DNA of 64,000 nucleotides from Promethearchaeota archaeon (GTDB taxonomy: Archaea; Asgardarchaeota; Lokiarchaeia; Sigyniarchaeales; SOKP01). Of the stretch, positions 1 through 64,000 are shown one piece after another. The translations under genes and the position numbers were made by a program. Positions within the stretch are counted from its first letter, which is position 1; each line of letters opens with the position of its first letter. The stretch spans positions 1 to 64,000 of the forward strand of contig JAHPZJ010000010.1 of assembly GCA_019058245.1 (NCBI GenBank), given 5' to 3'. The notes below the pieces were generated by a model. It searched no databases. It had not been told where the DNA came from and saw nothing but the letters and a program-made list of their open reading frames with translations.

Positions 1-2
1 TG

Positions 3-185
3 AGTTTATTTTCTTCAAATTCAAATAGGTTCATAGTATTTAAAGAAAAATATAATTCCCCAGTTTTAAAAAGTGAAATTAATGAGATCATTATTCATCG
101 AAATGAAAAGAAAATATCTATCGATAAATTAAATTCAAATATTATAAAGCATTTAAAAGCTAAAGATAATGCTAAGATTATTTAA
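3..185 (+). CDS. C-terminal fragment of a gene entering from the left edge
   Basis: Frame open from position 3 to TAA at 183-185; converges tail-to-tail with 189..608. Confidence 0.4.
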   Translation, partial: SLFSSNSNRFIVFKEKYNSPVLKSEINEIIIHRNEKKISIDKLNSNIIKHLKAKDNAKII

Positions 186-188
186 AAA

Positions 189-608
189 TTATTTAGCTTT
201 TAGATTAGCTAAGGTTTCTTCTAATATTTTTATTATCCTTTGTTTATAAGGAACCTGTTCGGGATACATATAACTAAAAGTTTTCCAATAAGGTCGTTTA
301 TGCCCGATTTTAAATTTAATTCCATTCATAGAAGTCATATATGAATTATTATCGATTTTAGTTGCGATCTGGTCAGCTATTAAGTACCAATGAAATTTAG
401 TATTAATCTTTGCTCCAGAATTAGTTGGAGCCGGATTAACTCTAGTTTTTATTGAATTAAACTTAAAACTCCATTTATCCGGTGCTTCTTTAGTTTCATG
501 CCATTTACCATTATTATAATTCCAATTATGAGAGCCACCTACTCTCATACCAGAATATTTTGTATTTTTATATCTTTTAAGAGAATCGTATATATTATAT
601 TTTATCAA
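189..608 (-). CDS. hypothetical protein (Trp/Tyr-rich, basic)
   Basis: 139-aa ORF with structured-looking motif GMRVGGSHNWNY..GKWHETK..PDKW. Confidence 0.7.
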   Translation of the reverse strand: MIKYNIYDSLKRYKNTKYSGMRVGGSHNWNYNNGKWHETKEAPDKWSFKFNSIKTRVNPAPTNSGAKINTKFHWYLIADQIATKIDNNSYMTSMNGIKFKIGHKRPYWKTFSYMYPEQVPYKQRIIKILEETLANLKAK

Positions 609-706
609 ATTAAACTACTTTGAGAGTTTTATGTACTAAAAATTAGCTTTTAATTAATAGAATATAACACTGAAAATTTACTGAAAAAAAAAATATTAAT
701 TGTTAT

Positions 707-1144
707 TTATTCAACTTTCCATTCATATGGTTTTGGACCAGCAAATAGCAAAACCAAGGAACAGACTATAATAGGTATACCACCCCACCCAAATCCGAAA
801 ATTTCTATAATTATTCCCCATAAAAGCATCCATGGTATCCTCGCCTTTCCAATAATTAAAACCCAATTATATAGATTATCCCAATCTTTATTTGCACACT
901 TATCAGAAAATTTGGGTTTAATAATTACAAATGATATTAAGACTGTGATAATACCACTGATTATATACCAAATAGAATTCCCAATCCCAAATATTCCTAT
1001 ACCTAACACCGCAGTTGCAGTTCCAATTATAATAACTCCATATATACCTAAAAAAAGTTCGATAATTCCACTTATAATTCCTATTACCCAAGCCCATTTC
1101 CCCAGAGTTGATACCCAAGATGCATGTTTCCATTCTTCACTCAT
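707..1144 (-). CDS. hypothetical membrane protein
   Basis: 145 aa with about 4 hydrophobic segments. Confidence 0.75.
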   Translation of the reverse strand: MSEEWKHASWVSTLGKWAWVIGIISGIIELFLGIYGVIIIGTATAVLGIGIFGIGNSIWYIISGIITVLISFVIIKPKFSDKCANKDWDNLYNWVLIIGKARIPWMLLWGIIIEIFGFGWGGIPIIVCSLVLLFAGPKPYEWKVE

Positions 1145-1320
1145 ATTTCTAACCTAAAGTCCTAATTTTTTATAGATTTAGTAAGAAAATATGTTGTATA
1201 AATAATTCTTTAATTTATTTATATGTGGTTTTATCTATATAATTTTTAAGTTAAAAATTTTATCCTTATTTGAGTAAATATCATTAATAACTTAGGTTAA
1301 TTAATATTTACTCTTTATTT

Positions 1321-2781
1321 CTATTCAGATTCTATTATTTCCCCCACGTAATAAAGTCCTACTAAATTTCCTCTACGCTCAAATTTTCTTGAAACTAATA
1401 AGATTATTACATGCTCATTCTCGTCAAGCAATTTTTTCTCAACAGAATGTTTAACAGACTGCTCTATAATTTCTTCAGCATCCATATTAAAGAAATCAAA
1501 ATTTTCAATTTGAACAGCTTTTACACCCCATACTAAGTTTAATTCCCTTGCGGTTCTTTTATGTGGGGTTATAGCAATTATTGGTAAGGGGGGTCTATAC
1601 TTTGCAATCATCATAGCACCATATCCCTTTCGAGTTATAACTAAAATTTTTCCTCTAAAATTCAATTCTTCCATTTCAGATGCCAAAGAATGGATAGCAT
1701 GCCCCAATGTTTGAGTATGAGTTAATCTATCAGAATCATATTCATCTGGAACCCTCTTTTGCATATTTTCAGTTGCAGTTTTCGCAATTTGGTTCATATA
1801 ATGAACAGCATCAATTGGATATTTTCCCATTGCCGTCTCTGCTGAAAGCATTACAGCATCGGTACCATCCATAACTGCATTGTAAACATCATTTGCTTCT
1901 GCCCTAGTGGGGATTGGATTTGTAACCATTGATTCAAGCATTTGAGTTGCTACAATAATAGGCTTTCCTTCACGATTACTTTTATAGATCATTTCCTTTT
2001 GCCATAAGGGAACTTTATCTGGATCTATCTCAACACCTAAATCTCCTCTGGCTACCATGATTCCATCGCTTACTTCTAAAATCTCATCGAATTTTTCTAA
2101 TGCTATAGGACGTTCAATTTTTGAAATTAATTTAATTTTAGAATTGCCAAAATTTTCAAGAATTCTTTTTACATGAAGAACATCATCTCCCCCAGAAACA
2201 AATGAAATCGCTACATATTCTGGATCGAGTTTCGCAATAAATTCCAGATCCTTTTTATCCTTTTCTGTGGGAACCTTCTGAGATAATTCACCTGTTGGAA
2301 TATTCACTCCTTTTCTATTGCTAATCGTCCCTCCCGCTAAAACCTCTGCAATTACATGATCTTCTTCTTTACTAATTACCTTAATTTTAATTATTCCATC
2401 ATTTACAAAAAAATTATCTCCAACTTTAATTGATTTTAGAAATCCAGGTAAAGGAATGGAAAATTGCGTTTGATCTCCTTGAATTTCTTTTTCAAAAACT
2501 TTTACTTTTTGACCTATCCCTAGATTATATGCTTTGTCATCTTTAAATTGCCCTACTCGAATTTTTGGTCCTTGAATATCAGCTAAAATCCCCACATATT
2601 CGCTTACTTCTCTAATTCTTTTAACTAATTCTGTCTTTTCATCATGAGATCCATGTGAAAAATTTAATCTAAAAATATCTACACCCGCATCAATAAGCTT
2701 TTTGAGCATTTCTTTTGAGCTCGAAGCAGGACCTAATGTAGAAACTATCTTAACTGTATTTTCTCTAAATGACATACTCAT
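1321..2781 (-). CDS. pyk: pyruvate kinase
   Basis: TLGPAS, RLNFSHG, DIQGPKIR, KIE, MVARGDLGVE, ATQMLESM, PTRAE, DAVMLSAETA.G.YP motifs. Confidence 0.97.
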   Translation of the reverse strand: MSMSFRENTVKIVSTLGPASSSKEMLKKLIDAGVDIFRLNFSHGSHDEKTELVKRIREVSEYVGILADIQGPKIRVGQFKDDKAYNLGIGQKVKVFEKEIQGDQTQFSIPLPGFLKSIKVGDNFFVNDGIIKIKVISKEEDHVIAEVLAGGTISNRKGVNIPTGELSQKVPTEKDKKDLEFIAKLDPEYVAISFVSGGDDVLHVKRILENFGNSKIKLISKIERPIALEKFDEILEVSDGIMVARGDLGVEIDPDKVPLWQKEMIYKSNREGKPIIVATQMLESMVTNPIPTRAEANDVYNAVMDGTDAVMLSAETAMGKYPIDAVHYMNQIAKTATENMQKRVPDEYDSDRLTHTQTLGHAIHSLASEMEELNFRGKILVITRKGYGAMMIAKYRPPLPIIAITPHKRTARELNLVWGVKAVQIENFDFFNMDAEEIIEQSVKHSVEKKLLDENEHVIILLVSRKFERRGNLVGLYYVGEIIESE

Positions 2782-2869
2782 AAACCTTTTTTTGTTTTCA
2801 TAGTAGTCTGGATACTGAACTCATAATTATTTTAATGATAAATAATATTATTGTGTTTGTACTTAAAAA

Positions 2870-3340
2870 TTATTCATTTTCTATTAAATTCTTAAAATGA
2901 TCTAATTTAATTCGAAATTTATGTCTAATAGATTTTAATTTTTCGATAGAATTATGATACCCTTCAGATTGCTTAATTTCTTTTATTAATAACAACTGAA
3001 TCCTTAGCATTTTAGGGAAAATTGAATATTGAATTAACTTAAGATCATTTTTTATGGCATAATCTTTTGCTATCTGAACTAATAAATCGGAACTATTATT
3101 TGCTAAGGAAATAGCTAAAAAGTATCTTAATTTTGGTGTTTTGGAATAATTTTTTACAATAAATAAAAAAAAATTTTTGTTTTTCTCACTTAAATCATAT
3201 AATTTTTCTATTTTTAAAGTTTTAAATTGATTATTGTAAAGTTCAGAGATTGGAGCATGTTTACCTCTTATCTTTTTAATATCTTTAAAAATATTATTCC
3301 TAATAAACGATTTCAAATCAATATGGTTTAATTCTGGCAT
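2870..3340 (-). CDS. hypothetical protein
   Basis: 156-aa ORF, no recognised motif. Confidence 0.6.
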   Translation of the reverse strand: MPELNHIDLKSFIRNNIFKDIKKIRGKHAPISELYNNQFKTLKIEKLYDLSEKNKNFFLFIVKNYSKTPKLRYFLAISLANNSSDLLVQIAKDYAIKNDLKLIQYSIFPKMLRIQLLLIKEIKQSEGYHNSIEKLKSIRHKFRIKLDHFKNLIENE

Positions 3341-3823
3341 TTTTTAACTCGATGATTTATCTTAAATTGAAATAATTAGCATATATAATTATAGTTTAAA
3401 AGATATATATTAGATTTGATTTAATTCCTATATTGCAATTTTAAAATCGAGTTTTTTGGGATGTATTAACCTCAAAATTAAAAATATTAGAAATTAGGTT
3501 ATATAATTTATGTAATTTCATCATCTTAACTAAAATCTAAAAGATTTATGAAATCATAGAAATTATAATGAAATTTAATGGAATAGAGGGTTTCTTTTAT
3601 AAAAAGCTTTGAATTAAAAGTGAGCATTTAAATTTGCTTTAGATATCATTAAAGAAACATTTAAATAATCACTTTATTATATTATAAATGGTACCACTTT
3701 TTGCGATCACTCAAAAATTTTCATTAATGGGTCATTTGAGAGCATTTATTACATCCGACAAGGTTCTAAATAAAGAATTTTTATTAAAATAGATTAAAAA
3801 TAAATTTATATAAAGATAAAAAA

Positions 3824-4045
3824 ATGTCGATGTCATTAGTTCCATCTGTAAACAATAACCAAATTTCAATACAAAAGTTTATTGATTGGGATAAATTTGA
3901 GAATATTTTTTATAATAACCTTTATTTAGAGAACTATAAAATTGTAATTAAAATTCCTCTTATTCCTAAAAAAGACCTAAAAAACGAGATTAAAATAAAG
4001 AAGTTTAATCTGGAAAAATATACATTTTTAATTTCTTACGATTAG
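3824..4045 (+). CDS. small hypothetical protein
   Basis: 73-aa ATG ORF. Confidence 0.45.
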   Translation: MSMSLVPSVNNNQISIQKFIDWDKFENIFYNNLYLENYKIVIKIPLIPKKDLKNEIKIKKFNLEKYTFLISYD

Positions 4046-4070
4046 TGTTTTATGTTAAAAATATAAAAAC

Positions 4071-4214
4071 TCAATTGTTCTTAGTCATTTTACTTTTTCT
4101 TTTTCCTTTGTTAAGTTTATTCCAGCATGAGAAACAAATATATGTTTTATCTTCTAACAGAACTAAATCTTTTGTTGAGCGAATCATTCCACATCGATCA
4201 CATTTTTTTAACAT
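4071..4214 (-). CDS. small zinc-finger protein, 47 aa (not in ORF track)
   Basis: MLKKCDRCGMIRSTKDLVLLEDKTYICFSCWNKLNKGKRKSKMTKNN; CxxC...CxxC; AGGT SD-like motif upstream. Confidence 0.7.
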   Translation of the reverse strand: MLKKCDRCGMIRSTKDLVLLEDKTYICFSCWNKLNKGKRKSKMTKNN

Positions 4215-4394
4215 TCAATTTACCTATTATATTTAATTTTGCCTCTAAGATTATATCGATTTAACAATATTAATTATTTTTTAAATAGATTGAAAGAATA
4301 AAATATTCAAATATAACTAATAGGAAAAAGGATTTTTATTTTTCAAAATTATACAACATAAATAATTATAAGAATTATTTAAGAAGAATTGTAA

Positions 4395-5414
4395 ATGATT
4401 GCTAATATTACTGACGGATTAGAAAGTGGTAATTTGGTCTTAAAGGTGTTAACAACCAATACAGTTGATGTAACTTTATATACAGAAGATAAGTTTTTGG
4501 GGAAAGTTATACAACCACGAGCAGAAGCAATTCAAGCGATTGGTGAACATGGATTAGCAATTCTCATTAAATTTTTTAAAGACGGTACACCTCATAATTA
4601 TCTATTTGATACTGGAAGTCTTAAATCTACAATAATTGAGAATTGCGATGTTTTTAATGTAAATTTACACAACATTGAAAAGGTAATTATAAGTCATGGT
4701 CATTATGATCATTTTGGGGGATTAATGAAAGTTATACCTCAATTAAAAGAAGGTAGTGAATTATATTTGAATCCCGAATGTTTTTATCAAACTCATCAAA
4801 TAGACTTTAGAGATGGACAAGAAGTCTCAATGAAAGAATTAGAATACTCCTTAGAAAAGCTAAAACAAAACGGGACTATTACAAAACATAGAAAATATCC
4901 TTTATTAGACAAAAAATTGATTTATGATCTTGCCAAAATACATAGAGTAAAAATAATTGAGACAAGAGAACCTCAAAAATTATATAAAGGTTTTATAACT
5001 AGTGGAGTAATTGAAATATTTGATGAAAGTGAAGTAACTAAAGGACGTCTAGTTTCAGATGAAATAAACAATTTCAAAAAATATACTGCTCGAGATGAAA
5101 CCTCGATTTATATTAATATTGTAAATAAAGGTTTAATAATTCTAACGGGATGTGCACATGTAGGTATAATCAACACAATAAAACATGCCCAAAAATTAAC
5201 TGGTATTGAAAAGGTGTATGCTATTATTGGTGGATTTCATAAAGTAAATGTTCCAATAGCAATGATTGAAGAAACAATCCAATTTATTGAAGATTTAGAT
5301 CCTGAGGTAACCTGTGGGATGCATTGTACAGGTTTTGAATTTAATAAAAGAATGAGCGTTAGAGGACATCCATCACATACATTAGGAGTGACAGGAACAG
5401 AATTTCATCTCTGA
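4395..5414 (+). CDS. MBL-fold metallohydrolase (EHG...SHGHYDH...GCAH...GGFH...HCTG type)
   Basis: HxHxDH metal-binding motif plus characteristic EHG, GCAH, GGFH, HCTG motifs. Confidence 0.9.
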   Translation: MIANITDGLESGNLVLKVLTTNTVDVTLYTEDKFLGKVIQPRAEAIQAIGEHGLAILIKFFKDGTPHNYLFDTGSLKSTIIENCDVFNVNLHNIEKVIISHGHYDHFGGLMKVIPQLKEGSELYLNPECFYQTHQIDFRDGQEVSMKELEYSLEKLKQNGTITKHRKYPLLDKKLIYDLAKIHRVKIIETREPQKLYKGFITSGVIEIFDESEVTKGRLVSDEINNFKKYTARDETSIYINIVNKGLIILTGCAHVGIINTIKHAQKLTGIEKVYAIIGGFHKVNVPIAMIEETIQFIEDLDPEVTCGMHCTGFEFNKRMSVRGHPSHTLGVTGTEFHL

Positions 5415-5484
5415 ATTATTAAAACCCACCTTTTAATTAAATATACTTTAAAAAATATAAAAAAAATTATAATTTTATATAGAT

Positions 5485-6267
5485 TTAATCTCTGAAACCA
5501 TAATATGCATTAATAAGTAATAATAAAAATCCAACAACAGACAATTCATAACCATCTGGTAATTCAAATAAAATTATTTGATTCCAACCGAAAGTAAACC
5601 AAATCAAAGATATAACCACTATTATAAACATTATAGTAGAAAGGATATTACGTCCTTTTCTCTTCCACCAACTGGATTCTTCTAACAATATCTTTTCAAT
5701 GATCTCAACATCAGTAAGGGAAGCATCCATATTTACAATTTTTTCTTTAAGCTTTTTCTTTTCTCTAGAATGGGCAATTGATCTAAAAGAAGCACCAAGT
5801 ATGAATAGAATAACAATTATTAATAGATCAAATATTGTATTGGTTACTTCAAATGAAGCACTTGGATTAGAATAATAAGTAATAAGTGTTAAGAATAATA
5901 ATAATACCAAAAGAAATCTAACAGAATATTTGGGCAAATACAAGGGATATTTTTGTTTTTTGGTATCTTGAATTATTAGATCTGGTCTTTTTATTTCCTC
6001 GATAACATCACTCATCTTTTCATATCCACTTCTTCTTGCTTCAAAATAAAAAGCAACCACAACAAAGATTACATTTACTATTAAGGGATCAATTGGCTGG
6101 CGAAACAACAAGTTTCCCAAAGGAAAGGCTACAATCATAATTGTGCTCAATGCTCTAATTGTTCCTCGAGGTGTTCCAAGCGGATGGCCTTCAACTTTAC
6201 CTCCCACACTAAATCTGTTAATCAAAACCCATGTACCAAAGATCAACAATAAAATAAAGGATATCAT
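5485..6267 (-). CDS. membrane protein with internal repeat
   Basis: Multiple TM segments; repeated PLG/YxPxGT/SI/VR-like motif (HPLGTPRGTIR; YPLYLPKYSVR). Confidence 0.7.
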   Translation of the reverse strand: MISFILLLIFGTWVLINRFSVGGKVEGHPLGTPRGTIRALSTIMIVAFPLGNLLFRQPIDPLIVNVIFVVVAFYFEARRSGYEKMSDVIEEIKRPDLIIQDTKKQKYPLYLPKYSVRFLLVLLLFLTLITYYSNPSASFEVTNTIFDLLIIVILFILGASFRSIAHSREKKKLKEKIVNMDASLTDVEIIEKILLEESSWWKRKGRNILSTIMFIIVVISLIWFTFGWNQIILFELPDGYELSVVGFLLLLINAYYGFRD

Positions 6268-6504
6268 TTTTTTTCGCTCTATTTTTCTTTCTATTCAAAA
6301 TATACCTGAATAGGTTCTAATTTAGTTATGATCTATTTGATTTTAATACTTTTAAGACTTTTGTTATTACAATCTAAAAACTCTATAGAAATATATATAA
6401 TTATTCGTTCAATTTGAATAGAATAAAAACTCAGAATTTTGAATGATTGAAATGAAGCTTTAAATCAACTTTTAAAAGAAAAAAATAAAACATTAAGGTT
6501 TAAA

Positions 6505-6891
6505 TTACTTAGGAAATCGTTCGAGAAATGATTCTGATATTCCCCTTCTTTGAAGCAAATCGAATTTATCAGCTTGTCGAGTTGGAGATTTCTGAAATGC
6601 ATATTCAATAGCTCTAATAAATTGTAAACCATCACCAGTTATCTCATATACTCCATTTCCTTCTCTTCTAATCAAATTAACCTCTTTTAATTGAGTAAGA
6701 TGATTAGAAACAGCGGTTTTTTTTAATTCTAACTCATTTACAATTTTACTATAAGATTGTGGTCCTTTTAAGAGTAATACAAGAATATATATTCTCTTCT
6801 CGTTACCGATTGCTTTCAATATATCTACTATTTCTGAGAATGAGGTCATAATAGATTCTATTAGATGTTCATGAACATTTTGAGTAATCAA
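6505..6891 (-). CDS. ArsR/SmtB-family winged-helix regulator
   Basis: LKAIGNEKR..IL..L...P.S..I......VSNHL..L...LI. Confidence 0.85.
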   Translation of the reverse strand: MITQNVHEHLIESIMTSFSEIVDILKAIGNEKRIYILVLLLKGPQSYSKIVNELELKKTAVSNHLTQLKEVNLIRREGNGVYEITGDGLQFIRAIEYAFQKSPTRQADKFDLLQRRGISESFLERFPK

Positions 6892-7406
6892 TTTTTATCT
6901 TCCTCTTTTAATTTTATAGGTACATACCAATCCATTAACGAATTCTCAATGTCTTTCTCGTCCCATCTATCAGGATGGTAGGATTGCATCATAAATGGGT
7001 ATGATGGTTCGTACTCCGAATCAGGTAACCACTGAGAAAACACATACTTGGTTCCTTTACCCTTGTATTTCGATGTAAAGAATAAATATTTAGATTCTGG
7101 AAACACTTTATAGAACATTTCCAATGGGAAAAATTCTAAACTTTTCACTTCAATTCCCACAAAAATATGAAATTTCTTATGTTTAGTGTAGTCATCCGGT
7201 TCAATGTGAACTTCATACCCATATGCTTTTCCAAATTTTATAGTTTCTAGAAAATTCCTGTATTTATAATAAATTTTTTCAAATCTTTCCCATGTCTTGC
7301 CAATTTCGTTTTCTCTATCCCAACCTTTTGCTGAATGAAATGGATCTCCATAATAAACACACCCTAAGAGTTTAAAAACTTTAGCTTCTAAGACTTTTGG
7401 TTCCAA
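6888..7406 (-). CDS. GyrI-like small-molecule-binding domain protein
   Basis: IGKTWERF, FVGIEV, P..KY..F, WLP.S.Y, WYVPIK pattern; coupled to ArsR gene by 4-nt overlap. Confidence 0.8.
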   Translation of the reverse strand: MEPKVLEAKVFKLLGCVYYGDPFHSAKGWDRENEIGKTWERFEKIYYKYRNFLETIKFGKAYGYEVHIEPDDYTKHKKFHIFVGIEVKSLEFFPLEMFYKVFPESKYLFFTSKYKGKGTKYVFSQWLPDSEYEPSYPFMMQSYHPDRWDEKDIENSLMDWYVPIKLKEEDKN

Positions 7407-7550
7407 ATGATTAAAAAATTTTTATTTGTTCTTAATAAAAATATAATTTTTCAATTATTTAAGTCTATTCACTTTTTTTAGAGCTTTATTCATATTATTT
7501 AAATATTAGAAAATCATTTTGTGGTTACCAACTTAAAATAGGAAAAAAAA

Positions 7551-8030
7551 ATGAACATGCAAGAATACACTATAAGACCGATAGGTAAGGTAAGAGTTAA
7601 AGGAGATGATCCAAAAACAGCACAATATTTTTTAGATATCGAAAAACCTTATCGTTCGGCACTAAAAGAGTTAGATAAATGGTCTCACGTAATTATTCTT
7701 TTTTGGGCCCATGAAATGGATAAAGATGAATATAGGAGTGCTGAAGATTGGGCGGTGGATGTCCCATATGCAGAGGGCGCACCTAAAACGGGGATCTTCG
7801 CAACTCGTGCAGAATATCGTCCTAATCCTATCCTTATGACAACATCAGCAATAATTGATGTTGATATTAAAAATGGGATGGTTCTATTAGCAGGTATAGA
7901 CGCTTATAGTGGTACACCAATTATCGATCTAAAGGCATATTTTCCAATATGTGACAGGGTTAGAGATGCTCACATTGCTCCTTGGTTTGATGGATGGCCA
8001 GAATATCTTGAAGACGGTATTGAATGGTGA
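7551..8030 (+). CDS. TsaA/TrmO-like (YaeB) SAM-binding protein
   Basis: RPIGKV, GIFATRAEYRPNPI, GIDAYSGTPIIDLKAY. Confidence 0.88.
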   Translation: MNMQEYTIRPIGKVRVKGDDPKTAQYFLDIEKPYRSALKELDKWSHVIILFWAHEMDKDEYRSAEDWAVDVPYAEGAPKTGIFATRAEYRPNPILMTTSAIIDVDIKNGMVLLAGIDAYSGTPIIDLKAYFPICDRVRDAHIAPWFDGWPEYLEDGIEW

Positions 8031-8142
8031 CAAGAGCAAGGCTTTTTTGAAGATTATGAATAATTATGAGGCAGAAACTATGATAACTTCAATAAGAAAA
8101 CTTAATTTTTTAATTATAAGATTGTAAAAAGAGGAAAAGAAA

Positions 8143-8910
8143 ATGGTAAGAATTTTGGATGTGAATGAGAAAAATATTGATGAACAGGAATTATTTTGTA
8201 AAAAAACAAAAAAGAAATTTCCTGGTTATCAAAATAAGGTTAAATGGATGAAAGAAAGATTTAAAGAAGGATTAAAATATAAAGTCTTATATGTTCAGGA
8301 AGGAAATAAAGAAACTTCCCGTGGTATGATCGAATATATTCCCGGAGAGTTTAATTGGCGTGGAATACAAGCTGATGGGTGGATGGTTATCCACTGTATT
8401 TGGGTTGTCGGGAAATCAAAAGGTAAAGGATATGGAAATAAATTATTACAGATTGCAATTGAGGATGCGAGGACACAAGGTATGCATGGTATTGTAGGGA
8501 TGTCAGCAGAGAAAGGGGGTTGGATCCCTAAAAAAAAGCTATTCATCAGTAATGGTTTTAAAAAAGTTGACGAAATTGAACCAAATTATAGTTTGTATGC
8601 TTTATATTTTAATAAAGATGCCCCAAAACCACGATTTTATCTCATTGATAAACAGAAACGGAATGAATATTTAGATAATGGAGTGACGATTATATACACA
8701 GATCAGTGTCCTTATATAATAGATTTTGTGGAAGAACTGAAAGAATCTGATAAAACAGGAAGATTTAAAACTATTAAACTTAATGATTGTAAAAAAGCAC
8801 AACAAAACGGAATTTATCCCTATGGAACATATTGCATAATATGTGATGGGAAAGTTTCTTTATATTTACATCAAACCAGAAGAGAAATCAATAGTATTTT
8901 AAATTTGTAA
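8143..8910 (+). CDS. GNAT acetyltransferase with YoaP-like C-terminal domain
   Basis: IEYIPGE..WR, IHCIWVVG..KGKGYG acetyl-CoA motif, YTDQCPY. Confidence 0.85.
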   Translation: MVRILDVNEKNIDEQELFCKKTKKKFPGYQNKVKWMKERFKEGLKYKVLYVQEGNKETSRGMIEYIPGEFNWRGIQADGWMVIHCIWVVGKSKGKGYGNKLLQIAIEDARTQGMHGIVGMSAEKGGWIPKKKLFISNGFKKVDEIEPNYSLYALYFNKDAPKPRFYLIDKQKRNEYLDNGVTIIYTDQCPYIIDFVEELKESDKTGRFKTIKLNDCKKAQQNGIYPYGTYCIICDGKVSLYLHQTRREINSILNL

Positions 8911-9078
8911 ATCAGAAATGTTATTAATTATAAAAAAACAATTATATAACATATTTCAAATAAAAATTCTTTTAAAATATTCTTTTTTTTCCACTTTTAG
9001 AAGGAACTAACGTGTCTCATATATTTTTTTATCTCTTATTCTAAAGCTTAAAAAACTAAAGATTTAAAAAAAAAATTA

Positions 9079-9519
9079 TTATAATTTATTTCTATCTACT
9101 ATTTTAAGTTCTAATACAACTTGTCCCCATCCATCACACTTTAATCCTGGATCAGTACAACTAACACGATTAAATCGCATTTCATTTGGATCAATTCCCG
9201 CTAATAGTAATTCATTGGCAGTATAGATTAATTTATCAAGTCCAGCTAATGCATATATGCATATTCGATTAGGGGATAACTTAGTCAATAGACTTCCTGC
9301 TCCATCAAAATAAATCTTATCTCCTACTTTATGCTGACTATTGCACCCATGAGATTCAATAACTTCAACAACGAGAGTTTTTCCAAGTAGTTTTAAGGAT
9401 TTTGAAAGAACATCAATATTTCGAGGATTATCAAGAAAAGTCTTGACTTCTTCATCGTTATACCCAAAATGTTCTTTTATATTTTCCTCCATATCTTTAC
9501 TTACATTCACATAGACCAC
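9079..9519 (-). CDS. Cys-motif hypothetical protein (GC...H.VGD...C...C.DP); true start probably GTG at 9510
   Basis: Conserved-looking Cys pattern; called GTG lies inside the GAGGTG SD. Confidence 0.7.
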   Translation of the reverse strand: MVYVNVSKDMEENIKEHFGYNDEEVKTFLDNPRNIDVLSKSLKLLGKTLVVEVIESHGCNSQHKVGDKIYFDGAGSLLTKLSPNRICIYALAGLDKLIYTANELLLAGIDPNEMRFNRVSCTDPGLKCDGWGQVVLELKIVDRNKL

Positions 9520-9522
9520 CTC

Positions 9523-10623
9523 TTATTTTTTATTAGTTTGAGCTAATTTTACTTTTGCTTTCATAATATCTATATAAGCTGCTTGTATATTCAATGGTGG
9601 TATAGTCTCTTTCTCATTCATTTCCAATTTTATTGCATTTTCAGAACAAGTAGGAATACAGAGCCCACATCCAATACATCTTCCGAGGTTAATCTCACTA
9701 ACTCCATTAATTAAGGAAATAGCATCCATATTGCATCGTTCTTCACAAACCCCACATCCAACACATAAGTTCCGATCAATAATTGCATGATAGTTTGATG
9801 CAAATAATTCAGCAGGCCTATCAAAGCGTTTTTGATTTGTTAAAACCTCACAACAACAACCACAACAGTTACATATAAAATCAGGTTGTTGAGAGTTAGA
9901 TACTTGTGGAACTAATCCTGCTTCTTCAAAATCCTTTATCAATTCATAAGCTTTTTCTTTTGATATGAATTTTGCTTCTCCTTTTTCATAGAATATTTTA
10001 GCTGCTGCTCCAAATGTTAAACATGTTTCTCTGAGATCTGTTCTTTTACAAGGATCACCAATCATATCATGTGCTTTTCGACAAATGCAATCCATAATAC
10101 CGATTTCACTAGAAATATCTATTATCTTTCGAATCTTGTCATAAGATGCAATTGGTAAGTCAATGGGAATGGCTTGTTCAATAGGTACAGTGCGAGTTTG
10201 AGGGATTCCTGGAACGTTATATTCCTTTTTAAAATAAGCTTCTTCAAAATATTGGAAGATTATATTGATTAGTTCTGGTGTAAGACGCCCTAATTGGTAT
10301 TCATACATACCTGGAATTAATGCTGCAAGAGAATATAGCTTTTCATCATTATTCATGAGTCTTATAACAGTTCCGTTTTCATACATTTTCTCTAATATAT
10401 TCTCTAATTCCTCTAAAGAAATGTCATTATTCTTTAATCTTCGATAAATTTCTTCAAGTTTCTGCAGATTAAAATTTAGTTCCATTGCCAACTGAGCTTC
10501 TTCTTCATTAAATAGTAGTTTTAATAAACGAATTTCGACTCCAGATTGAGATTTTGGAATTCCTACAGGCATTTTATTAAAATGTTGCTGCAATTTAAAA
10601 TAAATGTTGTTATTATCATTCAT
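9523..10623 (-). CDS. 4Fe-4S ferredoxin-domain protein
   Basis: CICR, CNCCGCCC and two CxxCxxCxxxC motifs at C-terminus. Confidence 0.9.
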   Translation of the reverse strand: MNDNNNIYFKLQQHFNKMPVGIPKSQSGVEIRLLKLLFNEEEAQLAMELNFNLQKLEEIYRRLKNNDISLEELENILEKMYENGTVIRLMNNDEKLYSLAALIPGMYEYQLGRLTPELINIIFQYFEEAYFKKEYNVPGIPQTRTVPIEQAIPIDLPIASYDKIRKIIDISSEIGIMDCICRKAHDMIGDPCKRTDLRETCLTFGAAAKIFYEKGEAKFISKEKAYELIKDFEEAGLVPQVSNSQQPDFICNCCGCCCEVLTNQKRFDRPAELFASNYHAIIDRNLCVGCGVCEERCNMDAISLINGVSEINLGRCIGCGLCIPTCSENAIKLEMNEKETIPPLNIQAAYIDIMKAKVKLAQTNKK

Positions 10624-10717
10624 TTTGAAAACACCATTTTATAAAAGTAAATGGTATTTATAATGATTAATCGATCAAAAACAACTAATTTTAAGTTGTA
10701 AATATTATATATGAATT

Positions 10718-11617
10718 GTGATGTCTAAAACCTTAATGGAAGATTTAAAAGAATTTCTAAATGATGCGAACCTTTCTACTTATGAAATCAATGCGTATAT
10801 AGCACTTTTAACATCTTCAAAAACTAATCCCCCTACAGCTAAGGAAATATCTTCAGAATCTACAGTTCCGAGTGGAAGAATATATGAAATTTTAGATGAT
10901 TTAAATAAAAAAGGACTAATTGAAATAATTGAATCTCGACCAAAAAAATATAGAGTAATATCATTGAATAAAGCATTAGATAATTTAATTAGCTTTCAAT
11001 CCAAAGAAAGTAAACAAAAAATAAGTTATTTATATGATCGAGCTAAAATCCTAGAGTATGAACTATATAATTCTGATGTATTAATTCAAAAAGAACCTTC
11101 GAAAATCTTTTGGTCAACTGTGTATGGAACTCAATCAATTCTTTCTCTTTATGTTAAATATATAAATCAAGCAAAAGAAGAGATAATTTTTAATGAATTT
11201 ATTAATAAAAATACACTAAAAATCTTACCTTATGCAAAATCAATCTATACTGCGCTTAAAGAAGCACATAATCGCGGGATTAAAATAAAAGACCTCTGGA
11301 GTTTTGAATATGATAACCGACCGCTTACAAGAGAACAAAAAGAAGAAAATGCTAAAATTTTTGAAAAATTAAAAAAAATTCAGAAGGAACTATATGGATT
11401 ATCATCAGAATTGCCCGGGTGCAAAATGAAATATATCTTTCAAAGATCACCAACCTATTTCGATATATTTGATAAAAAAAGAATAATGTTTAAACTTCAA
11501 AATCCAATTAAACCTTACCAAATATTTGCATGCATGAATGTCGTGGATCCTAATCTTGCTAATGATTTAAGAGAAAAATTTCTTAGTATGTGGACTTTTG
11601 ATGCAATTGAGGATTAA
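10718..11617 (+). CDS. TrmB-family transcriptional regulator
   Basis: LSTYEINAYIALL...TAKEIS..S.VPSGRIYEIL..L..KGLI....RPKKYR; divergent from Fe-S operon. Confidence 0.9.
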   Translation: MMSKTLMEDLKEFLNDANLSTYEINAYIALLTSSKTNPPTAKEISSESTVPSGRIYEILDDLNKKGLIEIIESRPKKYRVISLNKALDNLISFQSKESKQKISYLYDRAKILEYELYNSDVLIQKEPSKIFWSTVYGTQSILSLYVKYINQAKEEIIFNEFINKNTLKILPYAKSIYTALKEAHNRGIKIKDLWSFEYDNRPLTREQKEENAKIFEKLKKIQKELYGLSSELPGCKMKYIFQRSPTYFDIFDKKRIMFKLQNPIKPYQIFACMNVVDPNLANDLREKFLSMWTFDAIED

Positions 11618-11783
11618 ATATTATTCCAACACCGATAATTAAAAAAAATTTTTCAATTATTATTATTTCTGTTGATTTAAACTAGTTTTTTTAAATAATA
11701 TTAAAATGAACCTTCACTTTGTTAAGCTTATGAATAGGAATTAAAATTAAAAGAAAAAAAAAATGAAAAAATTTTGAATAAGT

Positions 11784-12212
11784 TTAATCATACCTTTTGT
11801 ATGTAAAAATTAACCAGAAAAATCCTAATACTCCAATAATAAAAGCAATTATGAGAATATAGTTGATCCAATTTGTCCACCATTCAATACCGCCCCATGA
11901 TAACATTACGGATAATGTCTGAACAGCCATAACACTTAATACAACTAAACCCATTCCCATAGCATACTCCTCTTCACGAAACATGCCAATGCCTGAGACC
12001 AAACACCAAAATCCAAGAACGATAGAAACTATACCTGAAGGTCCGAGAACAGTAAGTGCTTCTTGAATAGCAGCATTGTTTAGATCAAATCCTACGCTAA
12101 TCCCCGCCCAAGCTAAGAGATTCATTATACCCATTAAGACGAAAAGGGCACCGATGATTATCATCAGAATGTTCAATAATTCATTTGAATCTTTTTTACT
12201 TTTTTCACTCAT
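11784..12212 (-). CDS. hypothetical 4-TM membrane protein
   Basis: Four hydrophobic segments. Confidence 0.75.
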   Translation of the reverse strand: MSEKSKKDSNELLNILMIIIGALFVLMGIMNLLAWAGISVGFDLNNAAIQEALTVLGPSGIVSIVLGFWCLVSGIGMFREEEYAMGMGLVVLSVMAVQTLSVMLSWGGIEWWTNWINYILIIAFIIGVLGFFWLIFTYKRYD

Positions 12213-12527
12213 TTTTAGTTCAACTTTTTTAGTTTGTTTTTAAAATTAGTGTTAAGGATAGATTTACAATTCTCTTATTTAAACCTATTTCCTTTATTTT
12301 CTAAAGATGAATATAAACTCTATATATCTATTGTTTTTTAAATTAGGTCAAAAAAAATATGATTTTATTTTAGACAGATTTGACAGACCGAACAAAAAAA
12401 TAGGCGCATATAAAGACAATTAAAGTAATAGCTGAAAAAAACCAGAAATATGTATAAATAAAATTTATCACCATAATCCCCAAAATAACAGGGAGATTCC
12501 CATTAAGAACAAAATCTTTTTTAAATG

Positions 12528-12611
12528 GGGCAGAAAATCATGAATATATCTTAGAAATGGCTGACGCTATATTTGAAATAGAAAGAGAATAGGATTTAAT
12601 TATTTTAGGTT
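12528..12611 (+). repeat. direct repeat copy 1 (84 bp; partner 18223..18306)
   Basis: gggcagaaaatcatgaatatat...ttattttaggtt, 4 mismatches versus copy 2 by manual alignment. Confidence 0.9.
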
Positions 12612-12954
12612 ATTTTGAAAAATTTCTTCCAATCTGGATATTTTTATGCATGGTTCTCGGAATAATTCTATCCAATATGATTCCAACTGTTAGCGAATCG
12701 ATTGATTCATGGTAGATACGAGGTATTTCAATACAATTGGTATATGTTTGTTTTTGATGATGTATTCTAGAATAATGAATCTCAAAAAGTCAGAATTGAA
12801 GAAATTGGGGAATAATCGAAAACCAACCATTTTAACTTTAATATCCAATTGGATAGTAGCTCCTTTCATGGGTTTAATGATGGTAAGAATCTTCTTACCA
12901 GGGCATGAACAATTAGTATCGGTACATGTCAAATTCCTTAAATTTTTCAATTAA
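12605..12954 (+). pseudogene. acr3: Acr3-family arsenite efflux permease, truncated pseudogene
   Basis: LGYFEKFLPIWIFLCMVLGIILS...DSW*IRGISI then frameshift to IGICLFLMMY...K..ILTLISNWIVAP; internal TAG, frameshift, no start, truncated. Confidence 0.75.
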
Positions 12955-13343
12955 TTATTATCATAGTTGTCTATTTGATAAAATTTTTTAAAGGTGTAAT
13001 CTTCATTCCTACTTAGAAAAATGTTCACAATATTTAATCAAGTAAAAAAAATGCTGTAAAATTTGAGTTATAGTGAGGAAATTTGGGATAAGTGATACAG
13101 TGTGGCTGGACCGTTAAATAAATTAACAACGTGGCTAACATTGGGTCTTTCATTATTATATTGGTTTTTATTACCAGTACAGCCAAATGGATATAATTAT
13201 TTATCATTTGGCGTCAAATGCATGGAGGTTCGTGTGTGTAATTCTGGTAAACGTTTTTTATTTGATTATTTTAAAAGAGAAGATTATAAAATATAAAGTT
13301 TTGATTAGAAGTTAAGAAATATAACATTAAGGAGAAATTTAGA

Positions 13344-14825
13344 ATGGTTCTTAAAGAGAAACTCACGAAAGTAGTGAATTCAGACCAAATATTTGATGAT
13401 GATGAAGTTTTAGGAGAATATGCGAGTGATCACTCCTTTGTGCCTATAAAAAAGCCTAGTTTGGTAGTCAAGCCGAAGTCTGCCATGGAAGTTCAGAAGA
13501 TAGTGAATTTTGCCAATAGATTAAATTTTCCTCTTATTCCAGTGAGTTCGGGCCTTCCTCGGTTTCGCGGAGACACGGTTCCATCAGCCGATGGAGTAGT
13601 AATAGTAGATCTCCAGGAAATGAATCGAGTTATCTGGGTTAGTCGAAGAGATAGAGTTTGTGTAATAGAGCCTGGAGTAACCTTTGGACAATTAGAGGCT
13701 GAATTGGAATCTCAAGGGTTACGATCCATGATGCCCTTATGTCCTAAATCTACCAAGTCAGTGATCGCTAGCCATTGGGAGCGTAATCCCATTACTTGCC
13801 CTCGATTTCACTGGGATGAGCAGGATCCCTTGGCATCGACGGAATTCATCGTGGGAAATGGAGATTCAATGTGGACGGGAGGTGCTGGACTAGTAGGGGG
13901 GCTCCAACCAATATCGCCCGCGAAACAGAGAGAAAGAGGAATGGCCCATAAAGTTCCTTTTGGGCTTCTTAATATGAATGTTCAAAAGATTGGCGGAGGA
14001 TCCCAAGGTACCTTAGGAATATGTACCTGGGCAAGTGTGAGATGCGAATTATTCCCGGAACACGAAGAATTATTCGTTGCTTATGATGAAAATATTAAAA
14101 ATTTAGTCGAACCTGCAACAAAATTAATCTATTATAGACTTGCAGATGACTTATTCATCCTGAACTCGGTGAATTTAGCATCATTACTCAAGCGGGAGGC
14201 GGATGACATTCGTGTATTGAAAGATACGCTTCCTCCTTGGATTTTAGTATATAATCTAGTTGGGTATGGCACGATGCCTGAAAAGATGTTCGAATATAAG
14301 GAAGTGGCGCTCAAGGATAAGCAGATCCCCGCAATGGATTCGCTTCCTGGTTCATCTATTAAGGAAGTTCAATCTTTAATAAGGCAGCCCTCGGATGATC
14401 CATACTGGAAGCTCCGACTTAAAGGTGACTCGAGAGATCTCATCTTTTTAACCTCTCTAGCAAGGGCCCCTAGTTTCATTGAAACCATTCAGAAACTAGC
14501 AAACGCGGTTAAATTTCCCATATCAGATATTGGAGTCTATATTCAACCCATGCGGCAAGGGTGTTATTCCCACATGGAATTTGATATTAATATGTCTACT
14601 GAAGACCAAGCCGAAGCGCAAGTCGTTCAAAAACTCATTAAGGAAGCTGCCAATCAAATGTTCTCAACTGGCGCCTTCTTTAATCGACCGTATGGGGAAT
14701 TATCTAATCTAATATATCCTCACTATCCAGATACGGTCAAAGCCCTAAAAATTGTTAAAAAGATTTTTGACCCAAAAAACGTGATGTCTCCGGGTAAGTT
14801 ATGTTTTTCGGAGGTGATTGAATGA
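13344..14825 (+). CDS. FAD-binding oxidoreductase (GlcD/D-lactate dehydrogenase, VAO-type)
   Basis: P.LVVKP.S..EVQ.IV, VDL..MNR, EPGVT, GSQGTLGI, KKIFDP..VMSPGKL. Confidence 0.88.
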   Translation: MVLKEKLTKVVNSDQIFDDDEVLGEYASDHSFVPIKKPSLVVKPKSAMEVQKIVNFANRLNFPLIPVSSGLPRFRGDTVPSADGVVIVDLQEMNRVIWVSRRDRVCVIEPGVTFGQLEAELESQGLRSMMPLCPKSTKSVIASHWERNPITCPRFHWDEQDPLASTEFIVGNGDSMWTGGAGLVGGLQPISPAKQRERGMAHKVPFGLLNMNVQKIGGGSQGTLGICTWASVRCELFPEHEELFVAYDENIKNLVEPATKLIYYRLADDLFILNSVNLASLLKREADDIRVLKDTLPPWILVYNLVGYGTMPEKMFEYKEVALKDKQIPAMDSLPGSSIKEVQSLIRQPSDDPYWKLRLKGDSRDLIFLTSLARAPSFIETIQKLANAVKFPISDIGVYIQPMRQGCYSHMEFDINMSTEDQAEAQVVQKLIKEAANQMFSTGAFFNRPYGELSNLIYPHYPDTVKALKIVKKIFDPKNVMSPGKLCFSEVIE

Positions 14826-16120
14826 ATTTATCTAAATATGAGTACGAAATGGAGAATTGTTTCAGGTGTTCTCACTGTAAATATATCCCCTGGCCAGTAC
14901 TGAAGAGCAAAAGGTTTTCACAAGTTTGTCCGTCCATTACACGATATAATTTCCATGCTTATTCAGCTTCAGGAAAGATCGAAATGGCACTCGCACTCCA
15001 TATTGGGCGATTAAAAGAATGGACGCCTGGCATGCTCAAAATACTATATACATGCACAATGTGTGGCGCATGTCAAATCTCCTGTTACCCAAACAATTTC
15101 TTAACGGATGTGGAGGGCATACTTGAGACTTTGAGACAGAAGGCAGTCGAGGACGGTGTGGGACCTATGCCCCAACATAATGCTTTTACGAAATCCATTA
15201 AAGAAAAACACAACCCATACAACGAGCCCCACGAGGATCGGTCAAATTGGATGCCTGAAGGCATAGAAGTTAAGGAAAAAGCTGATTTAATCTATTGGGT
15301 CGGATGCACGTCATCATATCGCAGGAAGGAAATTGCTCAAGCGACCGTGAAAGTGTTAAATAAAATTGGGGTCGATTTTATGCTTCTCAGAGATGATGAG
15401 ATTTGTTGTGGTAGTCCAGTCTACAATACTGGACAGAAAGAGCTAGCGAAAAAGATGGCAAAAGATGTAGTTGAAAAAATTCGTAAATCTGGGGCTAAAA
15501 AATTGTTAACAGCTTGCGCTGGGTGTTATGCAATGTTCAAGGCCAAATATCCGAAGCTAATTGATGATATTCCATTTGAAATTACAAGTTTAGCGGAAAT
15601 ATTGGATCAAAAGTTGCAAGATGGCAAATTAAAGTTCGCAAAAAGTGTCCCGATGAAAGTTACCTATCACGATCCTTGTCATATGGGAAGAATGAGCGAA
15701 TATATCCCAGAGTGGAATGGAGAATGGAAGTTGACAGGCCCTCATATCTATGAACACGTTCCTGAGAAGCCAGTCAGACTCGGACTTGGAGGGTGTTATG
15801 ATCCACCAAGAAGGGTGTTAGAAGCCATTCCAGGCATCGAATTTGTCGAGATGGAACGTATTAGGGAATATGCATGGTGTTGTGGGGCGGGAGCTGGTTG
15901 CAAATCGGCATTCCCAGATTTTGCTCTATGGGCAGCTTCCGAACGTATAGAAGAGGCGAAAGCAACCGATGCCGAAATACTAGTTTCAGCTTGCCCATTT
16001 TGCTCAACCAACCTAAAGGATGCAATTGAGCAAAACCACGAAAAAATTAGGTTTTATGATATTGCGGAGATTGTATTAATGGCCTTAGAAAGCACTTCCG
16101 GAGGTGGAGAAACCAAATGA
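14822..16120 (+). CDS. Fe-S oxidoreductase with CCG domains (GlcF/HdrD-like)
   Basis: CxxCxxC clusters, CCGSP, TYHDPCH.GR, CCGAGAG, SACPFC. Confidence 0.9.
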   Translation: MNLSKYEYEMENCFRCSHCKYIPWPVLKSKRFSQVCPSITRYNFHAYSASGKIEMALALHIGRLKEWTPGMLKILYTCTMCGACQISCYPNNFLTDVEGILETLRQKAVEDGVGPMPQHNAFTKSIKEKHNPYNEPHEDRSNWMPEGIEVKEKADLIYWVGCTSSYRRKEIAQATVKVLNKIGVDFMLLRDDEICCGSPVYNTGQKELAKKMAKDVVEKIRKSGAKKLLTACAGCYAMFKAKYPKLIDDIPFEITSLAEILDQKLQDGKLKFAKSVPMKVTYHDPCHMGRMSEYIPEWNGEWKLTGPHIYEHVPEKPVRLGLGGCYDPPRRVLEAIPGIEFVEMERIREYAWCCGAGAGCKSAFPDFALWAASERIEEAKATDAEILVSACPFCSTNLKDAIEQNHEKIRFYDIAEIVLMALESTSGGGETK

Positions 16121-17817
16121 CGCTCTCTGAAGAAGCTTATTTTGATTTAGAAACGGTAGTTGGACCTGAGAACATCAGTCAAGAACCAGCGGTTCTGGAT
16201 TCCTATTGTTGCCATGCAACTAATGGAGGAATCCCAAGGCAAGGACTAGGAGTAGATATCTGGTGGAAACGAGCTGATGCCATCGTTCTTCCAGGATCTA
16301 CTAAAGAAGTCCAACAAATAGTAAATATATGTAATCATCATGGGATTAAATTCAAAGCGCATTCGACTGGACAACTGCCAGTCGGATTTGCACAGTCAAA
16401 AACAAATGTGATCACCATAGACCTGCGTAGGATGAACCGAATAATCGAAATAAACGAACAGTTCATGTACGCTTTAATTGAACCATATGTGACTCAAGCC
16501 GAACTATTCATCGAAACGATAAAACATGGCATGTGTCCCAATATGATTGATGCGGGAGCGAGCATTTCACCATTAGCCTCAGTCACTAGTGTCCTCGGTA
16601 ATGGAGATAGCTCCATTACACGGTCTATGAATGCGCGTAATCCCTTAGCAGTCGAGTGGGTTCTCCCAACTGGAGAGATTCTCAGATTAGGTTCGCCTAA
16701 TACTCCAAATGCTGGATGGTTCAGTGGTGATGGCCCAGGTCCGAGCCTGCGTGGAACAATGCGAGGGGGACTTGGTCTCCTAGGATCCCGCGGCATTTTT
16801 ACCAAAGTCGCGATGAAACTCTACCCATGGCATGGACCTAAAAAACTCGTAACTGGCGGACATGCACCTTGGTGGGAGGTCAAGGAATGGCCGCTGAGTG
16901 AATTAGTAATTTTCAAGTGGGATGATTATAAAAATGAGGCAGATGCGCTTTACTTAATCGGGGAAGCCGAAATCTTTGATTCGCTTGGTCGGTTATCTAC
17001 CACCAAATTTGAAGCGACTATAGCGGAATCCAAAGGAGAATGGGCAAGTATCCGGAGGTGGAATATATTTGGAGAACTGTTCCCTAAGGGCGGGTGGTTC
17101 GGTCAAATCATTTCCATTAACCAGGAACATTTGGACTATTGTAAGAGTGTTCTGAAACGTATCCTCGACCAAACAGATGGGAAAATTGTCAAGATAGAAG
17201 ACATAAATGTCCCAGAAGGGACAAAAATCAATAATCCGGAGCAGTTTGCTTGGAGATGTAAGCAGATATATTTACAATTGATGCTTTTCAAAGATTACAC
17301 CCTCAAGGTTTGTGAAATGCCTATGGCCGGCACTTTTGGCCCCCTGCCCGCGATGTATTACTCCAACATTGATACCTGTTTTAAACTCATTTCAAAATAC
17401 CATATCCCCATAAAATCCAAATACCAGAAGAATGGTACCATTCTGGACGATGGACCGGATGGAATCTGGGCTACCATAGAGGAAAACGGTCATATGATGC
17501 AATTCATGAATTTCACACGTATAGAGCGTAAGGACCCAAATGCAGATAGTAAAGGGCTAGGAGAAGAATCAATGGTTAAAGCATTTCAAGACGGTTACTT
17601 ACCCTACACGCCCATGCCCCCTATTGAACGGATCTTGCTGATTAATAAATACCAAAGGAAATTAAATGAAAAGCTGAATCCATATAAAACGGCAGAAAGA
17701 TCATCATTACTGGGACAGGGCGGATTTTCGCCAGGAAGTGGAGGTGGAGGCATGCAAAAGATGATCGATAGATTCTTACGAGGAAGACCTAATAAGAAAG
17801 AAAATAAAGGCACTTGA
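16117..17817 (+). CDS. second FAD-binding oxidoreductase (VAO-type)
   Basis: VLPGST.EVQ.IV, DLRRMNRI.EI, EWVLPTGE..R.GS, GPGPSLRG. Confidence 0.85.
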   Translation: MTLSEEAYFDLETVVGPENISQEPAVLDSYCCHATNGGIPRQGLGVDIWWKRADAIVLPGSTKEVQQIVNICNHHGIKFKAHSTGQLPVGFAQSKTNVITIDLRRMNRIIEINEQFMYALIEPYVTQAELFIETIKHGMCPNMIDAGASISPLASVTSVLGNGDSSITRSMNARNPLAVEWVLPTGEILRLGSPNTPNAGWFSGDGPGPSLRGTMRGGLGLLGSRGIFTKVAMKLYPWHGPKKLVTGGHAPWWEVKEWPLSELVIFKWDDYKNEADALYLIGEAEIFDSLGRLSTTKFEATIAESKGEWASIRRWNIFGELFPKGGWFGQIISINQEHLDYCKSVLKRILDQTDGKIVKIEDINVPEGTKINNPEQFAWRCKQIYLQLMLFKDYTLKVCEMPMAGTFGPLPAMYYSNIDTCFKLISKYHIPIKSKYQKNGTILDDGPDGIWATIEENGHMMQFMNFTRIERKDPNADSKGLGEESMVKAFQDGYLPYTPMPPIERILLINKYQRKLNEKLNPYKTAERSSLLGQGGFSPGSGGGGMQKMIDRFLRGRPNKKENKGT

Positions 17818-18222
17818 AGACACACCATATAGTGACTTTGGTGGGATTTTCTATAATTATACCTAATTTTTAGAAATATGGTTATAACCAACCTAACGAA
17901 TGCTGACATATCCAATGGCAAAACGGTTGAATTTATACTTTGAATCTTCCACTACCATAGTCCTTATCCTTTTCTAGTTGCAAAAAAAGGTGGTATAACT
18001 CTTACATGTTTAGCACTGAATTCCTTGAACCTACTTTCGTTATGGGGGGCTAAAAAAAAGAAGGGAAAGCCTTATTTGGTGGATAATCCACCTCTTCAGT
18101 ATAGGTTCTTAAGACTATGCCATCTATGAGGGCTGAGAATAATACACTCGTGAACTTTTCTATTAAGGCTTTCAACTACAACTATTAAAGATTGCAATTA
18201 TAGAATAAAATCCTTTTTATAT

Positions 18223-18306
18223 GGGCAGAAAATCATGAATATATATTAGAAATGGTTGATGCTATATTTGAAATAGAAAGAGAATAAGATTTAATTATTT
18301 TAGGTT
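18223..18306 (+). repeat. direct repeat copy 2 (84 bp; partner 12528..12611)
   Basis: Same sequence as copy 1; includes the last codons of the ArsR gene at 18295. Confidence 0.9.
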
Positions 18307-18642
18307 TATTGTCAACTTTTCCATATTCAACTTCCATACCTTTTCAGGAGCTCTTTTACTTTCACTTGGCTTGTAATCTGATTTAATAATACCTACATTT
18401 TCTAATTCTCTAAGATGATAATATAAATTTGCTTTCTTCAAATTTTTAAAATCTCCTTTACCACACATTCCATGACATTGATTTTTATCATCCATGGTTT
18501 CACTAGCATCTTTAAGATGATTAAAAAGATCATCTGAAGACATTGGGCCATCTCCTAGAATATCTATTATAACCCATCGAATTTGGCAATGTAAGGCTTT
18601 TACATATGTACTAATATCTTCAAGATCTATTTCTTTCGTCAT
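18295..18642 (-). CDS. ArsR-like winged-helix regulator with Cys-rich insertion
   Basis: KAL....R..II..L, LYYHL.EL...GII; insert QCHGMCG. Confidence 0.8.
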   Translation of the reverse strand: MTKEIDLEDISTYVKALHCQIRWVIIDILGDGPMSSDDLFNHLKDASETMDDKNQCHGMCGKGDFKNLKKANLYYHLRELENVGIIKSDYKPSESKRAPEKVWKLNMEKLTINLK

Positions 18643-18922
18643 ATCCTTAAACCACCAAAATCTTATAATATATAAAATCTCGAAACATTTAAATATATGG
18701 TTTGATTAGTTTAATCTAATATTTAACTAATTAAAATACAAATGAAAAACTTTATTATGGTAGTTTAATTTAGGTTTTGAGAATGAAGGTAAGATTAACG
18801 AAGTGGAACTTTAATAATTTAGCTATTAAACCGATTAAAGAGATTTCGCATAATAGAAGGATTTATTTGTATTATTTAAAAATCAATAAAAACTGAAAAA
18901 AAATATAAGAGGTATCAATAAA

Positions 18923-19081
18923 ATGAAAATTAAAGAAACGGAAGAATGTGAATGTGATAAACCAGAAATAAAAGAGAAGCATCCACAAGGGTGTACTTTA
19001 AATCAAATTATTAAATGCCATGGAGATCAACCAATCAATGATCTTCTAAAACACATTCAATTAGAAGAAGAGGAAAAATAG
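18923..19081 (+). CDS. small Cys/His-rich peptide, 52 aa (not in ORF track)
   Basis: MKIKETEECECDKPEIKEKHPQGCTLNQIIKCHGDQPINDLLKHIQLEEEEK; AGAGGT SD upstream; heads ABC operon. Confidence 0.7.
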   Translation: MKIKETEECECDKPEIKEKHPQGCTLNQIIKCHGDQPINDLLKHIQLEEEEK

Positions 19082-19107
19082 GAATTTTTTCCTAAGGAGG
19101 TGTTATT

Positions 19108-20100
19108 ATGAGTGTTATTGCTATAAATAATCTAGCTAAATATTTTTCACTCCCAAAGAAAGGAAAAGGGGGCAAACCAGGACCAATGAATGGGAAAATG
19201 GGACCAATGGGTATTATTCGTGCAGTTGATAATATTAGTTTTGAGGTGAAAAAGGGTGAAATCTTTGGATTTTTAGGTCCAAATGGTGCAGGTAAAACTA
19301 CAACAATACGGATGATGACAGGTGTATTAAGACCTACTAAAGGAAATGTGTCTATTTTTGGACATGATGTATGGAAAAATCAAATTCTCGTAAAACAAAT
19401 TACTGGAAATGTTCCTGAAGAAGCAAATGTATATTTTGACCTAACGGGACTACAAAATTTAATGTTTATTGGAGAAATTTATGGTGTTCCTAAAAAGACT
19501 CGCTTAAATCGCGCAGAGTCTTTACTTAAAAAATTTGAACTATACGAAAAGCGCAATTTAAAATCAATGAGATATTCTAAGGGAATGAAACAAAGATTAT
19601 TGCTATGTATGGCGCTAATGAGTAATCCAAAAATTTTATTTCTTGATGAGCCAACAAGTGGATTAGATGTGCAGTCTGCTCGTATAATAAAACAATTGAT
19701 AAGAGAGTATAATGAAAAAGGTGTAACCATCTTTCTTACCACTCATGACATGGAAGTTGCAAATGAATTATGCCATAGAATCGCAATTATTAATCATGGA
19801 AAAATCATTAGTTTAGATACTCCTCAAAACTTAAAAGCATTAACTCAAGAATATAAAGCAATTGATTTCTATTTTACTAATGGGGCAGATAAGGCTAAAA
19901 TCAAAGATTTGAGTTCTGTAAGAGAAGTTCAAGAGGTAAGTGGAGGTTTTCACCTAATTGTAGAAGATATTCATGAAGGAATTTGTGAGATTGTAGATTT
20001 CATCAAGCAAAATCATTTAATTATAAAACAACTAAATACACATCAACCAAAATTAGAAGATGCATTTTTAAAAATCATTGAAAGAGGTGATAAAAATTAA
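19108..20100 (+). CDS. ABC-2 type (DrrA-like) exporter ATP-binding subunit
   Basis: GPNGAGKT, YSKGMKQR, LFLDEPTSGLD, TTH. Confidence 0.95.
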   Translation: MSVIAINNLAKYFSLPKKGKGGKPGPMNGKMGPMGIIRAVDNISFEVKKGEIFGFLGPNGAGKTTTIRMMTGVLRPTKGNVSIFGHDVWKNQILVKQITGNVPEEANVYFDLTGLQNLMFIGEIYGVPKKTRLNRAESLLKKFELYEKRNLKSMRYSKGMKQRLLLCMALMSNPKILFLDEPTSGLDVQSARIIKQLIREYNEKGVTIFLTTHDMEVANELCHRIAIINHGKIISLDTPQNLKALTQEYKAIDFYFTNGADKAKIKDLSSVREVQEVSGGFHLIVEDIHEGICEIVDFIKQNHLIIKQLNTHQPKLEDAFLKIIERGDKN

Positions 20101-20881
20101 TAAGGAATTTATATTATCTAAAGAATCTAGGTTTAGTACTTTTAAAACTCAACTAAAGAGATCTTTTATAATTACTAAAAAAGATTTGAGAATTTATTAT
20201 AATAAACCACCTGTATTAATTCAAGGGATTTTTTTTCCAATAATATTATTTTTTGCTTTTACAATAGGAAGAAGTATATCACCAATTTACCTTATTTCTG
20301 GAATAATAGCAATGGTTCTTTTCTTAACTTCGACTTCATTGGGACCTATCATTTTTCCATGGGAGACTATTCGTGGTACTTTTGAGCGATTAACTACTTG
20401 TCCAGTTTCAATTAAGACAATATTAATTGGTAGTATTTGGAGTTCATTTATATACGGTTTATTATTCTCGTCAATTCCTTTGGTTTTAGGAGTAATATTC
20501 CTATCAAGTGGATTAGCCATTAATTATTTTCTAATTATTGCTGGTATGATTCTTTCTTCGTTGGTTTTTTCCAGTTTTAGTTTGATAATCTCCTCGCCAC
20601 CAATAAGAAATCCGGGAAATACAATGATATTACAAATTTTTATCAAATTTCCATTATTATTTATCAGTCCACTGTTTATGCCAATTAATTCAATCGCAAC
20701 TGCAGTAATATCTCCAATTACCTATTGTCTTGATGTATTAAACATTGGATTAGGAGAGGTCAGTGCATTTGGATCTTTTGGATTACTCATCGATATTTTA
20801 GTTCTTATAGGTCTTGGATTTGGATTTCTATTTTTAGCATTCGCTATACATCAAAAAACACTAGAAAAGAGATTTAGGTGA
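20078..20881 (+). CDS. ABC-2 type exporter permease (probable start ATT at 20096)
   Basis: 6 TM; E...GTFERL...P motif; SPITY. Confidence 0.9.
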   Translation: MKEVIKINKEFILSKESRFSTFKTQLKRSFIITKKDLRIYYNKPPVLIQGIFFPIILFFAFTIGRSISPIYLISGIIAMVLFLTSTSLGPIIFPWETIRGTFERLTTCPVSIKTILIGSIWSSFIYGLLFSSIPLVLGVIFLSSGLAINYFLIIAGMILSSLVFSSFSLIISSPPIRNPGNTMILQIFIKFPLLFISPLFMPINSIATAVISPITYCLDVLNIGLGEVSAFGSFGLLIDILVLIGLGFGFLFLAFAIHQKTLEKRFR

Positions 20882-21196
20882 TATTTACAAATAACTTGTA
20901 ATAAAGCACTTTACCATATAGTCACTATTAATAATTTTTATCATACTAAAAAAATAATTTCTTTTTTTTTCAAGCATTTACTCTTATTTTAGATAATGTC
21001 TATTGATAATTAAGAACATACTTCACTTCTTTTTTTTTATTTTTAAGAAAATTTTCATTAGCCTAACATTTTTTTCAAACCATTCAAGGGTTATTTTTTG
21101 CCAACAATTATAAAAATGTGAAATTTATTAATATTTTTAAAAAGTTCTAAAAACTGTTTTATAATAATGATAAAGATTTGAGATGCAGGGGGACAA

Positions 21197-22903
21197 ATGC
21201 TAAAAGAGAAAATCTTTAAAAGTCTGAATTTTCCAATCATAAAGACTATTACAGCAAAATTAATAGCCATTTGGCTGATTATGTCAAGTCTTATATATGG
21301 GACTATCGCAATATTAGAAACCGAAAAAGGTTTACTACAACAATTCTATGTAGTCTTTATTATATTATCTTGTATTACTGGTTTTACATTTAATTTGGAA
21401 TATGTTCTCCGTTTTTGGACCTATAATCAAAATGTTAGAGAGGGAAATTCAATTTCAACACGATGGGATTATTTTACAAGTATTATAGGAGTAATTGATT
21501 TTCTAAGTGCTATCTCATTTATAACGTATTTGATAGGTTTTTTTGTCTTTGATGTAATGGATTTTACACGATTTTTACGTTTATTTGCACTTCTTAAATT
21601 CACTCGTTATTCTGGATCTTTTAAAATTATATTAGCGGTAATAAAACGCAAAAAAGAAGAATTAGTAATCACTTTAATGCTTTCTTTAATTTTGATGTTT
21701 TTTGGAGCAATATTCATATATATTGCTGAACATGATGCCCAACCTGATAAAATTACAAATCTTTTTAGCTCTATATGGTTTACGGCAATAAATCTTTTTA
21801 CAATCGGATATGGGGATATTGTACCATTAACTCTATTTGGAAAAATTATATCAGGAATTATATCCTTTATTGGAATAACATTATTCTTATTACCCGCTAG
21901 TGTTATTGTATCTGGATTCCTTGAGGAACTTGAAGAGAGGAACCCCTCCTCAGAAATTTGTCCCAATTGTCAAGAAGTTATTTCAAAATCTGAGTTTATA
22001 AGACAATTAAGGAAAAAGAAAGACAAAAAAAAAGACTTAAAAATTTCTTCAAAGGGTAATTATAAAAAGAAAATATATAAGCTAATTCATTTTAGATTTC
22101 CCTCTAAATTAGGTCAAAAGATCGTATTTATTTTCTTTGCAAGTATTATCACACTAAACGTTTTAGCAGTAATGGTTGGAACCAATCCAGAATTATATTT
22201 AGAGTTTAAATCTTTATTAAATTCACTGTTAATATTTTCAATCATTGTATTTTCTGTTGAATATATATTACGAGTCTGGTGTGTCGTTGCTTCAAAAAAA
22301 GAGAAATTTAAAAATCCTATTAGAGGAAGAATAAAATATATCTTAAGTCCAATAGCTATTGTTGACATTATAATTCTTATTGCTTTATATCTTATACTTT
22401 TTTTAAATCATATTCGTATTTTAGTTTTATACCTTCAAGTTTTAAGAATGTTGGTTATTTTTAAAATAGGTCATTTTATTGACGTGTTTAGGGTAACAGG
22501 ATTAATTTTTAAGGAAACAAAACGAGAATTTTTAGTTACTACTATTCTCTGCGGCATATTTCTTATATTCGCATCAACATTAATTTATTATTTAGAAAGA
22601 AATGCTCAACCTACTAAATTTTCAGATATTCCTACTACATTATGGATGGGAATTATCACGTTCACAACTACGGGATTTGGCGATGTATATCCGATAACTA
22701 CAGGAGGTCGTTTTTGTACAATCGCCTTAGCTTTTCTGGGAGTATCGCTTTTTATTTTACCAGCAGGTATTCTAGGGTCAAACTTTTTTAGTACTATGCA
22801 AAATTACCGTTATTATAAAATCTGTCCAAAATGTCAGTTTATCATAACCAAACCAAAAATAAAAAGTAAAGTTAAAAAAATAAGAAGTGGTAAATTTAAA
22901 TAG
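21197..22903 (+). CDS. two-repeat voltage-gated potassium channel (tandem 6TM domains)
   Basis: Two K+ filters (TIGYGD, TTGFGD), two EY.LR.W and S4-like basic segments, CPxC after each repeat. Confidence 0.9.
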   Translation: MLKEKIFKSLNFPIIKTITAKLIAIWLIMSSLIYGTIAILETEKGLLQQFYVVFIILSCITGFTFNLEYVLRFWTYNQNVREGNSISTRWDYFTSIIGVIDFLSAISFITYLIGFFVFDVMDFTRFLRLFALLKFTRYSGSFKIILAVIKRKKEELVITLMLSLILMFFGAIFIYIAEHDAQPDKITNLFSSIWFTAINLFTIGYGDIVPLTLFGKIISGIISFIGITLFLLPASVIVSGFLEELEERNPSSEICPNCQEVISKSEFIRQLRKKKDKKKDLKISSKGNYKKKIYKLIHFRFPSKLGQKIVFIFFASIITLNVLAVMVGTNPELYLEFKSLLNSLLIFSIIVFSVEYILRVWCVVASKKEKFKNPIRGRIKYILSPIAIVDIIILIALYLILFLNHIRILVLYLQVLRMLVIFKIGHFIDVFRVTGLIFKETKREFLVTTILCGIFLIFASTLIYYLERNAQPTKFSDIPTTLWMGIITFTTTGFGDVYPITTGGRFCTIALAFLGVSLFILPAGILGSNFFSTMQNYRYYKICPKCQFIITKPKIKSKVKKIRSGKFK

Positions 22904-24596
22904 CGGACACCGTAATGGTTATCATAGCAACGATGAAACTATTTATAAAGGTGCTTGAGATTATATTTCCTGTTTTTTTATATATAGCAACATAAATAAA
23001 ACTTGATAATAAAGTAGTAGGTATTGTTATAGGCAAGTAGACTCCAAAATTGAAAAAACTTCCCAATATAAAACTAAATATGAGCAGATATACTATCATA
23101 TACACAATCTGTTCGCAAAAAGTAATTAATCCTGATATTATCTGTCCTTTTAAATCATTCTTGATTTTATTTTGGATAACTGTTTGGTTTAATAAACTAT
23201 ATATGAGAAAGACAAAGAAACATATCACAAAACAAATTGGAATGAATATTATTTTATTGAGAGAAGGAATTACAGCAAAATAGTTTAAACCAATTGATAA
23301 ATAGATGATTATAAATATTATTGGTGTTAAGATTATTCCTAACAATATTTGGTTAGTGAAATTCCTTCTATTTTTAAATGGTCCAATTAAAATATCTTTT
23401 AAAGGAATTTCCGCTTGCCTCCCAATTCTCCATAGAAAAATTAAGACAGCTACCATTTGACCGCATAAAAGCATTAAAACATTTCCAGCGGTAAATAAAG
23501 GAAAGAAGTATAATGGGAAAAAAATGATTATTCCTACAATACCAAGGATTAAAGAGTATACTAGATTTCTTAATGCTAAATTAGTTACTGAAACATTAGG
23601 TAAATCTATTTTTAAAATTACTTCTTCATCTCGATCCACTTTTCTTACTTTCAAAATTATTTTGTAAATAGGATCTATACTTAAAAAAAACAAACCAATA
23701 CCACCTATTAATTGAATTATCAAAATTACAAATCTGACATTAACATAAAAATTCTCATCAGGTTGCCTTACATCTGGAAATGTACTAATCACCCAATTTC
23801 TAGCTTCTCTGATAAAATCTTGATCCCAAGCGAGTAATAAATGATTAGTATTATCATCTAGGAAGATCATTGAAGCGTTACCATCTTGGAAACTTCCATA
23901 AAGTTTATTTACATCGATATTATCAGAAGTAGTATTGAGTCTTAAGGCCATACCATCTTTTAATCTTGATAGAGTATTTACTTCATCAAATCGAGCTTGA
24001 ATCATGAGAATATTTAAACTTCGATTAGAACTCGCTTTTATTGAATATTCAGGGTGATAGTCTTCTGTGGGTAAGCCCGTTCCAATTCCTATAAAACACT
24101 TAAAATCGGTATCTTCTGAAATAATTTGATTACCAGGGAAACCACCCATGGAATAACCTATGTATCCAAGATTATTTATATCAATATCATCTCTGGAATT
24201 AAGATATTCTTTAATTGCCCTTACATCATCAATTATCTTCCCTTGATCGAGTTTCCCCAGACTTTGTCCATGTCCTCTAAAATCAAACACTACGGCGACA
24301 AAACCGGCATTCGCCAATTCAACAGCATATCCTTTCAATATTTCCTTGTTTGCCATGTAGCCATGCCCAATTATAATAGCTTTTTTATTATCATAGCTAT
24401 TATATTTTTGATAAAGATTCTCTTTTGGTTCGAAAACATTGAAAGAAATTGTAACTCCATCTACTGTTTTAGCTGTGTGTCCATAAGAACCTTTCACACT
24501 TAGAGGGACTGTAAAGATTAAAACTGTTCCTATGATAAAAACAGTTAGAAAAAGCAAAATCGAAATTACTTTCTTTTTTGTAATAATTTGACTCAT
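22896..24596 (-). CDS. alpha/beta hydrolase with C-terminal multi-TM domain
   Basis: HG, DFRGHG.S, GYSMG nucleophile elbow; about 8 C-terminal TMs. Confidence 0.85.
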   Translation of the reverse strand: MSQIITKKKVISILLFLTVFIIGTVLIFTVPLSVKGSYGHTAKTVDGVTISFNVFEPKENLYQKYNSYDNKKAIIIGHGYMANKEILKGYAVELANAGFVAVVFDFRGHGQSLGKLDQGKIIDDVRAIKEYLNSRDDIDINNLGYIGYSMGGFPGNQIISEDTDFKCFIGIGTGLPTEDYHPEYSIKASSNRSLNILMIQARFDEVNTLSRLKDGMALRLNTTSDNIDVNKLYGSFQDGNASMIFLDDNTNHLLLAWDQDFIREARNWVISTFPDVRQPDENFYVNVRFVILIIQLIGGIGLFFLSIDPIYKIILKVRKVDRDEEVILKIDLPNVSVTNLALRNLVYSLILGIVGIIIFFPLYFFPLFTAGNVLMLLCGQMVAVLIFLWRIGRQAEIPLKDILIGPFKNRRNFTNQILLGIILTPIIFIIIYLSIGLNYFAVIPSLNKIIFIPICFVICFFVFLIYSLLNQTVIQNKIKNDLKGQIISGLITFCEQIVYMIVYLLIFSFILGSFFNFGVYLPITIPTTLLSSFIYVAIYKKTGNIISSTFINSFIVAMITITVSAI

Positions 24597-24667
24597 AATG
24601 CATAATATCTTCAGTTTTTAATAAAGTTAAAAGGTTATATTTTGTTTTGATTTTACTTTTTTGTTAT

Positions 24668-25000
24668 CTAATCTCCCATTATTGTATTTTCCAGAAAGCC
24701 AATCCCTCTTGGGGTCGCTTTCCAACCACTTTCTGTATTCATGATGTAAAATAATTGCTCTAACATTGATAAATGATATTTGATTTGTTCTTCTTCGATG
24801 TTAAATTTTTTATTGATTTGTTTCTGTGTCATTATATTAATCCCAATAAATTTTAACAACTCTCTTCTCGTTTGGTTCATCATAGCTCTATAAGCCCGGG
24901 CATGATCCTCTTTATGGTCAATACTTTCCGATAATCGTAAAAATTCCTTCATTTCTTCCTTAGTTAATTTACAAACTTCTAATATTTCTTTCATATCCAT
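24668..25000 (-). CDS. ArsR-like winged-helix protein
   Basis: N.TRRELL..I, KYHL.ML, W..T.RG wing. Confidence 0.75.
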   Translation of the reverse strand: MDMKEILEVCKLTKEEMKEFLRLSESIDHKEDHARAYRAMMNQTRRELLKFIGINIMTQKQINKKFNIEEEQIKYHLSMLEQLFYIMNTESGWKATPRGIGFLENTIMGD

Positions 25001-25153
25001 GAATAATTCACTTTTTATTCTTCTTATTTATATTTATAAAATATAACTTATATTATAAAGTTCTTAATTATAGTCTAAAGCTTAGAAACAACCTGTAAAA
25101 ATTTTCTTTGGGTTCTTTGGGAAAATTCAGATAAGTTGGTTTATAAGTAGAGT

Positions 25154-25453
25154 TTAATTTTGTGAAGTAATTTCAGCATTGTTAATAATAATTTTATCTT
25201 TAGTGTTGTGTTTTTTTTTCAATTCATAATAGCAGTTAAATATCCCGTAGCCATTCAATACTACATAACATGTGTTTATTATTCCAAGGCTTATAACTTC
25301 AATTGAAAAGGTAAAAATCGCTACTAAACAATTGATAATAATTGATATTATCCATCCTATTATTCTGAAACTCGGTTTACTTGCCTTTTTACTTACAAAA
25401 AAATAGAAAGCAAAAAAAGATAAGATTGTAAATATCCATTCTATTACTTCTAT
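25154..25453 (-). CDS. small 3-TM membrane protein, 99 aa, apparent ATA start (not in ORF track)
   Basis: IEVIEWIFTILSFFAFYFFVSKKASKPSFRIIGWIISII...LNGYGIFNC; GGTG SD 8 nt upstream of ATA. Confidence 0.6.
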   Translation of the reverse strand: MEVIEWIFTILSFFAFYFFVSKKASKPSFRIIGWIISIIINCLVAIFTFSIEVISLGIINTCYVVLNGYGIFNCYYELKKKHNTKDKIIINNAEITSQN

Positions 25454-25475
25454 TAATTATTCACCATATTTAATT

Positions 25476-25554
25476 TTCACGAAAATCGAATTTAAGAAAA
25501 CTCTCAATATATGCAAATTGACAATGATATATAAATGTCTTCACAAAATTCGAA
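25476..25554. promoter_or_regulatory. paired TTCAC.AAA.TCGAA boxes (TTC-N9-GAA) between divergent genes
   Basis: 25476-25490 ttcacgaaaatcgaa and 25540-25554 ttcacaaaattcgaa, flanking TATA-like elements. Confidence 0.5.
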
Positions 25555-25593
25555 CTAAAAAAATAAATATTAACAATTCCTATTATATAATTA

Positions 25594-26670
25594 ATGGTAA
25601 AGAATGATCGATCTTTTCTTTTTGAAGGAAAAATTAGAGATTTTGAAAAAGTAGTTCTTGAGTATCAGCTTGAAATTGCTCATTTTTCCTCACTTTCTGA
25701 GACTATGGCAAAAATCATGGCTTATTTATCATTATATCAAAAATTAACCCAAAGTCAGTTAAATAATTTAACAGAATATTCGAAATCTACTGTCTCTACT
25801 AGTTTAGCAGCTCTTATTAGAATCAATTATGTCAGAAAAGAGAAAATTAAAGGTTCCAGGGAATATAATTATTATATTGCACCTCCTTCCGAGATGTCTA
25901 TAGATTTTGCGTTGGGGTCCACTGAAAAGGAAATTATATTCTTAAAACAGAAAATCAAAGAATTAAACAATAATAATTTAGAGGGTAAGAATGGTTATAA
26001 CCTTATGTTAGTAAGATTAAAGCACATTCTAGATGTGTTTGAGTGTTATCAAAGAATTTTAGAAACTCTAAAAGATCCAAAAGCAAAAGTTAATTTAAGC
26101 TTATCCGAAGAGCATATAAAAACGCTTTCTTCGGAAGATTTTAACCTTATTCATTTAAAATTTGATCCTGAAATAAAGCAAGTTGAAGATGATTTGCTTG
26201 AGTTTTTTATGTATGAGTCTGCTTATTCTACTTTATCAGAGTTTACACTGATGATTTACACTCTCTTTCTTACAAGAAAGGTTTTAACTCAAGAAAAGAT
26301 AAGAGAGTTAACAGGATTATCGTTGGGTAAGGTATCACAGGTTGTAAATACGCTTATAAAAAATGGACTAATCGAGAAGATCGATAAGGAACAATATCAA
26401 GAGATTATTCCTGATGAGATCAAGCGCCAAACAATTTATTCAATGTCATCTATTAAGGAGGCATTTTTTACTTCAGGGATTAATTCACTTGAAGAAATGC
26501 TGAAATATGAAGGTAAATTTCAAAAAATTAAATCAGAATTGATGAATAACAAGGAGAGTCTAGAAAAACTTCGGGGATACACTCAAGTTCTAAATTATGT
26601 AGAAAAATATTTGGATATAATCCCTATTTATAAAAAAGCTACTTCAATATTTTTAGATTTTTTAGATTAA
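25594..26670 (+). CDS. MarR/GbsR-like regulator with two tandem wHTH repeats
   Basis: LTQSQL..LT.YSKSTVS..L and LTQEKI.ELTGLS.GKVS..VN.L. Confidence 0.8.
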   Translation: MVKNDRSFLFEGKIRDFEKVVLEYQLEIAHFSSLSETMAKIMAYLSLYQKLTQSQLNNLTEYSKSTVSTSLAALIRINYVRKEKIKGSREYNYYIAPPSEMSIDFALGSTEKEIIFLKQKIKELNNNNLEGKNGYNLMLVRLKHILDVFECYQRILETLKDPKAKVNLSLSEEHIKTLSSEDFNLIHLKFDPEIKQVEDDLLEFFMYESAYSTLSEFTLMIYTLFLTRKVLTQEKIRELTGLSLGKVSQVVNTLIKNGLIEKIDKEQYQEIIPDEIKRQTIYSMSSIKEAFFTSGINSLEEMLKYEGKFQKIKSELMNNKESLEKLRGYTQVLNYVEKYLDIIPIYKKATSIFLDFLD

Positions 26671-27114
26671 TTTTTAGATAAAATGAATAAGAAAATAAAA
26701 AAAAATATCTGAACTTTAAAGTAAATATGGAAAACTTAAGATTGATTTGAGGTTAAAAAGGGAATTATTATTATTTTTATAATTTCATAGCAGTCTATTT
26801 TTATTTATTAAGATTTATTTTAATTAATTAGTAGAGCATGATAAAATGTACGTTTTTAATACTTCTAGTTTTAATAATTATTATCCTGATTGTTTGTTTG
26901 AATTGTTGGGATGGTGGAGAACCAGCTAAAAGAGTAAAAATTTGGATGGAAAGGTAAATTCAAAGTCTGATTTCAATGAAAATTCCTTTGAAAATTTAAC
27001 ATTTTTGTCGGAATAGTTGTAAATAAAAGATGAATATTAGAATATGATTTTAAAATAGATGTCAAATCATATCTAAATACCATAAATAGAAATGTTTATT
27101 ACTAATAAAAAGGA

Positions 27115-27426
27115 GTGAAATCTATGACATCTATGACAAGAAAAAATGGATTAATTTCAGTAGTTTTTGGAATAATCGGGATTATTTTTTTCTTTTTAAT
27201 TATTTTCCCTATTGCAGCATCTGAACATTACGGATTTGGTATTACGCCATATTGGATATTATACTTTTCAATAGAACTTATTGTAGGCATATTGACGGTA
27301 GGATTAGGTTTATATGGGAGGACTACAGATAAATCTAAATCAGCCTCAATAACAGGATTGGTCATAGGGCTTATTATCATAGTCGCCTGGATTTTGGCAT
27401 TTTTATGGAAGGAGCCATATCTTTAA
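27115..27426 (+). CDS. small 3-TM membrane protein (probable ATG start 27124)
   Basis: Hydrophobic segments; GGAG SD. Confidence 0.7.
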   Translation: MKSMTSMTRKNGLISVVFGIIGIIFFFLIIFPIAASEHYGFGITPYWILYFSIELIVGILTVGLGLYGRTTDKSKSASITGLVIGLIIIVAWILAFLWKEPYL

Positions 27427-27799
27427 TTAAATCAAATTTATAAACCATCTAAAAGATTTTTACACACGTATGTGGTCGATATTGTGATTATTGAGCAGAG
27501 ATTTAACTTTTTTTATTTTTAAATTAATTATTTAATATCTTTAAATGAATGTCCTTGACATTTTTCATCACTAAAATAATATTATATCTTTCAACTTAGG
27601 GGAAATAATGAAATTAAGGTGTAGAAAAGTAAATCTATAATTCAAATTGTTTTAGATAAAAAATTTTATATTGTCAATTTTTTAAAAATGCAAACATTTA
27701 TATATTCATTTTTCATATTTTGCATATATATAAGATATTTTCAAAAATAATAAAATGCAAATATATAAATAACATTCTTGGAATTTTTGGTGGTGCAAT

Positions 27800-28429
27800 G
27801 TGGTTGAAGAGTATGAATTAAAACATAGAGCATTTGTTTTGCTAGGTTTAGTAAATGAAAAAATGCATGAGGGAGGATGTCATGCATATGATATCAATAA
27901 AAGAATCGAAGACCGGGGAATGCGAAATTGGACAAGTATAGGAGCAGATTTCTCATTTTCTACTATTTATAGAACATTAGATCGCCTTGAAAATGATGAG
28001 TTGGTTGAAAGTTATGAGGAACAGATCGATGGACGAACCCGGAAAATGTATCAAATTTCAAATTTTGGGTATGAAATATTAAGAAAAAAGGTGTATGAGG
28101 TATTGTATAATTATAGCGGAGAAAATGATAGAGATTTCTATGTGGCTTTTTCTATGTTTCCAATTCTCATTCTTGAAGAACAAATAGAAGTCTTTACCCA
28201 TTCTTTAGAAATTATAAGGACTCACAGAAAAGAATTAAAAAAGATGTTAGAAGAAATGTTAGAAGGTTTTGTTCAAATGCCAATTAATGTAACGGGTCTG
28301 TTTATTCACCCTATTGAAGTCTTGAAAGCGGATGAAAAGTTTTTCGAGATTGTTATTGAAGAGATCAAGAAATTTGAAGGAAAAATAGGCCCAGATGATT
28401 ATGACCTAAAAAAGGAGGAAAAATTATAA
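27800..28429 (+). CDS. PadR-family transcriptional regulator
   Basis: LLGL......HAYDI, STIY..L.RLE...LV, RK.Y.I...G. Confidence 0.9.
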   Translation: MVEEYELKHRAFVLLGLVNEKMHEGGCHAYDINKRIEDRGMRNWTSIGADFSFSTIYRTLDRLENDELVESYEEQIDGRTRKMYQISNFGYEILRKKVYEVLYNYSGENDRDFYVAFSMFPILILEEQIEVFTHSLEIIRTHRKELKKMLEEMLEGFVQMPINVTGLFIHPIEVLKADEKFFEIVIEEIKKFEGKIGPDDYDLKKEEKL

Positions 28430-28430
28430 T

Positions 28431-29567
28431 ATGAAGCATATGGTTAAAGATTTTTTACATCGAGTAGGTCATCATTGTGAATCCTCTTCAATGAGAGATT
28501 TATTCGAGTATTATGGTTTTCCAATGTCTGAACCGATGGCATTTGGGCTAGATGCAACCATGGGATTCGGATTTTTCGATACAACCAGTCAAGTATCTTT
28601 TATTCCTGAATCCGATATTCCTTTTTTCTTGGGAGGGAAACAGGGCACTATTGAACCGAATAGTCTTGTTTGTCGATTATTAGGCATTACACTCAGAAAG
28701 CAATCCTTTTCTAATGCAGAAAAAGCTTGGAAGGAATCCAAGGTGTTAATAGACCAAGATATTCCACTTCTTTTAAGAGTAGATATTTCGTATATGCCTT
28801 ATGAAGGATTTGATGAAGAGCTTGATGTAGCTCATTTTGGAGGGCATGCAGTGACTTTAGGCGGATATGATGAGGAGAAGGGAGTAGTGTATATAGGAGA
28901 TACTGAATTTGAGGGATTTCAAGAAGTTCCTATAAATATATTAAAAATAGCAAGGAGTTCTACCTATGGTCCTAAGTTTTTACATCCAACAAATACTCAG
29001 TTTTCTATGAAACCTCGTTCCGATGGTAAACACCCTCCTTTAGCAGCGGGAGTAAAACTTGCGATTCAAAAAGTAGTTGCTAATATGCTAAGACCTTCCA
29101 GTAATAATAATGGTATCCAAGGATTAAAGCAATTTGCAAATTCTATACCCTCTTGGAAAGATAAGCTAAATAAAAATATAACAAATTTAAAAGGAGAAGA
29201 AGTCTCTTTAGCGCATTTAATGTTTGAACTTACTTATGGCTATATTGAAACATGGGGGACCGGAGGTGGGTCCTTTCGCAAGCTCTATAAAGATTTCCTA
29301 AAAGAATTACTTACTCATCCTGAGCTTAAAGAAGGTCCAAGAGCATGGAACTCCGATGAGTTCGGTATTCTTGAAGAATGCATTCCGATTATTAACGAAT
29401 CAGCACAAGACTGGACTTTTATCGCAGAAACTTTGAAGAATGTTTGTGATCAATACAAGGATAATTGTTTAAATCATGTAGATTTTGTTGAACTCCATAA
29501 TATAGCACAAAATATTACTAAAAAAGAAGAACAAGCTTTCAAGAAATTATCAAAAATTAAAAATTAA
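28431..29567 (+). CDS. BtrH N-terminal/DUF4872 papain-like protein
   Basis: HCESS (Cys), SE.M.FGL, HFGGH (His), GYD, YIGD (Asp), GTGG..FR.LY. Confidence 0.85.
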   Translation: MKHMVKDFLHRVGHHCESSSMRDLFEYYGFPMSEPMAFGLDATMGFGFFDTTSQVSFIPESDIPFFLGGKQGTIEPNSLVCRLLGITLRKQSFSNAEKAWKESKVLIDQDIPLLLRVDISYMPYEGFDEELDVAHFGGHAVTLGGYDEEKGVVYIGDTEFEGFQEVPINILKIARSSTYGPKFLHPTNTQFSMKPRSDGKHPPLAAGVKLAIQKVVANMLRPSSNNNGIQGLKQFANSIPSWKDKLNKNITNLKGEEVSLAHLMFELTYGYIETWGTGGGSFRKLYKDFLKELLTHPELKEGPRAWNSDEFGILEECIPIINESAQDWTFIAETLKNVCDQYKDNCLNHVDFVELHNIAQNITKKEEQAFKKLSKIKN

Positions 29568-29577
29568 GTGTACAAAA

Positions 29578-30744
29578 ATGGTTAGAATAGTAATAGATGA
29601 TTTTAAACATATGGCTGGTGCAAATTGTCAGCTATCGAGTTTAAGGAAAGTGCTTGCATATTATAATATAGACATTTCTGAACCAATGATTTTAGGTTTG
29701 TGTTCAGGAATGGGTTATTTTTATTTCTATATGAAAAATATGCCCTTTCCAATGGTGTTAGGGATGAGTGTGAAAAAGACTGAAATTTTTGAAAGGATGC
29801 TACCACTTTTAGGGGGAAATGTGAAAATTACAGAAACTGCGTCTGTAAATACCGCACATAAAAATTTGGTAAGTATCTTACAAAAGGGACAGCCAACTAT
29901 AACATTTGTTGATTTTGCATACTTACCTTTCTTCTTTGCAGAGGGAACACCTATACCAAATGAAGGTTCAGGGCACTTTGGAGCCCATACTTTTGTAACA
30001 TATGGGATAGATGAAGATAAAGACGAAGCATATATATCGGATAGATATGCTAATCCGCATGTAATGACATATTCTCAACTTAAAACTGCTAGAGCAAGTA
30101 AATATGCCCCATTTCCTGCGAAAAACAAGTTAGTTGAAATAATACTGCCAAAAAAAGTAAAGGATATTAAACAAAGCATTCCAGCATCAATTAAAGCAAA
30201 TGCAAATTTTATGTTTAATCCTCCTATACGTAATATGGGTCTGAAAGGATTTCAAAAATGGCGTGAAATGCTCCCTACATGGGCTGACTTTAGTGATAAT
30301 GATCTATTATATGGCTTAGTCAGTGTGTTTATTTATATGGAGACTGGTGGTACTGGAGGTGCTATGTTCCGCATATTATATCGAGATTTCTTGAAAGAAG
30401 CGGGAGAACTCCTAAATAATGATGGTCTCTTAAAAGCTGCTGATGTTTATGATAATATAATAATTAAATTAAGAGAAGTAGAGCATCAAATACTACCAGA
30501 TGATCTACCTAATATAGCAAAATTGAGAGAATTATATCTAAAGAGTGGGGATATTACCGAAAAAGGTGAAAAAGACTATCAAAAGCAATTAGTGAAGATT
30601 GATGAAGAAGCTCAAATAGCTTTAGAAGGAGCGCTGAAGGAAACTAATTCATGGAGACAACGTATTCCTAAGATAGATAAAGGGATTCAAGAATGGTATG
30701 ATTTAGAAACAAATGCTTGGGAAATTATAAAAGATGCAATTTAA
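29578..30744 (+). CDS. second BtrH N-terminal/DUF4872 papain-like protein
   Basis: NCQLSS, SEPMILGL, HFGAH, YISD, GTGGAMFR.LY. Confidence 0.85.
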   Translation: MVRIVIDDFKHMAGANCQLSSLRKVLAYYNIDISEPMILGLCSGMGYFYFYMKNMPFPMVLGMSVKKTEIFERMLPLLGGNVKITETASVNTAHKNLVSILQKGQPTITFVDFAYLPFFFAEGTPIPNEGSGHFGAHTFVTYGIDEDKDEAYISDRYANPHVMTYSQLKTARASKYAPFPAKNKLVEIILPKKVKDIKQSIPASIKANANFMFNPPIRNMGLKGFQKWREMLPTWADFSDNDLLYGLVSVFIYMETGGTGGAMFRILYRDFLKEAGELLNNDGLLKAADVYDNIIIKLREVEHQILPDDLPNIAKLRELYLKSGDITEKGEKDYQKQLVKIDEEAQIALEGALKETNSWRQRIPKIDKGIQEWYDLETNAWEIIKDAI

Positions 30745-30777
30745 AAGAAAAGGTGAATAGAAATACCTGAAGAAATA

Positions 30778-31434
30778 TTGAATGAACTAAATGCTGAGGG
30801 TCTTCGTTCAGTTTTTCTTAAATATACGAGAAAAGCATTTAAAAGTATTCCTGAGATGAATAAACCTCATATCCTTGATATTGGATGTGGAACAGGTATG
30901 CCTACCTTAGAACTAGCCAAGTTAAGCAATGGAGATATCATCGGAATTGATATCGATCAGAATGCTTTAGATAAATTAAATCAAAAAATTAAGGAAAAAG
31001 GACTTAAAAATAGAGTGAAAATATTTAATCGATCAGCATATGATACTCAATTCGCAGATGAGACATTTGATATTCTCTGGGAGGAGGGAGTAATACATCT
31101 TCTTGATTTCAAGAAAGTTATGACTGAATGTATTAGAATTCTAAAAGTAAATGGTTATATGATTACTGGGGAGGCAAATAATTGGGTAGATAAGAAGATA
31201 AAGCAGTATCCAAAATACGGGTTTAAAATAGTTAAAAAGATACCTTGGGAAGAGAAGTGTTGGTGGAGGCAATATTATGCTCCCTTAGAAGAGAAAATAA
31301 ATATTTTACGTAAAAAATATAATAAAATTGAGGAGATTGAAGATATTAAACGACATTTAAGAGAAATAGAAATGGTAAAGAAAAATCCCAGTGGTTTTGA
31401 TTGTACAACTTATGTATTGCAAAAAATAAAATGA
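30778..31434 (+). CDS. class I SAM-dependent methyltransferase
   Basis: ILDIGCGTG, GIDID, F.DETFDILW.EG. Confidence 0.9.
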   Translation: MNELNAEGLRSVFLKYTRKAFKSIPEMNKPHILDIGCGTGMPTLELAKLSNGDIIGIDIDQNALDKLNQKIKEKGLKNRVKIFNRSAYDTQFADETFDILWEEGVIHLLDFKKVMTECIRILKVNGYMITGEANNWVDKKIKQYPKYGFKIVKKIPWEEKCWWRQYYAPLEEKINILRKKYNKIEEIEDIKRHLREIEMVKKNPSGFDCTTYVLQKIK

Positions 31435-31450
31435 AAAGAGGAGTTATATA

Positions 31451-33955
31451 ATGGATATTATAAAAGTAAGAGGAGCAAGAATACATAATTTAAAGGATAT
31501 AGATGTAGATATTCCTAAGGGAAAGATGGTCCTTATTACAGGAGTATCTGGCTCAGGAAAATCTAGCTTAGCATTCGATATAATATTTGATGAGGGGATG
31601 AATCGATATCTTCAGTCCATTGGATTCCCTCCTAAGTTTGAAGATGAAAAACCTTTTGATATGATTGAAGGTTTAAGCCCAACTGTTGCGGTTGAGCAGA
31701 GGACTACAAGAGCATTTAATCCACGATCTACAGTTGGTACCAAAACTGGGATATATGGTCTTATCCGAATGCTATATGCTACAGAAGGTATCCTAATCTG
31801 TCCAATCTGTAAAGAACCAGTAAATCAATCAACTTTGGAATGTGATTTATGTGGAATGGTGGTAGAGCGTAAGCAAATTAAGCACTTCTCGTTTAATGAA
31901 CCCTCTGGGATGTGTTTAGCATGTAAAGGTCGAGGATATGAGATGCACTTTACAGAAGAAATGATTGTTCAAGATTATAATAGGAATTTACTACAGATTA
32001 CTAAAGCAGGATCAGGATGTTTTGCTGATCAAATTAGATTCGTTGAACAACTTCCAAATTTCTTTGATTTTGACATTAAGACTCCTTATAAGGATTTACC
32101 ACAAGAAATTAAGGATTTATATATATATGGGAGTAAAGGTAAAAAGTTTAAGTTTTCGTGGGAATCAAAAACATTTCAAGGAGAATTAGAAAGAGTATTT
32201 GAAGGGATAATCCCCCATATGAAACGTGCAATTACAGAAGGTAAGAGTGCATATAGAAAAACTAAAATTACTAAAGAATATATGTCCAAGAAGAAATGCG
32301 ATGAGTGTCAAGGATTTCGAATAAATGAAGAAGCAAGGGAAATAAAAATTGCAGATAGACATATAGGTGAACTTGCAACAATGACAATTGATGAACTCAA
32401 AAATTTCTTTGACAATTTAACTGATGAAGATATTCGAAGTCCACAAGGAAGATCGATGCTCGAAAATGTTAAACAAGGTTTGAACCGAATGATTTATGTT
32501 GGATTATCTTATTTACATTTACATCGTTCATTACCTACATTAAGCGGAGGAGAATTACAAAGACTCTCCCTGATGACTCATTTAGATGGAGGATTGGATT
32601 CCTTGGTTTATATTTTAGATGAACCCAGTATGAGTTTGCATGAGAAAGAAAAAGATTCTTTGGTTCATATTTTACAACAATTAAAGGAATTAGGTAATAC
32701 TGTTATTGTTGTAGAGCATGACAAACGATTCATAGATATAGCAGATGAAATAATTGATATAGGTCCGGGTGCAGGTGTTGATGGAGGTAATATTGTTTAT
32801 CAAGGAACAATTGAAGGGATTAAAAAGATTAAGGAATCATATACAGGACAATTTCTTGCTGCAACCATCTCCTTGCTTGAAAAAGATTCTAGTATTGTTA
32901 GGAAAACTGGAGGTGGTACAAAATATCTAACACTTAAGAATGCAAATACGAACAATTTGAAAAATGTGACTATTAAATTTCCTTTAGGATTAATGGTGGG
33001 TATTGCTGGTGTATCTGGTTCTGGAAAAAGTTCTCTTATATTAGATACATTAGTTCCGTTATTAAAACCATATTTTAAAAGAGGAATAAAAAATAAGAAT
33101 AATAAAAAGGGAGAAAATGGTGAAGAAGAAGAAAATGGAGGAAATTTATTAGAGTATTCTGGACAAGTAGAAGGGTGGGAGAATATTGATGGAGTAGTTG
33201 TTGTTAATCAAAAACCCATATCACGAGTTCGTACTTCAACCCCTTGTTCCTTTATAGGGATATGGGATAAGATTAGAAACTTATTTGCAAAGACTGGTGA
33301 AGCTAAAAAACGAAAGTATACCGCGGGACATTTTTCTTATAATTCTGATCTTGGTCGTTGTCCCGCTTGTAAAGGACAGGGTGTTCAAGACCTACAAGTA
33401 TCTTTTCTTACTAGTTTTGAAATTCCATGCAAAGAGTGCAAGGGATTAAGGTACAGACCAGAAATTTTAGAAGTTAAATATAAAGGAAAATCAATATCAG
33501 ATGTACTTGAAATGACTGTTAATGAGGCAGCAGAATTGTTTAAATCGCAGGAAGGTATCTCAAAAGTACTTAAGATATTGGATGAGATTGGAATGGGTTA
33601 TATTGAGCTTGGACAACCTGCTCCAACGCTTAGCGGAGGAGAAGCACAACGAGTAAAACTGGCTAAAGAATTAGGGAAAATCAGAAAAGGATCATCTCTA
33701 TACATTTTAGATGAACCTACTGTTGGGTTATCGTTTTATGATACAATTAAATTAATGGATCTACTTGAGAAATTAGTTCAAGAGGGCAATACTATTATAA
33801 TTATTGAGCATGATCCGGAAATTCTCTCATATTGTGATTATATAATAGAGTTAGGACCTGAAGGAGGGCCAAAAGGAGGAGAAGTCATTACAGAAGGCAC
33901 TCCAATTGAAATTAAAATGAACAAAAAGTCTAAAACTGGTCCCTATCTTAATTAA
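31451..33955 (+). CDS. UvrA-family ABC ATPase (short, class II/DrrC-like)
   Basis: GARIHNLK, two GVSGSGKS, LSGGE x2, LDEP x2, Zn-finger CxxC motifs; N-terminal UvrB-binding region appears reduced. Confidence 0.9.
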   Translation: MDIIKVRGARIHNLKDIDVDIPKGKMVLITGVSGSGKSSLAFDIIFDEGMNRYLQSIGFPPKFEDEKPFDMIEGLSPTVAVEQRTTRAFNPRSTVGTKTGIYGLIRMLYATEGILICPICKEPVNQSTLECDLCGMVVERKQIKHFSFNEPSGMCLACKGRGYEMHFTEEMIVQDYNRNLLQITKAGSGCFADQIRFVEQLPNFFDFDIKTPYKDLPQEIKDLYIYGSKGKKFKFSWESKTFQGELERVFEGIIPHMKRAITEGKSAYRKTKITKEYMSKKKCDECQGFRINEEAREIKIADRHIGELATMTIDELKNFFDNLTDEDIRSPQGRSMLENVKQGLNRMIYVGLSYLHLHRSLPTLSGGELQRLSLMTHLDGGLDSLVYILDEPSMSLHEKEKDSLVHILQQLKELGNTVIVVEHDKRFIDIADEIIDIGPGAGVDGGNIVYQGTIEGIKKIKESYTGQFLAATISLLEKDSSIVRKTGGGTKYLTLKNANTNNLKNVTIKFPLGLMVGIAGVSGSGKSSLILDTLVPLLKPYFKRGIKNKNNKKGENGEEEENGGNLLEYSGQVEGWENIDGVVVVNQKPISRVRTSTPCSFIGIWDKIRNLFAKTGEAKKRKYTAGHFSYNSDLGRCPACKGQGVQDLQVSFLTSFEIPCKECKGLRYRPEILEVKYKGKSISDVLEMTVNEAAELFKSQEGISKVLKILDEIGMGYIELGQPAPTLSGGEAQRVKLAKELGKIRKGSSLYILDEPTVGLSFYDTIKLMDLLEKLVQEGNTIIIIEHDPEILSYCDYIIELGPEGGPKGGEVITEGTPIEIKMNKKSKTGPYLN

Positions 33956-33971
33956 AGATTATTTAATAGCT

Positions 33972-36900
33972 ATGGAAATAAAAATTCAAGGTGCAAAAGA
34001 AAACAACTTAAAAGATGTTAATGTAACCATCAAAGATGGACATACTGTGGTAACAGGTGTTTCTGGATCGGGGAAAACATCACTCATTTTTGATACATTA
34101 TATAAGGAAGCTAGACGTAGATTTTTAGAAGCATTTTCAGTCAGTAAAGAAGAAATAAAACTTAATCCTGCAAATGTGAGGTCAATCACTGGTCTAGGGC
34201 CTACTATCGCACTTAGTCAAAATGTGCTTAATCGAAATCCTAATTCTATTTTAGCATCGGCGATAGGTCTCATACCTTTATTAAAAATTCTATATGCTAG
34301 ATTTGGCGACAGGACATGTCATGTTTGTGGTTCTAAATTATCTGTATTAAAAGAAGATGAAATAATCGCGAAAATTGAGGGATTAAGGCATATCGAGCCC
34401 ATTACAATATCAGCTCTTTTAGTAAAAAAATCAAAAGGGAGTCATCAAACCTTAATTAGCCTTTTGAAAAAGAAATTCAGTTCTGAAACTCTCTTGGTAG
34501 ATGGAAAACCCATAATTTCAAAATTAAATCCAAAAAAACCTCATGATATTCAGATTCAAATTGGTCAAATAACAACTAGCACTGATATTAGTGAGATTAG
34601 AGATATAGTTGAAACTATCTCTTCATTAGGAGCAAATTCATTAATAATTAAGGGAAAAACATCTAATTTTCGAATTTCTCGAGTACCTGTATGTATGGAA
34701 TGCGGTACTTGGTACGGAGAGCTTGAACCAATGCATTTTAAGAAAAATTGTCCTTATTGTAAAGGAAAAGGGTGCAAGCAATGTAATCAAACAGGATATC
34801 ACCCCCTTGCATCTAATGTTACTTGGGAGGGTATGTTATTTCCCGAGATTCTAACAAAATCAGTTGGAGAACTAGTAACTTATTTCTCTAAAGAAGAACT
34901 CACAATTACAGCTAGGCTAATACAAGAAATAAAAAGGCGATTAATATCATTAAATTCTGTAGGATTAGAATATTTAGAATTAGATCGTGTTTCACCAACA
35001 TTATCTAGAGGAGAATCTCAAAGAGTTCGACTAGCTATAGCTTTATTGAGTGAACTAGAAGATATTACTCATATCCTTGATGAACCAACGATTGGTCAAC
35101 ATCCATCTGACGTCGCTCGATTACTGCCTATATTTCAGAATCTTGCTGGTCCGATAATTTATATTGAACATGATCGGCAAGCTGTTACGTATGCAGACAA
35201 TGTTATTGATATTGGTCCAGGAGCTGGAAGAGAAGGAGGTGAAATTATATTTACTGGAACTCCTGCAGAGTTATGGAAATCAGATACGTCTACAGGTAAG
35301 TTTTTTAGCTTGAGAGAACGGGTTATAATTCCCCAACATAGAGCTAAACCTCAACTTTTTTTAATAATTGAGAAAGCTTATAGGCATAATTTGAAAAATA
35401 TTAATGTTAAAATTCCCTTAAACCGACTAACAGTTATCACAGGTGTATCTGGTTCTGGAAAAAGTACATTGGTAGAAGATGTTTTATTTAGTTCATTAAA
35501 AAAAAAAGAACCAATAGGTTGTAATAAAATTACTGGGGTAAAGGTGATACCTATCATGGTAGATCAAGGACCTATAGGGAAAAATCCAAGATCAAATCCA
35601 GCTACTTACACTAAAATTGCTGATGTTATTAGAAAGCTATTTGCTAAAGCTACTGAATTTAAAGCTACGTTCTTTTCATTCAATACTCCAGAAGGCCAAT
35701 GTCCAACATGTAGTGGGATGGGTTCCCTCGAAATTAAGATGAGATACTTACCCTCTAATTGGATCACCTGTCCAGACTGTAATGGTCAGAGGTTTTCTGA
35801 AGAGATACTCGAGGAAAAAGTTCAGTTTGAAGATGATGAGTATTCTATTGCAGAATTCTATGATCTACCAATTTCAGAAGTTGAAAAAATTTTTGATAAA
35901 GAAAGAAGATTGACTGTTGGAGATCTTAATTCAGCAAGACAAATGTTGAAAGCGCTTAATGATATAGGATTAGGATATCTCTCCTTAGGGCAACCTTCTC
36001 CAACATTATCTGGGGGTGAAGCTCAGCGAATTAAATTATCAAAATATCTTGGAAAAAAAAATTTAAAAGATCATTTAATAATTCTTGATGAACCTTCAAC
36101 AGGATTACACTCTCAAGATTTAGCGGGGTTATTGACAATTTTAGATAGATTACTCCACATTGGAGCAACAATTGTGATCGTAGAACATAATATTGATATA
36201 ATTAGGGCTGCTGATTGGATTATAGACCTTGGTCAAGGTTCAGGACCAAATGGTGGTAAAGTTATGTATCAAGGTCCTTTAGATAAGTTCATGGAAACTG
36301 AAGAATCTCTTACTGCTCAAGCTTTAAAATTGGAAGAAAGTGTTACTCCATTAATCAAGAAAAAAAAGAAAATAAGAAAGAGTTCAGAACACATTATCAT
36401 TCAAAATGCTCACGTTCATAATCTTAAGAATGTAAATGTCAAAATCCCAAAAAAGAAATTTACTGTAGTCACAGGAGTTTCAGGGTCGGGGAAATCTAGC
36501 CTAATAATGGATACACTTGAAATGGAAGCAAGACGCAGAAATTTAGAAACTTTATCAATGTATGAAAGACAAAGTACCAAAGAAACTACCGAAGCGTTAG
36601 TAGAAAATATTCAAGGGTTAGGGATAACAGCATCAATAATACCAGAAAAGATTATCCATGGTTGGTTTTTAAACCTTCGAAATACCATAGGGAGGGTTAC
36701 AGATATAACACTCCATTTAGCGAATATATTTTCATATATGGGAGAATTATCGTGTCCTAAATGTAGTCAGAAAATGAAAAGAGAGGAAAAATGGTATTGT
36801 AAAAAGTGTAATATCTCATTACCTCTTGCTAAACCACGACATTTTATTTCTACAAATTATTCAGCAGCTTGCCTTAAATGTCATGGTGTTGGTTCATTTC

Positions 36901-38843
36901 AAGTTCCTAATCCTAATAAATTAATAGTGCACCCCAACAAACCTTTATGTAACGGTGCCATGTACTCTCCAGGTTTTTTTCCAAAAGGATATTTATGTAA
37001 ACCATATAATGGTGGATATTATATAGTTCAAGCTTTAGCAACTCGTTATGGTTTTGATCCTTTTTCAAAACCTTGGAATGAAATATCAAAAGAAGCAAAA
37101 GATGCATTTTTATTTGGAGATAAAGAAGTTTTAGATGTTGAATTTGAGAATAAGAAAGGTCAAATCTCTAGAAAATTAATTCAGTACCAAGGCTTTTATG
37201 GACACTGGTTAAGAGATTGGGATGTTGGAGGTACATATACAGATAATAAAACTTGTGATGAATGTAATGGTTTGAAATTACGTCCCCAATATCTTGCTAT
37301 CTCATTGGAAGGTTATAATTTACCTCAGATGTGCAATATTTCTTTGAACAAATTATATGGAATATTAAAAGAAGTAAAGATGGCAGATAATATTGCCGAT
37401 TTTGTAAAGAACAGTTATGAGATTATTTTAACACGTTTGAAATTTTTACTTAAAATTGGATTAGGTTATATTACTCTAAATCGTGTTTCTGAAAGTTTAT
37501 CTGCAGGAGAAGCTCAGAGAGTTCGGTTAGCTGGATTATTGGGTAGTGATTTGACATCTTTAACAATTTTACTTGATGAGCCCAGTAGAGGTTTATCTCC
37601 TCCAGAAATTGAAAATTTATTAGACATATTAAAAGAATTAAGGGATAACGGAAATACAGTCATAGTTATTGAACATGATCCTTTAATTATTAATAATGCT
37701 GATTATATAATAGATATGGGCCCTGGAGCGGGTGTAAATGGTGGAAAAATTGTTGCAAAAGGAACTATAGAGGATATAATAAAAGCAAAAACTATTACGG
37801 GAGACTGGATGAGTGGAAAAAAAAAATTTGAAGTATCTAAAAAACACCGAGAACCTAAAAAATGGCTAAAGATCTATGGTGCAAAAGAAAACAATTTAAA
37901 GGGGGAATTAATTGAGATTCCTCATAAATTATTAGTAGGATTATGTGGGGTTTCTGGTTCAGGAAAAAGTACTCTAATAATTGATACTTTGGGAAGAGCC
38001 TTGGTACCTATTAAGCATACAACATCAGTATCTCGAGAACCTATTGACCCGGGAGAATATGAGAAGATTGAAGGTACCTTACCTCAGACAATATTAATCG
38101 ATCAAACAAAAACTAAAATCGGAAGTCCTCTTAAATTTTTAGGATTAGAATCTCCAATAATAAAAATATTTTCTGAGACTGAAGATGCCAAAATTTTAGG
38201 TTTAGATGAAAAAAAACTAAAAAAGAGATGCTCTGTTTGTAAAGGGAGAGGTTATATCAAGATAGATATGAAATTTCTTCCCAATATTATTGAGACTTGT
38301 GAAACTTGTAATGGATCGGGGTATCAAATTGAAGCATGGCAAGTTCATTTTAAAGGAATTTCCTTGCCTGATATTAATAATTTAACTATTGAGGAAGCCT
38401 ATGAATTATTTGAAGAATATGAATCCATTTCTACTAAATTAAATTATGCTAAAAAAGTAGGACTACAATATTTACAACTAAATCAGCCTGCTCGCACTCT
38501 TTCTGGAGGTGAAGCTCAAAGACTTAAGATAGTAAAAGAATTATCTAAAAATTCTAAAAAAGAAACACTATATATCTTAGATGAACCGACTATCGGTCAA
38601 CACTTAGAAGATGTTTCTAAGCTAATTAATACTCTACATTTATTAATCGATAATGGCAATAGTGTAGTTGTTATTGAACATCATCCATATGTATTGGCTT
38701 CTTGTGATTGGCTATTAGAGTTAGGGCCAGGAGCAGGACCAGAAGGAGGCCATATAATTGCACAAGGACCACCTAGTGAAATAGCTAAATTAAACACTCC
38801 AACAGCACCATATTTAAAAGAAGTATTAGAGGGAGGAAAATGA
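33972..38843 (+). CDS. tandem-duplicated UvrA-family ATPase (four NBDs)
   Basis: Four GVSGSGK Walker A, four LS.GE.QR signatures, four LDEP motifs in 1623 aa. Confidence 0.9.
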   Translation: MEIKIQGAKENNLKDVNVTIKDGHTVVTGVSGSGKTSLIFDTLYKEARRRFLEAFSVSKEEIKLNPANVRSITGLGPTIALSQNVLNRNPNSILASAIGLIPLLKILYARFGDRTCHVCGSKLSVLKEDEIIAKIEGLRHIEPITISALLVKKSKGSHQTLISLLKKKFSSETLLVDGKPIISKLNPKKPHDIQIQIGQITTSTDISEIRDIVETISSLGANSLIIKGKTSNFRISRVPVCMECGTWYGELEPMHFKKNCPYCKGKGCKQCNQTGYHPLASNVTWEGMLFPEILTKSVGELVTYFSKEELTITARLIQEIKRRLISLNSVGLEYLELDRVSPTLSRGESQRVRLAIALLSELEDITHILDEPTIGQHPSDVARLLPIFQNLAGPIIYIEHDRQAVTYADNVIDIGPGAGREGGEIIFTGTPAELWKSDTSTGKFFSLRERVIIPQHRAKPQLFLIIEKAYRHNLKNINVKIPLNRLTVITGVSGSGKSTLVEDVLFSSLKKKEPIGCNKITGVKVIPIMVDQGPIGKNPRSNPATYTKIADVIRKLFAKATEFKATFFSFNTPEGQCPTCSGMGSLEIKMRYLPSNWITCPDCNGQRFSEEILEEKVQFEDDEYSIAEFYDLPISEVEKIFDKERRLTVGDLNSARQMLKALNDIGLGYLSLGQPSPTLSGGEAQRIKLSKYLGKKNLKDHLIILDEPSTGLHSQDLAGLLTILDRLLHIGATIVIVEHNIDIIRAADWIIDLGQGSGPNGGKVMYQGPLDKFMETEESLTAQALKLEESVTPLIKKKKKIRKSSEHIIIQNAHVHNLKNVNVKIPKKKFTVVTGVSGSGKSSLIMDTLEMEARRRNLETLSMYERQSTKETTEALVENIQGLGITASIIPEKIIHGWFLNLRNTIGRVTDITLHLANIFSYMGELSCPKCSQKMKREEKWYCKKCNISLPLAKPRHFISTNYSAACLKCHGVGSFQVPNPNKLIVHPNKPLCNGAMYSPGFFPKGYLCKPYNGGYYIVQALATRYGFDPFSKPWNEISKEAKDAFLFGDKEVLDVEFENKKGQISRKLIQYQGFYGHWLRDWDVGGTYTDNKTCDECNGLKLRPQYLAISLEGYNLPQMCNISLNKLYGILKEVKMADNIADFVKNSYEIILTRLKFLLKIGLGYITLNRVSESLSAGEAQRVRLAGLLGSDLTSLTILLDEPSRGLSPPEIENLLDILKELRDNGNTVIVIEHDPLIINNADYIIDMGPGAGVNGGKIVAKGTIEDIIKAKTITGDWMSGKKKFEVSKKHREPKKWLKIYGAKENNLKGELIEIPHKLLVGLCGVSGSGKSTLIIDTLGRALVPIKHTTSVSREPIDPGEYEKIEGTLPQTILIDQTKTKIGSPLKFLGLESPIIKIFSETEDAKILGLDEKKLKKRCSVCKGRGYIKIDMKFLPNIIETCETCNGSGYQIEAWQVHFKGISLPDINNLTIEEAYELFEEYESISTKLNYAKKVGLQYLQLNQPARTLSGGEAQRLKIVKELSKNSKKETLYILDEPTIGQHLEDVSKLINTLHLLIDNGNSVVVIEHHPYVLASCDWLLELGPGAGPEGGHIIAQGPPSEIAKLNTPTAPYLKEVLEGGK

Positions 38844-39874
38844 CCTGGATTCCACTTTTATTGACAGATCCATCATATTGTTTACGATTTTTGGTCTTAA
38901 CTGAATTGTTACACTTACCTCAAGATGATAATGAAGTCATTGAATTGTCAGAGATGCGGGAATCAGATCCACTTGTTAATGAATTATTCAAGCTCCAAAA
39001 AACTAATGGAGCATGGGATTCTTTTGGTGTAAATCGAATATCTTCAAGCGACAACCTTCAAATAACTTCTATGGCATTACAGAGATTAGGTTACTTCGGA
39101 TTTGATTCAACTCATCCAATGGTGCAGAAAGCAGCAGATTTTCTCTTTTCAAAACAGCTTGAAGATGGTTCTTGGCCAATGCCAGGCAAAAAACTACTTA
39201 CTGATGAAGAAATTGGATATCAGATGATGCCTGTTCAAACAGCAATTCCTCTTTTAGGTTTAGTTATGTGTGGATACTATACAGATCAAAGAGTTAAGAA
39301 TGCATTTGATTGGCTAATGAAACAACGTTTAGAAGACGGTGCATGGCCAGTAGGGATATCTGCAGGTAATTATGGAGGTATTGCGGGATACCGCCGTCTT
39401 GCCCATTCAAGATGGGGATGTCGATCAAATACTACAGCTGTGCTTACTTGTCTTGCTTATCATCCAAAATATAGCAAAAGTAATGAAGCTAAGAGAGCAC
39501 TTGATTTAATACTTGGAACTGATTCAAAGTTAAGAAGTAATCTTGGTTTTATAATAGCACGGCTAATTGGATTAGAAAGAAACCTTGGAAATATTACATT
39601 TATGGCAAAATTTGATATAGCCCATATATTAAATTTATGTTGGAGAGTTGGAGGAAGTAAAAATGATGAAAGGATTTCTGATTTGATCAACTTTGTAAAA
39701 TCTGAACAAGGAGAATATGGTCTATGGGATTATATAGCACATCCAAAAGCCACACGCTGGTTAACTTTTGATCTTTTATGTTCATTATCTAAATTAGAAA
39801 CTCAAGAAGACTGGATAAGTTTAGAACCACATACTCCTTTTAGAGCATATCCTAAGAAAATTAAACGGTTTTAA
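38840..39874 (+). CDS. prenyltransferase/squalene-cyclase-repeat (alpha/alpha toroid) protein
   Basis: QW-type repeats: LQKTNGAW, KQLEDGSW, QRLEDGAW, EQGEYGLW; no DxDD motif seen. Confidence 0.8.
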   Translation: MTWIPLLLTDPSYCLRFLVLTELLHLPQDDNEVIELSEMRESDPLVNELFKLQKTNGAWDSFGVNRISSSDNLQITSMALQRLGYFGFDSTHPMVQKAADFLFSKQLEDGSWPMPGKKLLTDEEIGYQMMPVQTAIPLLGLVMCGYYTDQRVKNAFDWLMKQRLEDGAWPVGISAGNYGGIAGYRRLAHSRWGCRSNTTAVLTCLAYHPKYSKSNEAKRALDLILGTDSKLRSNLGFIIARLIGLERNLGNITFMAKFDIAHILNLCWRVGGSKNDERISDLINFVKSEQGEYGLWDYIAHPKATRWLTFDLLCSLSKLETQEDWISLEPHTPFRAYPKKIKRF

Positions 39875-39891
39875 AAATTAAAAAAAAAAAA

Positions 39892-40464
39892 TTATATATA
39901 GGTATAAACAATCAATAATCCATCCTCAACTCTACCCGCTCCTTGTTCTGCATATGCATTAGCTTGGACTTTAAGTTCATAAGTTCCTGCAGTTAGACCC
40001 TTGATGATAAAATGTGTCGTTATGCTCTCAGCAACAGTAGGCCATGGGAAGTTAGAGGAGTCAGTAATGAAGAACCTTTCAGATTCTGGTATTGCAACGT
40101 TATCCCTCATTATTCTTACTCCTCCTGTAAGCCATCCTTTACCTCCAGTAGCACCATTTGAAATCTGAGCATTGAACATGACATAAACGGTTTCTCCTGC
40201 ATTCACAGTTATGGTAACATCCATATCCGTCATGTCACTATAACTACTTCCAGTATAAAAAGCCCCTGCTTGTTCAACAGTCCATATTTGAACGATTTCA
40301 GTTGGATTTTTATTATCATCTATTAATGTTTCAGTATTATCTGAAGCATTTTCAATAATTATATTCGGAAGAAAAATTACTCCATAAACTCCCATTCCAA
40401 CTCCTCCGATTGCAATTATTATAGCCAATATTGCTAGACCACTACCTTTTCCCATATTTTTCAC
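39892..40464 (-). CDS. membrane-anchored protein with beta-rich extracellular domain
   Basis: N-terminal TM helix; beta-sandwich-like tail (LTAGTYELKVQ). Confidence 0.7.
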   Translation of the reverse strand: MKNMGKGSGLAILAIIIAIGGVGMGVYGVIFLPNIIIENASDNTETLIDDNKNPTEIVQIWTVEQAGAFYTGSSYSDMTDMDVTITVNAGETVYVMFNAQISNGATGGKGWLTGGVRIMRDNVAIPESERFFITDSSNFPWPTVAESITTHFIIKGLTAGTYELKVQANAYAEQGAGRVEDGLLIVYTYI

Positions 40465-40850
40465 AAAATTTTCTGTTTTTAATAAATTTAGAATTAAATT
40501 ATATTACATTATATTTACAAAAATTTAAATGTAATTTTAAGAGATAAAAATTGTAAGAAAATGTCCAAATTTATCTCGTTAACAAATTTGAATGAATTTT
40601 ACGAGATTAAATTTGAACGGATATAATTATGAAAACATCACTCCATCATATACATTAATCTGCTTCTAATCTTAATAAAGATTTCAAGGTTTATCAAATT
40701 ATGTTTAAAGTGATAGTTTTATTTAATTTGAAAATAATAGGAGCTCGAAATGTAATGATTTTAATTGGAAAATCAAAAATTAATTTATTCGATCAAGCAT
40801 CTAAGGAGGAGGAGATATTCATACTTTGGGTATTAAAACCTAATTCAGAG

Positions 40851-40864
40851 AAAAATTTATAAAG
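40851..40864 (+). promoter_or_regulatory. putative BRE/TATA box of the leu operon
   Basis: aaaaaTTTATAAAG about 50 nt upstream of the leader ATG. Confidence 0.5.
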
Positions 40865-40914
40865 TTATAATCAATCTATTTTTATAATCATAAATTCTAA
40901 TAGGATTATAAATT

Positions 40915-41016
40915 ATGAAAGCTACTCAAAGTCTACTTATTTCTAGTAATAAAATAAGTTTGAGAGGTTTATTTCCATTAGAATTATTGAGTTTGTTATT
41001 ACTCTTATTATTATAG
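40915..41016 (+). CDS. putative leu operon leader peptide, 33 aa
   Basis: MKATQSLLISSNKISLRGLFPLELLSLLLLLLL*; 14/33 Leu, last 7 codons all Leu; AGGA SD-like motif; 87 nt upstream of leuA. Confidence 0.8.
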   Translation: MKATQSLLISSNKISLRGLFPLELLSLLLLLLL

Positions 41017-41019
41017 AGC

Positions 41020-41067
41020 GCCCTATTCCTTTCTAGAGCGTATTTTTCTTCTTGAAAGTATAAGGGC
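41020..41067 (+). promoter_or_regulatory. imperfect hairpin enclosing a T-tract after the leader peptide (candidate attenuator)
   Basis: GCCCT/AGGGC and CTTTC/GAAAG arms; tatttttcttctt inside; TAGAGCG repeated at 41014 and 41034. Confidence 0.55.
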
Positions 41068-41103
41068 TATATATTTTAAACAAAATTATAATAGGTTAAA
41101 AAC

Positions 41104-42726
41104 ATGGTTGGTAAAAACGATATTGCGGTTTCCGAAATGATGGAAAAAATTAGAGGATCCCTTATCCTCCCTGAGAGAGCATATTTTTTTGATACAACGC
41201 TCCGTGATGGGGAACAAACTCCAGGTATAAGTTTCACTCATAAAGAAAAGCTATCTATTGCTCAAGCTCTTAATGAGTTGGGAATTGATATCATAGAAGC
41301 GGGATTTCCTATTACATCTCAGGGAGATTTTGAAGCTTGTAGAGATATTGCGAAAATGGGTTTAGATTCTGAAGTGATGGGTTTAGCTAGAACAGCAAAG
41401 CCTGATATAGATAAAGTTATAGAGGCAGATATGGATAGTATACACCTATTTTGTGCCACTTCAGAATTGCATATGAGAGAAAAACTTCAATTAACTAGAG
41501 ATGAAGTCATAGAAAGAATAAGAGAAACCGTCTCATACGCTAAAGAACATTATTCTATTGTACTATTTTCAGCTGAGGATGCAACTAGATCAGATTTAGA
41601 TTTTTTAATTAAAGCTAACTTAACTGCTGTTGAGAGTGGGGCTACACGAATAAATATACCTGATACTGTAGGTACTATTTCTCCAGTAGCTTTTGGATAT
41701 ATTATACGGAAAAATTATGACGCCTTACCTAAAAATATTCGTATTGCGGCTCATTGTCATAATGATTTTGGTCTTGCTGTAGCAAATACTATTGCTGGGT
41801 TTGAAAATGGTGTTTCAGAAGCTCAAACAACAATTTTAGGCTTGGGTGAACGAGCAGGAAATGCATCTTTTGAAGAAACTTGTATGTCTCTTTATGCTCT
41901 ATATCAAATACCTATGAATATTAAAACAACAAAGATTTTTCCTACAGCTAAATTAGTAGAAAGTTTTTGTGGTGGGAAAGTCAGAATTGGTCGATTACAA
42001 CCCCTTATAGGGCAGAATGCATTTGCTCACGAAGCAGGTATTCACGCACACGCGATGCTACAACATGCGCGAACATATGAACCCATTACACCAGAATTAA
42101 TAGGAATTCACCGTACCGATGATGTGGAAGCAATTATAAAGCAATCAATAAAACTTGGAAAACACACAGGTGGTCATGCTCTTAAGGCTAAAATTAATGA
42201 CTTAGGTATTAGCCCTACTGATGAACAATTTACGAAAATAAGGCAACATGTAAAAAGTCTTGGTGATAAGGGGCATGAAGTTTCTGAAGAGGATTTTTTA
42301 GCAATTGTTAAAGATGTCATGGGGGAAATACCAAAAGAAGAACAATATGTTACTCTTGAAGAGTTAACTGTTTTGACTGGATCAGTTACACCTACATCAA
42401 CAGTTCGATTAAACATCAAAAATAATGGAGATATATTGCAAAAAGTAGCATCAGCAACGGGAGTAGGGCCTGTAGATGCCTCATGTAATGCAATTGTTAA
42501 ATGCTTTAAACCGATGAGTAAGATTGTACTTTTAAATTTTCAAATTGATGCTATTACTGGTGGAACTGAAGCATTAGGTCATGTTACCCTTGAAATCATG
42601 GATGTTGATAGTAATATAGTAGTCAAAGCTAGTGCGATTCATGAAGATATTGTTATGTGCTCTGTTCTATCTTTGATAAAAGGATTAAATCTAATTGTCA
42701 AGAAAAAGAGCATAACCTTAAATTAA
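41104..42726 (+). CDS. leuA: 2-isopropylmalate synthase
   Basis: DTTLRDGEQ, IEAGFP, PDTVG, HCHND, GLGERAGN, C-terminal regulatory domain GVGPVDA; operon context. Confidence 0.88.
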   Translation: MVGKNDIAVSEMMEKIRGSLILPERAYFFDTTLRDGEQTPGISFTHKEKLSIAQALNELGIDIIEAGFPITSQGDFEACRDIAKMGLDSEVMGLARTAKPDIDKVIEADMDSIHLFCATSELHMREKLQLTRDEVIERIRETVSYAKEHYSIVLFSAEDATRSDLDFLIKANLTAVESGATRINIPDTVGTISPVAFGYIIRKNYDALPKNIRIAAHCHNDFGLAVANTIAGFENGVSEAQTTILGLGERAGNASFEETCMSLYALYQIPMNIKTTKIFPTAKLVESFCGGKVRIGRLQPLIGQNAFAHEAGIHAHAMLQHARTYEPITPELIGIHRTDDVEAIIKQSIKLGKHTGGHALKAKINDLGISPTDEQFTKIRQHVKSLGDKGHEVSEEDFLAIVKDVMGEIPKEEQYVTLEELTVLTGSVTPTSTVRLNIKNNGDILQKVASATGVGPVDASCNAIVKCFKPMSKIVLLNFQIDAITGGTEALGHVTLEIMDVDSNIVVKASAIHEDIVMCSVLSLIKGLNLIVKKKSITLN

Positions 42727-42760
42727 TTAAATTCAATAAAAAACACGAATTTTAGGAATT

Positions 42761-44032
42761 ATGGATTTAACAATTAGTGAAAAAATCATAAGAGATCATT
42801 GTGAGCAAAAGGATCTTTCTGCTGGAGATTTTGTTTTAGTAAAAATTGATAAATGTTTAGGTAATGATATAACTGCACCAAAAGCTATAGAAGTTTTCGA
42901 AGAAATTGTTGAGGGAACTGAAAGAAGTGTTTTTGATCCAAGTAAGATAATACTTACACCAGATCATTTTACACCAAATAAGGATATTGCTTCGGCAATA
43001 CAGTGCAAAATTTTAAAAGATTTTGCAAGGAAGTACCACATTCAACACTATTATGAAGTAGGAAAAGTAGGAATTGAACATTGTCTTCTTCCCGAACAAG
43101 GATTAATTGCTCCGAGTGAGTTAATTATCGGTGCTGATTCTCATACTTGTACATATGGGGCATTAGGTGCTTTTTCTACTGGTGTTGGCTCAACTGATCT
43201 AGGTGTGGCAATGGCTCTTGGAGAATGTTGGCTTCAAGTACCTGAAACCTTGAGATTCAAATATACAGGTCAGTTAAATAAATGGGTTTCAGGTAAAGAT
43301 TTAATCTTGTATACTATTGGTAAAATTGGAGTTGATGGGGCAACATATAAGGTTATGGAATTTACAGGTGAAATTATCAACAACCTTTCTATGGCAAACC
43401 GTTTTACTATGTGTAATATGGCTATAGAAGCAGGCGCAAAAACAGGGTTCATTTTTCCAGATAAGATTACTGAACAATATCTAAAAAGTGTAGGAATTTC
43501 TAAATTTAAAACCTATGAGAATAATAATACAAAATATCATGAAAGTATTGAGATTGATTGTAATACTATTGAACCTCAAATAGCTCTTCCACATTTACCA
43601 AGCAATACAAAACCAATATCTGAAGTACAGGATATGCATATTGAAATTGATCAAGCTGTAATTGGATCTTGTACCAATGGACGAATAGAAGATTTACGGA
43701 TAGCAGCAAAAATAATGAAAGACAACAAGATTCACCCTAGTGTAAGATGTATTATCATTCCAGGAACTCCTACCATTCAATTTGATGCTCTTAAAGAAGG
43801 ATTAATTGAAATTTTTCTTAAAGCTGGAGCGATTGTATCTCCACCCACATGCGGTCCATGTTTAGGAGGTCATATGGGAATCCTTGCTCCTGGTGAAAGA
43901 GCAATTTCAACAACAAATAGAAATTTTATGGGAAGGATGGGACATAAAGATAGTGAAGTCTATTTATCAAATCCAGCGATTGCAGCAACTTCTGCCTTAA
44001 AAGGTTTTATTGCATCTCCAGAAAGTATGTAA
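42761..44032 (+). CDS. leuC: 3-isopropylmalate dehydratase large subunit
   Basis: DH, GADSHTCT.GA, IGSCTNGR, CGPCLG, STTNRNF.GRMG. Confidence 0.92.
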   Translation: MDLTISEKIIRDHCEQKDLSAGDFVLVKIDKCLGNDITAPKAIEVFEEIVEGTERSVFDPSKIILTPDHFTPNKDIASAIQCKILKDFARKYHIQHYYEVGKVGIEHCLLPEQGLIAPSELIIGADSHTCTYGALGAFSTGVGSTDLGVAMALGECWLQVPETLRFKYTGQLNKWVSGKDLILYTIGKIGVDGATYKVMEFTGEIINNLSMANRFTMCNMAIEAGAKTGFIFPDKITEQYLKSVGISKFKTYENNNTKYHESIEIDCNTIEPQIALPHLPSNTKPISEVQDMHIEIDQAVIGSCTNGRIEDLRIAAKIMKDNKIHPSVRCIIIPGTPTIQFDALKEGLIEIFLKAGAIVSPPTCGPCLGGHMGILAPGERAISTTNRNFMGRMGHKDSEVYLSNPAIAATSALKGFIASPESM

Positions 44033-44050
44033 AAGAATATAATTTAGAAG

Positions 44051-44569
44051 GTGAAAAAAATGAAAGGTAAAGTAATTAAATATCCTCAAGAGAATATTAA
44101 TACTGATTTGATAATTCCTGCTCGATACTTAGTAGATATAAATCCTCAATTTTTAGCGGAGCACTGTATGGAAGATTTAGATATGGAATTTCATAAGAAT
44201 AAAAATAATCTTCAAGCAACAATTCTCGTCTCAGGTTCTAATTTCGGTTGCGGATCAAGCCGAGAACAAGCACCAATAGCCTTGAAAGCTACGGGAATAG
44301 AATTAATAATCGCTCCCAGTTTTGCACGTATATTTTTCAGAAATGCTATTAATATTGGTCTTCCAATTCTTCAATTTTCTGATATTGATGCTTTTAATAG
44401 TGGAGATCTGCTAGATATTGATTTTGGAAAAGGAGTTATAGAAAATATAACTACTAGTAAATCATATTCTTTTAGCAAATTTCCAGCTTTTTTACAGAAA
44501 ATAATTAAAGTTCACGGCTTAATAAATTTTGCAAGAGAACAAATTGCTAATTCAGAAGAGGGATCATAA
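44051..44569 (+). CDS. leuD: 3-isopropylmalate dehydratase small subunit
   Basis: NINTD.IIPARYL, NFGCGSSREQA, SFARIFFRN. Confidence 0.92.
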   Translation: MKKMKGKVIKYPQENINTDLIIPARYLVDINPQFLAEHCMEDLDMEFHKNKNNLQATILVSGSNFGCGSSREQAPIALKATGIELIIAPSFARIFFRNAINIGLPILQFSDIDAFNSGDLLDIDFGKGVIENITTSKSYSFSKFPAFLQKIIKVHGLINFAREQIANSEEGS

Positions 44570-45633
44570 TGAAAAAAATAATTGCAGTCACTCATGGTGA
44601 TGGATGTGGATTAGAAGTAGTAGAAGAAGGGATAAAGATTCTAAAAGCTATTTCTGAATATAGTGATTTTGATTTTGAATTTATAAACGCTCCAGCTGGA
44701 GGTAAAGTTTGGAAAGATTGTGGTGAAAGTCTTCCAGAGAAAACATTTGAAATTATTAAGAATTCTGATGCTTTATTATTTGGTGCTATTGGGCTTCCTG
44801 ATTTACCCCCTGGAATTGCTGAAACTGCAATCTTAAAGATAAGACAAGATTTAGATCTATACGTGAATATGAGGCCAATTAAGTTATATAATCCTCTACG
44901 TGATAGATGCCCACTTAGAGATGAATTTATAGGAAAAGGTATTGATTTCACTATTATTAGAGAAAATACAGAGGGAATATATAAAGGAATAGGAGAAATA
45001 TCAGATGAGAGGGCTGAAAGTGTGATGCTTTATACTAAAAAAGGGTGTGAAAGAATTATGCGATATGCTTGTGAATTTGCAAAAAAGAATGGTCATAAAA
45101 AAATTACATCTGTAGATAAAGCAAATGTTATAAAAGCAAGTCAATTTTGGCGCAATATCTTTCATAAAATTGGGGAAGATTATCCCGATTTAGAGAAAGA
45201 GGATGTCTATATTGATGCTTTTTGTCAATGGTTAATTCGTGCTCCTTATTCTTACGAAACAGTAGTTACAGGCAATATGTTTGGTGATATTACTAGTGAT
45301 GAAGGTGCTTTTCTGATTGGTAGTTTAGGAATGGCCGCCAGTGGAAACATAAATCCAGGAAATGTTTCAATGTATGAACCAATACATGGTTCGGCTCCTG
45401 ATATTGCTGGAAAAAATATAGCTAATCCAATAGGTACTATTTTAAGTATAAAATTGATGATGCAGGAATCGTTTAATTCGCCAGAAATAGGATTTTTAAT
45501 TGAAAAATCTGTAGAAGAAGCCCTTAACGAAGGAAGAACCATAGATATTGAGAATAAAGCTTTTAAGACTCTAACTACGAGAGAAATGGGGGATCTAATA
45601 GTAAAAAAGTTGATAAACTTGCTTAAAAAGTAG
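44569..45633 (+). CDS. leuB: 3-isopropylmalate dehydrogenase
   Basis: GDG.G.EV, RENTEG.Y, DKANV, NMFGDI.SD, EPIHGSAPDIAGK.IANP. Confidence 0.92.
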   Translation: MKKIIAVTHGDGCGLEVVEEGIKILKAISEYSDFDFEFINAPAGGKVWKDCGESLPEKTFEIIKNSDALLFGAIGLPDLPPGIAETAILKIRQDLDLYVNMRPIKLYNPLRDRCPLRDEFIGKGIDFTIIRENTEGIYKGIGEISDERAESVMLYTKKGCERIMRYACEFAKKNGHKKITSVDKANVIKASQFWRNIFHKIGEDYPDLEKEDVYIDAFCQWLIRAPYSYETVVTGNMFGDITSDEGAFLIGSLGMAASGNINPGNVSMYEPIHGSAPDIAGKNIANPIGTILSIKLMMQESFNSPEIGFLIEKSVEEALNEGRTIDIENKAFKTLTTREMGDLIVKKLINLLKK

Positions 45634-45660
45634 TTTTTTATTTAATTTTAATCTTTTTTT

Positions 45661-46083
45661 CTAAGAATTATTATTATTTTTATCTAACAACTCATTTTTA
45701 AATTTCTTAATTTCCTTAGCTAAATTTGAGTTCAAACCGGGGTGATCTTCTACGGGAAGATCAATTCCCATTATTGGTGCTAAGATCTCTCCTTTCTCGT
45801 TAATTACATCATAATCTTTTAAAATTTTTTTTTTTGTTTCTATTTTTTCATCATTAGATATCCAAAGCATCCCTTTAGGACAATTAATTAAGATCTTTGT
45901 GACTAAATGTATTTGTTTCATACAATTTGGACATTCATAATAGTATTTATCATCAAGAAATTTTTGAATTAACTCTGGATTTAACCACGTATTAATTGAT
46001 GCTTCCCAGATAACCCGAAACGAGTATTTACAGTGAGGACAAATTATTTCAGTACTAGTTAAATGTGTCATAATTCTTTTCAA
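45661..46083 (-). CDS. CpXC-domain zinc-ribbon protein
   Basis: CPHC...W.ASIN....PEL...L.....CPNC. Confidence 0.75.
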   Translation of the reverse strand: MKRIMTHLTSTEIICPHCKYSFRVIWEASINTWLNPELIQKFLDDKYYYECPNCMKQIHLVTKILINCPKGMLWISNDEKIETKKKILKDYDVINEKGEILAPIMGIDLPVEDHPGLNSNLAKEIKKFKNELLDKNNNNS

Positions 46084-46152
46084 TCTATTTAAAGAATTTA
46101 TATGTTAATTAAATTCCATCTTTTTTTTGTTGTTTATGATCCATAACATGAG

Positions 46153-46181
46153 TGTCACCATATTGTGACAATATTTAAATA
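46153..46181 (+). promoter_or_regulatory. TGTCAC-N6-GTGACA palindrome adjoining the TATA box of the actin operon
   Basis: Perfect 6-bp inverted repeat at 46153-46170; TTTAAATA at 46174-46181. Confidence 0.65.
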
Positions 46182-46236
46182 TTATCGTTTTTATTTTAAC
46201 TATAAATTAATATTAAAAAAAAGAGGTGGTTTTAAA

Positions 46237-47382
46237 ATTTCAGTCAACGGGGATTTTAAAAATAATAGACCCATTGTTATAGATAATGGGACTGGTATAT
46301 CAAAAAATGGATTTGGAGGAGAAGATCAGCCACGCTCGGTTTTTCCAACTGTCATTGGTAAACCAAAGTATGGAAACATCATGCCTGATGTAAAGAATTA
46401 CAGCCGAGAATGGTATGTTGGGGAAGAAGCAATGGAATTAAAAGGGATCATGAATCTACAATTTCCTATTGAACATGGAGTTGTTGAAGATTGGCCAGCA
46501 ATGGAAAGGATATACCATTATACATTCTATACAGATTTAAGAATAGATCCTTCAGAATTTCCTGTATTGTTAACAGAAGCTCCATTGAATCCTAGATCAA
46601 ATAGAGAAAAAATGGCAGAAATAATGTTCGAAACATTCAATGTTCCTGCTCTTTATATCGCAACACAAGCAGTTTTATCACTATACGCTTCTGGTCGAAC
46701 TACTGGGTGTGTAGTAGATATAGGGGATGGAGTTGCACATATTGTGCCAATTTTTGAGGGTTTTGCTCTAAGTCATGCGATACAGAGAATAGATCTAGCG
46801 GGAAGAGATGTTACAACATATTTACAGAGATTATTACGTCAAAATGGATATTCATTTTATACATCAGCAGAGAAACAGATTGTTAGAGATATTAAGGAAA
46901 AATTATGCTATGTTGCTCTTGATCCTGAAAAAGAGATTATGCTCTCAAATAAAGTATCAGGGATGGCAAAAAATTATATGCTTCCAGATGGAGAGACTAT
47001 TACAATTGGACTTGAAAGATTCCTAGCTCCAGAAAGTCTATTCAATCCTTCTGTAGTAGGAAAGGAATTGCCTCCTTTAGATGAAGTAATCGTTGGTGCG
47101 ATTTCTGATTGTGATGTTGATCTTCGAAGAGATTTATATAGTAATATTGTACTCTCAGGTGGTTCCACCATGTTTCCGGGTATTAAAGAGAGATTAACTA
47201 GAGAGTTAAAAGAACAACTTCCTGAATCCATTGATGTAAAGATTATAGCACCGCCAGAAAGAATGTATTCTGTATGGATTGGTGGATCTATTTTGAGTTC
47301 CTTAAAGACTTTTAGTAGAATGTGGGTAAGTCGAAGAGATTACAAGGAAATGGGACCTCAAGTTATCCATCGATGTTTTTAA
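46237..47382 (+). CDS. Asgard actin (eukaryote-like actin family); probable ATT start
   Basis: [97 protein letters not shown] end; GAGGTG SD 8 nt before ATT; ORF-track GTG 46165 lies upstream of the TATA box. Confidence 0.95.
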
Positions 47383-47616
47383 ATGGCTTTATTTAAAATA
47401 AATTATAAAGTGACAATAATTGTGAGAATTAAAATAATTGATGGAATAGCTTGTATTGAACTAGATGATGGAATAATTTTATCTACAAAGGATTTAAAAA
47501 GTGAATTCAAGAAATTGATTATGCCAGACAATTTCACTGATATTCAGGAATCTAAAGAAAGCAAATATTATAATAAGGTTTTGGAAGAAATTAAAAAGAA
47601 ATTTGGAGAAAAATAA
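47383..47616 (+). CDS. small hypothetical protein in actin operon
   Basis: 77-aa ORF abutting the actin stop; start uncertain. Confidence 0.55.
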   Translation: MALFKINYKVTIIVRIKIIDGIACIELDDGIILSTKDLKSEFKKLIMPDNFTDIQESKESKYYNKVLEEIKKKFGEK

Positions 47617-47673
47617 ATAATTATAATTTTTTTTTATTAAAATAAAGATTAGTCAAGGAGAGGATTCAATAAT

Positions 47674-48912
47674 ATGGAAAAAATGACACAAGCTCTAAAT
47701 GAATTAATAAAGTCAGAATCAAAGACTATTGCTGCCACAATCATTAAAGGTGAAAATGATATTGAGTATTCAACAGAGAATTGGGATATTAGCAATGATA
47801 TTGATGAGATTAATTTAGCTTGGGAATCAGAAGAATATAAAACACTTATTATTTCTAATATTAAATATGTAATTATCCAGCGTACTCCTGAAAGACTTGT
47901 TGGAATTGATCCTTCTAATAAAGGAGGAATTTTAGGCTTTAAAGATGAAGAGAGAAAAGTAATATGTAAGATTGCTCCTGATGGATTAAAGCGATTAGGG
48001 ATGATGGAAGTTTCTCGTATTTTAGGTAAGCTCAGTTCAAAAAAACCATATATTGATTTCGATACCCAATTAGGTAAAGTAGAAGAATTGAAATGGGCAA
48101 CTCCAAGAATTCTTCTTGATGATACAAATAATTTGCAGGAACTAGGATTACTAAAATTTGGATTAAGTATTGAAGAAGCTAAAGTATATTTGACATTGTT
48201 AAAGAGAGGTAAAGAGGGAGCAAAAGTTGGTGAATTAAATGAAGATCTCTCCATTAAAAGAACAACGATCTATCGTATAATTGATCGTTTAATCAGTAAG
48301 AGTTGGGTTATAAAATTACCATTGATGCCCAAAAGTGCGCAAAATTTTATAGCAAGACCCCTAAACGATATTCTCGATGAGAGAATTCAGAAAAAGGAAG
48401 AAGAATTAAAGATTCTAAAGAGTTTTCGCTATATCATGGGTGAGATACTAGAGAATGGATGGATAGATATCTCAGAAATTAAAAAAGATTTTCAATTATA
48501 TAGTAAAAAGGCTTTTGATTTTAACACTCTTGGAATTATGGGGGAGGAAAAGGATTGTGGTCTTATAATCTTTGAATACAATAAAAAAATAAAAGAAGAA
48601 GTAATAATTAAAGCGGCCCTACAACTATCATCCGAAAAAATGAGAGAACCAATACAACCCGATCTTGATAAAAAAAAATTTACAATCCCCGATCTTGAAG
48701 ATATAAAAATAGAAGATACCAAAATTCAAGATTATTTTGGCATGACAATGTATTTCAAATTTAAAGAAGGAACTGAAACGGGAAATAATGTTGGGTTGGG
48801 TTGGATAGTAGCAGCTAGGCATGTAGCTGTTCCTATTAAGAATAAGATCTATGTTGTTTGGGGATCCGAAGAACAATTTCCAATTTTATTAAGTATTATT
48901 TTAAAATTATAA
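47674..48912 (+). CDS. profilin-like domain fused to TrmB-type HTH and an unknown C-terminal domain
   Basis: N-terminal ~125 aa with Loki-profilin pattern (A.II....I.YSTENWDIS.DI...I.NIKY.IIQ.T.ERL.G....G.I.G); residues ~160-230 FGLS.EEAKVYL.LL......GEL...L.I.RTTIY.II.RL..K.WV. Confidence 0.75.
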   Translation: MEKMTQALNELIKSESKTIAATIIKGENDIEYSTENWDISNDIDEINLAWESEEYKTLIISNIKYVIIQRTPERLVGIDPSNKGGILGFKDEERKVICKIAPDGLKRLGMMEVSRILGKLSSKKPYIDFDTQLGKVEELKWATPRILLDDTNNLQELGLLKFGLSIEEAKVYLTLLKRGKEGAKVGELNEDLSIKRTTIYRIIDRLISKSWVIKLPLMPKSAQNFIARPLNDILDERIQKKEEELKILKSFRYIMGEILENGWIDISEIKKDFQLYSKKAFDFNTLGIMGEEKDCGLIIFEYNKKIKEEVIIKAALQLSSEKMREPIQPDLDKKKFTIPDLEDIKIEDTKIQDYFGMTMYFKFKEGTETGNNVGLGWIVAARHVAVPIKNKIYVVWGSEEQFPILLSIILKL

Positions 48913-48922
48913 GATTTTTACA

Positions 48923-49471
48923 ATGACAGCACAAATTCCAGATGAGTTTATTTTGAATGGTGAATCTTTTTCGTTGGTAGGATTAAAGGGTAAAGGGTTA
49001 GTAGAACCTGAGGATTTAGGGATATCACCATATTCCAGTTGCACTGCTTGTTGGCGAGGGTATGTTATGAAATATAATTTTACGAAAAACAAATTAATCC
49101 TTGATGAATTACAGGTTAATGTTGATGATCCTCCAAAAATCAATGGTGTTGAAGCTCAGCAAGAGAGTTCTTTATTTAAATATCATTATAAGAATTTGAA
49201 GCTTCAAACAAACTTTACTGGGAGTATTCTTCTTGCAAAAGACTTTATACAATCTATGTATGTCCATATGGGATTTCAGAGACCCATGGCTTTTAAGACA
49301 GTTGTTGAAATAGATATAAAGAATGGAGAAATCATCTCATTAAAAGATCTGTCTAAAAAGATGGAAAATTTAAGGAAAAAAGATCTATATAAAGGAGCAC
49401 AACCTCAATCTGACTCAAAGAGAGACATTGAAGAATGGGTTAAGCAAACCTTTTCCCTTGATTATGATTGA
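48923..49471 (+). CDS. conserved-looking hypothetical protein
   Basis: MTAQIPD, S.CTACWRGY, FTG..L motifs. Confidence 0.75.
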   Translation: MTAQIPDEFILNGESFSLVGLKGKGLVEPEDLGISPYSSCTACWRGYVMKYNFTKNKLILDELQVNVDDPPKINGVEAQQESSLFKYHYKNLKLQTNFTGSILLAKDFIQSMYVHMGFQRPMAFKTVVEIDIKNGEIISLKDLSKKMENLRKKDLYKGAQPQSDSKRDIEEWVKQTFSLDYD

Positions 49472-49579
49472 TAATAAGAAAAATTTTAATCTTAAAACTG
49501 ATAAGTATTTTTATTATATTTTTCACAATTCTTTTTTAATTTAGAAATTTACAAATACTTTTTTTCATAAGTATATGAA

Positions 49580-50140
49580 GTGGAAATTCTCATGGAAGAA
49601 TGGATAAATTCAAAGGGAGAAAGTATACTTAGAGATTATGGGATAAAAAGTGGACAAAACATATTAGATTTTGGATGTGGTTCAGGTGTATATTCTATAA
49701 TTGCTTCAAAAATTGTTGGAGATAAAGGTAAAATTTATGCTCTTGATTACGATGAGAATCCTTTGGAGGAATTATCTGATAAAATTAAAAATCAAAATAT
49801 TTCTAATATTGAAATCATAAAAACTTCTAAAGAGATATCAGTTCCTTTGAATTCTAATTCTATTGATGTAGTATTAATGTACGATGTTTACCATTTACTT
49901 GATAAGGATGAACGAGTTAATTTATTGAATGAAATATATAGGATTTTAAAAATTAACTATGTTATTCTATCTTATTTTGCTATTCATATAGGGTCTTATG
50001 GAATACAATTAAATAAAGTTCAAATATTAATAAAAAAGACTGGTTTTGAATTAATTGAGCAATTTAAACGTCCGATGTTTCATTGGAGCTGGATTGAAGA
50101 AGCAATTGTTTTAAATTATAGAAAAGTAGAAAAAAAATGA
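49580..50140 (+). CDS. class I SAM-dependent methyltransferase
   Basis: ILDFGCGSG, GKIYALD, SIDVVL..DV.H, EIYRILK. Confidence 0.88.
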   Translation: MEILMEEWINSKGESILRDYGIKSGQNILDFGCGSGVYSIIASKIVGDKGKIYALDYDENPLEELSDKIKNQNISNIEIIKTSKEISVPLNSNSIDVVLMYDVYHLLDKDERVNLLNEIYRILKINYVILSYFAIHIGSYGIQLNKVQILIKKTGFELIEQFKRPMFHWSWIEEAIVLNYRKVEKK

Positions 50141-50198
50141 TTTGGCATTCCCACAGTAAATATCTCGATTAAAGGGAATTTCTCAAATTTTGCATTTT

Positions 50199-50729
50199 TT
50201 AAATTTTAATAAAATTGTATTGTTTATCATTACTATAAGCTAATTTAAAGAGTCCTTTGGAAGTAATTAAATCAATTATTTGATCTTCATTATAATGATG
50301 GTCATCAAGACTGAGTATCGAATTTGGCTTTAGAATTCTATAGAATTCTTTTATAATGTTATTTTTATTAGAGATTCCATGAAGTACATCAAAACAAATT
50401 ATTCGATCAATACTCTCATCATCCAATTTGGTATCACAATCTGTCTGAATTGTTTCAATAATGTTATAACCCATTTTTTTTGCTTTCTTTCTCACCTTTT
50501 TCAATGCTAATGGATGAATATCTGCTGCGATAAGTTTTCCCGTTGTCCCTATTTTTTCAGCAGCAGCTAGGGAATAACTTCCTGGACCACATCCATAATC
50601 TAATACTGTTTCTCCTTGTCTAATATCAGCATTTTTAATTTTTATTATAGGATTATGAAATATATCTCGAATTTTAAAGAAAAAGGACATACACTTGAAA
50701 TCTAAATTTGATTGTTTTTTATTCTTCAT
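50199..50729 (-). CDS. class I SAM-dependent methyltransferase
   Basis: VLDYGCGPG, AADI, SID.I..FDVLH, EFYRILKP. Confidence 0.88.
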   Translation of the reverse strand: MKNKKQSNLDFKCMSFFFKIRDIFHNPIIKIKNADIRQGETVLDYGCGPGSYSLAAAEKIGTTGKLIAADIHPLALKKVRKKAKKMGYNIIETIQTDCDTKLDDESIDRIICFDVLHGISNKNNIIKEFYRILKPNSILSLDDHHYNEDQIIDLITSKGLFKLAYSNDKQYNFIKI

Positions 50730-51177
50730 TATTTAAATCACCTTTATCATTTTCCTGAATTTCCCCTAAACCACTTCCAAATCCTTGAAATAGTTTTGAA
50801 GCAAAATTTTTCAATCTTGTGGCTTTCATTAGACCAAGTCCTTTATTAAGATCCCCAAATACGAGGATTAAATCTCCAGGATTTATTCTAAAAGACTCCC
50901 GAGCGTCTTGTGGAATTACAATCTGCCCTCTTTCGCCCACTTTAGCAGTGCCAAAATAGTATTCATGCTTTTCAATTTCATTTTTATCGATTTCCAAAAT
51001 TTTTGTAAGACCTAATCCTTTATTTAATTCTCCAAATATATGTATGTCATCTTTAGCATTTATCCCAAAAATCTCTCTTGCTTTAAGAGGTATAACAATT
51101 TGGCCACGTTCACCAACCTTTACTGAACCAAAAAAGTAGTTTCCTTTTTTACCGGGAAATTCAGTTATTTTAATCAC
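50719..51177 (-). CDS. AbrB/MazE-type DNA-binding protein with two tandem domains
   Basis: KVGERGQIVIP..AR..F.I repeated twice. Confidence 0.9.
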   Translation of the reverse strand: MIKITEFPGKKGNYFFGSVKVGERGQIVIPLKAREIFGINAKDDIHIFGELNKGLGLTKILEIDKNEIEKHEYYFGTAKVGERGQIVIPQDARESFRINPGDLILVFGDLNKGLGLMKATRLKNFASKLFQGFGSGLGEIQENDKGDLNNEE

Positions 51178-51195
51178 CTTTTATAAATCATATTG

Positions 51196-51225
51196 ATATG
51201 ATCATATTCGTATGATCATACGAAT
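51196..51225. promoter_or_regulatory. overlapping palindromes (candidate AbrB operator)
   Basis: Perfect 20-bp ATTCGTATGATCATACGAAT (51206-51225) and 12-bp ATATGATCATAT (51196-51207) between TATA box and start. Confidence 0.7.
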
Positions 51226-51252
51226 CATACTATTTAAAAGTTTTGCTTTTTT

Positions 51253-51720
51253 TCATTCAAAAATTTCAATTTCAGGATGTTCTTTTGCTTCCTTAAATAT
51301 TGGTCCTTTTGCGATAAATCCGATCGCCAAATGACTACCTCTTCCAGAAAGTAAGAGATCATTTTCATTAATTTCAAATGCATTTAAAGTTCTTTCTGGC
51401 AGAATTATACTTTTATCTTCTTGGATTTTTAACCAACAATATTTTTTATTTTTGAATTCGATAATTTCACCCTCAGGTATTTCATAATTAGCTAATGAAG
51501 GATTTTTTTCTATCACTTCATTCATAATTGAATTTCTTAAGATCCTCATGGAACTTAATCCAAATCCACCTGAAGTTTTACTACCTGAAAATAAGATAGC
51601 AGATTTATCAAGTGATAAATTGTACTCTTGAAAAGCTTCGAGAGGAATCTTAATTTTGCCTTGATTTCCTATTATTGACCATCCAAATACATACTTTCCT
51701 CCTTTTACAATTTGAGGCAT
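51253..51720 (-). CDS. degenerate AbrB-like two-domain protein
   Basis: FGWS.IG..GKI.IP and I.LP..L..F.I...D.LL patterns. Confidence 0.65.
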   Translation of the reverse strand: MPQIVKGGKYVFGWSIIGNQGKIKIPLEAFQEYNLSLDKSAILFSGSKTSGGFGLSSMRILRNSIMNEVIEKNPSLANYEIPEGEIIEFKNKKYCWLKIQEDKSIILPERTLNAFEINENDLLLSGRGSHLAIGFIAKGPIFKEAKEHPEIEIFE

Positions 51721-51912
51721 TATTTATTTTCCAATTTTTTATTAAGTCTTATTATATACCATTATATCAAAAAAATCGTTATTTAATTCATATTTTTTTT
51801 AATACATTGTGAGTATAAAGCTTTCAAATTTTAAAATATCATTAGTGATACTGAAAAAATTCTACAAAGAGTAATAGCTAAGTTGATTCCAGGATGATTC
51901 ATTTCTTCAAAT

Positions 51913-52503
51913 TTAAATTTCATCTTTAATTTCTTTATAAAAATCTATTATTATCTTCTGTCTTTCTTTAGCTATTTCTTTTGTAGCGTCAAGATATAAT
52001 TGGTCTTTCAATTTTAATATTTTATTCTGAAGATGTTTAATTACCTCCTTTATACCACCTTTATTCATTGTTGTAAATGCAATTGTTCTATATAAACCAA
52101 TAGCACCAAGAGCATCCAATTTATCTGCATCAGATAATATTTTTGCTTCAAGTGTCTGAGGATTTGAATTATTTGAAAATGAATGTGACCTAATACTGTG
52201 AATTATATTCTTAAAATCTTCTTGAGACAATCCAATGTCATATGAATTTAAGAATTTTGAAGCCATCTTAGAGGATATTTCAGCATGATTCTTATTAGAA
52301 GTTTTTCTAGTCTTATCTTTTCTTCCAATATCATGAAGTAGTGCAGCAATCTTTAGTATCAGTAAATTAGCGTCTAATTTCTTTCCTAAGTGAAGACATA
52401 ACTTTAGAACACGTTCAGTATGGAAGAACCCATGAATATCATCAGGTTCAGAATTATCAAGAGCGAACTTCCTTACTTTTGATATAATATTCTTATCTAT
52501 CAT
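51913..52503 (-). CDS. HD-domain phosphohydrolase
   Basis: H...H.ERV, ALLHDIGR, H, SHS, DADKLDALGAIG. Confidence 0.92.
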   Translation of the reverse strand: MIDKNIISKVRKFALDNSEPDDIHGFFHTERVLKLCLHLGKKLDANLLILKIAALLHDIGRKDKTRKTSNKNHAEISSKMASKFLNSYDIGLSQEDFKNIIHSIRSHSFSNNSNPQTLEAKILSDADKLDALGAIGLYRTIAFTTMNKGGIKEVIKHLQNKILKLKDQLYLDATKEIAKERQKIIIDFYKEIKDEI

Positions 52504-52742
52504 TGAATAATATTGTTTATTTATACTATTAAATCAATGATAAAATTATAAACAATTGGTCCAAAGATATTAACAGTAAATTAAATAAAATGGGATTAAT
52601 AATTCCGATAAAACACCCTTAAAATTTTTAATAGTCTATTTGATAGTTTCTGAGCTTTTAATATATCATAAAAAAAAGCCTAAGATATACTACAAATGAT
52701 TAAAATCTGAACTTTTATAATAATTAATATTAAATAGATGAT

Positions 52743-53501
52743 TTGTTTCATAAATATACATTAAAGGACATATATAATGTAAATTTAATGATTAATATGA
52801 TAGAACAATCCCTAATCTTGAATAACGTGAGTAAAATTTATACTATGGGTGAAAATAAAGTTATTGCATTGGATAATATAAATTTAAAAATCAACTCAGG
52901 TGAATTAATAACGCTATTAGGTCCATCTGGAGCAGGTAAAACAACCCTACTAAATTTATTGGGCGGAATTGATTCCCCCACATCTGGTGAAATAAATGTT
53001 TTTAACGAAGTCGTAAGCAATTTGTCTCCTAAGCAGCTTTCAGATTATAGAAAAAAAAAAGTCGGATTTGTCTTCCAATTCTTCAATTTATTACCTTCCT
53101 TGACGGCATTGGAAAATGTAGAAATCGCAATTGAAACTTTTGGAAAAAAAGAAGAGATTCGAAAAATTGCTTTAAAATATCTTGAAGCGGTCGGACTGAG
53201 TGATCGATTAGATCACCTTCCTTCCGAACTTAGTGGAGGTCAACAGCAAAGAGTTACTATAGCTCGGGCTTTAGCGAAGGAAGAGTTTGCAGAAGGTAAT
53301 CTCCTCATTCTGATGGATGAACCTACTGGAAATATCGATGAGACGACAGGTGATCAAATTCTTGAATTAATTAAGAAAATAGTAGCAGATTATAATGCGA
53401 CTTTTATAGTTGTTACCCATAATCCTTTACTTACAGAAAAATTACAATCAAGAGAAATTCATATACGGAATGGTAAAATTATAACTGATTCGAAAAAATA
53501 A
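52743..53501 (+). CDS. LolD/MacB-type ABC ATP-binding protein (start probably ATG 52788 or 52797)
   Basis: GPSGAGKT, VFQFFNL, LSGGQQQRV, DEPTGN, VTH. Confidence 0.92.
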   Translation: MFHKYTLKDIYNVNLMINMIEQSLILNNVSKIYTMGENKVIALDNINLKINSGELITLLGPSGAGKTTLLNLLGGIDSPTSGEINVFNEVVSNLSPKQLSDYRKKKVGFVFQFFNLLPSLTALENVEIAIETFGKKEEIRKIALKYLEAVGLSDRLDHLPSELSGGQQQRVTIARALAKEEFAEGNLLILMDEPTGNIDETTGDQILELIKKIVADYNATFIVVTHNPLLTEKLQSREIHIRNGKIITDSKK

Positions 53502-53521
53502 CTGAAATTAAAAAGAGGCTT

Positions 53522-55983
53522 TTGAAACGAAATTAATTAATAAAAAACCTTGGAAAGATTTAAAAAGCTTAGGTAAGCGAAGGATAATTTTAATTATTAT
53601 ATTATCTCTATGTATTGGTTTTTCCGTTGGAATCCTTCAAATCTTTTCTTCTATTAAACCACTGTTTGGAAATCTCTACAGAGATGCAGATAGAGCAGAC
53701 TATGAGTATATTACTTCTGGATTTAATTCGACTGTCGCATCTGAGATTAAATCAATACCTGGAGTAAAAGATATTGTACCTCGACTTGTATTTCAATTCC
53801 CGATTAAGATAAAGGATGACCCACAAACATATCTAATACGATTAATCGGAATTAATGTGTCATCATCTTTTTCTGACACAGAAAATTTACCGATATATCA
53901 TTATAAATTACAATCTGGAAGTAATCTGCAGCCTGTTGATTATCATAAGATATTACTTTCAAAAGAATTTTTTAAAGCACGAAATCTTAAAAATTCAGAG
54001 AATATTACTATTGAATCATTAGGAAATGCAAACTTTACGATCAAAGGTGTCTTTTGGAGCATTGAATTTACGATGACCAATACTGCACCTGAAGTTTTAT
54101 TTCCTATAAAAGGGTCATTGGGTATTGGATTTGTAGATGTAAACGATTTAATCCAAATGGTTAATGCATCTAATCCCTTATTATTTTTTCCATATGCGTC
54201 ATATCAATTTAACCAATTACAGGTTATATTTGATGCAAATGCTAATCAAGATGATATAAATAGGGATATAGAAAATAAATTTGGAAGTCTGGGTATTCAA
54301 TTAATCTCAAGCATTCCTTTTGAAAAGAGTTATACATGGAATTATGTAATGAGTGATCTGAAAGGAAGTACGCAAGTCTTTTTTATAATTTTAATTCTTG
54401 CGCTTATAATGGCGCTAACATCGAATATATCGATCTATAGACAATTTATTACTTCCCAACAAAAACAAATCGGCATTCTTGGTTGCTTGGGGTTCTCCAA
54501 GAAAAAAATATCCAAATCTTTTATTGTATTATCACTTCAAATTACGCTGATATCAACTGTAATTAGTATAGTTTTTGCTTATGCCCTTATTGAAGAGATG
54601 ATGTTTGAAATGAGTTCACAAATTATAGGAACCACAACTCTTTTTCCATTCTCATTTGCCTTAATTATTGAGGCTTTCTTATTTAGTTTAGCAATCGGCT
54701 TGTTATCGATGATTCCTCCCGTTTATAAAATGATGAAGAAAAATATGGTTGATTTAGTTTATAGAAAACAGGGATCTAAAGGATTTAAACATCATACAAA
54801 AAGATTTAAATTAGTAAAAAGAGAAAAAACCAAGATACGTCCATCAACCAAACTATTTTGGAGGAATTTTAGGAAAAATCCACGCAATACAGCTCTTATG
54901 ATGATAGGAATCACATTTTCCATAGTAATTGTGAGCTCGATGCTTTTAATGTGGGATAGCGTACACTATACAACCAGTAATGCTATAAGATTAACAGAAA
55001 AATGGGATATGAGTGTAACTTCTTCAATCGGAATGGATGATATGGGATCTGAGATGCAAGATATCAGTAGTTTACCAGATATTGAAAAAACAGAATCAGC
55101 ACTTAAATTAACTCTGCTATTTGAGAATCCCCAAAATGAAGTTGACAATCAAACGGGAATTTTATTGGGGCTTAAATTGGATCAATCATTACATAAATTC
55201 AACTTTATTAATAAGAACGGAGAATCCAGTCGACTTTATCAAAATAATGACGAAATCATAATTTCAGACCATATTTCACGTAAATTGGGATTAGATATTG
55301 GAGAGAACATCACAATTTATAACCCTTTAGGAAACAAGAAACAATTCATAATTGTTGGAATTACCAAAGAAATTATGACAACATGTTATGCTTTATTGGA
55401 TTCTGCTCAGCACTTTTCAAATCAGCTTGAAAAAATAAATATCCTCTTCATATCCTATTCCTCTACTCCTAATGATGAATCAGAACTTATCAATGATATA
55501 TATAATGAATCTGATGAGATCTCATTAGTTCAACCAATGGCAGATTTAATAAACCAAATAAAGATATACGGAGATCTATTAATCCCATTTATCGGTATTG
55601 TCGTGGGATTTGCAGGAATTGTTGAATTATTTATATTGATCAATTCTACACTAATGAAGATTACAGAGCATGAAAATGAATATGGAGTATTGAGAAGCCT
55701 TGGTTTCAAGAAAAAGAAAATATTTATGCAAATATTATTCGAAAATCTTATCTGGACCGTTATTGCAGTGACAATTGCACTTTTATTAATACCACTTGTA
55801 GCAGACTATATGATTATGGCATATCAAGATGAATTCGCGATCTTTCCGAGATTTACAATGTTTACATATCTCGGGACAATTCTGATCCCTATTTTAATAA
55901 TCTTTATTGCAGCTAGGTCTGGAGTGAAAGTTATTTATAAGAAGAACCTATATGAACAAGTCCAAACACAGTTTACTGGATAA
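53522..55983 (+). CDS. FtsX/MacB-type ABC permease; frame extends ~110 codons upstream of the ORF-track start (start uncertain)
   Basis: Frame open from 53512 encoding TM1 (KDLKSLGKRRIILIIILSLCIGFSVG); two IG/YG.L..LGF motifs. Confidence 0.8.
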
Positions 55984-56026
55984 ATTAACATAATTTTGAT
56001 TAATTCAGACGAAAAATAGACTTTAT

Positions 56027-57436
56027 TTATGCTATTATATCTACTATAAAATTATAGACAAGTGGTCCTACATATATTAATAACAAAATAAATACAATAG
56101 GAGTAATAATTCCCAATAAACCCCATAAAATTTTTGATAATTTACTTGGTGACTTCCAATCCTTATATTTTATTTTATTTTTTGATATTCTTTGAGCCTC
56201 TTTAGAAAGAGCTTTATAATAATGTCGTTTTCCTTTACCTGTAAGATATAATTTATCATCTTTCTGATAAATTATTCCCTTTTTTTTCATAAGGTGGACA
56301 ATCTTAAGAATATTAAAAGTCTCAATATTAGAAAGTCCAAATATTGCCCAAATTCCAAAAATTTCATAACCTTTTTTGATAGCTTCATTAAATTTTTCAT
56401 TCAATTGGGATTCAGAAAGAGTTTCTTCTTCTGTAATAACTAATATCCAATGTGCTATTTTAAATTCAAAAGCTTTATCTATATTTAATTTGAAACTATC
56501 AATATCGAGGTCATCTCCTGATTTAATTAATTCAACCAAGGTTTCTCCTCCATCAAGTATAAGCAAAAAAGCAATAAAAATACCAATGATTGAGTCTATT
56601 ACATATATTCCAAATAATGCAAAAATTAATCCCGTTATAACTCCTAATGATAATCTGATATTATTTACATTATCTTTAGCATCAGAGAGTAAAGCAAAAT
56701 TACCACGTAATTTTCCAACAAAATTTTTTAAAAATAACAGCATCAAGTTTATTAAAATCGATATAAACATTAATAAGAATGAAAAATAAGAGGGGTTTAC
56801 AGTACTAACTTGAATTAACGAAAATATTGAAGTAATTATTAAATTTATTCCAGTTATAACCATTAAAAGGATAATTATAATTGCCCCTAATCTATCTTTC
56901 TTTAATTTAATACTTATAGTTATTATTAGAATTTTGATAATATCTGTGAAATTCTCAATTCCCTCATTAAATAAAGCATCACTTCCTAAATTCAACCCCG
57001 TTATAATTTTCAATGAACTCATAAATATCAAGCAAACCAAAGAGAAAATTAAGACAACTTTTTCACTAAAAAAAAATGTAATTGCTTTATTTGTGATTAA
57101 ATTAACGTTTTTAGATTTAAGTAAAACATTATTTCCTTTTTCTGTTAGAGAATAATTATCATTTTCTTGTTGAATTAATTCTTTATTAATTCCTTTTAAA
57201 AGAATTTCATCTAACTGAGTTTTGTTTAATTTTATACAAGCAAATTCGTTGACATAGAAATATTTAAAATAATTATAAAGCAATTCTCGAGTTATTACTC
57301 CCTTATCAATTACGTACATTAAAGCATATAAAGGAGATCCATTAGGGTCATCTTCTAATATCTGTGTAACCTCGTAAGAAAGTTTTGTGATTCCTTTATG
57401 AGTTTTACGAAATTCTTTTAATTTTACACTTTCCAT
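56027..57436 (-). CDS. cation diffusion facilitator-like transporter flanked by winged-helix-like domains
   Basis: S.ALF.E.I..F.D, ALLSDA, ID.IIG..IA CDF pattern; YSLTEKG and LYLTGKG wing motifs. Confidence 0.7.
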   Translation of the reverse strand: MESVKLKEFRKTHKGITKLSYEVTQILEDDPNGSPLYALMYVIDKGVITRELLYNYFKYFYVNEFACIKLNKTQLDEILLKGINKELIQQENDNYSLTEKGNNVLLKSKNVNLITNKAITFFFSEKVVLIFSLVCLIFMSSLKIITGLNLGSDALFNEGIENFTDIIKILIITISIKLKKDRLGAIIIILLMVITGINLIITSIFSLIQVSTVNPSYFSFLLMFISILINLMLLFLKNFVGKLRGNFALLSDAKDNVNNIRLSLGVITGLIFALFGIYVIDSIIGIFIAFLLILDGGETLVELIKSGDDLDIDSFKLNIDKAFEFKIAHWILVITEEETLSESQLNEKFNEAIKKGYEIFGIWAIFGLSNIETFNILKIVHLMKKKGIIYQKDDKLYLTGKGKRHYYKALSKEAQRISKNKIKYKDWKSPSKLSKILWGLLGIITPIVFILLLIYVGPLVYNFIVDIIA

Positions 57437-57742
57437 GGCTAATTAAAAATAGAATTAATGAATAGATATATTATATTAATAGAAATATTTATACCAATAA
57501 AAATTGCTTCTACTATTTCTAGAACAATCTGATATAATTCTGTAAGAAGAAAATATTCCTTATTTTTAAATGTAATATTAATTAATTTCTATATTTCTAC
57601 ATAATCACTTAAGCTTAGCTTAATAATAGATTTAATAGTTTATTATAACACATAGTTTTAGGGATATTAATTAGGCAAAATTTTGAGGATTTACAATGAA
57701 TTTTCGTAAAAAATAAACTATAATATTTTTTAGTACTTCAAT

Positions 57743-58174
57743 TTAGTTCATTAATCCTCTTTCTTTTAACCATTCTTTTATTTTCTCATGAATTTGATCC
57801 CTAATTTCACGAAATTTATTTAGTTTTTCCTCATCAGTGCTTTCAAAGGTAGTAGGGTCTTCAAATGGCCAAAATAATCGAGTACCTACCCCTGGAATAG
57901 TTGGACATTTTTCTTCTGCTTTAGCGCATACAGTAATCACGACTCAAAAATGTATTTTTCCCAAATACTGCTTTAACTCTTTAGAAGTATGGTTACTTAA
58001 ATCATATCCTATTTCTTCCATCATTTTTATTGTTAAAGGATTAATCCCTTTTGGTTCAAAACCAGCACTATAAACTTCAAAATGATCTCCTGCATATTTC
58101 CTCAGAAATGTTTCTGCTATTTGGCTCCTTGCAGAATTTTTAGTACATAAAAAGATAGCTTTTGTTTTTTTCAT
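57743..58174 (-). pseudogene. arsC: thioredoxin-dependent arsenate reductase with one in-frame TGA
   Basis: [10 protein letters not shown]-loop, SAG..P, VITVC....KCP, W.FEDP, FR.IRD; both ORF halves in one frame, separated by TGA 57944-57946. Confidence 0.8.
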
Positions 58175-58235
58175 AATAATTCTCCTTTTTTGAACTATAT
58201 TTTGGCAGATTTTTAATTGTTATTTATATAAAATA

Positions 58236-58294
58236 TATAGGAGGCAATCCTCTTGTCAATCTTTTACTAACATTTATTAAAAGATCTCATCCAA
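58236..58294 (-). promoter_or_regulatory. eukaryote-type SECIS element 1
   Basis: RNA uuggAUGA-gaucuuuuaau-AAAuguu-aguaaaagauu-GAcaa; 57/59 identical to copy 2. Confidence 0.8.
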
Positions 58295-58781
58295 TACTAT
58301 TTGAATATTCAGATTTAAAGTAGTGGGCAAAAATTTCATTGTCTTTTCCATATTTCTTTCTAATAATGCTTTTAAATTCACCGATATCCAGTCTTTTTTT
58401 CACTTTTTCTCATCAACATCCAGAATCTGGTTGTAAATCTATTACACTATTAGGATATAATACAAAATTTATATCATCCCGAAGCGGCATAAATTTTCTT
58501 AGATTACCATGCTCATCAGGACCATAAGACATTAATCCTATATCATCATAAATTGCATTTTCTTCTGGATTCCATATTAATTGTAAATAATTATGGATAT
58601 AACCATCAAATAAAGGAAATATAGATTCATCTGGATTTTCATAAATAAATTTATCTATGAGAGCTAAAGCTTCAACAAAAGTAGCATTGTCTCTGACTTC
58701 TATAGTAAAATTTTTACCATGTTGTAAACCACTTGACGGAATACTAATTTTAAATGTAATTTTTTTAATTTTAAAAATCAC
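58287..58781 (-). CDS. putative selenoprotein paralog 1: beta-grasp/MoaD-like domain ending G-C-U-U plus in-frame tail
   Basis: ...YPNSVIDLQPDSGC TGA TGA EKVKKRLDIGEFKSIIRKKYGKD...HYF; tail conserved with paralog 2; SECIS downstream. Confidence 0.7.
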
Positions 58782-58977
58782 CTCTTATTAATAAAAAAGA
58801 ATAAATTTTTAAACATTAAGATAGTCCTTTAGCTTTAAGTATTTTTAGGAGTTCTTTCTTAAGTATAACTGTTGGTATTTATTCTATATATATAATATTT
58901 ATACAAAATAATAAAAATACTTTAGAACAATGATATTTATCTTCATTCTTAAATAGAAATTATTATTAACATTTCTT

Positions 58978-59976
58978 TTACCAATCTTTGTTTTCCCATT
59001 TCTTAAAAGAACCAAATCCTTCAGTTTTTGAAATTACTTCTTTTAAACTTTTATCAAAAAGAATTGAGATATAATAAGAGGAAACTTCTCGTTTAAATGA
59101 TTTATACCGGATAGATTGTGAAAAACTTTCAGCTAAGATCAAAACAACTTTAACTGAATCCTTATTTTCATGAATAAAAGGAAGAATATAATTCCATTTA
59201 TGATAAAATCTATATTCCTGACTAATTTGTTTAGCTAATTCAAAAAAAATGAATTCATCTGAAACATTTGAAATTGTTTGATTTATTAAATCTTGTTTTT
59301 TGGATGAAAAAATAAATTTTTTTTTTAAAGTAAAAGTGATAAATTTATTCGTTAAAATTTTTTCATAAATTAAATAATAAAATGGAAGAAGACCAGGAAT
59401 GTATTTCTGATTTTTAGGAATTTTTAGTTGTATTATAATTCTTGAAAAACCCCTAATCCCAAAATATGCTAGATAAACATAGAGATAAAAGAAAGCAAGA
59501 TTCATAAGTATTTGATAATAAGGTAATGCAAAATAAAATGCTATTAAAACCAGAAGATTTATACAAGAAAAAGTCATCAATAATGGGTTCACTGCTCTAT
59601 CAGCAATTAGTCTATACTCTTTTTTAGAGATCGGATAAAATATTGGTATTTTTGAAGCAGCAAAAAAATCTAGAGAGACATGGATACTGTATCCTATGAA
59701 TCCAGCAAACCAAATCTCAATGAAAAAAACATTTCTAAATATAGATATAAAAAAACTAACAATTCCACTAATTATTAATCCGATAATATAAGAATGAGAA
59801 CCAGCTTTATGAGAAAGAAAGTACATTTTTCTGATTTTTTGGAGCGGTCCTAAGAAAACGTCCAAATCTGGTAAAAATGTCATAATCCACATTAGGATAA
59901 TAGCTTCTGGACTTAACTTGGTTAATGAAAATAGACCTGCTAAAACCCCTATAAACATATGTGTGAAAAAATCCAT
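58978..59976 (-). CDS. membrane-bound metal-dependent hydrolase (YdjM-like)
   Basis: D.FTH, LPDLD, H...SHS, H..LD motifs with TM segments. Confidence 0.85.
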   Translation of the reverse strand: MDFFTHMFIGVLAGLFSLTKLSPEAIILMWIMTFLPDLDVFLGPLQKIRKMYFLSHKAGSHSYIIGLIISGIVSFFISIFRNVFFIEIWFAGFIGYSIHVSLDFFAASKIPIFYPISKKEYRLIADRAVNPLLMTFSCINLLVLIAFYFALPYYQILMNLAFFYLYVYLAYFGIRGFSRIIIQLKIPKNQKYIPGLLPFYYLIYEKILTNKFITFTLKKKFIFSSKKQDLINQTISNVSDEFIFFELAKQISQEYRFYHKWNYILPFIHENKDSVKVVLILAESFSQSIRYKSFKREVSSYYISILFDKSLKEVISKTEGFGSFKKWENKDW

Positions 59977-60030
59977 ATATGTTTTAAAAATAAGACAGCT
60001 TATTTATACAATTCGATTAAAATTTATATT

Positions 60031-60089
60031 TATAGGAAGCAATCCTCTTGTCAATCTTTTACTAACATTTATTAAAAGATTTCATCCAA
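60031..60089 (-). promoter_or_regulatory. eukaryote-type SECIS element 2
   Basis: uuggAUGA-aaucuuuuaau-AAAuguu-aguaaaagauu-GAcaa in the 3' UTR just after TAA 60103. Confidence 0.8.
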
Positions 60090-60102
60090 ATTAATGAATT
60101 TT

Positions 60103-60567
60103 TTATAAATTAAAATAATGGGTGAAACTCTTATGATCTTTTCCATATTTTTTCATAATAATCCTTTTAAATGTCCCATAATCTAATCTCTCTTTCATTA
60201 CATCAGCTCATCAATCAGCATGGACAGCGATAGTTATTTCACTATTAGGATATAGGTTAAAGTTAATGTCTTCATGTAGAGGCATAAATTCTTTTTGAGG
60301 CCCATAAGCGTTTACAGCACAATCCTCATAAATAATATTATCCTCAGCATCCCAAATTAACTGAAGATAACTTTTGATTAAGCCTTTATAAATTGGAAAT
60401 ATGTTATCTTCGATATTTTCATAAACTTTTTTATCTAATATGCTTAATGCATCAACAAGAGTTCCATTATCCTTTATATCCAAATCAAAATCAATTCCAT
60501 TTGACAATTTCCTTTCAGGATCCGGTGCAAATATTGTTATTTTTATTTTCTTAATTTCCAAAATCAC
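60103..60567 (-). CDS. putative selenoprotein paralog 2: beta-grasp/MoaD-like domain ending D-U-U plus in-frame tail
   Basis: ...YPNSEITIAVHAD TGA TGA ADVMKERLDYGTFKRIIMKKYGKD...HYFNL TAA; first TGA aligns with Cys of paralog 1. Confidence 0.7.
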
Positions 60568-60598
60568 CTCTAATAAAAAAGAAATAAATTTATAAAAT

Positions 60599-60889
60599 CT
60601 AAATTAATCCTTTTGCCTTCAGAAGGATTGGTAGTTCTCTCTTGAGATTAAAAGAGGAAGAGATTTTTTTCTTTCCATCTATTATTATGCATTTATTATA
60701 GATATTTAATTGCCTTGCTTCCTCTGAATTTAGATTTTTAGTGTCATAATCAATGTATTTTATATAAGGTGTAAGTTCAACAAATACTCGGTTCATGAAT
60801 TTATCCCATTCACACGCACAGGCATCTAACGGAACATAAATATCAACCTTTAATTTTTCTATAGTTTTATCATTAATTATTTTTATCAC
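60599..60889 (-). CDS. small thioredoxin-fold-like protein with CAC motif
   Basis: beta strand KVDIYVP, then DACACEW and helix; C-terminal IIIDGK. Confidence 0.65.
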   Translation of the reverse strand: MIKIINDKTIEKLKVDIYVPLDACACEWDKFMNRVFVELTPYIKYIDYDTKNLNSEEARQLNIYNKCIIIDGKKKISSSFNLKRELPILLKAKGLI

Positions 60890-60903
60890 CCCTTAAAAGT
60901 ATT

Positions 60904-61083
60904 TTAAACCATTTTATGAAGTCCTTTGTATCTATCGGTACCACAATGAATAAGCTTTGGTTGATAATCTGGATCATCCTTCTTACAATGTGATTCTGAG
61001 TCCTTACAACTCAAACGTGAAATTTGTTCAATGGCTTCACTTAATATTTTTGCAATTTGATTTTCCAATTCTTCCTCATTCAT
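60904..61083 (-). CDS. small Cys/His protein, 59 aa (not in ORF track)
   Basis: MNEEELENQIAKILSEAIEQISRLSCKDSESHCKKDDPDYQPKLIHCGTDRYKGLHKMV; first gene of the minus-strand cluster. Confidence 0.6.
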   Translation of the reverse strand: MNEEELENQIAKILSEAIEQISRLSCKDSESHCKKDDPDYQPKLIHCGTDRYKGLHKMV

Positions 61084-61326
61084 TTCTATTTAGTAAAGTT
61101 TTTGCTAACTTTTCAAGATTTCTAATCTCTAAATAATAGTCTATTTTTAAATTAAAAAGACTAGGAACTCTAAAAATAGATTTTCAAAATTACGTTCTAG
61201 TGCTACGAACAATTAGAAATCACTAAAAAATAAAAGAAAAAACCACGATGTTATCTTCACATTCCAATTCATTTTAAACTATTATTTATTTTATAAAGTA
61301 AGAAAAAATTTTTGAGGTTTTGAAGA

Positions 61327-62139
61327 ATGATTGAGTTTCCTACTGAATTACTTATCATAATAATGCCCATAACGCTTGTAATTCTTTTCATATTATATAA
61401 GTTTAAATTTAAATTATCTCGAGGATCTGTAGCATTTAACAATATCGCACATGTATTAGCTTCTTTAGGTGTTATGTTAGTAATCGTCATTGTTTCTATG
61501 GGATATATGAATAACAATATTATTTTTGTATTGAGCGTAATGCCCCCAGGTACTGCTTATATGTTATATGTTTTATATAGGATTGTTAAATCTGTTCAAC
61601 AACAAGAAAAAACGATTCAAGACATCATCGATTCAAGTTCTCAAACATCAATAGCAGTTGCTAATATTGCTACAGAATTAGCTTCAAGTGCTAGTGAAAT
61701 AAACACGTCTGCTGAAGAAATTTCCACGACAACACAGCAAATTGTAGAATATAGTCGTACATCAATGAAATCTTCTAATGAAATTGAAAATATCATGAAA
61801 TTAATCACTAATATTTCAGATCAAACAAATCTTTTAGCACTCAACGCAAGTATAGAAGCGGGAAGAGCAGGAGAAAAAGGTAAAGGATTTGGGGTTGTGG
61901 CAGACGAAGTTAGAAAGTTAGCTGAAGAATCTAAAAATGCTGTTAGTGATTCTGGCAATAAAATCAGAGAAATTTTAGACAATATAAGATTAACATCCAC
62001 TTCTATGGAAGGTATAAGTGCATCAACAGAACAACAGACTGCTTCAATGCAAGAAATTACTTCTACGGCGCATAAATTAGAAAACTTAGCAGAAGAACTA
62101 AAAGAAAAATTAACTAAAATATCTATAAAATTATCTTAA
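61327..62139 (+). CDS. methyl-accepting chemotaxis protein
   Basis: [36 protein letters not shown] hairpin signature; N-terminal TMs. Confidence 0.95.
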
Positions 62140-62433
62140 TTTGATTTTTTAAATCAAATATTAATAAAATATCTCTTTTTTTTATTTTTAGGATAAATTT
62201 CCAATTTGTATCAATGTCTCATAAAATCTCGTAAATATTGTTGATTTTATTATTTCTTATAGTTATTATTCAGGAATCCTATTCTGAAAATAATCTATTA
62301 GGCTTTTTCACTTCTTTCCTTATATAAAAATATTTTAATTAGATATTTTTTGAGAAAATTAAATTTCTCAGATAAACCTTTTTTAAAAATTTAAAATTAT
62401 GAAAAAAAAAGGATATTAATATACTATTATACT

Positions 62434-63477
62434 TTATTTTCTGAATTTGAATATTTTAAGTGGAGTACAGAATTTGAGTTTAGAAAAACCTACCTGTTTT
62501 GCTTGTTTTATAAATTCCTCCTTGGTAAAAAATCCTTGAACACCATCTATAGTATGCAACATTATATTTAAATAAGAATTTGCTCGGGGAAATAGTAAAT
62601 TTGAACCAAAATAAATACCTCCAGTTTTTAAACACCGAAAAATTTCATCTAAAGACAATTTCAACTTTGACCAGTGTAATACATTTGCAGTATAAATATA
62701 ATCAAAATAATTATCGGGGTATGGTATCTGGGTAGTTGTTCCCGTTTTAAATTCAGGATGGTAAGGTTTAAGATCTATATAAGCATCCTCTGATAATTCT
62801 AAATATTTTTTTACGCTATAATAAAACTCATTGCTTGCAATATTCATAAAATCTTCATTGATATCAACACCTATTAATTTAAAATCATTTATTGGTTTGA
62901 AATTATGTTTCTTCATCACTCGAGCCCAGAAATCAGCTGTGCTAGTTCCACTTCCACAACCTAAATCTAAAAATTTTCCAGGATATTTTATAAAATCAGG
63001 AGCATATGATATTGTTGTATGTCGCATATATCCATACACTTTTTGAGCTAAAGCATCATCTAAAGTAAATAGATTAGATCCAGAGGATACATCAAAGAAT
63101 TTATTAGATAATCGATCAAATACAGCATTTGCCATGTTTTCCGAAAATTGACAAAGTGATTTATCAAATCCTTCTGGAGGTATTACTTCAATATCTAGGG
63201 TTTTATTTAATAAGAATCCAGTACTGGTTTTTTCAATTGTATTATCACTTAAAAGGGTTTCTAATAAAAGAGAAAGAAATTTATCATCAATTACATTAAA
63301 TTCTTCTTTAATTTCTGAGAATGTATGTGGTTGCTGAAGAAAGCTAAGAAAATTGTCCTTTAACCCTAAAACAACAAGATTCCGATAAAATTCACTCATT
63401 GAATCTGAAAATTTCACATATTTACTTAATTTAATTACATTTTTCCATGCTTTAATACGATTAACCAAAATTGTCAT
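62434..63477 (-). CDS. class I SAM-dependent methyltransferase with N-terminal helical domain
   Basis: FLDLGCGSG, GVDIN, PYPDNYFD, EIFRCLK.GG. Confidence 0.88.
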   Translation of the reverse strand: MTILVNRIKAWKNVIKLSKYVKFSDSMSEFYRNLVVLGLKDNFLSFLQQPHTFSEIKEEFNVIDDKFLSLLLETLLSDNTIEKTSTGFLLNKTLDIEVIPPEGFDKSLCQFSENMANAVFDRLSNKFFDVSSGSNLFTLDDALAQKVYGYMRHTTISYAPDFIKYPGKFLDLGCGSGTSTADFWARVMKKHNFKPINDFKLIGVDINEDFMNIASNEFYYSVKKYLELSEDAYIDLKPYHPEFKTGTTTQIPYPDNYFDYIYTANVLHWSKLKLSLDEIFRCLKTGGIYFGSNLLFPRANSYLNIMLHTIDGVQGFFTKEEFIKQAKQVGFSKLKFCTPLKIFKFRK

Positions 63478-63553
63478 TATAAACTATACCTTTCAATTCA
63501 AATTTTTTAAGAGTTTTTTCATTTAATTAATTATAATTCAAACAATTCTACGT

Positions 63554-64000
63554 TTACTTGCATACATTTCTTCTATTTAAAAAATCGATTACTTTAATAA
63601 GTTTATTAAGTGAGTCAGTACTCTCAGTTGTTTTCAAAAATTCGATAGTATTAAGATTTGTATTAAAGTAAGAAACTAAATAATCTTTATCAATAGAAAA
63701 CATTGAACTTACTCTGTCAATCATTTGAGGTATTACGTCTTTAAATTTAATCTCTAACTTCGAATAAAGTAAATCATCAAAAATTAGCCGATCTACTAAA
63801 GTGCCATCTAAATTGTCTATATTTGAGTGATCAAAAAATTCTGGTATTAATAAAATTCTAGGGCTTTTAGCGATTAATTGATTATCAGATTTAATTTTAT
63901 TATTCATGTTAGTAATCACGGAGTTCATCCATGGAATTTTGAAACCATCATTTAAATTAATACATATAAGATTATCACCAGAACTCCAGATATGATAAAT
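63554..64000 (-). CDS. C-terminal part of a hypothetical protein truncated by window edge
   Basis: Frame of 63554..63928 stays open to position 64000. Confidence 0.6.
   Translation of the reverse strand: MYHIWSSGDNLICINLNDGFKIPWMNSVITNMNNKIKSDNQLIAKSPRILLIPEFFDHSNIDNLDGTLVDRLIFDDLLYSKLEIKFKDVIPQMIDRVSSMFSIDKDYLVSYFNTNLNTIEFLKTTESTDSLNKLIKVIDFLNRRNVCK

Follow-up and report, generated by a model that had tools for sequence, protein, structure and literature searches.

A conserved leucine-codon leader with two co-varying RNA helices upstream of leuACDB in a Lokiarchaeial genome, a probable ribosome-read sensor of leucine supply

Leader-peptide attenuation is a textbook bacterial mechanism, exemplified in enterobacteria by leuL-leuABCD, hisL, trpL, pheL and pheM-pheST, and a Rho-dependent form of leader attenuation operates at E. 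coli tnaC and Salmonella mgtL-mgtA. The nearest archaeal precedent known to us is a Met-Trp mini-ORF that has reportedly been proposed as a means of adjusting trpY translation in M. thermautotrophicus; it consists of two codons and precedes a regulator gene, in contrast to a structured leader in front of an operon. Control of archaeal amino-acid operons has been described for the TrpY repressor of Methanothermobacter and the Tar/TK0271 activator of Thermococcus (PMC6737238), which share with the locus described here a target among archaeal amino-acid biosynthesis operons but are DNA-binding proteins acting at initiation. A literature search with most subscription journals outside its reach found no archaeal leader-peptide attenuator, and archaeal Ribo-seq studies speak of uORFs in general terms only. 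For mycobacterial cys leaders, factor-dependent (Rho) attenuation has been proposed (PMC1262725). The Streptomyces leuA leader did not respond classically when its codons were changed (PMC1262725), so cognate codons do not by themselves prove attenuation.

The window analysed here comprises 64,000 nt, positions 1 to 64,000 of contig JAHPZJ010000010.1 from a Promethearchaeota archaeon (Lokiarchaeia; Sigyniarchaeales; assembly GCA_019058245.1), and carries a leuACDB operon preceded by a 33-amino-acid ORF with 14 leucines. A first-pass annotation, made from the letters alone, had described an SD-preceded ORF of this length ending in seven Leu codons, together with a TATA box and a hairpin around a T tract, and all of these are present at the positions given below. 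The stop codon of the ORF is TAG (41014–41016) and its last seven codons read TTG TTA TTA CTC TTA TTA TTA. The leader SD, AGGA at 40902–40905, lies 9 nt upstream of the ATG, and the TATA-like sequence TTTATAAA (40856–40863) follows a purine-rich BRE at 40849–40855. The leader and operon comprise the following features:

40849–40863, + strand: BRE and TATA box, the putative archaeal promoter of the leader-leuACDB transcript, with the highest matrix score in the window (15.7)
40915–41016, + strand: leader peptide ORF (leuL-like), 33 aa with 14 Leu, rank 1 of 5,567 and found at 52 of 53 Promethearchaeia loci
40993–41013, + strand: putative Leu sensing run, seven consecutive codons up to the stop; Leu accounts for 422 of 588 tail codons over 49 loci
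41068–41103, + strand: A-rich linker that includes the leuA SD (AGGT, 41093–41096) and has no conserved U tract or promoter motif
41104–42726, + strand: leuA, 2-isopropylmalate synthase (NF002085, 553.5 bits, over cut-off)
42761–44032, + strand: leuC, isopropylmalate dehydratase large subunit (TIGR02083, over cut-off)
44051–44569, + strand: leuD, isopropylmalate dehydratase small subunit (TIGR02087 over cut-off; top score TIGR02084)
44569–45633, + strand: leuB, 3-isopropylmalate dehydrogenase (top match TIGR00169, E 3e-98, slightly under cut-off)

The nearest named LeuA loci belong mostly to Promethearchaeota (Lokiarchaeia) MAGs, some of which carry other Asgard labels, followed by Hadarchaeota at 42–46% identity, and we therefore consider leuA to be of archaeal type. 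These LeuA neighbours and an actin gene in the window are the sequence evidence for an Asgard host.

The BRE/TATA motif is positioned approximately 59 nt upstream of the uORF start, and at 25 of 30 divergent loci it exceeds the 95th percentile of random windows. A promoter motif directly before leuA was found at none of the 30 loci between -80 and -35, and at three of 30 between -50 and -5, and an internal promoter at this position was rejected on this sequence evidence. No promoter motif was found between 41016 and leuA, as the first-pass reading of the leader as part of the operon transcript would predict. As shown by the conservation of this arrangement, the leader and leuA are predicted to share one mRNA whose transcription starts upstream of the uORF. 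A search of the leader against Rfam returned no leader family (Leu_leader or related), T-box or riboswitch match up to an E value of 10, and the hairpin region is only 41% identical among representatives; a T-box or metabolite riboswitch was rejected on these grounds.

When the 5,567 pairs of a small ORF and its downstream gene in the host genome were ranked by single-residue enrichment over the last 12 codons of each small ORF, the leu uORF came first (10 Leu in the last 12 codons, p 5e-9), and it was again the top candidate genome-wide once promoter score and hairpin energy were added. Leu-run uORFs had been expected before leuA in other Lokiarchaeia, and a Leu-ending leader indeed precedes leuA at 52 of 53 Promethearchaeia (Lokiarchaeia) loci, versus 0 of 13 outgroup loci. 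This count combines 49 loci that passed an automatic test with three recognised by eye, after the removal of duplicates, and the remaining locus has an assembly gap; among the first 30 loci, whose LeuA proteins are 76–100% identical, every one has the leader. Such conservation supports the central proposal of the first-pass annotation, that a Leu-codon leader peptide may exert ribosome-mediated, attenuation-like control over leuACDB in an Asgard archaeon.

Most leaders are 31–38 codons long, with a stop approximately 83–100 nt upstream of leuA in most loci, and an SD-like motif precedes the ORF at 27 of 30 divergent loci. The N-terminal two thirds drift freely; the Leu run is in frame without exception and extends up to the stop. 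In the tails of 49 leaders, Leu fills 422 of 588 codons and I, V, F and M together 21, such that 95% of the L/I/V/F/M residues are Leu, compared with 29% in hydrophobic stretches of the proteome. All six Leu codons are used, TTA at 72% versus 51% in genes, roughly half of the different codon changes seen at Leu sites are silent (21 vs 22), and the interruptions of the run are mostly S, N, D, E and H. This residue specificity and the use of all six codons point to selection for leucine at the end of the frame rather than for a membrane helix or for repetitive DNA.

Two RNA helices accompany the leader. Helix H1, which closes the leader's own SD region, goes beyond the first-pass account, and hairpin H2 is the structure described there. 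Their elements are:

40893–40905, + strand: 5' strand of H1, in the 5' UTR and including the uORF SD AGGA (40902–40905); folds pair it with 40974–40985, and the cognate duplex is stronger at 28 of 29 loci
40974–40985, + strand: 3' strand of H1, the codons immediately preceding the Leu run, assigned from folds and the cognate duplex test
41020–41067, + strand: hairpin H2, with a pyrimidine-rich 5' arm and a purine-rich 3' arm that co-vary; onset 0–4 nt past the stop at 48 of 49 loci
41041–41053, + strand: U-rich tract in H2, a candidate pause or aCPSF1 signal on the basis of its sequence; a U4 or longer tract lies near the stop at 36 of 49 loci

No consensus emerged from RNAalifold when 33 leaders were aligned with MAFFT, the sequences being too divergent for in-register alignment, and co-variation was detected with alignment-free tests that compare cognate with non-cognate duplexes. 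These tests use representatives with less than 70% hairpin identity; their p-values count related genomes as independent and overstate the significance. For H1 the cognate duplex averaged -13.8 kcal/mol versus -8.9 for non-cognate pairs, and two control regions were null. The arms of H2 likewise co-vary (cognate -15.4 vs non-cognate -9.9 kcal/mol, 28 of 30 representatives with a mean identity of 41%); this test was run with fixed windows, as taking the 3' arm from the fold of each individual locus would be partly circular. The 62 nt past the stop fold better than shuffled sequences, with a median z of -3.8 and 40 of 49 loci below -2, and the 62 nt upstream of the stop fold no better than shuffles. 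H2 ends near +55 and its 5' arm is 82% pyrimidine. At the locus in the window H2 has an MFE of -14.6 kcal/mol and encloses the T tract; the folding of this one sequence, taken alone, does not reach significance (z -1.5). In the first 60 nt past the stop, U tracts occur at a frequency of about 1.0 per locus versus 0.2 in the linker, and 13 of 49 loci have no tract of U4 or longer there. A U tract after H2 is not conserved (median 4 T in the next 10 nt), and no terminator was found on the + strand of the region.

Several pairings that could have provided a switch showed no co-variation. The competing CTCT/AGAG stem over the Leu codons and stop, which the first-pass annotation had proposed, exists in the window but recurs at only six of 49 loci. 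Pairing of the Leu codons with the 3' arm of H2 was favoured at 14 of 30 representatives, and with the linker and leuA SD at 11 of 30 (cognate -7.5 vs non-cognate -7.9 kcal/mol); the 5' arm of H2 showed no co-evolution with the leuA SD either. A mutually exclusive series of co-varying helices (1:2, 2:3, 3:4) was not found for leu: H1 and H2 co-vary but do not compete.

Compared with the enterobacterial attenuators, this leader is alike in having a short, cognate-codon-rich uORF on the operon transcript followed by RNA structure, in an overlapping set of targets that includes pheST, and in an H2 that starts at the leader stop and resembles their 2:3 antiterminator. It differs in its BRE/TATA promoter, in a Leu run that reaches the stop and in the extra helix H1 over its own SD, and it is without a 3:4 terminator hairpin and U tract, a co-varying 1:2/2:3/3:4 series and an Rfam match. 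On this anatomy, the leader appears to work like the leuL, hisL, trpL and pheM attenuators but fails their structural criteria. By analogy, its logic seems nearest to Rho-dependent leader attenuation of the tnaC and mgtL type, where a leader ORF likewise has no intrinsic terminator and where ribosome position gates a pyrimidine-rich loading site for a termination factor, as it may here; the difference is that Rho was not found in the 76% complete host genome and that the candidate factor would be the nuclease aCPSF1/FttA. The actinobacterial LEU element (PMC1262725) and the mycobacterial poly-Cys 'ribulon' (10.1101/834739) share a cognate run close to the stop, no terminator and several loci under independent ribosome sensing, but there the codons pair with the downstream SD, whereas here that pairing lacks co-variation, no pseudoknot was seen, and it is H1 and H2 that co-vary.

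The leu leader appears to belong to a set of at least six conserved cognate leaders in this genome, for Leu, His, Trp, Arg, Phe and Ile. The host carries a Trp-rich ORF upstream of trpDCFBA-x-EG, a His-rich ORF upstream of hisIE-G-D-C-B-H-AF, an Arg run upstream of argJBDCG, a Phe-rich ORF upstream of pheS-pheT-pheA and an Ile-rich ORF upstream of ileS. The Trp-, His- and Ile-run uORFs anticipated before cognate genes were thus found, and they are conserved in relatives. Trp leaders occur at 21 of 22 trpD loci (p below 1e-3 at 16 of them), His leaders at the 12 closest hisIE loci, the Phe motif at 24 of 27 pheS loci, Arg-rich leaders at five of six argJ loci, and Ile leaders at all three ileS loci, namely the host and both further loci. 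A His leader was not seen at 13 more distant hisIE loci, where the operon start was not located. In a specificity matrix, Leu, His and Trp are each enriched only before their cognate operon; the background expected by chance is higher for Phe and Arg, and for these two leaders it is therefore the aligned motif that constitutes the evidence. A hairpin located at the stop or just past it pairs off a pyrimidine tract in the Phe, His and Arg leaders too, and folds of these three leaders and of some Trp leaders suggest a 5' helix similar to H1.

No leader was seen before leuS, metG, aroA/aroC or argH in the host genome, argH having an upstream region of its own without an Arg leader, and this genome, 76% complete, yielded no ilvB, ilvC or aspartokinase match. 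LeuC-like genes that stand alone, nine in the host's family and three in other families of the order, have no Leu leader and may belong to another pathway. The leu, trp, his and arg genes are patchy across genomes of the host's family, and in the host the arg and his operons lie at most 20 kb apart on contig C30 (120845–128462 and 133967–141073).

Some of these leaders exhibit variations of their own. Immediately downstream of the trp operon, and before a GNAT-methyltransferase fusion gene, lies a second Trp-rich leader ending in WFWVLHWHA (C6:112169–112246, - strand); the same leader type precedes trpD in three relatives (L061, L067, L069), and the second copy may be a relic of rearrangement or may mark a Trp-related gene. 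Around the stop of the Trp leaders there is a small co-varying hairpin (GGCGTT/AACGCC, GCGCG/CGCGC, GCACGC/GCGTGC); two blocks that are also conserved, CATTGG and CCAAT, lie approximately 100 nt apart and could form a long helix, and a short ORF often sits between the Trp leader and trpD. His leaders are unusually long uORFs of 43–60 codons and have a second conserved hairpin that adjoins or covers the hisIE SD. Between the Phe leader and pheS, about 70 nt upstream of pheS, a conserved BRE/TATA-like motif suggests that a basal internal promoter operates in addition to a leader-controlled upstream promoter. At ileS in the host (C31 ~10370–10390, - strand), a stop right after the GTG precedes the long frame, and relative L205 starts at an in-frame GTG; the host anomaly is possibly a sequence error or an unusual start.

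Taken together, these patterns indicate that the leu leader is real and conserved, and very probably a ribosome-based Leu sensor belonging to a six-leader system, and there is little doubt in our minds that a ribosome translating the leader would be what gauges Leu supply. The output step is most likely premature termination. The complete model, in which this Leu gauge controls read-through into leuACDB and premature termination is its output, we judge somewhat likelier to be right than wrong. A first ribosome would load on the leader SD and, once it had freed the codons before the Leu run, H1 would close over that SD and limit reloading, as its co-variation suggests; the decision would then rest with the leading ribosome, and a second one would be kept from covering the C/U-rich tracts. 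With Leu-tRNA scarce this ribosome would linger in the Leu run, and with Leu-tRNA plentiful it would run on to the stop. From the geometry and the folding, a ribosome stalled early in the run should leave H2 free to close and hide its C/U-rich 5' arm; with H2 closed, only the A-rich linker would be left before leuA, and read-through would follow. A ribosome at the stop would instead cover the base of H2 and prevent its closure, and after its release the U-rich codons and the C/U-rich arm would lie bare beside RNA polymerase. That this bare RNA is then either cut by aCPSF1/FttA or gives U-tract termination, so that the transcript ends approximately 10–45 nt past the stop (roughly 41025–41060), is a step we hold to be evenly balanced between right and wrong. 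H2 would thus be the counterpart of the bacterial 2:3 antiterminator, with a factor or U tract in place of the 3:4 terminator. The first-pass suggestion that stalling may govern exposure of the T tract accords with this model. Because H2 starts inside the footprint of a terminating ribosome, it would mark the starved state and cannot be the terminator. In equilibrium folds, a ribosome at the stop raises the unpaired probability at +1 to +20 from 0.24 to 0.66, which is in part the footprint itself, and the upper stem of H2 survives, accessibility at +21 to +60 moving from 0.33 to 0.39; given this persistence, the switch must be kinetic.

What is known of archaeal termination is compatible with such a step. 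Archaea terminate at U-rich tracts and with the nuclease aCPSF1/FttA (PMC7515710, PMC9371683), and no archaeal genome encodes Rho (PMC9371683); a Rho match (TIGR00767) was not found in the 76% complete host genome. Cleavage by aCPSF1 falls downstream of U-rich motifs, and an ortholog from Lokiarchaeota is functional in Methanococcus (PMC7515710). The host genome encodes aCPSF1 and has a second, weaker match to the aCPSF family. FttA terminates transcription where ribosomes are not engaged with it (PMC9371683). Ribosome stalling breaks the coupling of translation to transcription, and this by itself should favour FttA; the model needs fast closure of H2.

The main rival to the termination model keeps the Leu sensor and places its output at leuA translation initiation: the U-rich Leu codons would pair with the A-rich linker and SD, H2 would juxtapose them, a stalled ribosome would free the SD, and any termination would be secondary polarity. 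Opening the leuA ribosome-binding site costs on average 5.5 kcal/mol without a ribosome and 3.9 with a stalled one, in the MFE fold of the locus in the window the SD region is paired with the Leu codons, a conserved hairpin adjoins the SD in the His leader, and the actinobacterial LEU element model (PMC1262725) and the mycobacterial poly-Cys sORFs (10.1101/834739) offer precedents. Yet neither the Leu codons (11 of 30) nor the 5' arm of H2 co-evolves with the pairing partner this would demand, the stalled and stop states differ by only about 0.6 kcal/mol in the Leu leader and are equal in the His leader, steady occupancy of the leu leader by ribosomes would be restricted by H1, and the Trp and Phe leaders end 120–500 nt ahead of the next start codon; we regard this reading as unlikely, though worth serious consideration. 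More improbable still is an output through mRNA stability, with ribosome position gating a nuclease (aCPSF1, aCPSF2 or RNase J) on the U-rich leader while H1 and H2 protect the message. It fits all of the conservation data, and both the endonuclease activity of aCPSF1 (PMC7515710) and the second aCPSF-family match are in its favour, but the closure of H1 over the leader SD appears to suit a one-time co-transcriptional decision better.

The remaining explanations are hard to reconcile with the anatomy or the codons. As a classical bacterial attenuator, the locus would use H2 as an intrinsic terminator switched by a stem that includes the Leu codons; a leader peptide and a GC-closed hairpin are present, and archaeal RNA polymerase is responsive to intrinsic signals (PMC9371683), but H2 is about 50 nt long and lies under the terminating ribosome, the wrong logic for a terminator, no conserved U tract or + strand terminator follows it, and neither the Leu codons (14 of 30) nor CTCT/AGAG supplies a co-varying competitor. 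The anatomy thus appears largely to refute this reading, and we give it scarcely any credence. We consider it nearly as implausible that a protein or tRNA reads the RNA element in place of translation, the Leu codons being kept for pairing or as a relic. The non-classical behaviour of the Streptomyces LEU element on codon changes (PMC1262725) and the excess of TTA in the tails would fit; a frame of 31–38 codons retained in divergent sequences with its start, SD-like motif and terminal run, the share of synonymous changes at Leu sites, and six operons each with its own amino acid would not. That the peptide itself is the product, as a small membrane protein or LeuA regulator, or that the run is a TTA microsatellite, is likewise very hard to credit: the C-terminus is hydrophobic and TTA repeats are common at 29% GC, but isoleucine, valine, phenylalanine and methionine hardly replace Leu, the interruptions are mostly S, N, D, E and H, the N-terminal part is free to drift, the leader has no Pfam match, and matching His, Trp, Arg, Phe and Ile leaders exist. 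The membrane-peptide and microsatellite readings were rejected on Leu specificity, six-codon usage and an in-frame run ending at the stop, and the first-pass concern that the TTA run might be a non-conserved microsatellite is thereby answered.

Six conserved cognate leaders in Asgard archaea imply that ribosome speed may feed back on the expression of downstream operons, and they represent a class of small ORFs absent from archaeal annotation. If the output is termination, as we favour, they would provide genetic evidence for functional transcription-translation coupling in archaea, as well as compact natural substrates for competition between the ribosome and aCPSF1/FttA on nascent RNA. Translation-coupled attenuation would then act through a 3'-end cleavage factor homologous to eukaryotic CPSF73 in the prokaryotes closest to eukaryotes, which bears on the origin of eukaryotic uORF control and of 3'-cleavage termination. 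We tentatively extend the model, at slightly less than an even chance of being correct, to a genome-wide set of gauges in Promethearchaeia, for Leu, His, Trp, Arg, Phe and Ile, that end in premature aCPSF1/FttA termination, with an H1-type helix allowing only the first ribosome to load and a hairpin after the stop masking the cleavage signal.

Around the leu locus, the window contains several further genes. Divergent from the leader, 39892–40464 (- strand) encodes a 190-aa protein with an N-terminal hydrophobic segment and no Pfam or NCBIfam match. Further upstream, 33972–39874 (+ strand) encodes a 1623-aa, double-length UvrA-like ATPase and, with an ATGA overlap, a protein of 344 aa that bears a squalene-hopene cyclase C-terminal-like domain. 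Downstream of leuB lies an actin family gene (Asgard actin) at 46165–47382 (+ strand; PF00022, E 1e-128), followed at 47674–48912 (+ strand) by a gene encoding a 412-aa protein with a central TrmB-type HTH domain.

Follow-up and report, generated by a model that had tools for sequence, protein, structure and literature searches.

How the transcription of an actin gene might be regulated in an Asgard archaeon is the question raised by a short gene cassette in the window (the whole stretch of 64,000 nucleotides of Lokiarchaeial DNA that was analysed). The known control of Asgard actin is exerted on the protein, by profilins and gelsolins (PMC9834061, PMC8410842), and how expression of the cytoskeletal genes is controlled appears to be unstudied so far. 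A preliminary description of the locus had reported an actin gene, a 77-aa ORF and a 412-aa ORF on the same strand, and all three were located in the window as described. It had further proposed that the 412-aa protein is a fusion of a profilin with a TrmB-type transcription factor, which would sense monomeric actin and feed back on actin transcription in a manner analogous to MRTF-SRF control. The features of the cassette are as follows.

46131..46148, no strand: weak distal site resembling the operator, TGTT-N10-AACA; it precedes the main site by 22 bp, or two helical turns
46153..46170, no strand: main operator, the perfect palindrome TGTCAC-N6-GTGACA (core of the family, TGTC-N10-GACA), which reaches into the BRE position with its right half-site
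46174..46181, + strand: archaeal TATA box TTTAAATA serving the actin gene, separated from the operator by 3 nt
46223..46239, + strand: GAGGTGG ribosome-binding site and ATT start codon of the cassette actin (from sequence and orthologue comparison)
46237..47382, + strand: Lokiactin-type accessory actin, 381 aa, ATT start (PF00022, E 9.9e-129)
47383..47616, + strand: small ORF of 77 aa, an optional cassette gene without a match in the Pfam scan
47627..47635, + strand: oligo-T tract ahead of the regulator gene; a run of at least 5 T recurs across loci
47674..48912, + strand: regulator of 412 aa, a fusion of profilin, TrmB winged helix and C-terminal domain (from homologue clusters, alignment and AlphaFold model)
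47674..48036, + strand: profilin domain, aa 1-121, in which the Loki-loop insertion is missing (from sequence, fold and predicted complex)
48127..48438, + strand: winged helix of TrmB type spanning aa 152-229, with KRTTIYRI as its recognition helix, followed by a long helix at aa 230-255 (PF01978)
48523..48909, + strand: C-terminal alpha/beta domain, aa 284-412, also present in profilin-less relatives
48923..49471, + strand: ORF of 182 aa, 11 nt downstream of the fusion, without a Pfam match

The cassette actin and its link to the regulator gene

The ATT start of the actin is unusual, and its assignment is supported by the GAGGTGG just before it and by orthologues in which this position is occupied by ATG or TTG; in the orthologue comparison ATT was found there in 34 loci, TTG in 8 and ATG in 8. 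The 77-aa ORF, whose true start may lie about 9-14 codons further in, was seen in 36 loci and has a dN/dS of mostly about 0.2, and the gaps of 45-85 nt that were found elsewhere are too short for it. The 182-aa ORF is a frequent but optional neighbour, present in 34 loci. In 53 of 68 loci, the 62 nt preceding the fusion match contain a run of at least 5 T, a count made without a chance control. The tract in the window is probably a partial terminator, and its position before the regulator gene suggests that the regulator is made by partial read-through; we infer that the actin, the 77-aa ORF and the regulator form one transcript. In the window the cassette adjoins a leucine operon, and cassettes elsewhere sit in contigs of up to 1.28 Mb.

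This genome possesses five actin-family genes, among them a housekeeping Lokiactin on another contig (C6:157849-158994) that shares 84% identity with the cassette actin. Across the genus the housekeeping protein is 99-100% identical at a nucleotide identity of 80-91%, a near-invariant behaviour as described for Lokiactin (PMC9834061). The cassette actin, which is patchily distributed and occurs in the fusion-bearing genomes, evolves faster and is 87-99% identical across the genus, with a dN/dS of about 0.04-0.06. Its ATP-binding motifs are retained, the DNGTG, DIGDG and SGGSTM columns being invariant or nearly so. The fixed differences between cassette actin and Lokiactin cluster at residues 30-47, which correspond to the subdomain-2 D-loop, and the 26 predicted profilin-contact positions show one conservative change (D for E) between the two. 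In an actin tree, built by a quick method with long-branch outgroups, the housekeeping Lokiactins were grouped with 100% support, and the monophyly of the cassette actins was left unsettled. By these sequence criteria the cassette actin is an accessory Lokiactin paralogue in which the D-loop is altered and the profilin face is not. An identity with housekeeping Lokiactin is ruled out by the separate, near-invariant copy on C6, the promoter of which is without the operator. The earlier view of actin as the regulated gene thus holds in so far as an actin is tied to the regulator, but this gene is the accessory paralogue and not the housekeeping Lokiactin.

The link between fusion and actin is tight. 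Of the loci in which both the profilin and the winged helix are present and the upstream sequence extends over 700 nt or more, 90 of 90 have a co-oriented actin gene immediately before the fusion; these loci include near-duplicates, are not independent and are all kin from one family. This arrangement is maintained down to 35% identity of the fusion, and all other neighbours vary. Among the 130 fusion loci fetched, actin was detected in 97, and the next commonest neighbours in 34-36. One exception is L078, where an intact-looking fusion adjoins a divergent oxidoreductase-like gene and neither actin nor operator is present in the only about 640 nt available upstream. Of the 135 genomes of the Lokiarchaeia family to which the window belongs, 44, distributed over four genera, were found to encode the full regulator; among 26 genomes from other families of Lokiarchaeia, the number was 0. 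The linkage that had been claimed between fusion and actin therefore extends across one family of Lokiarchaeia, the only one in which the system was found, and not across Asgard.

Domains of the regulator and the predicted actin contact

A comparison of residues 2-121 of the regulator with the sequences of solved structures (phmmer) retrieved Asgard profilins only, namely, 5zzb (E 2.2e-7), 5yed (2.3e-7), 5zza (6.6e-5) and 7pbh (6e-4). The fold agrees with this assignment: the AlphaFold model matched the Odin profilin 5zza in Foldseek with an E of 2.1e-9, a TM score of 0.86 and an rmsd of 1.9 A over 119 columns, and the top 30 matches were all profilins or a profilin-like protein. The first roadblock protein appeared at rank 49. 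By these fold matches a roadblock, longin or GAF identity is ruled out, and the initial identification of an Asgard-type profilin is upheld by both sequence and fold. In the Pfam scan this domain does not reach the profilin family PF00235; its relative L268 does.

The profilin domain is the fastest-evolving part of the fusion (dN/dS about 0.14-0.23) and the least conserved, with a mean top residue frequency of 0.57 as compared to 0.71-0.76 for the other parts. It shares 44% identity with the 207-aa protein L260, as compared to 27% with the stand-alone profilin of the same genome. The same profilin subfamily was also found fused to LCM-type methyltransferases and to helical tails, and may be a portable module. 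Of the ligands that had been considered besides actin, polyproline is unlikely, given that the profilins of Loki and Odin fail to bind it (PMC8410842). As to the lysines K60 and K71 of the proposed basic PIP2 patch of Loki profilin, a hand count on the alignment, for which a 2-residue tag offset was assumed, suggests that K71 is kept as K64 and that K60 is replaced by E53, a position that is variable across the fusion family.

The presence of a TrmB-type winged helix was confirmed by PF01978, which covers aa 159-215 with an E of 8.4e-11 and 42 bits as compared to the Pfam cut-off of 25.6; the model also matched TrmBL2 (5bpd) in Foldseek with an E of 5.7e-4. Residues K195, R196, Y200, L206 and W211 are invariant among 69 sequences, and the long helix of aa 230-255 is likely a dimerisation coil. 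The C-terminal domain, modelled alone, folds confidently with a pLDDT of 81. It has no Pfam match up to E 1, no match among PDB sequences or ESM Atlas features, and no Foldseek match under E 0.001; the best Z, 5.5 to Mog1/PsbP-like proteins, lies within background. The TrmB effector domain PF11495 is absent from the Pfam, sequence and fold matches of this region. The regulator is TrmB-like in its working, but it is no sugar-sensing TrmB. The fusion family comprises 159 homologous clusters, the best 120 of which are mostly full length and share 45-97% identity, and dN/dS values indicate purifying selection on every domain. These fusion proteins have long been present in databases under generic names.

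The complex of the cassette actin with residues 1-128 of the regulator was predicted with a score of 0.71, and the highest score among three controls was 0.00; of the reference pairs, 58 of 80 solved ones and 2 of 110 mismatched ones reached the mark applied to this score. Between runs, at least 92% of the contacts agree, and the pLDDT of the partners is at least 81. The predicted contacts on actin involve residues 111, 164-171, 284-287 and 349-372, which we take to be the barbed-end cleft used by profilins. The complex prediction that had been proposed as a check thus placed the domain on the canonical profilin face, but similar complexes have been solved (5YEE, 5ZZB and 5ZZA), so that the pass may reflect memory of these and shows likeness rather than binding. 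The predicted interface is not significantly more conserved than the rest of the profilin domain (p 0.37) or of the actin (p 0.13). The divergence of the actin correlates with that of the profilin domain with a Spearman coefficient of 0.56, as compared to 0.32 for the C-terminal domain and 0.16 for the winged helix, the pairs not being independent; such co-divergence fits a partnership but also a simple linkage. Overall, the profilin domain probably binds actin.

The operator and its candidate binder

The palindrome at 46153..46170 pointed out in the preliminary description is real and perfect, and its exact 18-mer occurs once in the 3.09-Mb assembly, which is 76% complete. In a sample of 61 genomes, the exact palindrome is present in 11 of the 11 that bear the fusion and in 1 of the 50 others; in this sole fusion-less genome, G034, the copy stands before an unrelated gene. 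The core TGTC-N10-GACA is exact in 56 of 65 aligned actin promoters, and 63 of the 65 are within one mismatch of it. Of 67 non-redundant regions upstream of actin, 63 contain a half-site together with a TATA box, although the distance to the start codon differs by about 150 nt. At the distal site, columns -41..-39 and -24..-23 are conserved in the 65 aligned promoters, and some loci, such as L087 and L127, have near-complete second sites. The core was found neither at ten other housekeeping Lokiactin promoters nor at that of this genome.

The genome contains a single site that matches the operator with one mismatch, and its geometry is different. A role of the palindrome as a general promoter element was rejected, as there is one exact copy and the bare 8-base core occurs 13 times genome-wide as compared to 6-13 times for control spacings. 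A search across genomes for the pattern of half-site and TATA was discarded as noisy, since 92 of 161 matched and the reversed controls often did so as well. A scan for sigma-70 promoters, a model inapplicable to archaea, gave results at chance.

Co-occurrence by itself does not identify the binder of this site, and further information comes from the profilin-less relatives of the regulator, which are of about 300 aa and consist mostly of the winged helix and the same C-terminal domain. An exact TGTC-N10-GACA precedes the relatives' own genes in 26 of 30 cases (mean 0.035 and maximum 1 in shuffles), and in 24 of 25 a conserved TATA box, TATTTAAA, precedes this core by about 11 nt, so that the core covers the expected start site. 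In the TrmB family, a site downstream of TATA is the geometry of a repressor (PMC4158304). The palindrome is hence linked to the regulator, as had been supposed, in that it tracks the cassette and agrees with the motif found before the genes of these relatives. Because the winged-helix family keeps its DNA core with or without actin nearby, the fusion is the likely binder of the actin operator, and very probably it contacts DNA at this site, as judged by motif conservation.

Readings of the cassette and known systems

The reading that we prefer, at a probability of about 55%, is that of a one-component regulator that would be tuned by monomeric actin and would probably act as a repressor by covering the BRE; its sensing and its sign are what we infer. 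The regulator would dimerise via its long helix and grip TGTCA-N8-TGACA with its two winged helices. The dimer would occupy the strong site touching the TATA box as well as the weak site two turns upstream and, once bound, would keep TFB off and repress the cassette. Repression is preferred on account of the overlap between the right half-site and the BRE. The BRE consensus has a purine and adenines at positions -6, -4 and -3, and these are supplied by the right half-site together with the invariant A that follows, next to a perfect TATA box. Regulators bound inside the promoter block TFB or TBP (PMC5937170). [quoted passage not shown] We consider a repressor somewhat more plausible than an activator.

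As for the input, the profilin head would take up monomeric actin at the barbed-end cleft, altering the grip of the dimer on the operator. Since the spare actin and Lokiactin have the same profilin face, the regulator would read the whole monomer pool and set the amount of D-loop-variant actin that is made. On logic alone, actin is marginally easier to picture as a co-repressor, providing negative feedback, than as an inducer. Of the actin-linked one-component regulator proposed in the preliminary description, the profilin and TrmB domains, the linkage and the operator stand, and the analogy to MRTF-SRF is retained as a proposal.

The alternative that survives best, unlikely if still credible, is that the signal, a small molecule or protein, enters via the C-terminal domain, as in TrmB, and that the profilin is only a chaperone or buffer for the spare actin, a binder of lipids or of another partner, or a passenger. 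The winged helix and the C-terminal domain already form a stand-alone family of autoregulators with the same DNA motif, in which the C-terminal domain works without profilin and sits where TrmB has its effector domain; the rapid evolution of the profilin domain, its promiscuous fusion in these genomes and the lack of special conservation at its predicted interface point in the same direction. The phylogeny argues otherwise: all 33 fusions and all 26 relatives fall on opposite sides of one branch (SH-aLRT 99, midpoint root), so that the two groups are split by the gain of the profilin, and the side tied to actin is that of the fusions. None of the relatives' loci was chosen for actin, and those near actin adjoin a cassette that already has a fusion. 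In addition L148, a copy that has lost the profilin domain, is also without actin, as a single case.

Much less probable is a tether similar to ParMRC or AlfAB, by which the fusion would clamp a DNA site to the barbed end of spare-actin filaments, autorepression being secondary. Actin-type partition loci have the order site, actin and DNA-binding adaptor, which is also that of the cassette. A predicted contact at the barbed-end face, a departure from Lokiactin mainly at the D-loop, which is a filament contact, and a patchy distribution would be in line with such a function, but the cassette has one strong and one weak site rather than an iteron array, is found in contigs of up to 1.28 Mb and here next to the leucine operon, obtained its DNA-binding part from ordinary autoregulators, and encodes a close Lokiactin paralogue that is not ParM-like. 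Equally improbable is a two-protein switch acting on its own cassette, with the spare actin mainly as the ATP-sensing partner of the regulator: the two genes are strictly paired, the fixed changes in the D-loop region could weaken polymerisation, and at G005, G105 and G130, where a 3' stub is all that is left of the regulator, there is no actin nearby and the operator is gone too, but with no other clear target site in the genome this circuit would govern little beyond itself, and the profilin face shared by both actins would not permit the spare actin to be read alone.

Returning to the preferred reading of a regulator tuned by monomeric actin, in the cassette a regulator can be named along with its target gene, an operator of 18 bp and a possible ligand. 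We see an even chance that this is the first case in a prokaryote of transcription being set by the state of the actin cytoskeleton, with a profilin-headed regulator that switches a second actin isoform, convergent with MRTF-SRF. If actin does alter the activity of the regulator, feedback from cytoskeleton to gene and the switching of actin isoforms would have arisen in a prokaryote independently of animals; having been found in one family only, the system would be a lineage invention and not evidence on the ancestor of eukaryotes. A search of the main texts of openly accessible papers, which included a term search of the 2020 Asgard domain survey (10.1101/2020.10.19.343400), gave no description of the fusion, the operator or the spare actin. 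The cassette is a conserved, apparently undescribed variant of one-component regulation, the component parts of which are known.

These parts can be compared with known systems. The stand-alone Asgard profilins used for comparison (Loki profilin-1, 5YED/5YEE; Loki profilin-2, 5ZZB; Odin, 5ZZA; Thor, 7PBH; Heimdall, 6YRR) inhibit actin polymerisation (PMC8410842). The profilin domain resembles those of Loki and Odin in fold (TM 0.80-0.86), shares 24-29% identity with the stand-alone profilins and is predicted to use the same barbed-end face of actin, but it is fused to a DNA-binding regulator, is without the Loki-loop, belongs to a distinct, extended subfamily and is tied to one actin paralogue. 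Similarly, the cassette actin has the nucleotide motifs and the profilin face of Lokiactin (PMC9834061) intact, but is a second, patchy copy with fixed D-loop changes and an operator of its own. The regulator has in common with TrmB, TrmBL1 and Tgr of the Thermococcales a winged helix, a long coiled helix, a C-terminal domain, a palindrome by the BRE/TATA and probable autoregulation, and the TrmBL1 motif TATCAC-N5-GTGATA resembles the cassette operator, with a spacer of 5 as compared to 6 here (PMC4158304). In contrast to these proteins, the fusion adds an N-terminal profilin, has no PF11495 match and would target an actin gene rather than sugar metabolism.

Actin-type partition loci such as ParMRC and AlfA-AlfB-parN (for the latter, bioRxiv 10.1101/190744) likewise combine a DNA site, an actin-like gene and a DNA-binding adaptor in one autoregulated unit. 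The cassette differs from these by its true Lokiactin paralogue, the profilin as linker, the one to two sites and its chromosomal setting. In animals, the G-actin/MRTF-SRF system couples a sensor of monomeric actin to actin transcription, and it relies on the RPEL repeats of MRTF, on nuclear shuttling and on a separate MADS-box factor. A Pfam scan of the cassette proteins revealed neither RPEL repeats nor a MADS-box domain. The likeness to this system is one of logic only, without homology, and in the fusion the sensor, a profilin, and the DNA binder are part of one chain.

Apparent exchange of the regulator gene and loss of its profilin domain

The following features flank the cassette of operator, spare actin, optional small ORF and fusion regulator in the window, and both were found at few related loci only:

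41104-45633, plus strand, leuA-leuC-leuD-leuB-like run
45661-46083, minus strand, divergent CpXC zinc-finger gene (PF14353)

At L128, L131, L071, L132, and L133, the actin is 88-94% identical to that of the window, whereas the regulator is just 43-46% identical, and L128 has the same flanking genes as the window. This suggests an in-place swap of the regulator gene at these loci. Another member of the regulator family (L148, 1622-2584) has lost its profilin domain, and no actin was identified within 1.6 kb upstream of it. Genome G122 carries two divergent cassettes (L233 and L234), with an operator or operator half-site at each. Cassettes up to 97% identical to that of the window were also found in records titled Odin-, Hod- or Hermodarchaeota (L042, L050, L059, L062, and L068), for which the depositor labels probably differ from the true taxonomy.

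Start codon and variants of the spare actin

The spare actin starts with ATT at no fewer than 34 loci (46237-46239 in the window), a start that will be missed by gene callers and that may reduce translation. The cassette actin of L084 (1673-2719), which adjoins a full fusion, is merely 60% identical and contains internal gaps; it is possibly decaying or strongly diverged. Additional copies close to the housekeeping Lokiactin are present at L229 (G018, contig C38) and L240-L241 (G070), and neither a fusion nor an operator was found beside them in the short stretch available at each. These copies represent either a separate duplication or bin contamination.

The profilin subfamily in other proteins

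In several Lokiarchaeia genomes, the profilin subfamily of the fusion is also joined to a SAM methyltransferase of the LCM type (PF04072, matched at E about 1e-31 in the two fusions tested). Subfamily members in other proteins are:

L261, 1656-2978, minus strand, profilin-LCM methyltransferase fusion
L262, 1523-2851, plus strand, profilin-LCM methyltransferase fusion
L263, 1471-2799, plus strand, profilin-LCM methyltransferase fusion
L264, 1650-2912, minus strand, profilin-LCM methyltransferase fusion
L265, 1443-2705, plus strand, profilin-LCM methyltransferase fusion
L260, 1423-2046 (C8, 138422-139045, in the window's own genome), extended profilin of 207 aa, profilin plus helical tail

The extended profilin is present in most members of the genus and is the nearest relative, in the window's own genome, of the fusion's profilin domain (44% over 115 aa), of which it is a candidate origin. 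LCM enzymes methylate carboxyl ends, and the C-terminus of actin is located on its profilin face.

Operator-like sites elsewhere

The sole one-mismatch copy of the operator in the window's own genome (C28, 193474-193491) is intergenic, between converging genes, with a weaker TATA-like run 6 nt after it, and is probably not a regulator target. In G156, many contig ends share a repeat of some 150 bp (L235-L238; 29 pattern matches), which includes an operator half-site and a TATA and may be the terminus of an insertion element. A record labelled Gammaproteobacteria (L091) encodes a distant TrmB-type regulator with an identical KRTTIYRI recognition helix, and an exact TGTC-N10-GACA lies ahead of its gene, upstream of 8001. 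Since helix and motif occur together at this locus, their pairing may extend outside Asgard.

Follow-up and report, generated by a model that had tools for sequence, protein, structure and literature searches.

The genes known to carry lokiSECIS elements encode HdrA, VhuD, VhuU, PrxL, and SelD (PMC4989117; PMC11227280). The lokiSECIS was described as an AUGA followed by a 9-bp stem whose 11-nt A-rich loop ends in G, with a GA after it, lying near the stop codon; a UGA at such a distance from a lokiSECIS was argued to be itself read as selenocysteine (Sec, U), and no further Loki selenoprotein candidates were reported (PMC4989117). SBP2 was reported to be absent from the lineage (PMC11227280). 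In the window, by which we mean the whole 64,000-nt stretch of Promethearchaeota archaeon DNA that was analyzed, two paralogous genes were found whose family resembled the known Loki selenoprotein genes in SECIS geometry, in the position of the SECIS after the stop codon, in the overlap of the stop UGA with the AUGA, and in the sharing of a SECIS by tandem genes. However, the family to which they belong (the U-U family) had no sequence or fold relation to those selenoproteins, and its Sec residues would be directly adjacent.

The Sec decoding system is already known; novelty among the lists compared lies in the fold, in the adjacency of the Sec residues, and in the three types of motif. The family was absent from the seven Asgard selenoprotein families of PMC11227280 and from the 119-family selenoprotein table of PMC13188914; the initial annotation had not recognized it either. 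A literature search on tandem or consecutive UGA codons and on an Asgard ubiquitin-like selenoprotein, with subscription papers mostly outside its coverage, found no description, and sequence searches of Pfam, NCBIfam, and PDB gave no family match for the paralog proteins. We consider it very likely that both genes are selenoprotein genes with the fold predicted below, whereas the metalloid role proposed for them has about even chances.

Paralogous genes, family distribution, and SECIS elements

The genes and their associated elements were located as follows.

58287–58781, minus strand: paralog 1 (type A, G-C-U-U), read-through coding sequence for a predicted beta-grasp domain and a 40-residue helical tail
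58410–58418, minus strand: candidate Cys-Sec-Sec codons of paralog 1, TGT TGA TGA, with TGA-TGA at 58415–58410
58290–58409, minus strand: read-through tail of paralog 1, with coding constraint
58256–58290, minus strand: SECIS 1, with AUGA followed by a 9-bp stem whose 11-nt A-rich loop has AG at its end, then GA, fitting the lokiSECIS (PMC4989117)
58237–58253, minus strand: second small hairpin directly 3' of SECIS 1, with compensatory changes
60103–60567, minus strand: paralog 2 (type B, H-A-D-U-U-A), read-through coding sequence with a 34-residue tail and a TAA stop at 60105–60103
60208–60213, minus strand: candidate Sec-Sec codons of paralog 2, TGA TGA, the first opposite Cys122 of paralog 1
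60051–60085, minus strand: SECIS 2, 95% identical to SECIS 1 over 62 nt
60032–60048, minus strand: second small hairpin directly 3' of SECIS 2, from the covariation analysis

The consecutive in-frame TGA codons of the initial annotation were found in both paralogs (58415–58410 and 60213–60208, minus strand). The read-through proteins showed 50% identity in an alignment that was gap-free across the motif, and the ungapped register from YPNS placed Cys122 of paralog 1 opposite the first TGA of paralog 2, as had been claimed. A recount of the tails gave exactly the same numbers as before, 19 of 28 residues identical and seven of these encoded by different codons. The tail of paralog 1 comprised 40 codons and ended at the TGA inside the AUGA; its final TGA (58289–58287) is the UGA of the SECIS AUGA, again as initially proposed. 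Paralogs 1 and 2 had 164 and 154 codons when counted from GTG 58781 and GTG 60567, respectively. Whereas the frames and TGAs of the initial open reading frames stood, these two GTG starts probably did not: both fell within the Shine-Dalgarno motif of their paralog, and the true starts are probably the ATT codons at 58769 and 60555 (AUU start), giving 160 and 150 codons. A promoter scan gave results at chance level. In RNA runs for the copy in genome G143, the contig depth was flat across the entire stretch, so transcription was not demonstrated, and a metatranscriptome contig of 155 nt (depth 3.9) spanning the tail and SECIS region was too weak to use.

We conducted a profile search of 400 Asgard genomes, of which 160 were other genomes of the class Lokiarchaeia. 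The U-U family was present in 137 of the 160 (86%): this genome's own taxonomic family contributed 117 of its 134 other members, and six more families of the class together contributed 20 of 26 genomes. No true member was found outside the class among the 400 genomes. It was confined to lineages with SepSecS, which was present in 151 of the 160 Lokiarchaeia genomes (94%). Every full-length match in the 400 genomes showed two or three TGA codons. Two weak matches (G324 and G282:C130) lacked the motif and were dropped as family members. The 105 distinct copies extracted were of three motif types: type A, x-C-U-U (66 copies); type B, D-U-U-A (30 copies); and type C, U-G-U-U (9 copies). In the phylogenetic tree, type C formed a single clade within type A, and type B was weakly supported (76/11); C-U-U is the widespread form of the motif, and because of the weak support for type B we claim no order of events beyond this. 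A search for related loci in a collection of genome contigs gave only two loci. Paralogs 1 and 2 were the only copies of the gene in the present genome.

The SECIS pattern was found after 89 of the 105 copies, compared with 42 of 3000 random windows (1.4%), and the distance from UGA to SECIS was 107–144 nt among the matched copies. Some of the 16 copies with no match stood first in a tandem pair and shared the SECIS downstream of its second gene (tandem sharing was seen in L018, L072, and L095); others lay at the end of a contig or had a visibly variant element. All nine stem pairs of the SECIS had changed on both sides, with far lower values in shuffled and slid controls, although this covariation test was inflated by related sequences. 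In the second hairpin (helix 2), five of six pairs had changed on both sides, and such a hairpin was also found 3' of the GA core at the other SECIS elements of this genome. A strict genome scan gave nine SECIS matches, including SECIS 1, SECIS 2, and both HdrA-VhuD pairs. Support for these elements comes from covariation, as folding of individual SECIS sequences gave a weak signal (z of −1.3 to −1.9); Rfam contained no relevant family in the paralog region. The SECIS-like hairpin described initially after each gene was substantiated by its lokiSECIS geometry, its recurrence, and its covariation.

In the genome, which was 76% complete, SepSecS was above cut-off, an EFSec-like gene (235.7 bits, slightly below the bacterial selB cut-off) lay 4.5 kb from SepSecS, and a PSTK-like gene (E of 1.5e-41) was below cut-off. 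The machinery looked for on the advice of the initial annotation was thus present as EFSec, PSTK, and SepSecS, whereas neither SelD nor tRNA-Sec turned up in the 76%-complete assembly; tRNA-Sec was present in two other genomes carrying the U-U family (G138 and G143). At least three Sec-machinery genes together with a known selenoprotein have been used to identify selenoprotein-encoding genomes (PMC11227280), and the EFSec-like, PSTK-like, and SepSecS genes together with two VhuD genes with TGA, the known selenoproteins here, correspond to this combination.

Predicted fold and gene neighborhood

AlphaFold2 was run on 74 read-through sequences, with Sec modeled as Cys. The model of paralog 1 had a pLDDT of 89 and a pTM of 0.85, with pLDDT values of 96 in the tail helix (residues 131–150) and 73 in the motif loop. 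Its top structural matches, of middling Z, were consistently beta-grasp proteins: the transcobalamin beta domain (Z of 7.9), CysO (7.5), SAMP1 (7.4), and MoaD-like proteins (6.3–6.6), and Foldseek gave no match at an E of 0.001 or better. The domain is thus predicted to be a beta-grasp of the MoaD/SAMP/Urm1-like kind, Z values below 8 showing fold and not function. The beta-grasp carriers MoaD, ThiS, CysO, SAMP1, and Urm1 shared the fold over 81–92 residues (Z of 6.2–7.5, rmsd of 3.1–3.7), and MoaD-like proteins ending in GG gave weak profile matches to the family. The structural alignments stopped at model residues 120–125, opposite the C-termini of the carriers (in Urm1, 1xo3, chain residue 101 lay opposite model residue 123), and Cys122-Sec123 is predicted to occupy the place of the Gly-Gly in sulfur carriers. 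At this place the final strand of the domain would run into C-U-U in paralog 1 and into U-U in paralog 2. The confidence values of the model suggested that the tail packs on the domain, so that the motif would sit in a loop inside the protein rather than at a free C-terminal end. Neither the beta-grasp fold nor the arsenic-operon context was part of the initial annotation.

The order of features in the window was a small open reading frame, the C-A-C protein, paralog 2 and its SECIS, YdjM, paralog 1 and its SECIS, and a probably broken arsC. The neighbors had the following positions.

60904–61083, minus strand: 59-aa open reading frame, adjoining the C-A-C protein in 14 loci
60599–60889, minus strand: 96-aa C-A-C-x-C protein, directly upstream, a neighbor in 43 of 70 loci of this genome's family
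58978–59976, minus strand: YdjM-family membrane protein, between the paralogs, a neighbor in 21 of the 70 loci
57743–58174, minus strand: arsC (thioredoxin-type arsenate reductase), probably broken, with a TGA at 57944–57942

The arsC TGA was considered as a Sec codon and rejected, because the SECIS precedes it and sense codons (Gly or Lys/Asp) stand in this column in relatives; from its sequence, arsC is probably broken at this locus. The genes acr3 and arsR lay 4–6 kb upstream on the contig, just beyond the window. The C-A-C-x-C protein belonged to no Pfam or NCBIfam family; it was fused to an arsM-type methyltransferase in one locus (L121) and has, in our own impression, a putatively thioredoxin- or ArsD-like look.

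Neighborhood counts covered flanks of about 1.5 kb around 70 loci from this genome's family, related genomes not being independent in these counts. A member of the set of arsenic-type, HgcAB-like, and C-A-C genes was nearby in 59 of the 70, a figure made partly circular by counting the C-A-C protein. Besides the latter, the neighbors were acr3 (26 loci), an HgcB-like ferredoxin (21), a methyltransferase-HgcA-like fusion (18), arsR (10), arsC (8), and arsM (6), the HgcA and HgcB matches falling under the curated cut-offs. Outside this family the arsenic context was weak: genes of the set occurred in 3 of 22 loci of distant families, with a cation-efflux gene in three more, and acr3-arsR adjacency was also seen in two loci of a second family. 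In bacteria, hgcAB has been tied to arsenic regulation (10.1101/2022.10.17.512643).

These data allow a reading in which recoding does take place but the product, rather than being a metalloid-binding chaperone, serves more generally in redox chemistry or selenium/sulfur transfer, as a reductant for methyltransferases or as a store or donor of selenium, the arsenic link being a later recruitment in one family. The fold shared with the CysO, MoaD, and SAMP carriers, the presence of the gene in most Lokiarchaeia with mixed neighbors in the distant families, and one Sec-less copy that directly precedes a NifU_N scaffold gene are all in keeping with it. However, sulfur carriers have a free C-terminal Gly-Gly, whereas the U-U family has none available for activation and carries a conserved helical tail after its motif; because of this missing end, the family is not a member of the sulfur carriers, and it showed no Pfam ThiS or Urm1 match. 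Among the identified members of 30 recurring neighbor clusters there was no E1 (MoeB/ThiF), JAMM protease, or SelD, and no partner E1 or synthase was recognized among the recurring neighbors in 21 partially annotated loci of 12–18 kb. The acr3-arsR adjacency in two families also speaks against recruitment in one. We regard a general carrier role as less likely than not, though by no means remote.

Decoding of the tandem UGA codons

In the codon table, which covered the 104 of 105 copies that were long enough, TGA-TGA was kept in all 104. There was no TAA, TAG, TGG, or TGY at these columns in any of them; TAA and TAG in homologs, which the initial annotation had named as evidence against its reading, were looked for specifically. 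In this genome, TGA closed 222 of 1580 long open reading frames, and a second TGA followed directly in 1 of the 222, compared with 104 of 104 among the homologs, which excludes a chance occurrence. Type A carried Cys where type B had its first UGA, forming a Sec/Cys pair, and no homolog in the protein database searches had Cys at the second or third motif column. Homologs with Cys in place of the UGAs, which had been anticipated, were accordingly found for the first type B UGA (type A and Bathyarchaeia), whereas Cys-Cys homologs were not.

The coding constraint initially claimed for the tail was evident in this frame only. The dN/dS of types A and B was 0.12 in the tail and 0.13 directly upstream of the motif, whereas the other two frames of the tail gave 0.9–1.9 and nearly always contained stops; these values are descriptive, pairs of related sequences not being independent. 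Tail length was 32–44 residues across the motif types, whether after C-U-U, U-U, or U-G-U-U. We searched 1.84 billion representatives for stop-free relatives and obtained a group named Bathyarchaeia where names existed, in which a single Cys is present and the tail helix is fused to the domain. These proteins (for example UCH02879.1 and MFP3985191.1) are single-Cys beta-grasp proteins that aligned with the family over the domain and the first tail helix without stops (hhalign 99.8%, 134 columns), a separate model (pLDDT 94.5) showing their secondary-structure elements in matching order, and the Cys falling at the same column. Unlike the U-U family, they have no UGA, no Cys at the next columns, and a shorter tail; they are uncharacterized, and those that could be placed have housekeeping neighbors. 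A further relative, P0086, had C-V-S at the motif and ran on in sense codons into the full tail; in the tree it was placed among Lokiarchaeial copies. In the sense-codon relatives, a single Cys was thus followed by non-Cys residues.

Taken together with the SECIS elements, this sequence evidence very probably means that both adjacent UGAs are read as Sec, that the tail is translated, and that translation ends at the stop beside the SECIS. The central proposal of the initial annotation, a family with adjacent Sec residues, read-through into a tail, and an eukaryote-like 3' SECIS, was supported in every test run.

That annotation had also raised the alternative that the first UGA is Sec and the second a stop (G-C-U-stop), with the tail made separately by re-initiation at a GTG or ATG. 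In this genome's family, GTG, ATG, or TTG stood 3–4 codons past the UGAs in 67 of 82 copies; all 29 type B copies had ATG at this start-like column, and Val codons there were GTG in 31 of 41 cases, compared with 13% elsewhere in these genes. The resulting end would resemble the tail of thioredoxin reductase, and a free C-U end would replace the Gly-Gly of sulfur carriers. However, among 22 distant Lokiarchaeial copies only two had a start codon at the column in question, and the tails of these distant copies nonetheless stayed open and conserved; relatives carry the tail fused by sense codons. The second codon was never TAA or TAG, though these make up 86% of the long-frame stops in the genome, and a UGA so far from a lokiSECIS has been argued to be Sec itself (PMC4989117). 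Re-initiation as the sole source of the tail is therefore improbable, although some re-initiation in the tail, or a minor side product under selenium limitation, is possible.

We think it very improbable that a changed code or leaky read-through places Trp, Cys, or Gly at the UGAs. The full-length entries in the databases do show W-W, and no Cys homolog backs Sec in two of the three columns. Nevertheless, one entry that we checked translated only with TGA as Trp, so the W-W of these entries is the gene caller's rendering of TGA; neither TGG nor TGY replaces either UGA of the pair, TGA is in regular use as a stop in this genome, and every single gene or tandem pair is served by a SECIS of the known selenoprotein kind. 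An ordinary double stop, with proteins ending in Gly-Cys or Ala-Asp and a tail that is non-coding or an RNA element, agrees with the current database annotation, in which genes of the U-U family are truncated at TGA, and with the resemblance of a C-terminal Gly-Cys to a ubiquitin-like end, but it is hardly credible given the amino-acid-level selection on the tail, the SECIS lying after it, the Asp end without any thiol that type B would have, and the Bathyarchaeia homologs that continue through the tail.

Proposed role and comparison with known systems

On the reading in which both UGAs are Sec, the ribosome would decode the adjacent UGAs under a SECIS about 125 nt downstream, and read-through would add the helical tail of 34–40 residues to give a product of 150–164 residues. 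According to the model, the adjacent selenol and thiol groups would sit in the loop that joins the domain to the tail. As(III) and Hg(II) have a known affinity for vicinal thiolates and selenolates. This loop could capture with high affinity either arsenic, as As(III) or methyl-As(III), or a similar soft metal, for example Hg(II), and the protein might act as a chaperone or reductant, the metalloid being handed to, or electrons supplied for, ArsM, HgcAB-like proteins, or Acr3. From the gene context and this affinity, we judge the chances to be even that the protein serves to bind or transfer As(III) or a comparable soft metal. Three ligands (C-U-U or U-G-U-U) would suit arsenite and two (U-U) methylated or two-coordinate species; a ligand-based division of labor between the paralogs is speculation. 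As a tentative overall picture, to which we give somewhat less than even chances, the family would be a Lokiarchaeia-wide ubiquitin-fold selenoprotein in which adjacent Sec residues, up to three in four residues, form an arsenic or mercury capture and handover site for ArsM- or HgcAB-like methylation and efflux, with paralogs differing in ligands and with output limited by the AUU start and by a double UGA decoded without SBP2.

If the reading is true, the family is among the most widespread selenoproteins of Lokiarchaeia, as its frequency relative to that of SepSecS indicates, and lies beyond the seven known Asgard families. A beta-grasp selenoprotein with U-U is not in the 119-family table. 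The family also illustrates a blind spot of selenoprotein searches that need Cys homologs: given the lack of Cys counterparts, such searches may have missed it. Back-to-back UGAs with a eukaryote-type SECIS, given the reported absence of SBP2, would provide a short natural substrate for studying an ancestral eukaryote-like Sec machinery, and the context would connect the use of selenium by sediment archaea with the way they handle arsenic and mercury. The present window has both main motif types (A and B) side by side and a probable AUU start.

ArsD, an arsenic chaperone with vicinal soft ligands, would be a functional analogue of the U-U protein. Like ArsD, the U-U genes encode small proteins with vicinal soft ligands in ars operons; unlike ArsD, to which there is no homology (no Pfam or NCBIfam match), the U-U protein has a predicted beta-grasp fold. 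SaoL, SaoB, SaoC, and HgcA (10.1101/2022.07.06.499078) offer a functional analogy only, since they have unrelated folds, bacterial in-frame SECIS elements, and C-U rather than U-U. They nevertheless share with the U-U family vicinal Cys/Sec ligands in metal(loid) operons, and SaoL, like the U-U genes, was also annotated as truncated, in its case at the C-U site (10.1101/2022.07.06.499078).

Probable initiation codons and atypical members of the UGA-UGA family

Both paralogs of the beta-grasp family containing in-frame UGA-UGA, and also their homologs, had a probable non-AUG start:
58769, minus strand, probable start of paralog 1
60555, minus strand, probable start of paralog 2

The candidate codon lay just ahead of a conserved K-K-I and a few bases 3' of a Shine-Dalgarno motif. 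Among 77 family copies, it was ATT in 50, ATA or ATC in 11, and ATG in 6, and many copies had no alternative ATG, GTG, or TTG. In a rough control on the genome, ATT was the sole candidate start in 14 of 130 genes.

A second start-like codon was observed 3–4 codons 3' of UGA-UGA (58395 and 60198 regions of the window, and homologs). Its conservation was limited to the taxonomic family of the source genome, and GTG accounted for 31 of the 41 Val codons at this column, against a background of 13%. The codon may represent a re-initiation site or may reflect shared ancestry.

Several members were atypical. One member (L125:1274-2216) had the motif C-V-S without Sec and lay 4 bases ahead of a NifU_N scaffold gene; no SECIS was seen for this member, and a SECIS was also absent directly 3' of the gene at locus L096. 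Two other members, P0135 and P0157, lacked the motif entirely, and loci L064 and L077 had an additional TGA within the tail, probably representing broken genes or errors.

A second hairpin adjacent to the lokiSECIS

A hairpin with a GC-containing loop was located 3' of the GA core of the lokiSECIS of each paralog, and also 3' of the HdrA-VhuD SECIS on contigs C13 and C28 of the source genome:
58237-58253, window
60032-60048, window
G000:C13:38561 and C28:244030, HdrA-VhuD SECIS preceding the hairpin

The hairpin accompanied the lokiSECIS elements seen in the source genome and showed compensatory changes. It is not mentioned in the available portions of published lokiSECIS descriptions.

Genes of the arsenic island and of ars operons in Lokiarchaeia

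57743-58174, minus strand, arsC, interrupted by TGA in the source genome
61327-62139, plus strand, small chemoreceptor-like ORF on the opposite strand within the island, identified by eye
L114:6127-8122, L122:9927-11926, and G000:C28:75204-76635, fusion of a methyltransferase with an HgcA-like corrinoid domain, then an HgcB-like ferredoxin

The arsC genes of two relatives (L015 and L009) had a stop at a Trp position; these interruptions suggested either repeated arsC decay or sequence errors. The fusion and ferredoxin genes lay within ars operons of Lokiarchaeia, and their matches scored under the HgcA and HgcB cut-offs.

Further candidate selenoproteins in the source genome

G000:C27, SECIS at 41928 and 42395, plus strand, outside the window, adjoining paralogous small-protein pair
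G000:C13, SECIS at 146168, minus strand, outside the window, small protein with one membrane segment

Each protein of the C27 pair had two predicted membrane segments. The loop contained a single in-frame TGA, within S-U-G in one protein and A-U-G in the other, and each gene had a separate lokiSECIS. The pair, which does not belong to the known Loki selenoprotein families, represents additional selenoprotein candidates. The C13 protein had the motif G-G-U-G-C, and a lokiSECIS lay 3' of its gene. This protein may represent either a portion of a known PrxL-type gene or a new candidate.

Follow-up and report, generated by a model that had tools for sequence, protein, structure and literature searches.

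A Lokiarchaeia-restricted selenoprotein family with adjacent selenocysteines on a predicted beta-grasp scaffold and a possible role as an arsenic or soft-metal carrier

Two paralogous genes of a Promethearchaeota archaeon (Lokiarchaeia; Sigyniarchaeales; SOKP01) each carry TGA-TGA in frame, after PDSGC in paralog 1 and after VHAD in paralog 2, followed in both by a conserved tail of about 40 residues, which raises the question of whether the double TGA is read through and what the completed protein might do. The window, meaning the whole stretch of DNA analysed, comprises 64,000 nt, positions 1 to 64,000 of the forward strand of contig JAHPZJ010000010.1 (GCA_019058245.1, a MAG 76% complete). 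Minus-strand translation with TGA read as U gives ITFKISIP...FTIEV..NATFVEALALID...LYPNSVIDLQPDSG-C-U-U-EKVKKRLD for paralog 1 and ITIFAP...FDLDI..NGTLVDALSILD...LYPNSEITIAVHAD-U-U-ADVMKERLD for paralog 2, reproducing exactly the sequences, with their Cys/Sec cluster, quoted in an earlier sequence-only reading of this DNA. Paralog 2 contains an additional conserved Cys within YEDCAVNA. The two proteins share 49% identity (E 4e-53), with similarity running continuously across TGA-TGA into the tail; a shared architecture with in-frame TGAs of this kind is far beyond chance. The features of the locus are collected in Table 1.

Table 1. Coordinates of the two selenoprotein genes, their SECIS elements and the neighbouring genes in the window.
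Feature	Coordinates	Strand	Basis and remarks
CDF-type cation efflux protein, N-terminal winged helix	56027..57436	(-)	PF01545, TIGR01297; last gene of the co-oriented run
ArsC, thioredoxin-type (pI258-like) arsenate reductase	57743..58174	(-)	PF01451; TIGR02691 E 1.5e-40
SECIS 1	58230..58298	(-)	AUGA core 58287-58290; RNAalifold and covariance model
Paralog 1 stop TGA	58287-58289	(-)	
Sec-protein paralog 1 (C-U-U type)	58290..58781	(-)	160-164 aa; translation, family alignment, model, fold searches
Paralog 1 Cys codon	58416-58418	(-)	
Paralog 1 Sec codons	58413-58415 and 58410-58412	(-)	
YdjM-family membrane protein	58978..59976	(-)	PF04307 E 1.9e-16; between the paralogs
SECIS 2	60025..60093	(-)	nearly identical to SECIS 1; begins 20 nt past the paralog 2 TAA stop
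Sec-protein paralog 2 (VHAD-U-U type)	60106..60567	(-)	150-154 aa; translation and family alignment
Paralog 2 Sec codons	60211-60213 and 60208-60210	(-)	
CxC protein, 96 aa, IYVPLDACAC	60599..60889	(-)	most constant upstream partner
59-aa Cys/His-rich small protein	60904..61083	(-)	upstream of the CxC gene; same position in 4 loci

Both genes almost certainly read UGA-UGA as two neighbouring selenocysteines. Among 50 extracted members of the family the central codon is TGA without exception, the codons beside it are TGT/TGC/TGA and TGA/GCN, and the vicinal pair occupies the same two columns as C-U (41/50), U-U (8/50) or G-U (1/50). The TGA sites are never TAA or TAG and the reading frame is always kept, in a genome where 72% of stops are TAA and only 14% of long frames end in TGA. 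Codon-position diversity in the tail (0.29/0.19/0.44, against 0.30/0.18/0.50 upstream) is of the coding type, R126 and Y150 in the tail are invariant or nearly so, and in the contigs of an independent study every TGA is identical, letter for letter. SepSecS (E 6e-111) and PSTK (PSTK/KTI12, E 1.5e-32) are present in the genome. A search of the 76%-complete MAG for tRNA-Sec with RF01852 gave only ordinary tRNAs with anticodons UCC and GCU, a model search of the same MAG for SelD gave only sub-threshold AIR-synthase relatives, and ARAGORN found no tRNA genes in the window.

The decoding signal lies immediately 3' of the genes. SECIS 1 consists of the AUGA core, whose UGA doubles as the stop codon of paralog 1, a helix of 9 bp with an A-rich apical loop, the GA and, on the 3' side, the mini-hairpin AGGA-UUGC-UCCU. 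In an RNAalifold consensus of 40 members AUGA is invariant and 13/13 pairs show compensatory changes; the covariance model built from the family elements also retrieves the SECIS of HdrA and VhuD, each with two U, in the same genome. At gathering thresholds Rfam reports nothing in the window, and no Rfam model scores the SECIS. These observations strongly support a eukaryote-like AUGA...GA SECIS, starting 0-25 nt after the stop, that decodes both UGA codons. That TGA-TGA might instead be a true double stop with a separate small ORF behind it, the remnant of a pseudogene or a case of general TGA reassignment is hardly credible. In its favour, public gene calls stop at the first TGA and 27/50 members offer a potential start codon close behind UU; against it, a start codon between UU and R126 is missing in 23/50, TGA is conserved, the frame is kept, the covarying SECIS is shared with HdrA-VhuD, and long TGA-free ORFs elsewhere exclude general reassignment.

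The two genes belong to a larger family. In a six-frame search of 400 genomes of the phylum, 138, all in one class, contain this architecture with two or three in-frame TGA; among the matches listed, about 170 together with 17 more distant ones, each has 2-3 such codons and virtually no stop of another kind. Six closed genomes each carry a copy. The evidence strongly supports a family of selenoproteins of about 150-165 aa, restricted to Lokiarchaeia and including both paralogs. Pfam and NCBIfam scans of the paralogs gave no match (Pfam E<=1), a PDB sequence-profile search gave none at E<=10, and no Cys-Cys form was found among 1.8 billion protein representatives or 5.8 billion clusters. Public gene records of the family are shortened "hypothetical proteins" ending at the first TGA, and the full-length public records show C-W-W, from code-4 gene calls. 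Two representative matches, P0011 (1661 aa, with repeats) and P0029, were judged spurious. Catalogued Asgard selenoproteins fall into seven families, namely SelD, FrhA/VhuU, HdrA, FrhD/VhuD, Prx-like, AhpF-N-like and DsbA-like (PMC4989117, PMC11227280), and a two-Sec ubiquitin-fold family is not among them. The present family shares with these its lineage and a type-I AUGA...GA SECIS whose apical loop is A-rich; it differs in being confined to Lokiarchaeia, with no relatives elsewhere, and in lacking a Cys form. Neither Pfam nor NCBIfam nor the published Asgard selenoprotein lists (PMC4989117, PMC11227280) contain it, and it is uncatalogued.

The predicted structure places the selenocysteines on a familiar scaffold. 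With a 47-sequence alignment AlphaFold returns a beta-grasp domain at pLDDT 89 and pTM 0.85 (from a single sequence, pLDDT is only 43), and the secondary structure of this confident model (E2-8, E19-25, H31-44 ... E108-114) agrees with the beta-beta-alpha start and final strand previously noticed in both paralogs. Numbered from ATT at 58767-58769, the modelled beta-grasp domain of paralog 1 ends near residue 117, and a 40-aa helical tail follows the Sec codons; the family motif YLQLxWNPExNxIY(D/E)D sits in a 30-residue insertion. The top Foldseek matches are all ubiquitin-like folds, comprising SAMP1 (prob 1.0, TM 0.63 on target), the USP7 Ubl, MoaD and Urm1. An independent run of VIA-align ranks CysO (4n6e_B, Z 7.6), SAMP1 (3po0/4hro, Z 7.6), MoaD (6.3-7.0) and Urm1 (5-6.7), with all Z values below 8 and the cobalamin-binding beta-domains of transcobalamin and intrinsic factor equal at Z 7.2-7.7. 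The best matches in the predicted model are thus those of the ThiS/MoaD/Urm1/SAMP-type beta-grasp that had been proposed, and the accompanying idea that Cys/Sec replaces the Gly-Gly tail also holds, with the terminal Gly of the carriers mapping to model residues 116-120 (G117-C118-U119-U120) and their ends aligning at C118-U119-U120. The model and its matches strongly support an N-terminal ubiquitin/MoaD/SAMP-like domain, then a loop of lower confidence (pLDDT 73 for block 111-120) bearing the vicinal (Cys/Sec)-Sec pair, then a two-helix tail.

This likeness does not extend to sequence. A genome-wide PF02597 profile search matched five other genes and neither paralog, the genome holds five canonical GG-ending ThiS/MoaD proteins, and hhalign of the family against these five gave a probability of 1%, with no significant sequence homology. 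Judged by sequence, the protein is not a ThiS/MoaD member and does not end in a free Gly-Gly: a Gly-Gly with free carboxylate is replaced by G-C-U-U, A-D-U-U or U-G-U-U, and about 40 conserved residues follow. Since this helical tail continues the chain, there is no free C-terminus. The suggestion that the tail is processed finds no support: the tail equals the body in conservation, evolves in the manner of coding sequence and takes the form of packed helices in the model (pLDDT 95-97). Compared with CysO, MoaD, ThiS, SAMP1 and Urm1, the family shares the predicted fold and a reactive chalcogen where the chain leaves the last strand, whereas it would use Sec/Cys side chains in place of a thiocarboxylate, carries the 40-aa tail and the 30-residue insertion, and lacks Gly-Gly and detectable homology. 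An E1 partner, absent from the annotated conserved neighbours within +/-6 kb in 40 loci, could have its gene elsewhere in the genome.

Gene context was examined in 40 neighbourhoods. The CxC gene is directly upstream and co-oriented in about 15/40 and nearby in about 18/40, and neither the CxC protein nor the 59-aa protein matched Pfam or NCBIfam. Proteins of about 555 aa resembling CpaM-HgcA, joined to the CxC protein by single-linkage clustering, were discarded as its relatives on alignment, which shows unrelated C-termini. The ydjM gene lies downstream of the Sec gene in 12/40 loci and arsC follows it in 5/40; the ArsC gene of the window itself holds one in-frame TGA (57944-57946). Within 6 kb, 22 of the 40 neighbourhoods have ArsR and 18 have Acr3 (TIGR00832, 281.9 bits), counts that overstate the independent support because ars synteny is partly inherited. 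In the present genome acr3/arsR lie 4 kb upstream (C10:64608-66252). An HgcA/HgcB/CpaM-like pair, made up of a corrinoid protein resembling CpaM-HgcA and a ferredoxin resembling HgcB, is found in 7-8/40 loci, all from one genus-level group. The typical operon reads arsR< acr3> (HgcAB-like) CxC-protein> Sec-protein> (arsC) ydjM. The ars context belongs to families f1 and f4 and not to the distant f3 and f5-f7, whose neighbours vary; CDF genes stand beside three distant members, L072, L076 and L080. Among conserved annotated neighbours within +/-6 kb of the 40 loci there was no E1-like protein (ThiF/MoeB/UbaA), rhodanese, cysteine desulfurase, SelD or JAMM gene, and among those of the 40 loci neither ArsA nor a conserved flavoprotein or reductase partner.

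Classically, As(III)/Sb(III) are bound by three soft donors, and at least three S/Se ligands occur in every one of the 50 members, as C-U-U, as U-G-U-U or as U-U plus a strand Cys. The strand-position Cys is present in 9/9 U-U-A types vs 7/41 C-U-U types; C-U-U was probably the ancestral set, and beta-grasp topology suggests that the strand Cys (residue 77) lies near the Sec loop. Gene context and ligand count together point to an As(III)/soft-metal binding carrier, to which we assign a probability of about 0.5. The Sec loop would serve as a soft-metal(loid) claw with three S/Se donors, its selenolates capturing As(III) or a thiophilic metal or organometal like it. The cargo might then be exchanged with the CxC partner and either buffered or passed to the Acr3 pump or to methylation machinery, with the beta-grasp body and basic tail as a putative docking surface. 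Such action would be carrier-like, with cargo held on Sec side chains instead of a C-terminal thiocarboxylate. More tentative is the full account of cargo and route, in which the cargo, whether arsenite, a different thiophilic metal or organometal, or perhaps a methyl group or selenium swapped with a corrinoid HgcA-like enzyme, would travel by way of the CxC partner, the methylation module and Acr3. Of the three functions first suggested for the locus, namely a selenium analogue of a sulfur carrier, a redox-active ubiquitin-like protein and a metal/metalloid chelator, gene context favours the last.

Known metal-handling proteins offer partial parallels. ArsD binds As(III) at Cys12/13/18 on a thioredoxin fold and serves the ArsA ATPase. 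The family resembles it as a small soluble ars-operon protein with three soft ligands, two of them vicinal, but is a predicted beta-grasp whose ligands would be Sec and whose pump would be Acr3, whereas ArsD combines a thioredoxin fold, Cys ligands only and ArsA; neither paralog matched ArsD (PF06953) at E<=1 in the Pfam scan. Vicinal CU motifs mark bacterial organometal selenoproteins, including SaoL, SaoB/C, HgcA and MerT-like proteins (Haft and Gwadz, bioRxiv 10.1101/2022.07.06.499078). With SaoL, SaoB/C, the HgcA N-terminus, MerT-like proteins and MbdU (bioRxiv 10.1101/2022.07.06.499078; PMC13188914) the family has in common a vicinal (C/U)-U, metal(loid) neighbours including HgcAB-like genes, and database genes cut at TGA about 40-50 residues short of the true end. 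It departs from them in being archaeal, with a eukaryote-like 3'-UTR SECIS, an unrelated, predicted beta-grasp fold, two to three adjacent Sec, no Cys homologues and no NCBIfam model match.

The main rival to the As(III)/soft-metal carrier is a redox carrier, in which a vicinal Cys-Sec or Sec-Sec pair would cycle between selenol and selenenylsulfide or diselenide and deliver electrons to ArsC, a CxC thioredoxin-like partner or an HgcAB-like system; we consider it rather unlikely. Known selenoproteins are mostly redox enzymes (PMC13188914), G-C-U-U is predicted on a flexible loop, the constant partner is a CxC protein, and a thioredoxin-type ArsC is directly downstream in five loci, this one included. 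The redox centre of thioredoxin reductase is likewise a vicinal Cys-Sec pair, GCUG, and the same motif therefore fits a redox role. Like the Gly-Cys-Sec-Gly arm of that enzyme, the family presents G-C-U on a flexible segment able to form a vicinal selenenylsulfide, although its motif is not at the chain end, has an extra Sec and lacks a flavoprotein domain. Two chalcogens would suffice for such a cycle, yet the third is kept in all 50 members, by three routes, and ArsC adjoins far fewer loci (5/40) than Acr3 or ArsR (18-22); nor is a flavoprotein or reductase conserved nearby.

A covalent small-group carrier, holding a perselenide, persulfide or methyl on the Sec side chains and acting with corrinoid (CpaM-HgcA-like) methylation machinery, is less probable again. 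The nearest folds, CysO, SAMP1, MoaD and Urm1, have their cargo position where the family has Sec, cobalamin-binding beta-domains score equally well, and the HgcAB-like corrinoid pair stands upstream of the gene in its 7-8 loci. At such Z values, however, beta-grasp domains all look alike, the HgcAB-like genes are confined to one genus-level group, and no E1-like, rhodanese, cysteine desulfurase or SelD gene is among the conserved annotated neighbours in the 40 loci. A processed ubiquitin-like modifier, cleaved near G-C|U-U to a new C-terminus that is E1-activated and conjugated as in SAMP/Urm1, is very unlikely: the beta-grasp fold, a MoaD-like P-x-x-G-(G/C) register in the non-significant hhalign alignment and a frequently adjoining YdjM gene, membrane metal-hydrolase-like, speak for it, and the missing Gly-Gly, the conserved, packed tail, the absence of E1 and JAMM genes from the conserved annotated neighbours and the five canonical GG-ending proteins already in the genome speak against it.

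With these findings the Asgard selenoproteome gains an eighth family, lineage-specific and missed by homology-based selenoprotein surveys for want of a Cys form and of any annotated relative. They would tie the use of selenium in Lokiarchaeia to the detoxification of arsenic and metals and place reactive selenols at the business end of a ubiquitin/MoaD scaffold. The family is also a compact natural test case for how UGA-UGA and UGA-GGA-UGA-UGA are decoded by a eukaryote-like SECIS, an element that in some cases includes the true stop codon, and gene callers, which shorten these genes at TGA, should stop doing so. If the protein does carry cargo on its selenocysteines, the beta-grasp carrier scaffold would gain a new chemistry, and the family would provide the first arsenic-handling protein with an obligate dependence on selenium as well as a natural example of one SECIS efficiently decoding two or three neighbouring UGA codons.

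Translating the two window genes with TGA read as selenocysteine (Sec, U) recovers all the motifs that the sequence-only reading had cited for both paralogs. The paralogs share 49% identity (E 4e-53), with similarity running on across TGA-TGA, and neither has a Pfam or NCBIfam match. When 400 genomes of the phylum were searched in six frames with a profile, 138 proved to contain the family, all in one class and comprising 117 of the 134 genomes of the window's own family, all sampled genomes of families f2 and f4-f7, and 8 of 14 in f3; it is absent from the other 242. Each of about 170 genes among the matches listed carries two, sometimes three, in-frame TGA codons; apart from one TAA in each of two genes, they contain no further stop, and a separately retrieved set of 17 distant matches has the same TGA pattern. 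The central codon is TGA in 50/50 extracted genes, preceded by TGT/TGC (41), TGA (8) or GGA (1) and followed by TGA (42) or GCN (8). Long frames of the window's genome end in TGA in 14% of cases vs 72% in TAA, and the family's real stop codons are TAA in 32 genes, TGA in 14 and TAG in 4. The tail past UU is in-frame coding sequence, judged from its codon pattern: nucleotide diversity at the three codon positions is 0.29/0.19/0.44 in the tail vs 0.30/0.18/0.50 in the body, Y150 is invariant, R126 is near-invariant, and 23 of the 50 genes have no ATG/GTG/TTG between UU and R126. No Cys form was found in 1.84 billion representatives (29 matches) or in a profile search of 5.8 billion clusters (91 matches), where all matches are "hypothetical proteins" of MAGs labelled Lokiarchaeota, Promethearchaeota or Sigynarchaeota that either end at TGA or show C-W-W from code-4 gene callers. 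Contigs of an independent study carry all TGA codons without any difference.

Coordinates of the features discussed (window contig unless another contig or locus is named)
Feature	Position	Strand	Reading or remark
Paralog 1 (C-U-U type)	58290-58781	minus	164 aa with TGA=U: ...LYPNSVIDLQPDSG-C-U-U-EKVKKRLDIGEF...HYFKS...
Stop codon of paralog 1	58287-58289	minus	TGA
SECIS/ORF overlap, paralog 1	58287-58290		terminating UGA is the UGA of the core quartet AUGA
Paralog 2 (U-U-A type)	60106-60567	minus	...LYPNSEITIAVHAD-U-U-ADVMKERLDYGTF...HYFNL
Conserved ATT/ATA codons	58767-58769; 60553-60555		6-8 nt after strong GGTGAT Shine-Dalgarno
SECIS copies at assembly breaks	58256-58273; 60039-60080		
CxC protein	60599-60889	minus	...KLKVDIYVPLDACACEWDKF...TKNLNSEEAR...GLI
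59-aa Cys/His-rich protein	60904-61083	minus	
Thioredoxin-type ArsC	57743-58174	minus	
In-frame TGA of ArsC	57944-57946	minus	...KIHF-U-VVITVC...
acr3	64608-65627	minus	
arsR	65863-66252	plus	
Second CpaM-HgcA-like copy	C28:75631-77253		60% identical
Further R1 matches	C13:146104-146444; C27:41605-41996; C27:42094-42462		
Tandem paralogs	L015:1005-1956	minus	C-U-U type, then U-U-A type, 19 nt apart

A nearly identical element of about 60 nt lies 3' of both window genes. RNAalifold analysis of 40 members shows an invariant AUGA, a helix of 8-9 bp, an A-rich apical loop, GA and a 3' mini-hairpin, with compensatory double changes in 13/13 SECIS pairs, which matches the eukaryote-like type-I SECIS of Asgard archaea (PMC4989117, PMC11227280). 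The covariance model R1, built from the Sec-protein family only, has four more good matches within the window's genome, one of them immediately after HdrA (two U, at classic positions) and VhuD/FrhD (two U), so the family's SECIS is the organism's general SECIS. The same genome, a 76%-complete MAG, encodes SepSecS (E 6e-111) and a PSTK-type kinase (E 1.5e-32); tRNA-Sec and SelD were not recovered from it. Five independent lines (conservation, the coding tail, the missing Cys form, SECIS, and machinery with sequence quality) identify TGA as Sec; both genes are almost certainly real selenoproteins, and the alternative that the family does not contain Sec is barely credible.

The other three R1 matches follow short ORFs of 79-91 codons, each with one in-frame TGA (...GG-U-GC..., ...VS-U-GE..., ...MA-U-GT...) and a hydrophobic stretch, possibly additional uncatalogued small membrane selenoproteins. 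The overlap of stop codon and SECIS core recurs in six other members (L030, L036, L037, L042, L044, L048). A single SECIS stands after the second of the tandem paralogs of L015; apparently it decodes all four UGA codons of the two cistrons, as in hdrA-frhD. In public assemblies, breaks fall exactly at both near-identical SECIS copies, and one low-depth contig connects 58086 to 60034, possibly a strain variant or mis-join without paralog 1 and ydjM. The ATT/ATA codon conserved in the window's family corresponds in the alignment to the ATG (M-K-x-I) of distant members. The codon is also present in L012, L015, L016, L020, L021, L022, L032, L042 and L043 (as ACG in L042/L043). As at least seven family genes have no usable upstream in-frame ATG/GTG/TTG, owing to an intervening stop or a different frame, the family seems to start at AUU/AUA.

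The structure was predicted with AlphaFold2 from a 47-member full-length alignment with U shown as C (pLDDT 89, pTM 0.85). The N-terminal domain comprises E2-8, E19-25, H31-44, a short helix 61-65, E77-84, E90-93 and E108-114, followed by tail helices H120-123, H129-140 and H148-151; the tail helices reach pLDDT 95-97, and block 111-120, at 73, is the least confident ordered part. The top Foldseek matches in the PDB are ubiquitin-like folds only, at weak E-values (2e-3 to 2e-2), including USP7 Ubl, HVO_2177, Urm1, ubiquitin and SUMO, with SAMP1 3po0/4hro at probability 1.00 (TM 0.62-0.63 on target) and MoaD 1vjk at 0.97. An independent VIA-align comparison with 48,161 representatives, in which Z below 8 can mirror a common arrangement, gives CysO 4n6e_B (Z 7.6, 84 aligned, rmsd 3.2), SAMP1 (7.6), MoaD-like 1v8c (6.8), 1vjk (6.5), 6jc0 (6.3), M. 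acetivorans SAMP1 (6.2) and Urm1 (5.0). The sequence-only proposal of a beta-grasp fold thus agrees with the model and both searches, and the fold is very probably correct. Its second proposal, that Cys/Sec replaces the Gly-Gly tail, is borne out on the model, where the carriers' last residues align on residues 116-120, including G117-C118-U119-U120 (CysO 2..90 on 3..119, SAMP1 -1..87 on 2..119, E. coli MoaD 1..81 on 3..119, SAMP1 2l52 3..99 on 1..120). Among beta-grasp domains, the predicted one comes nearest to the sulfur-carrier branch, and its Sec pair takes the place of Gly-Gly. Sequence homology to the carriers is lacking. A PF02597 search of the window's genome matched five canonical GG-ending ThiS/MoaD genes and neither paralog; hhalign of the family against these five gives a probability of 1%, the weak alignment pairing L-x-(D/P)-x-(D/S)-x-I...P-x-x-G-G with L-Y-P-N-S-x-I...P-D-S-G-C. 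Transcobalamin, intrinsic factor and haptocorrin have cobalamin-binding beta-domains that fit the model (58290-58769) as well as SAMP1 (Z 7.0-7.7), which may reflect just the shared beta-grasp fold and is noteworthy given the corrinoid protein in some operons.

The register of the reactive site was set by anchoring the family alignment on both flanks. Relative to the C-U-U type, the VHAD type has one residue fewer before the pair and one more after it, so its U-U aligns with C-U and Ala replaces the last U; with this shift the central Sec is invariant. The universal element is, in this alignment, a vicinal (Cys/Sec)-Sec pair. Since x-C-U-U occurs in all distant families, C-U-U is probably ancestral, with U-U-A and U-G-U-U as derived types among the paralogs of the window's family. 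All 50 extracted members have at least three S/Se donors. A Cys in ...(D/E)DC(A/G)... is found in 9/9 U-U-A members vs 7/41 C-U-U members; it occupies model position 77, where strand 77-84 begins, and from ubiquitin-like sheet topology this point is expected close to the last strand's end. This hints at third-ligand compensation in the U-U-A type, which counts as one evolutionary event and carries no statistics because these members form one paralog group.

Open reading frames of 40 neighbourhoods, each about 16 kb, were clustered and annotated. The recurring operon of the window's family reads, with variable members in brackets, acr3 (59-aa Cys/His protein) (CpaM-HgcA-like protein, HgcB-like ferredoxin) CxC protein, Sec-protein (arsC) ydjM and, further on, an HD-domain gene, with arsR facing the other way ahead of acr3. 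Within 6 kb lie ArsR (22/40 loci; NF033788), Acr3 (18/40; TIGR00832, 281.9 bits vs a cut-off of 282.8), the CxC protein (about 18/40; no Pfam or NCBIfam family), YdjM (12/40; PF04307), an HD-domain protein (10/40; PF01966), HgcA/CpaM-like and HgcB-like proteins (7-8/40; NF040863 E 3e-51, NF043040 E 5e-40, NF040864 E 1e-14; termed "-like" because all scores fall below equivalog cut-offs) and ArsC (5/40; TIGR02691). The window's run, all on the minus strand, is the Cys/His protein, CxC protein, paralog 2, YdjM, paralog 1, ArsC and a CDF-like gene; acr3, in the same orientation, and arsR lie upstream, just past the window end. The ars link recurs in family f4 (L081, L083, L085), and members of the more distant f3 and f5-f7 lack the ars context and have variable neighbours, with a CDF cation-efflux gene the only repeated one (L072, L076, L080). 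E1-like, JAMM, rhodanese and SelD genes do not occur among the annotated conserved neighbours.

The 96-aa CxC protein, which has no family match, looks from its sequence like a thioredoxin-fold beta1-CxC-alpha1 start, and the Cys/His-rich protein precedes it in four loci. ArsC contains one in-frame TGA, reproduced in the independent contigs and hence no artefact of assembly; the orthologues of two other genomes carry Lys at this site. No SECIS follows this TGA, and that of paralog 1 lies about 290 nt 5' on the same strand; the codon may have arisen by a recent nonsense mutation or may serve as an opportunistic Sec site. In seven loci of one genus (L062, L064, L065, L066, L067, L069, L089), a CpaM-type methyltransferase fused to an HgcA-like corrinoid/membrane part (about 555 aa) and then an HgcB-like ferredoxin stand between acr3 and the CxC/Sec genes, which suggests corrinoid-dependent metal(loid) methylation inside the ars operon; the window's genome has another such copy elsewhere.

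The family resembles MoaD, ThiS, CysO, SAMP and Urm1 in fold, but it lacks both their free Gly-Gly end and their sequence profile and therefore stands outside them. Bacterial CU selenoproteins are alike in motif and context, whereas the family shares neither sequence similarity nor fold with them and, unlike them, is decoded via an archaeal/eukaryote-like SECIS. Vicinal CU motifs are linked to heavy-metal/organometal handling in bacterial selenoproteins, HgcA included (bioRxiv 10.1101/2022.07.06.499078). Seven selenoprotein families are catalogued for Asgard (PMC4989117, PMC11227280), and a May 2026 selenoprotein review adds no archaeal family. A full-text literature search gave nothing relevant linking Asgard selenoproteins to arsenic resistance or selenocysteine to beta-grasp sulfur carriers; within the literature searched, the family is unpublished.

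The Sec-protein is best read as a metal(loid) claw or carrier, at a probability of about 0.5. A redox arm like the GCU of thioredoxin reductase, which the G-C-U-U of the modelled loop recalls, is unlikely. Still less likely is a covalent Se/S/methyl carrier tied to the corrinoid system, whose genes occur in 7-8 of the 40 loci. A processed modifier, to which the carrier-like fold might point, is very improbable. Canonical As(III) sites in ArsR, ArsD and ArsA consist of three soft ligands. As a metal(loid) claw, the Sec loop would bind As(III), or a similar thiophilic metal or organometal, via three S/Se donors, and the protein would exchange cargo with the CxC partner, the Acr3 pump or the methylation module. 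What is shown apart from this proposed role is a selenoprotein of predicted beta-grasp fold whose vicinal chalcogen pair sits on a modelled loop and whose gene belongs to metal(loid) operons.
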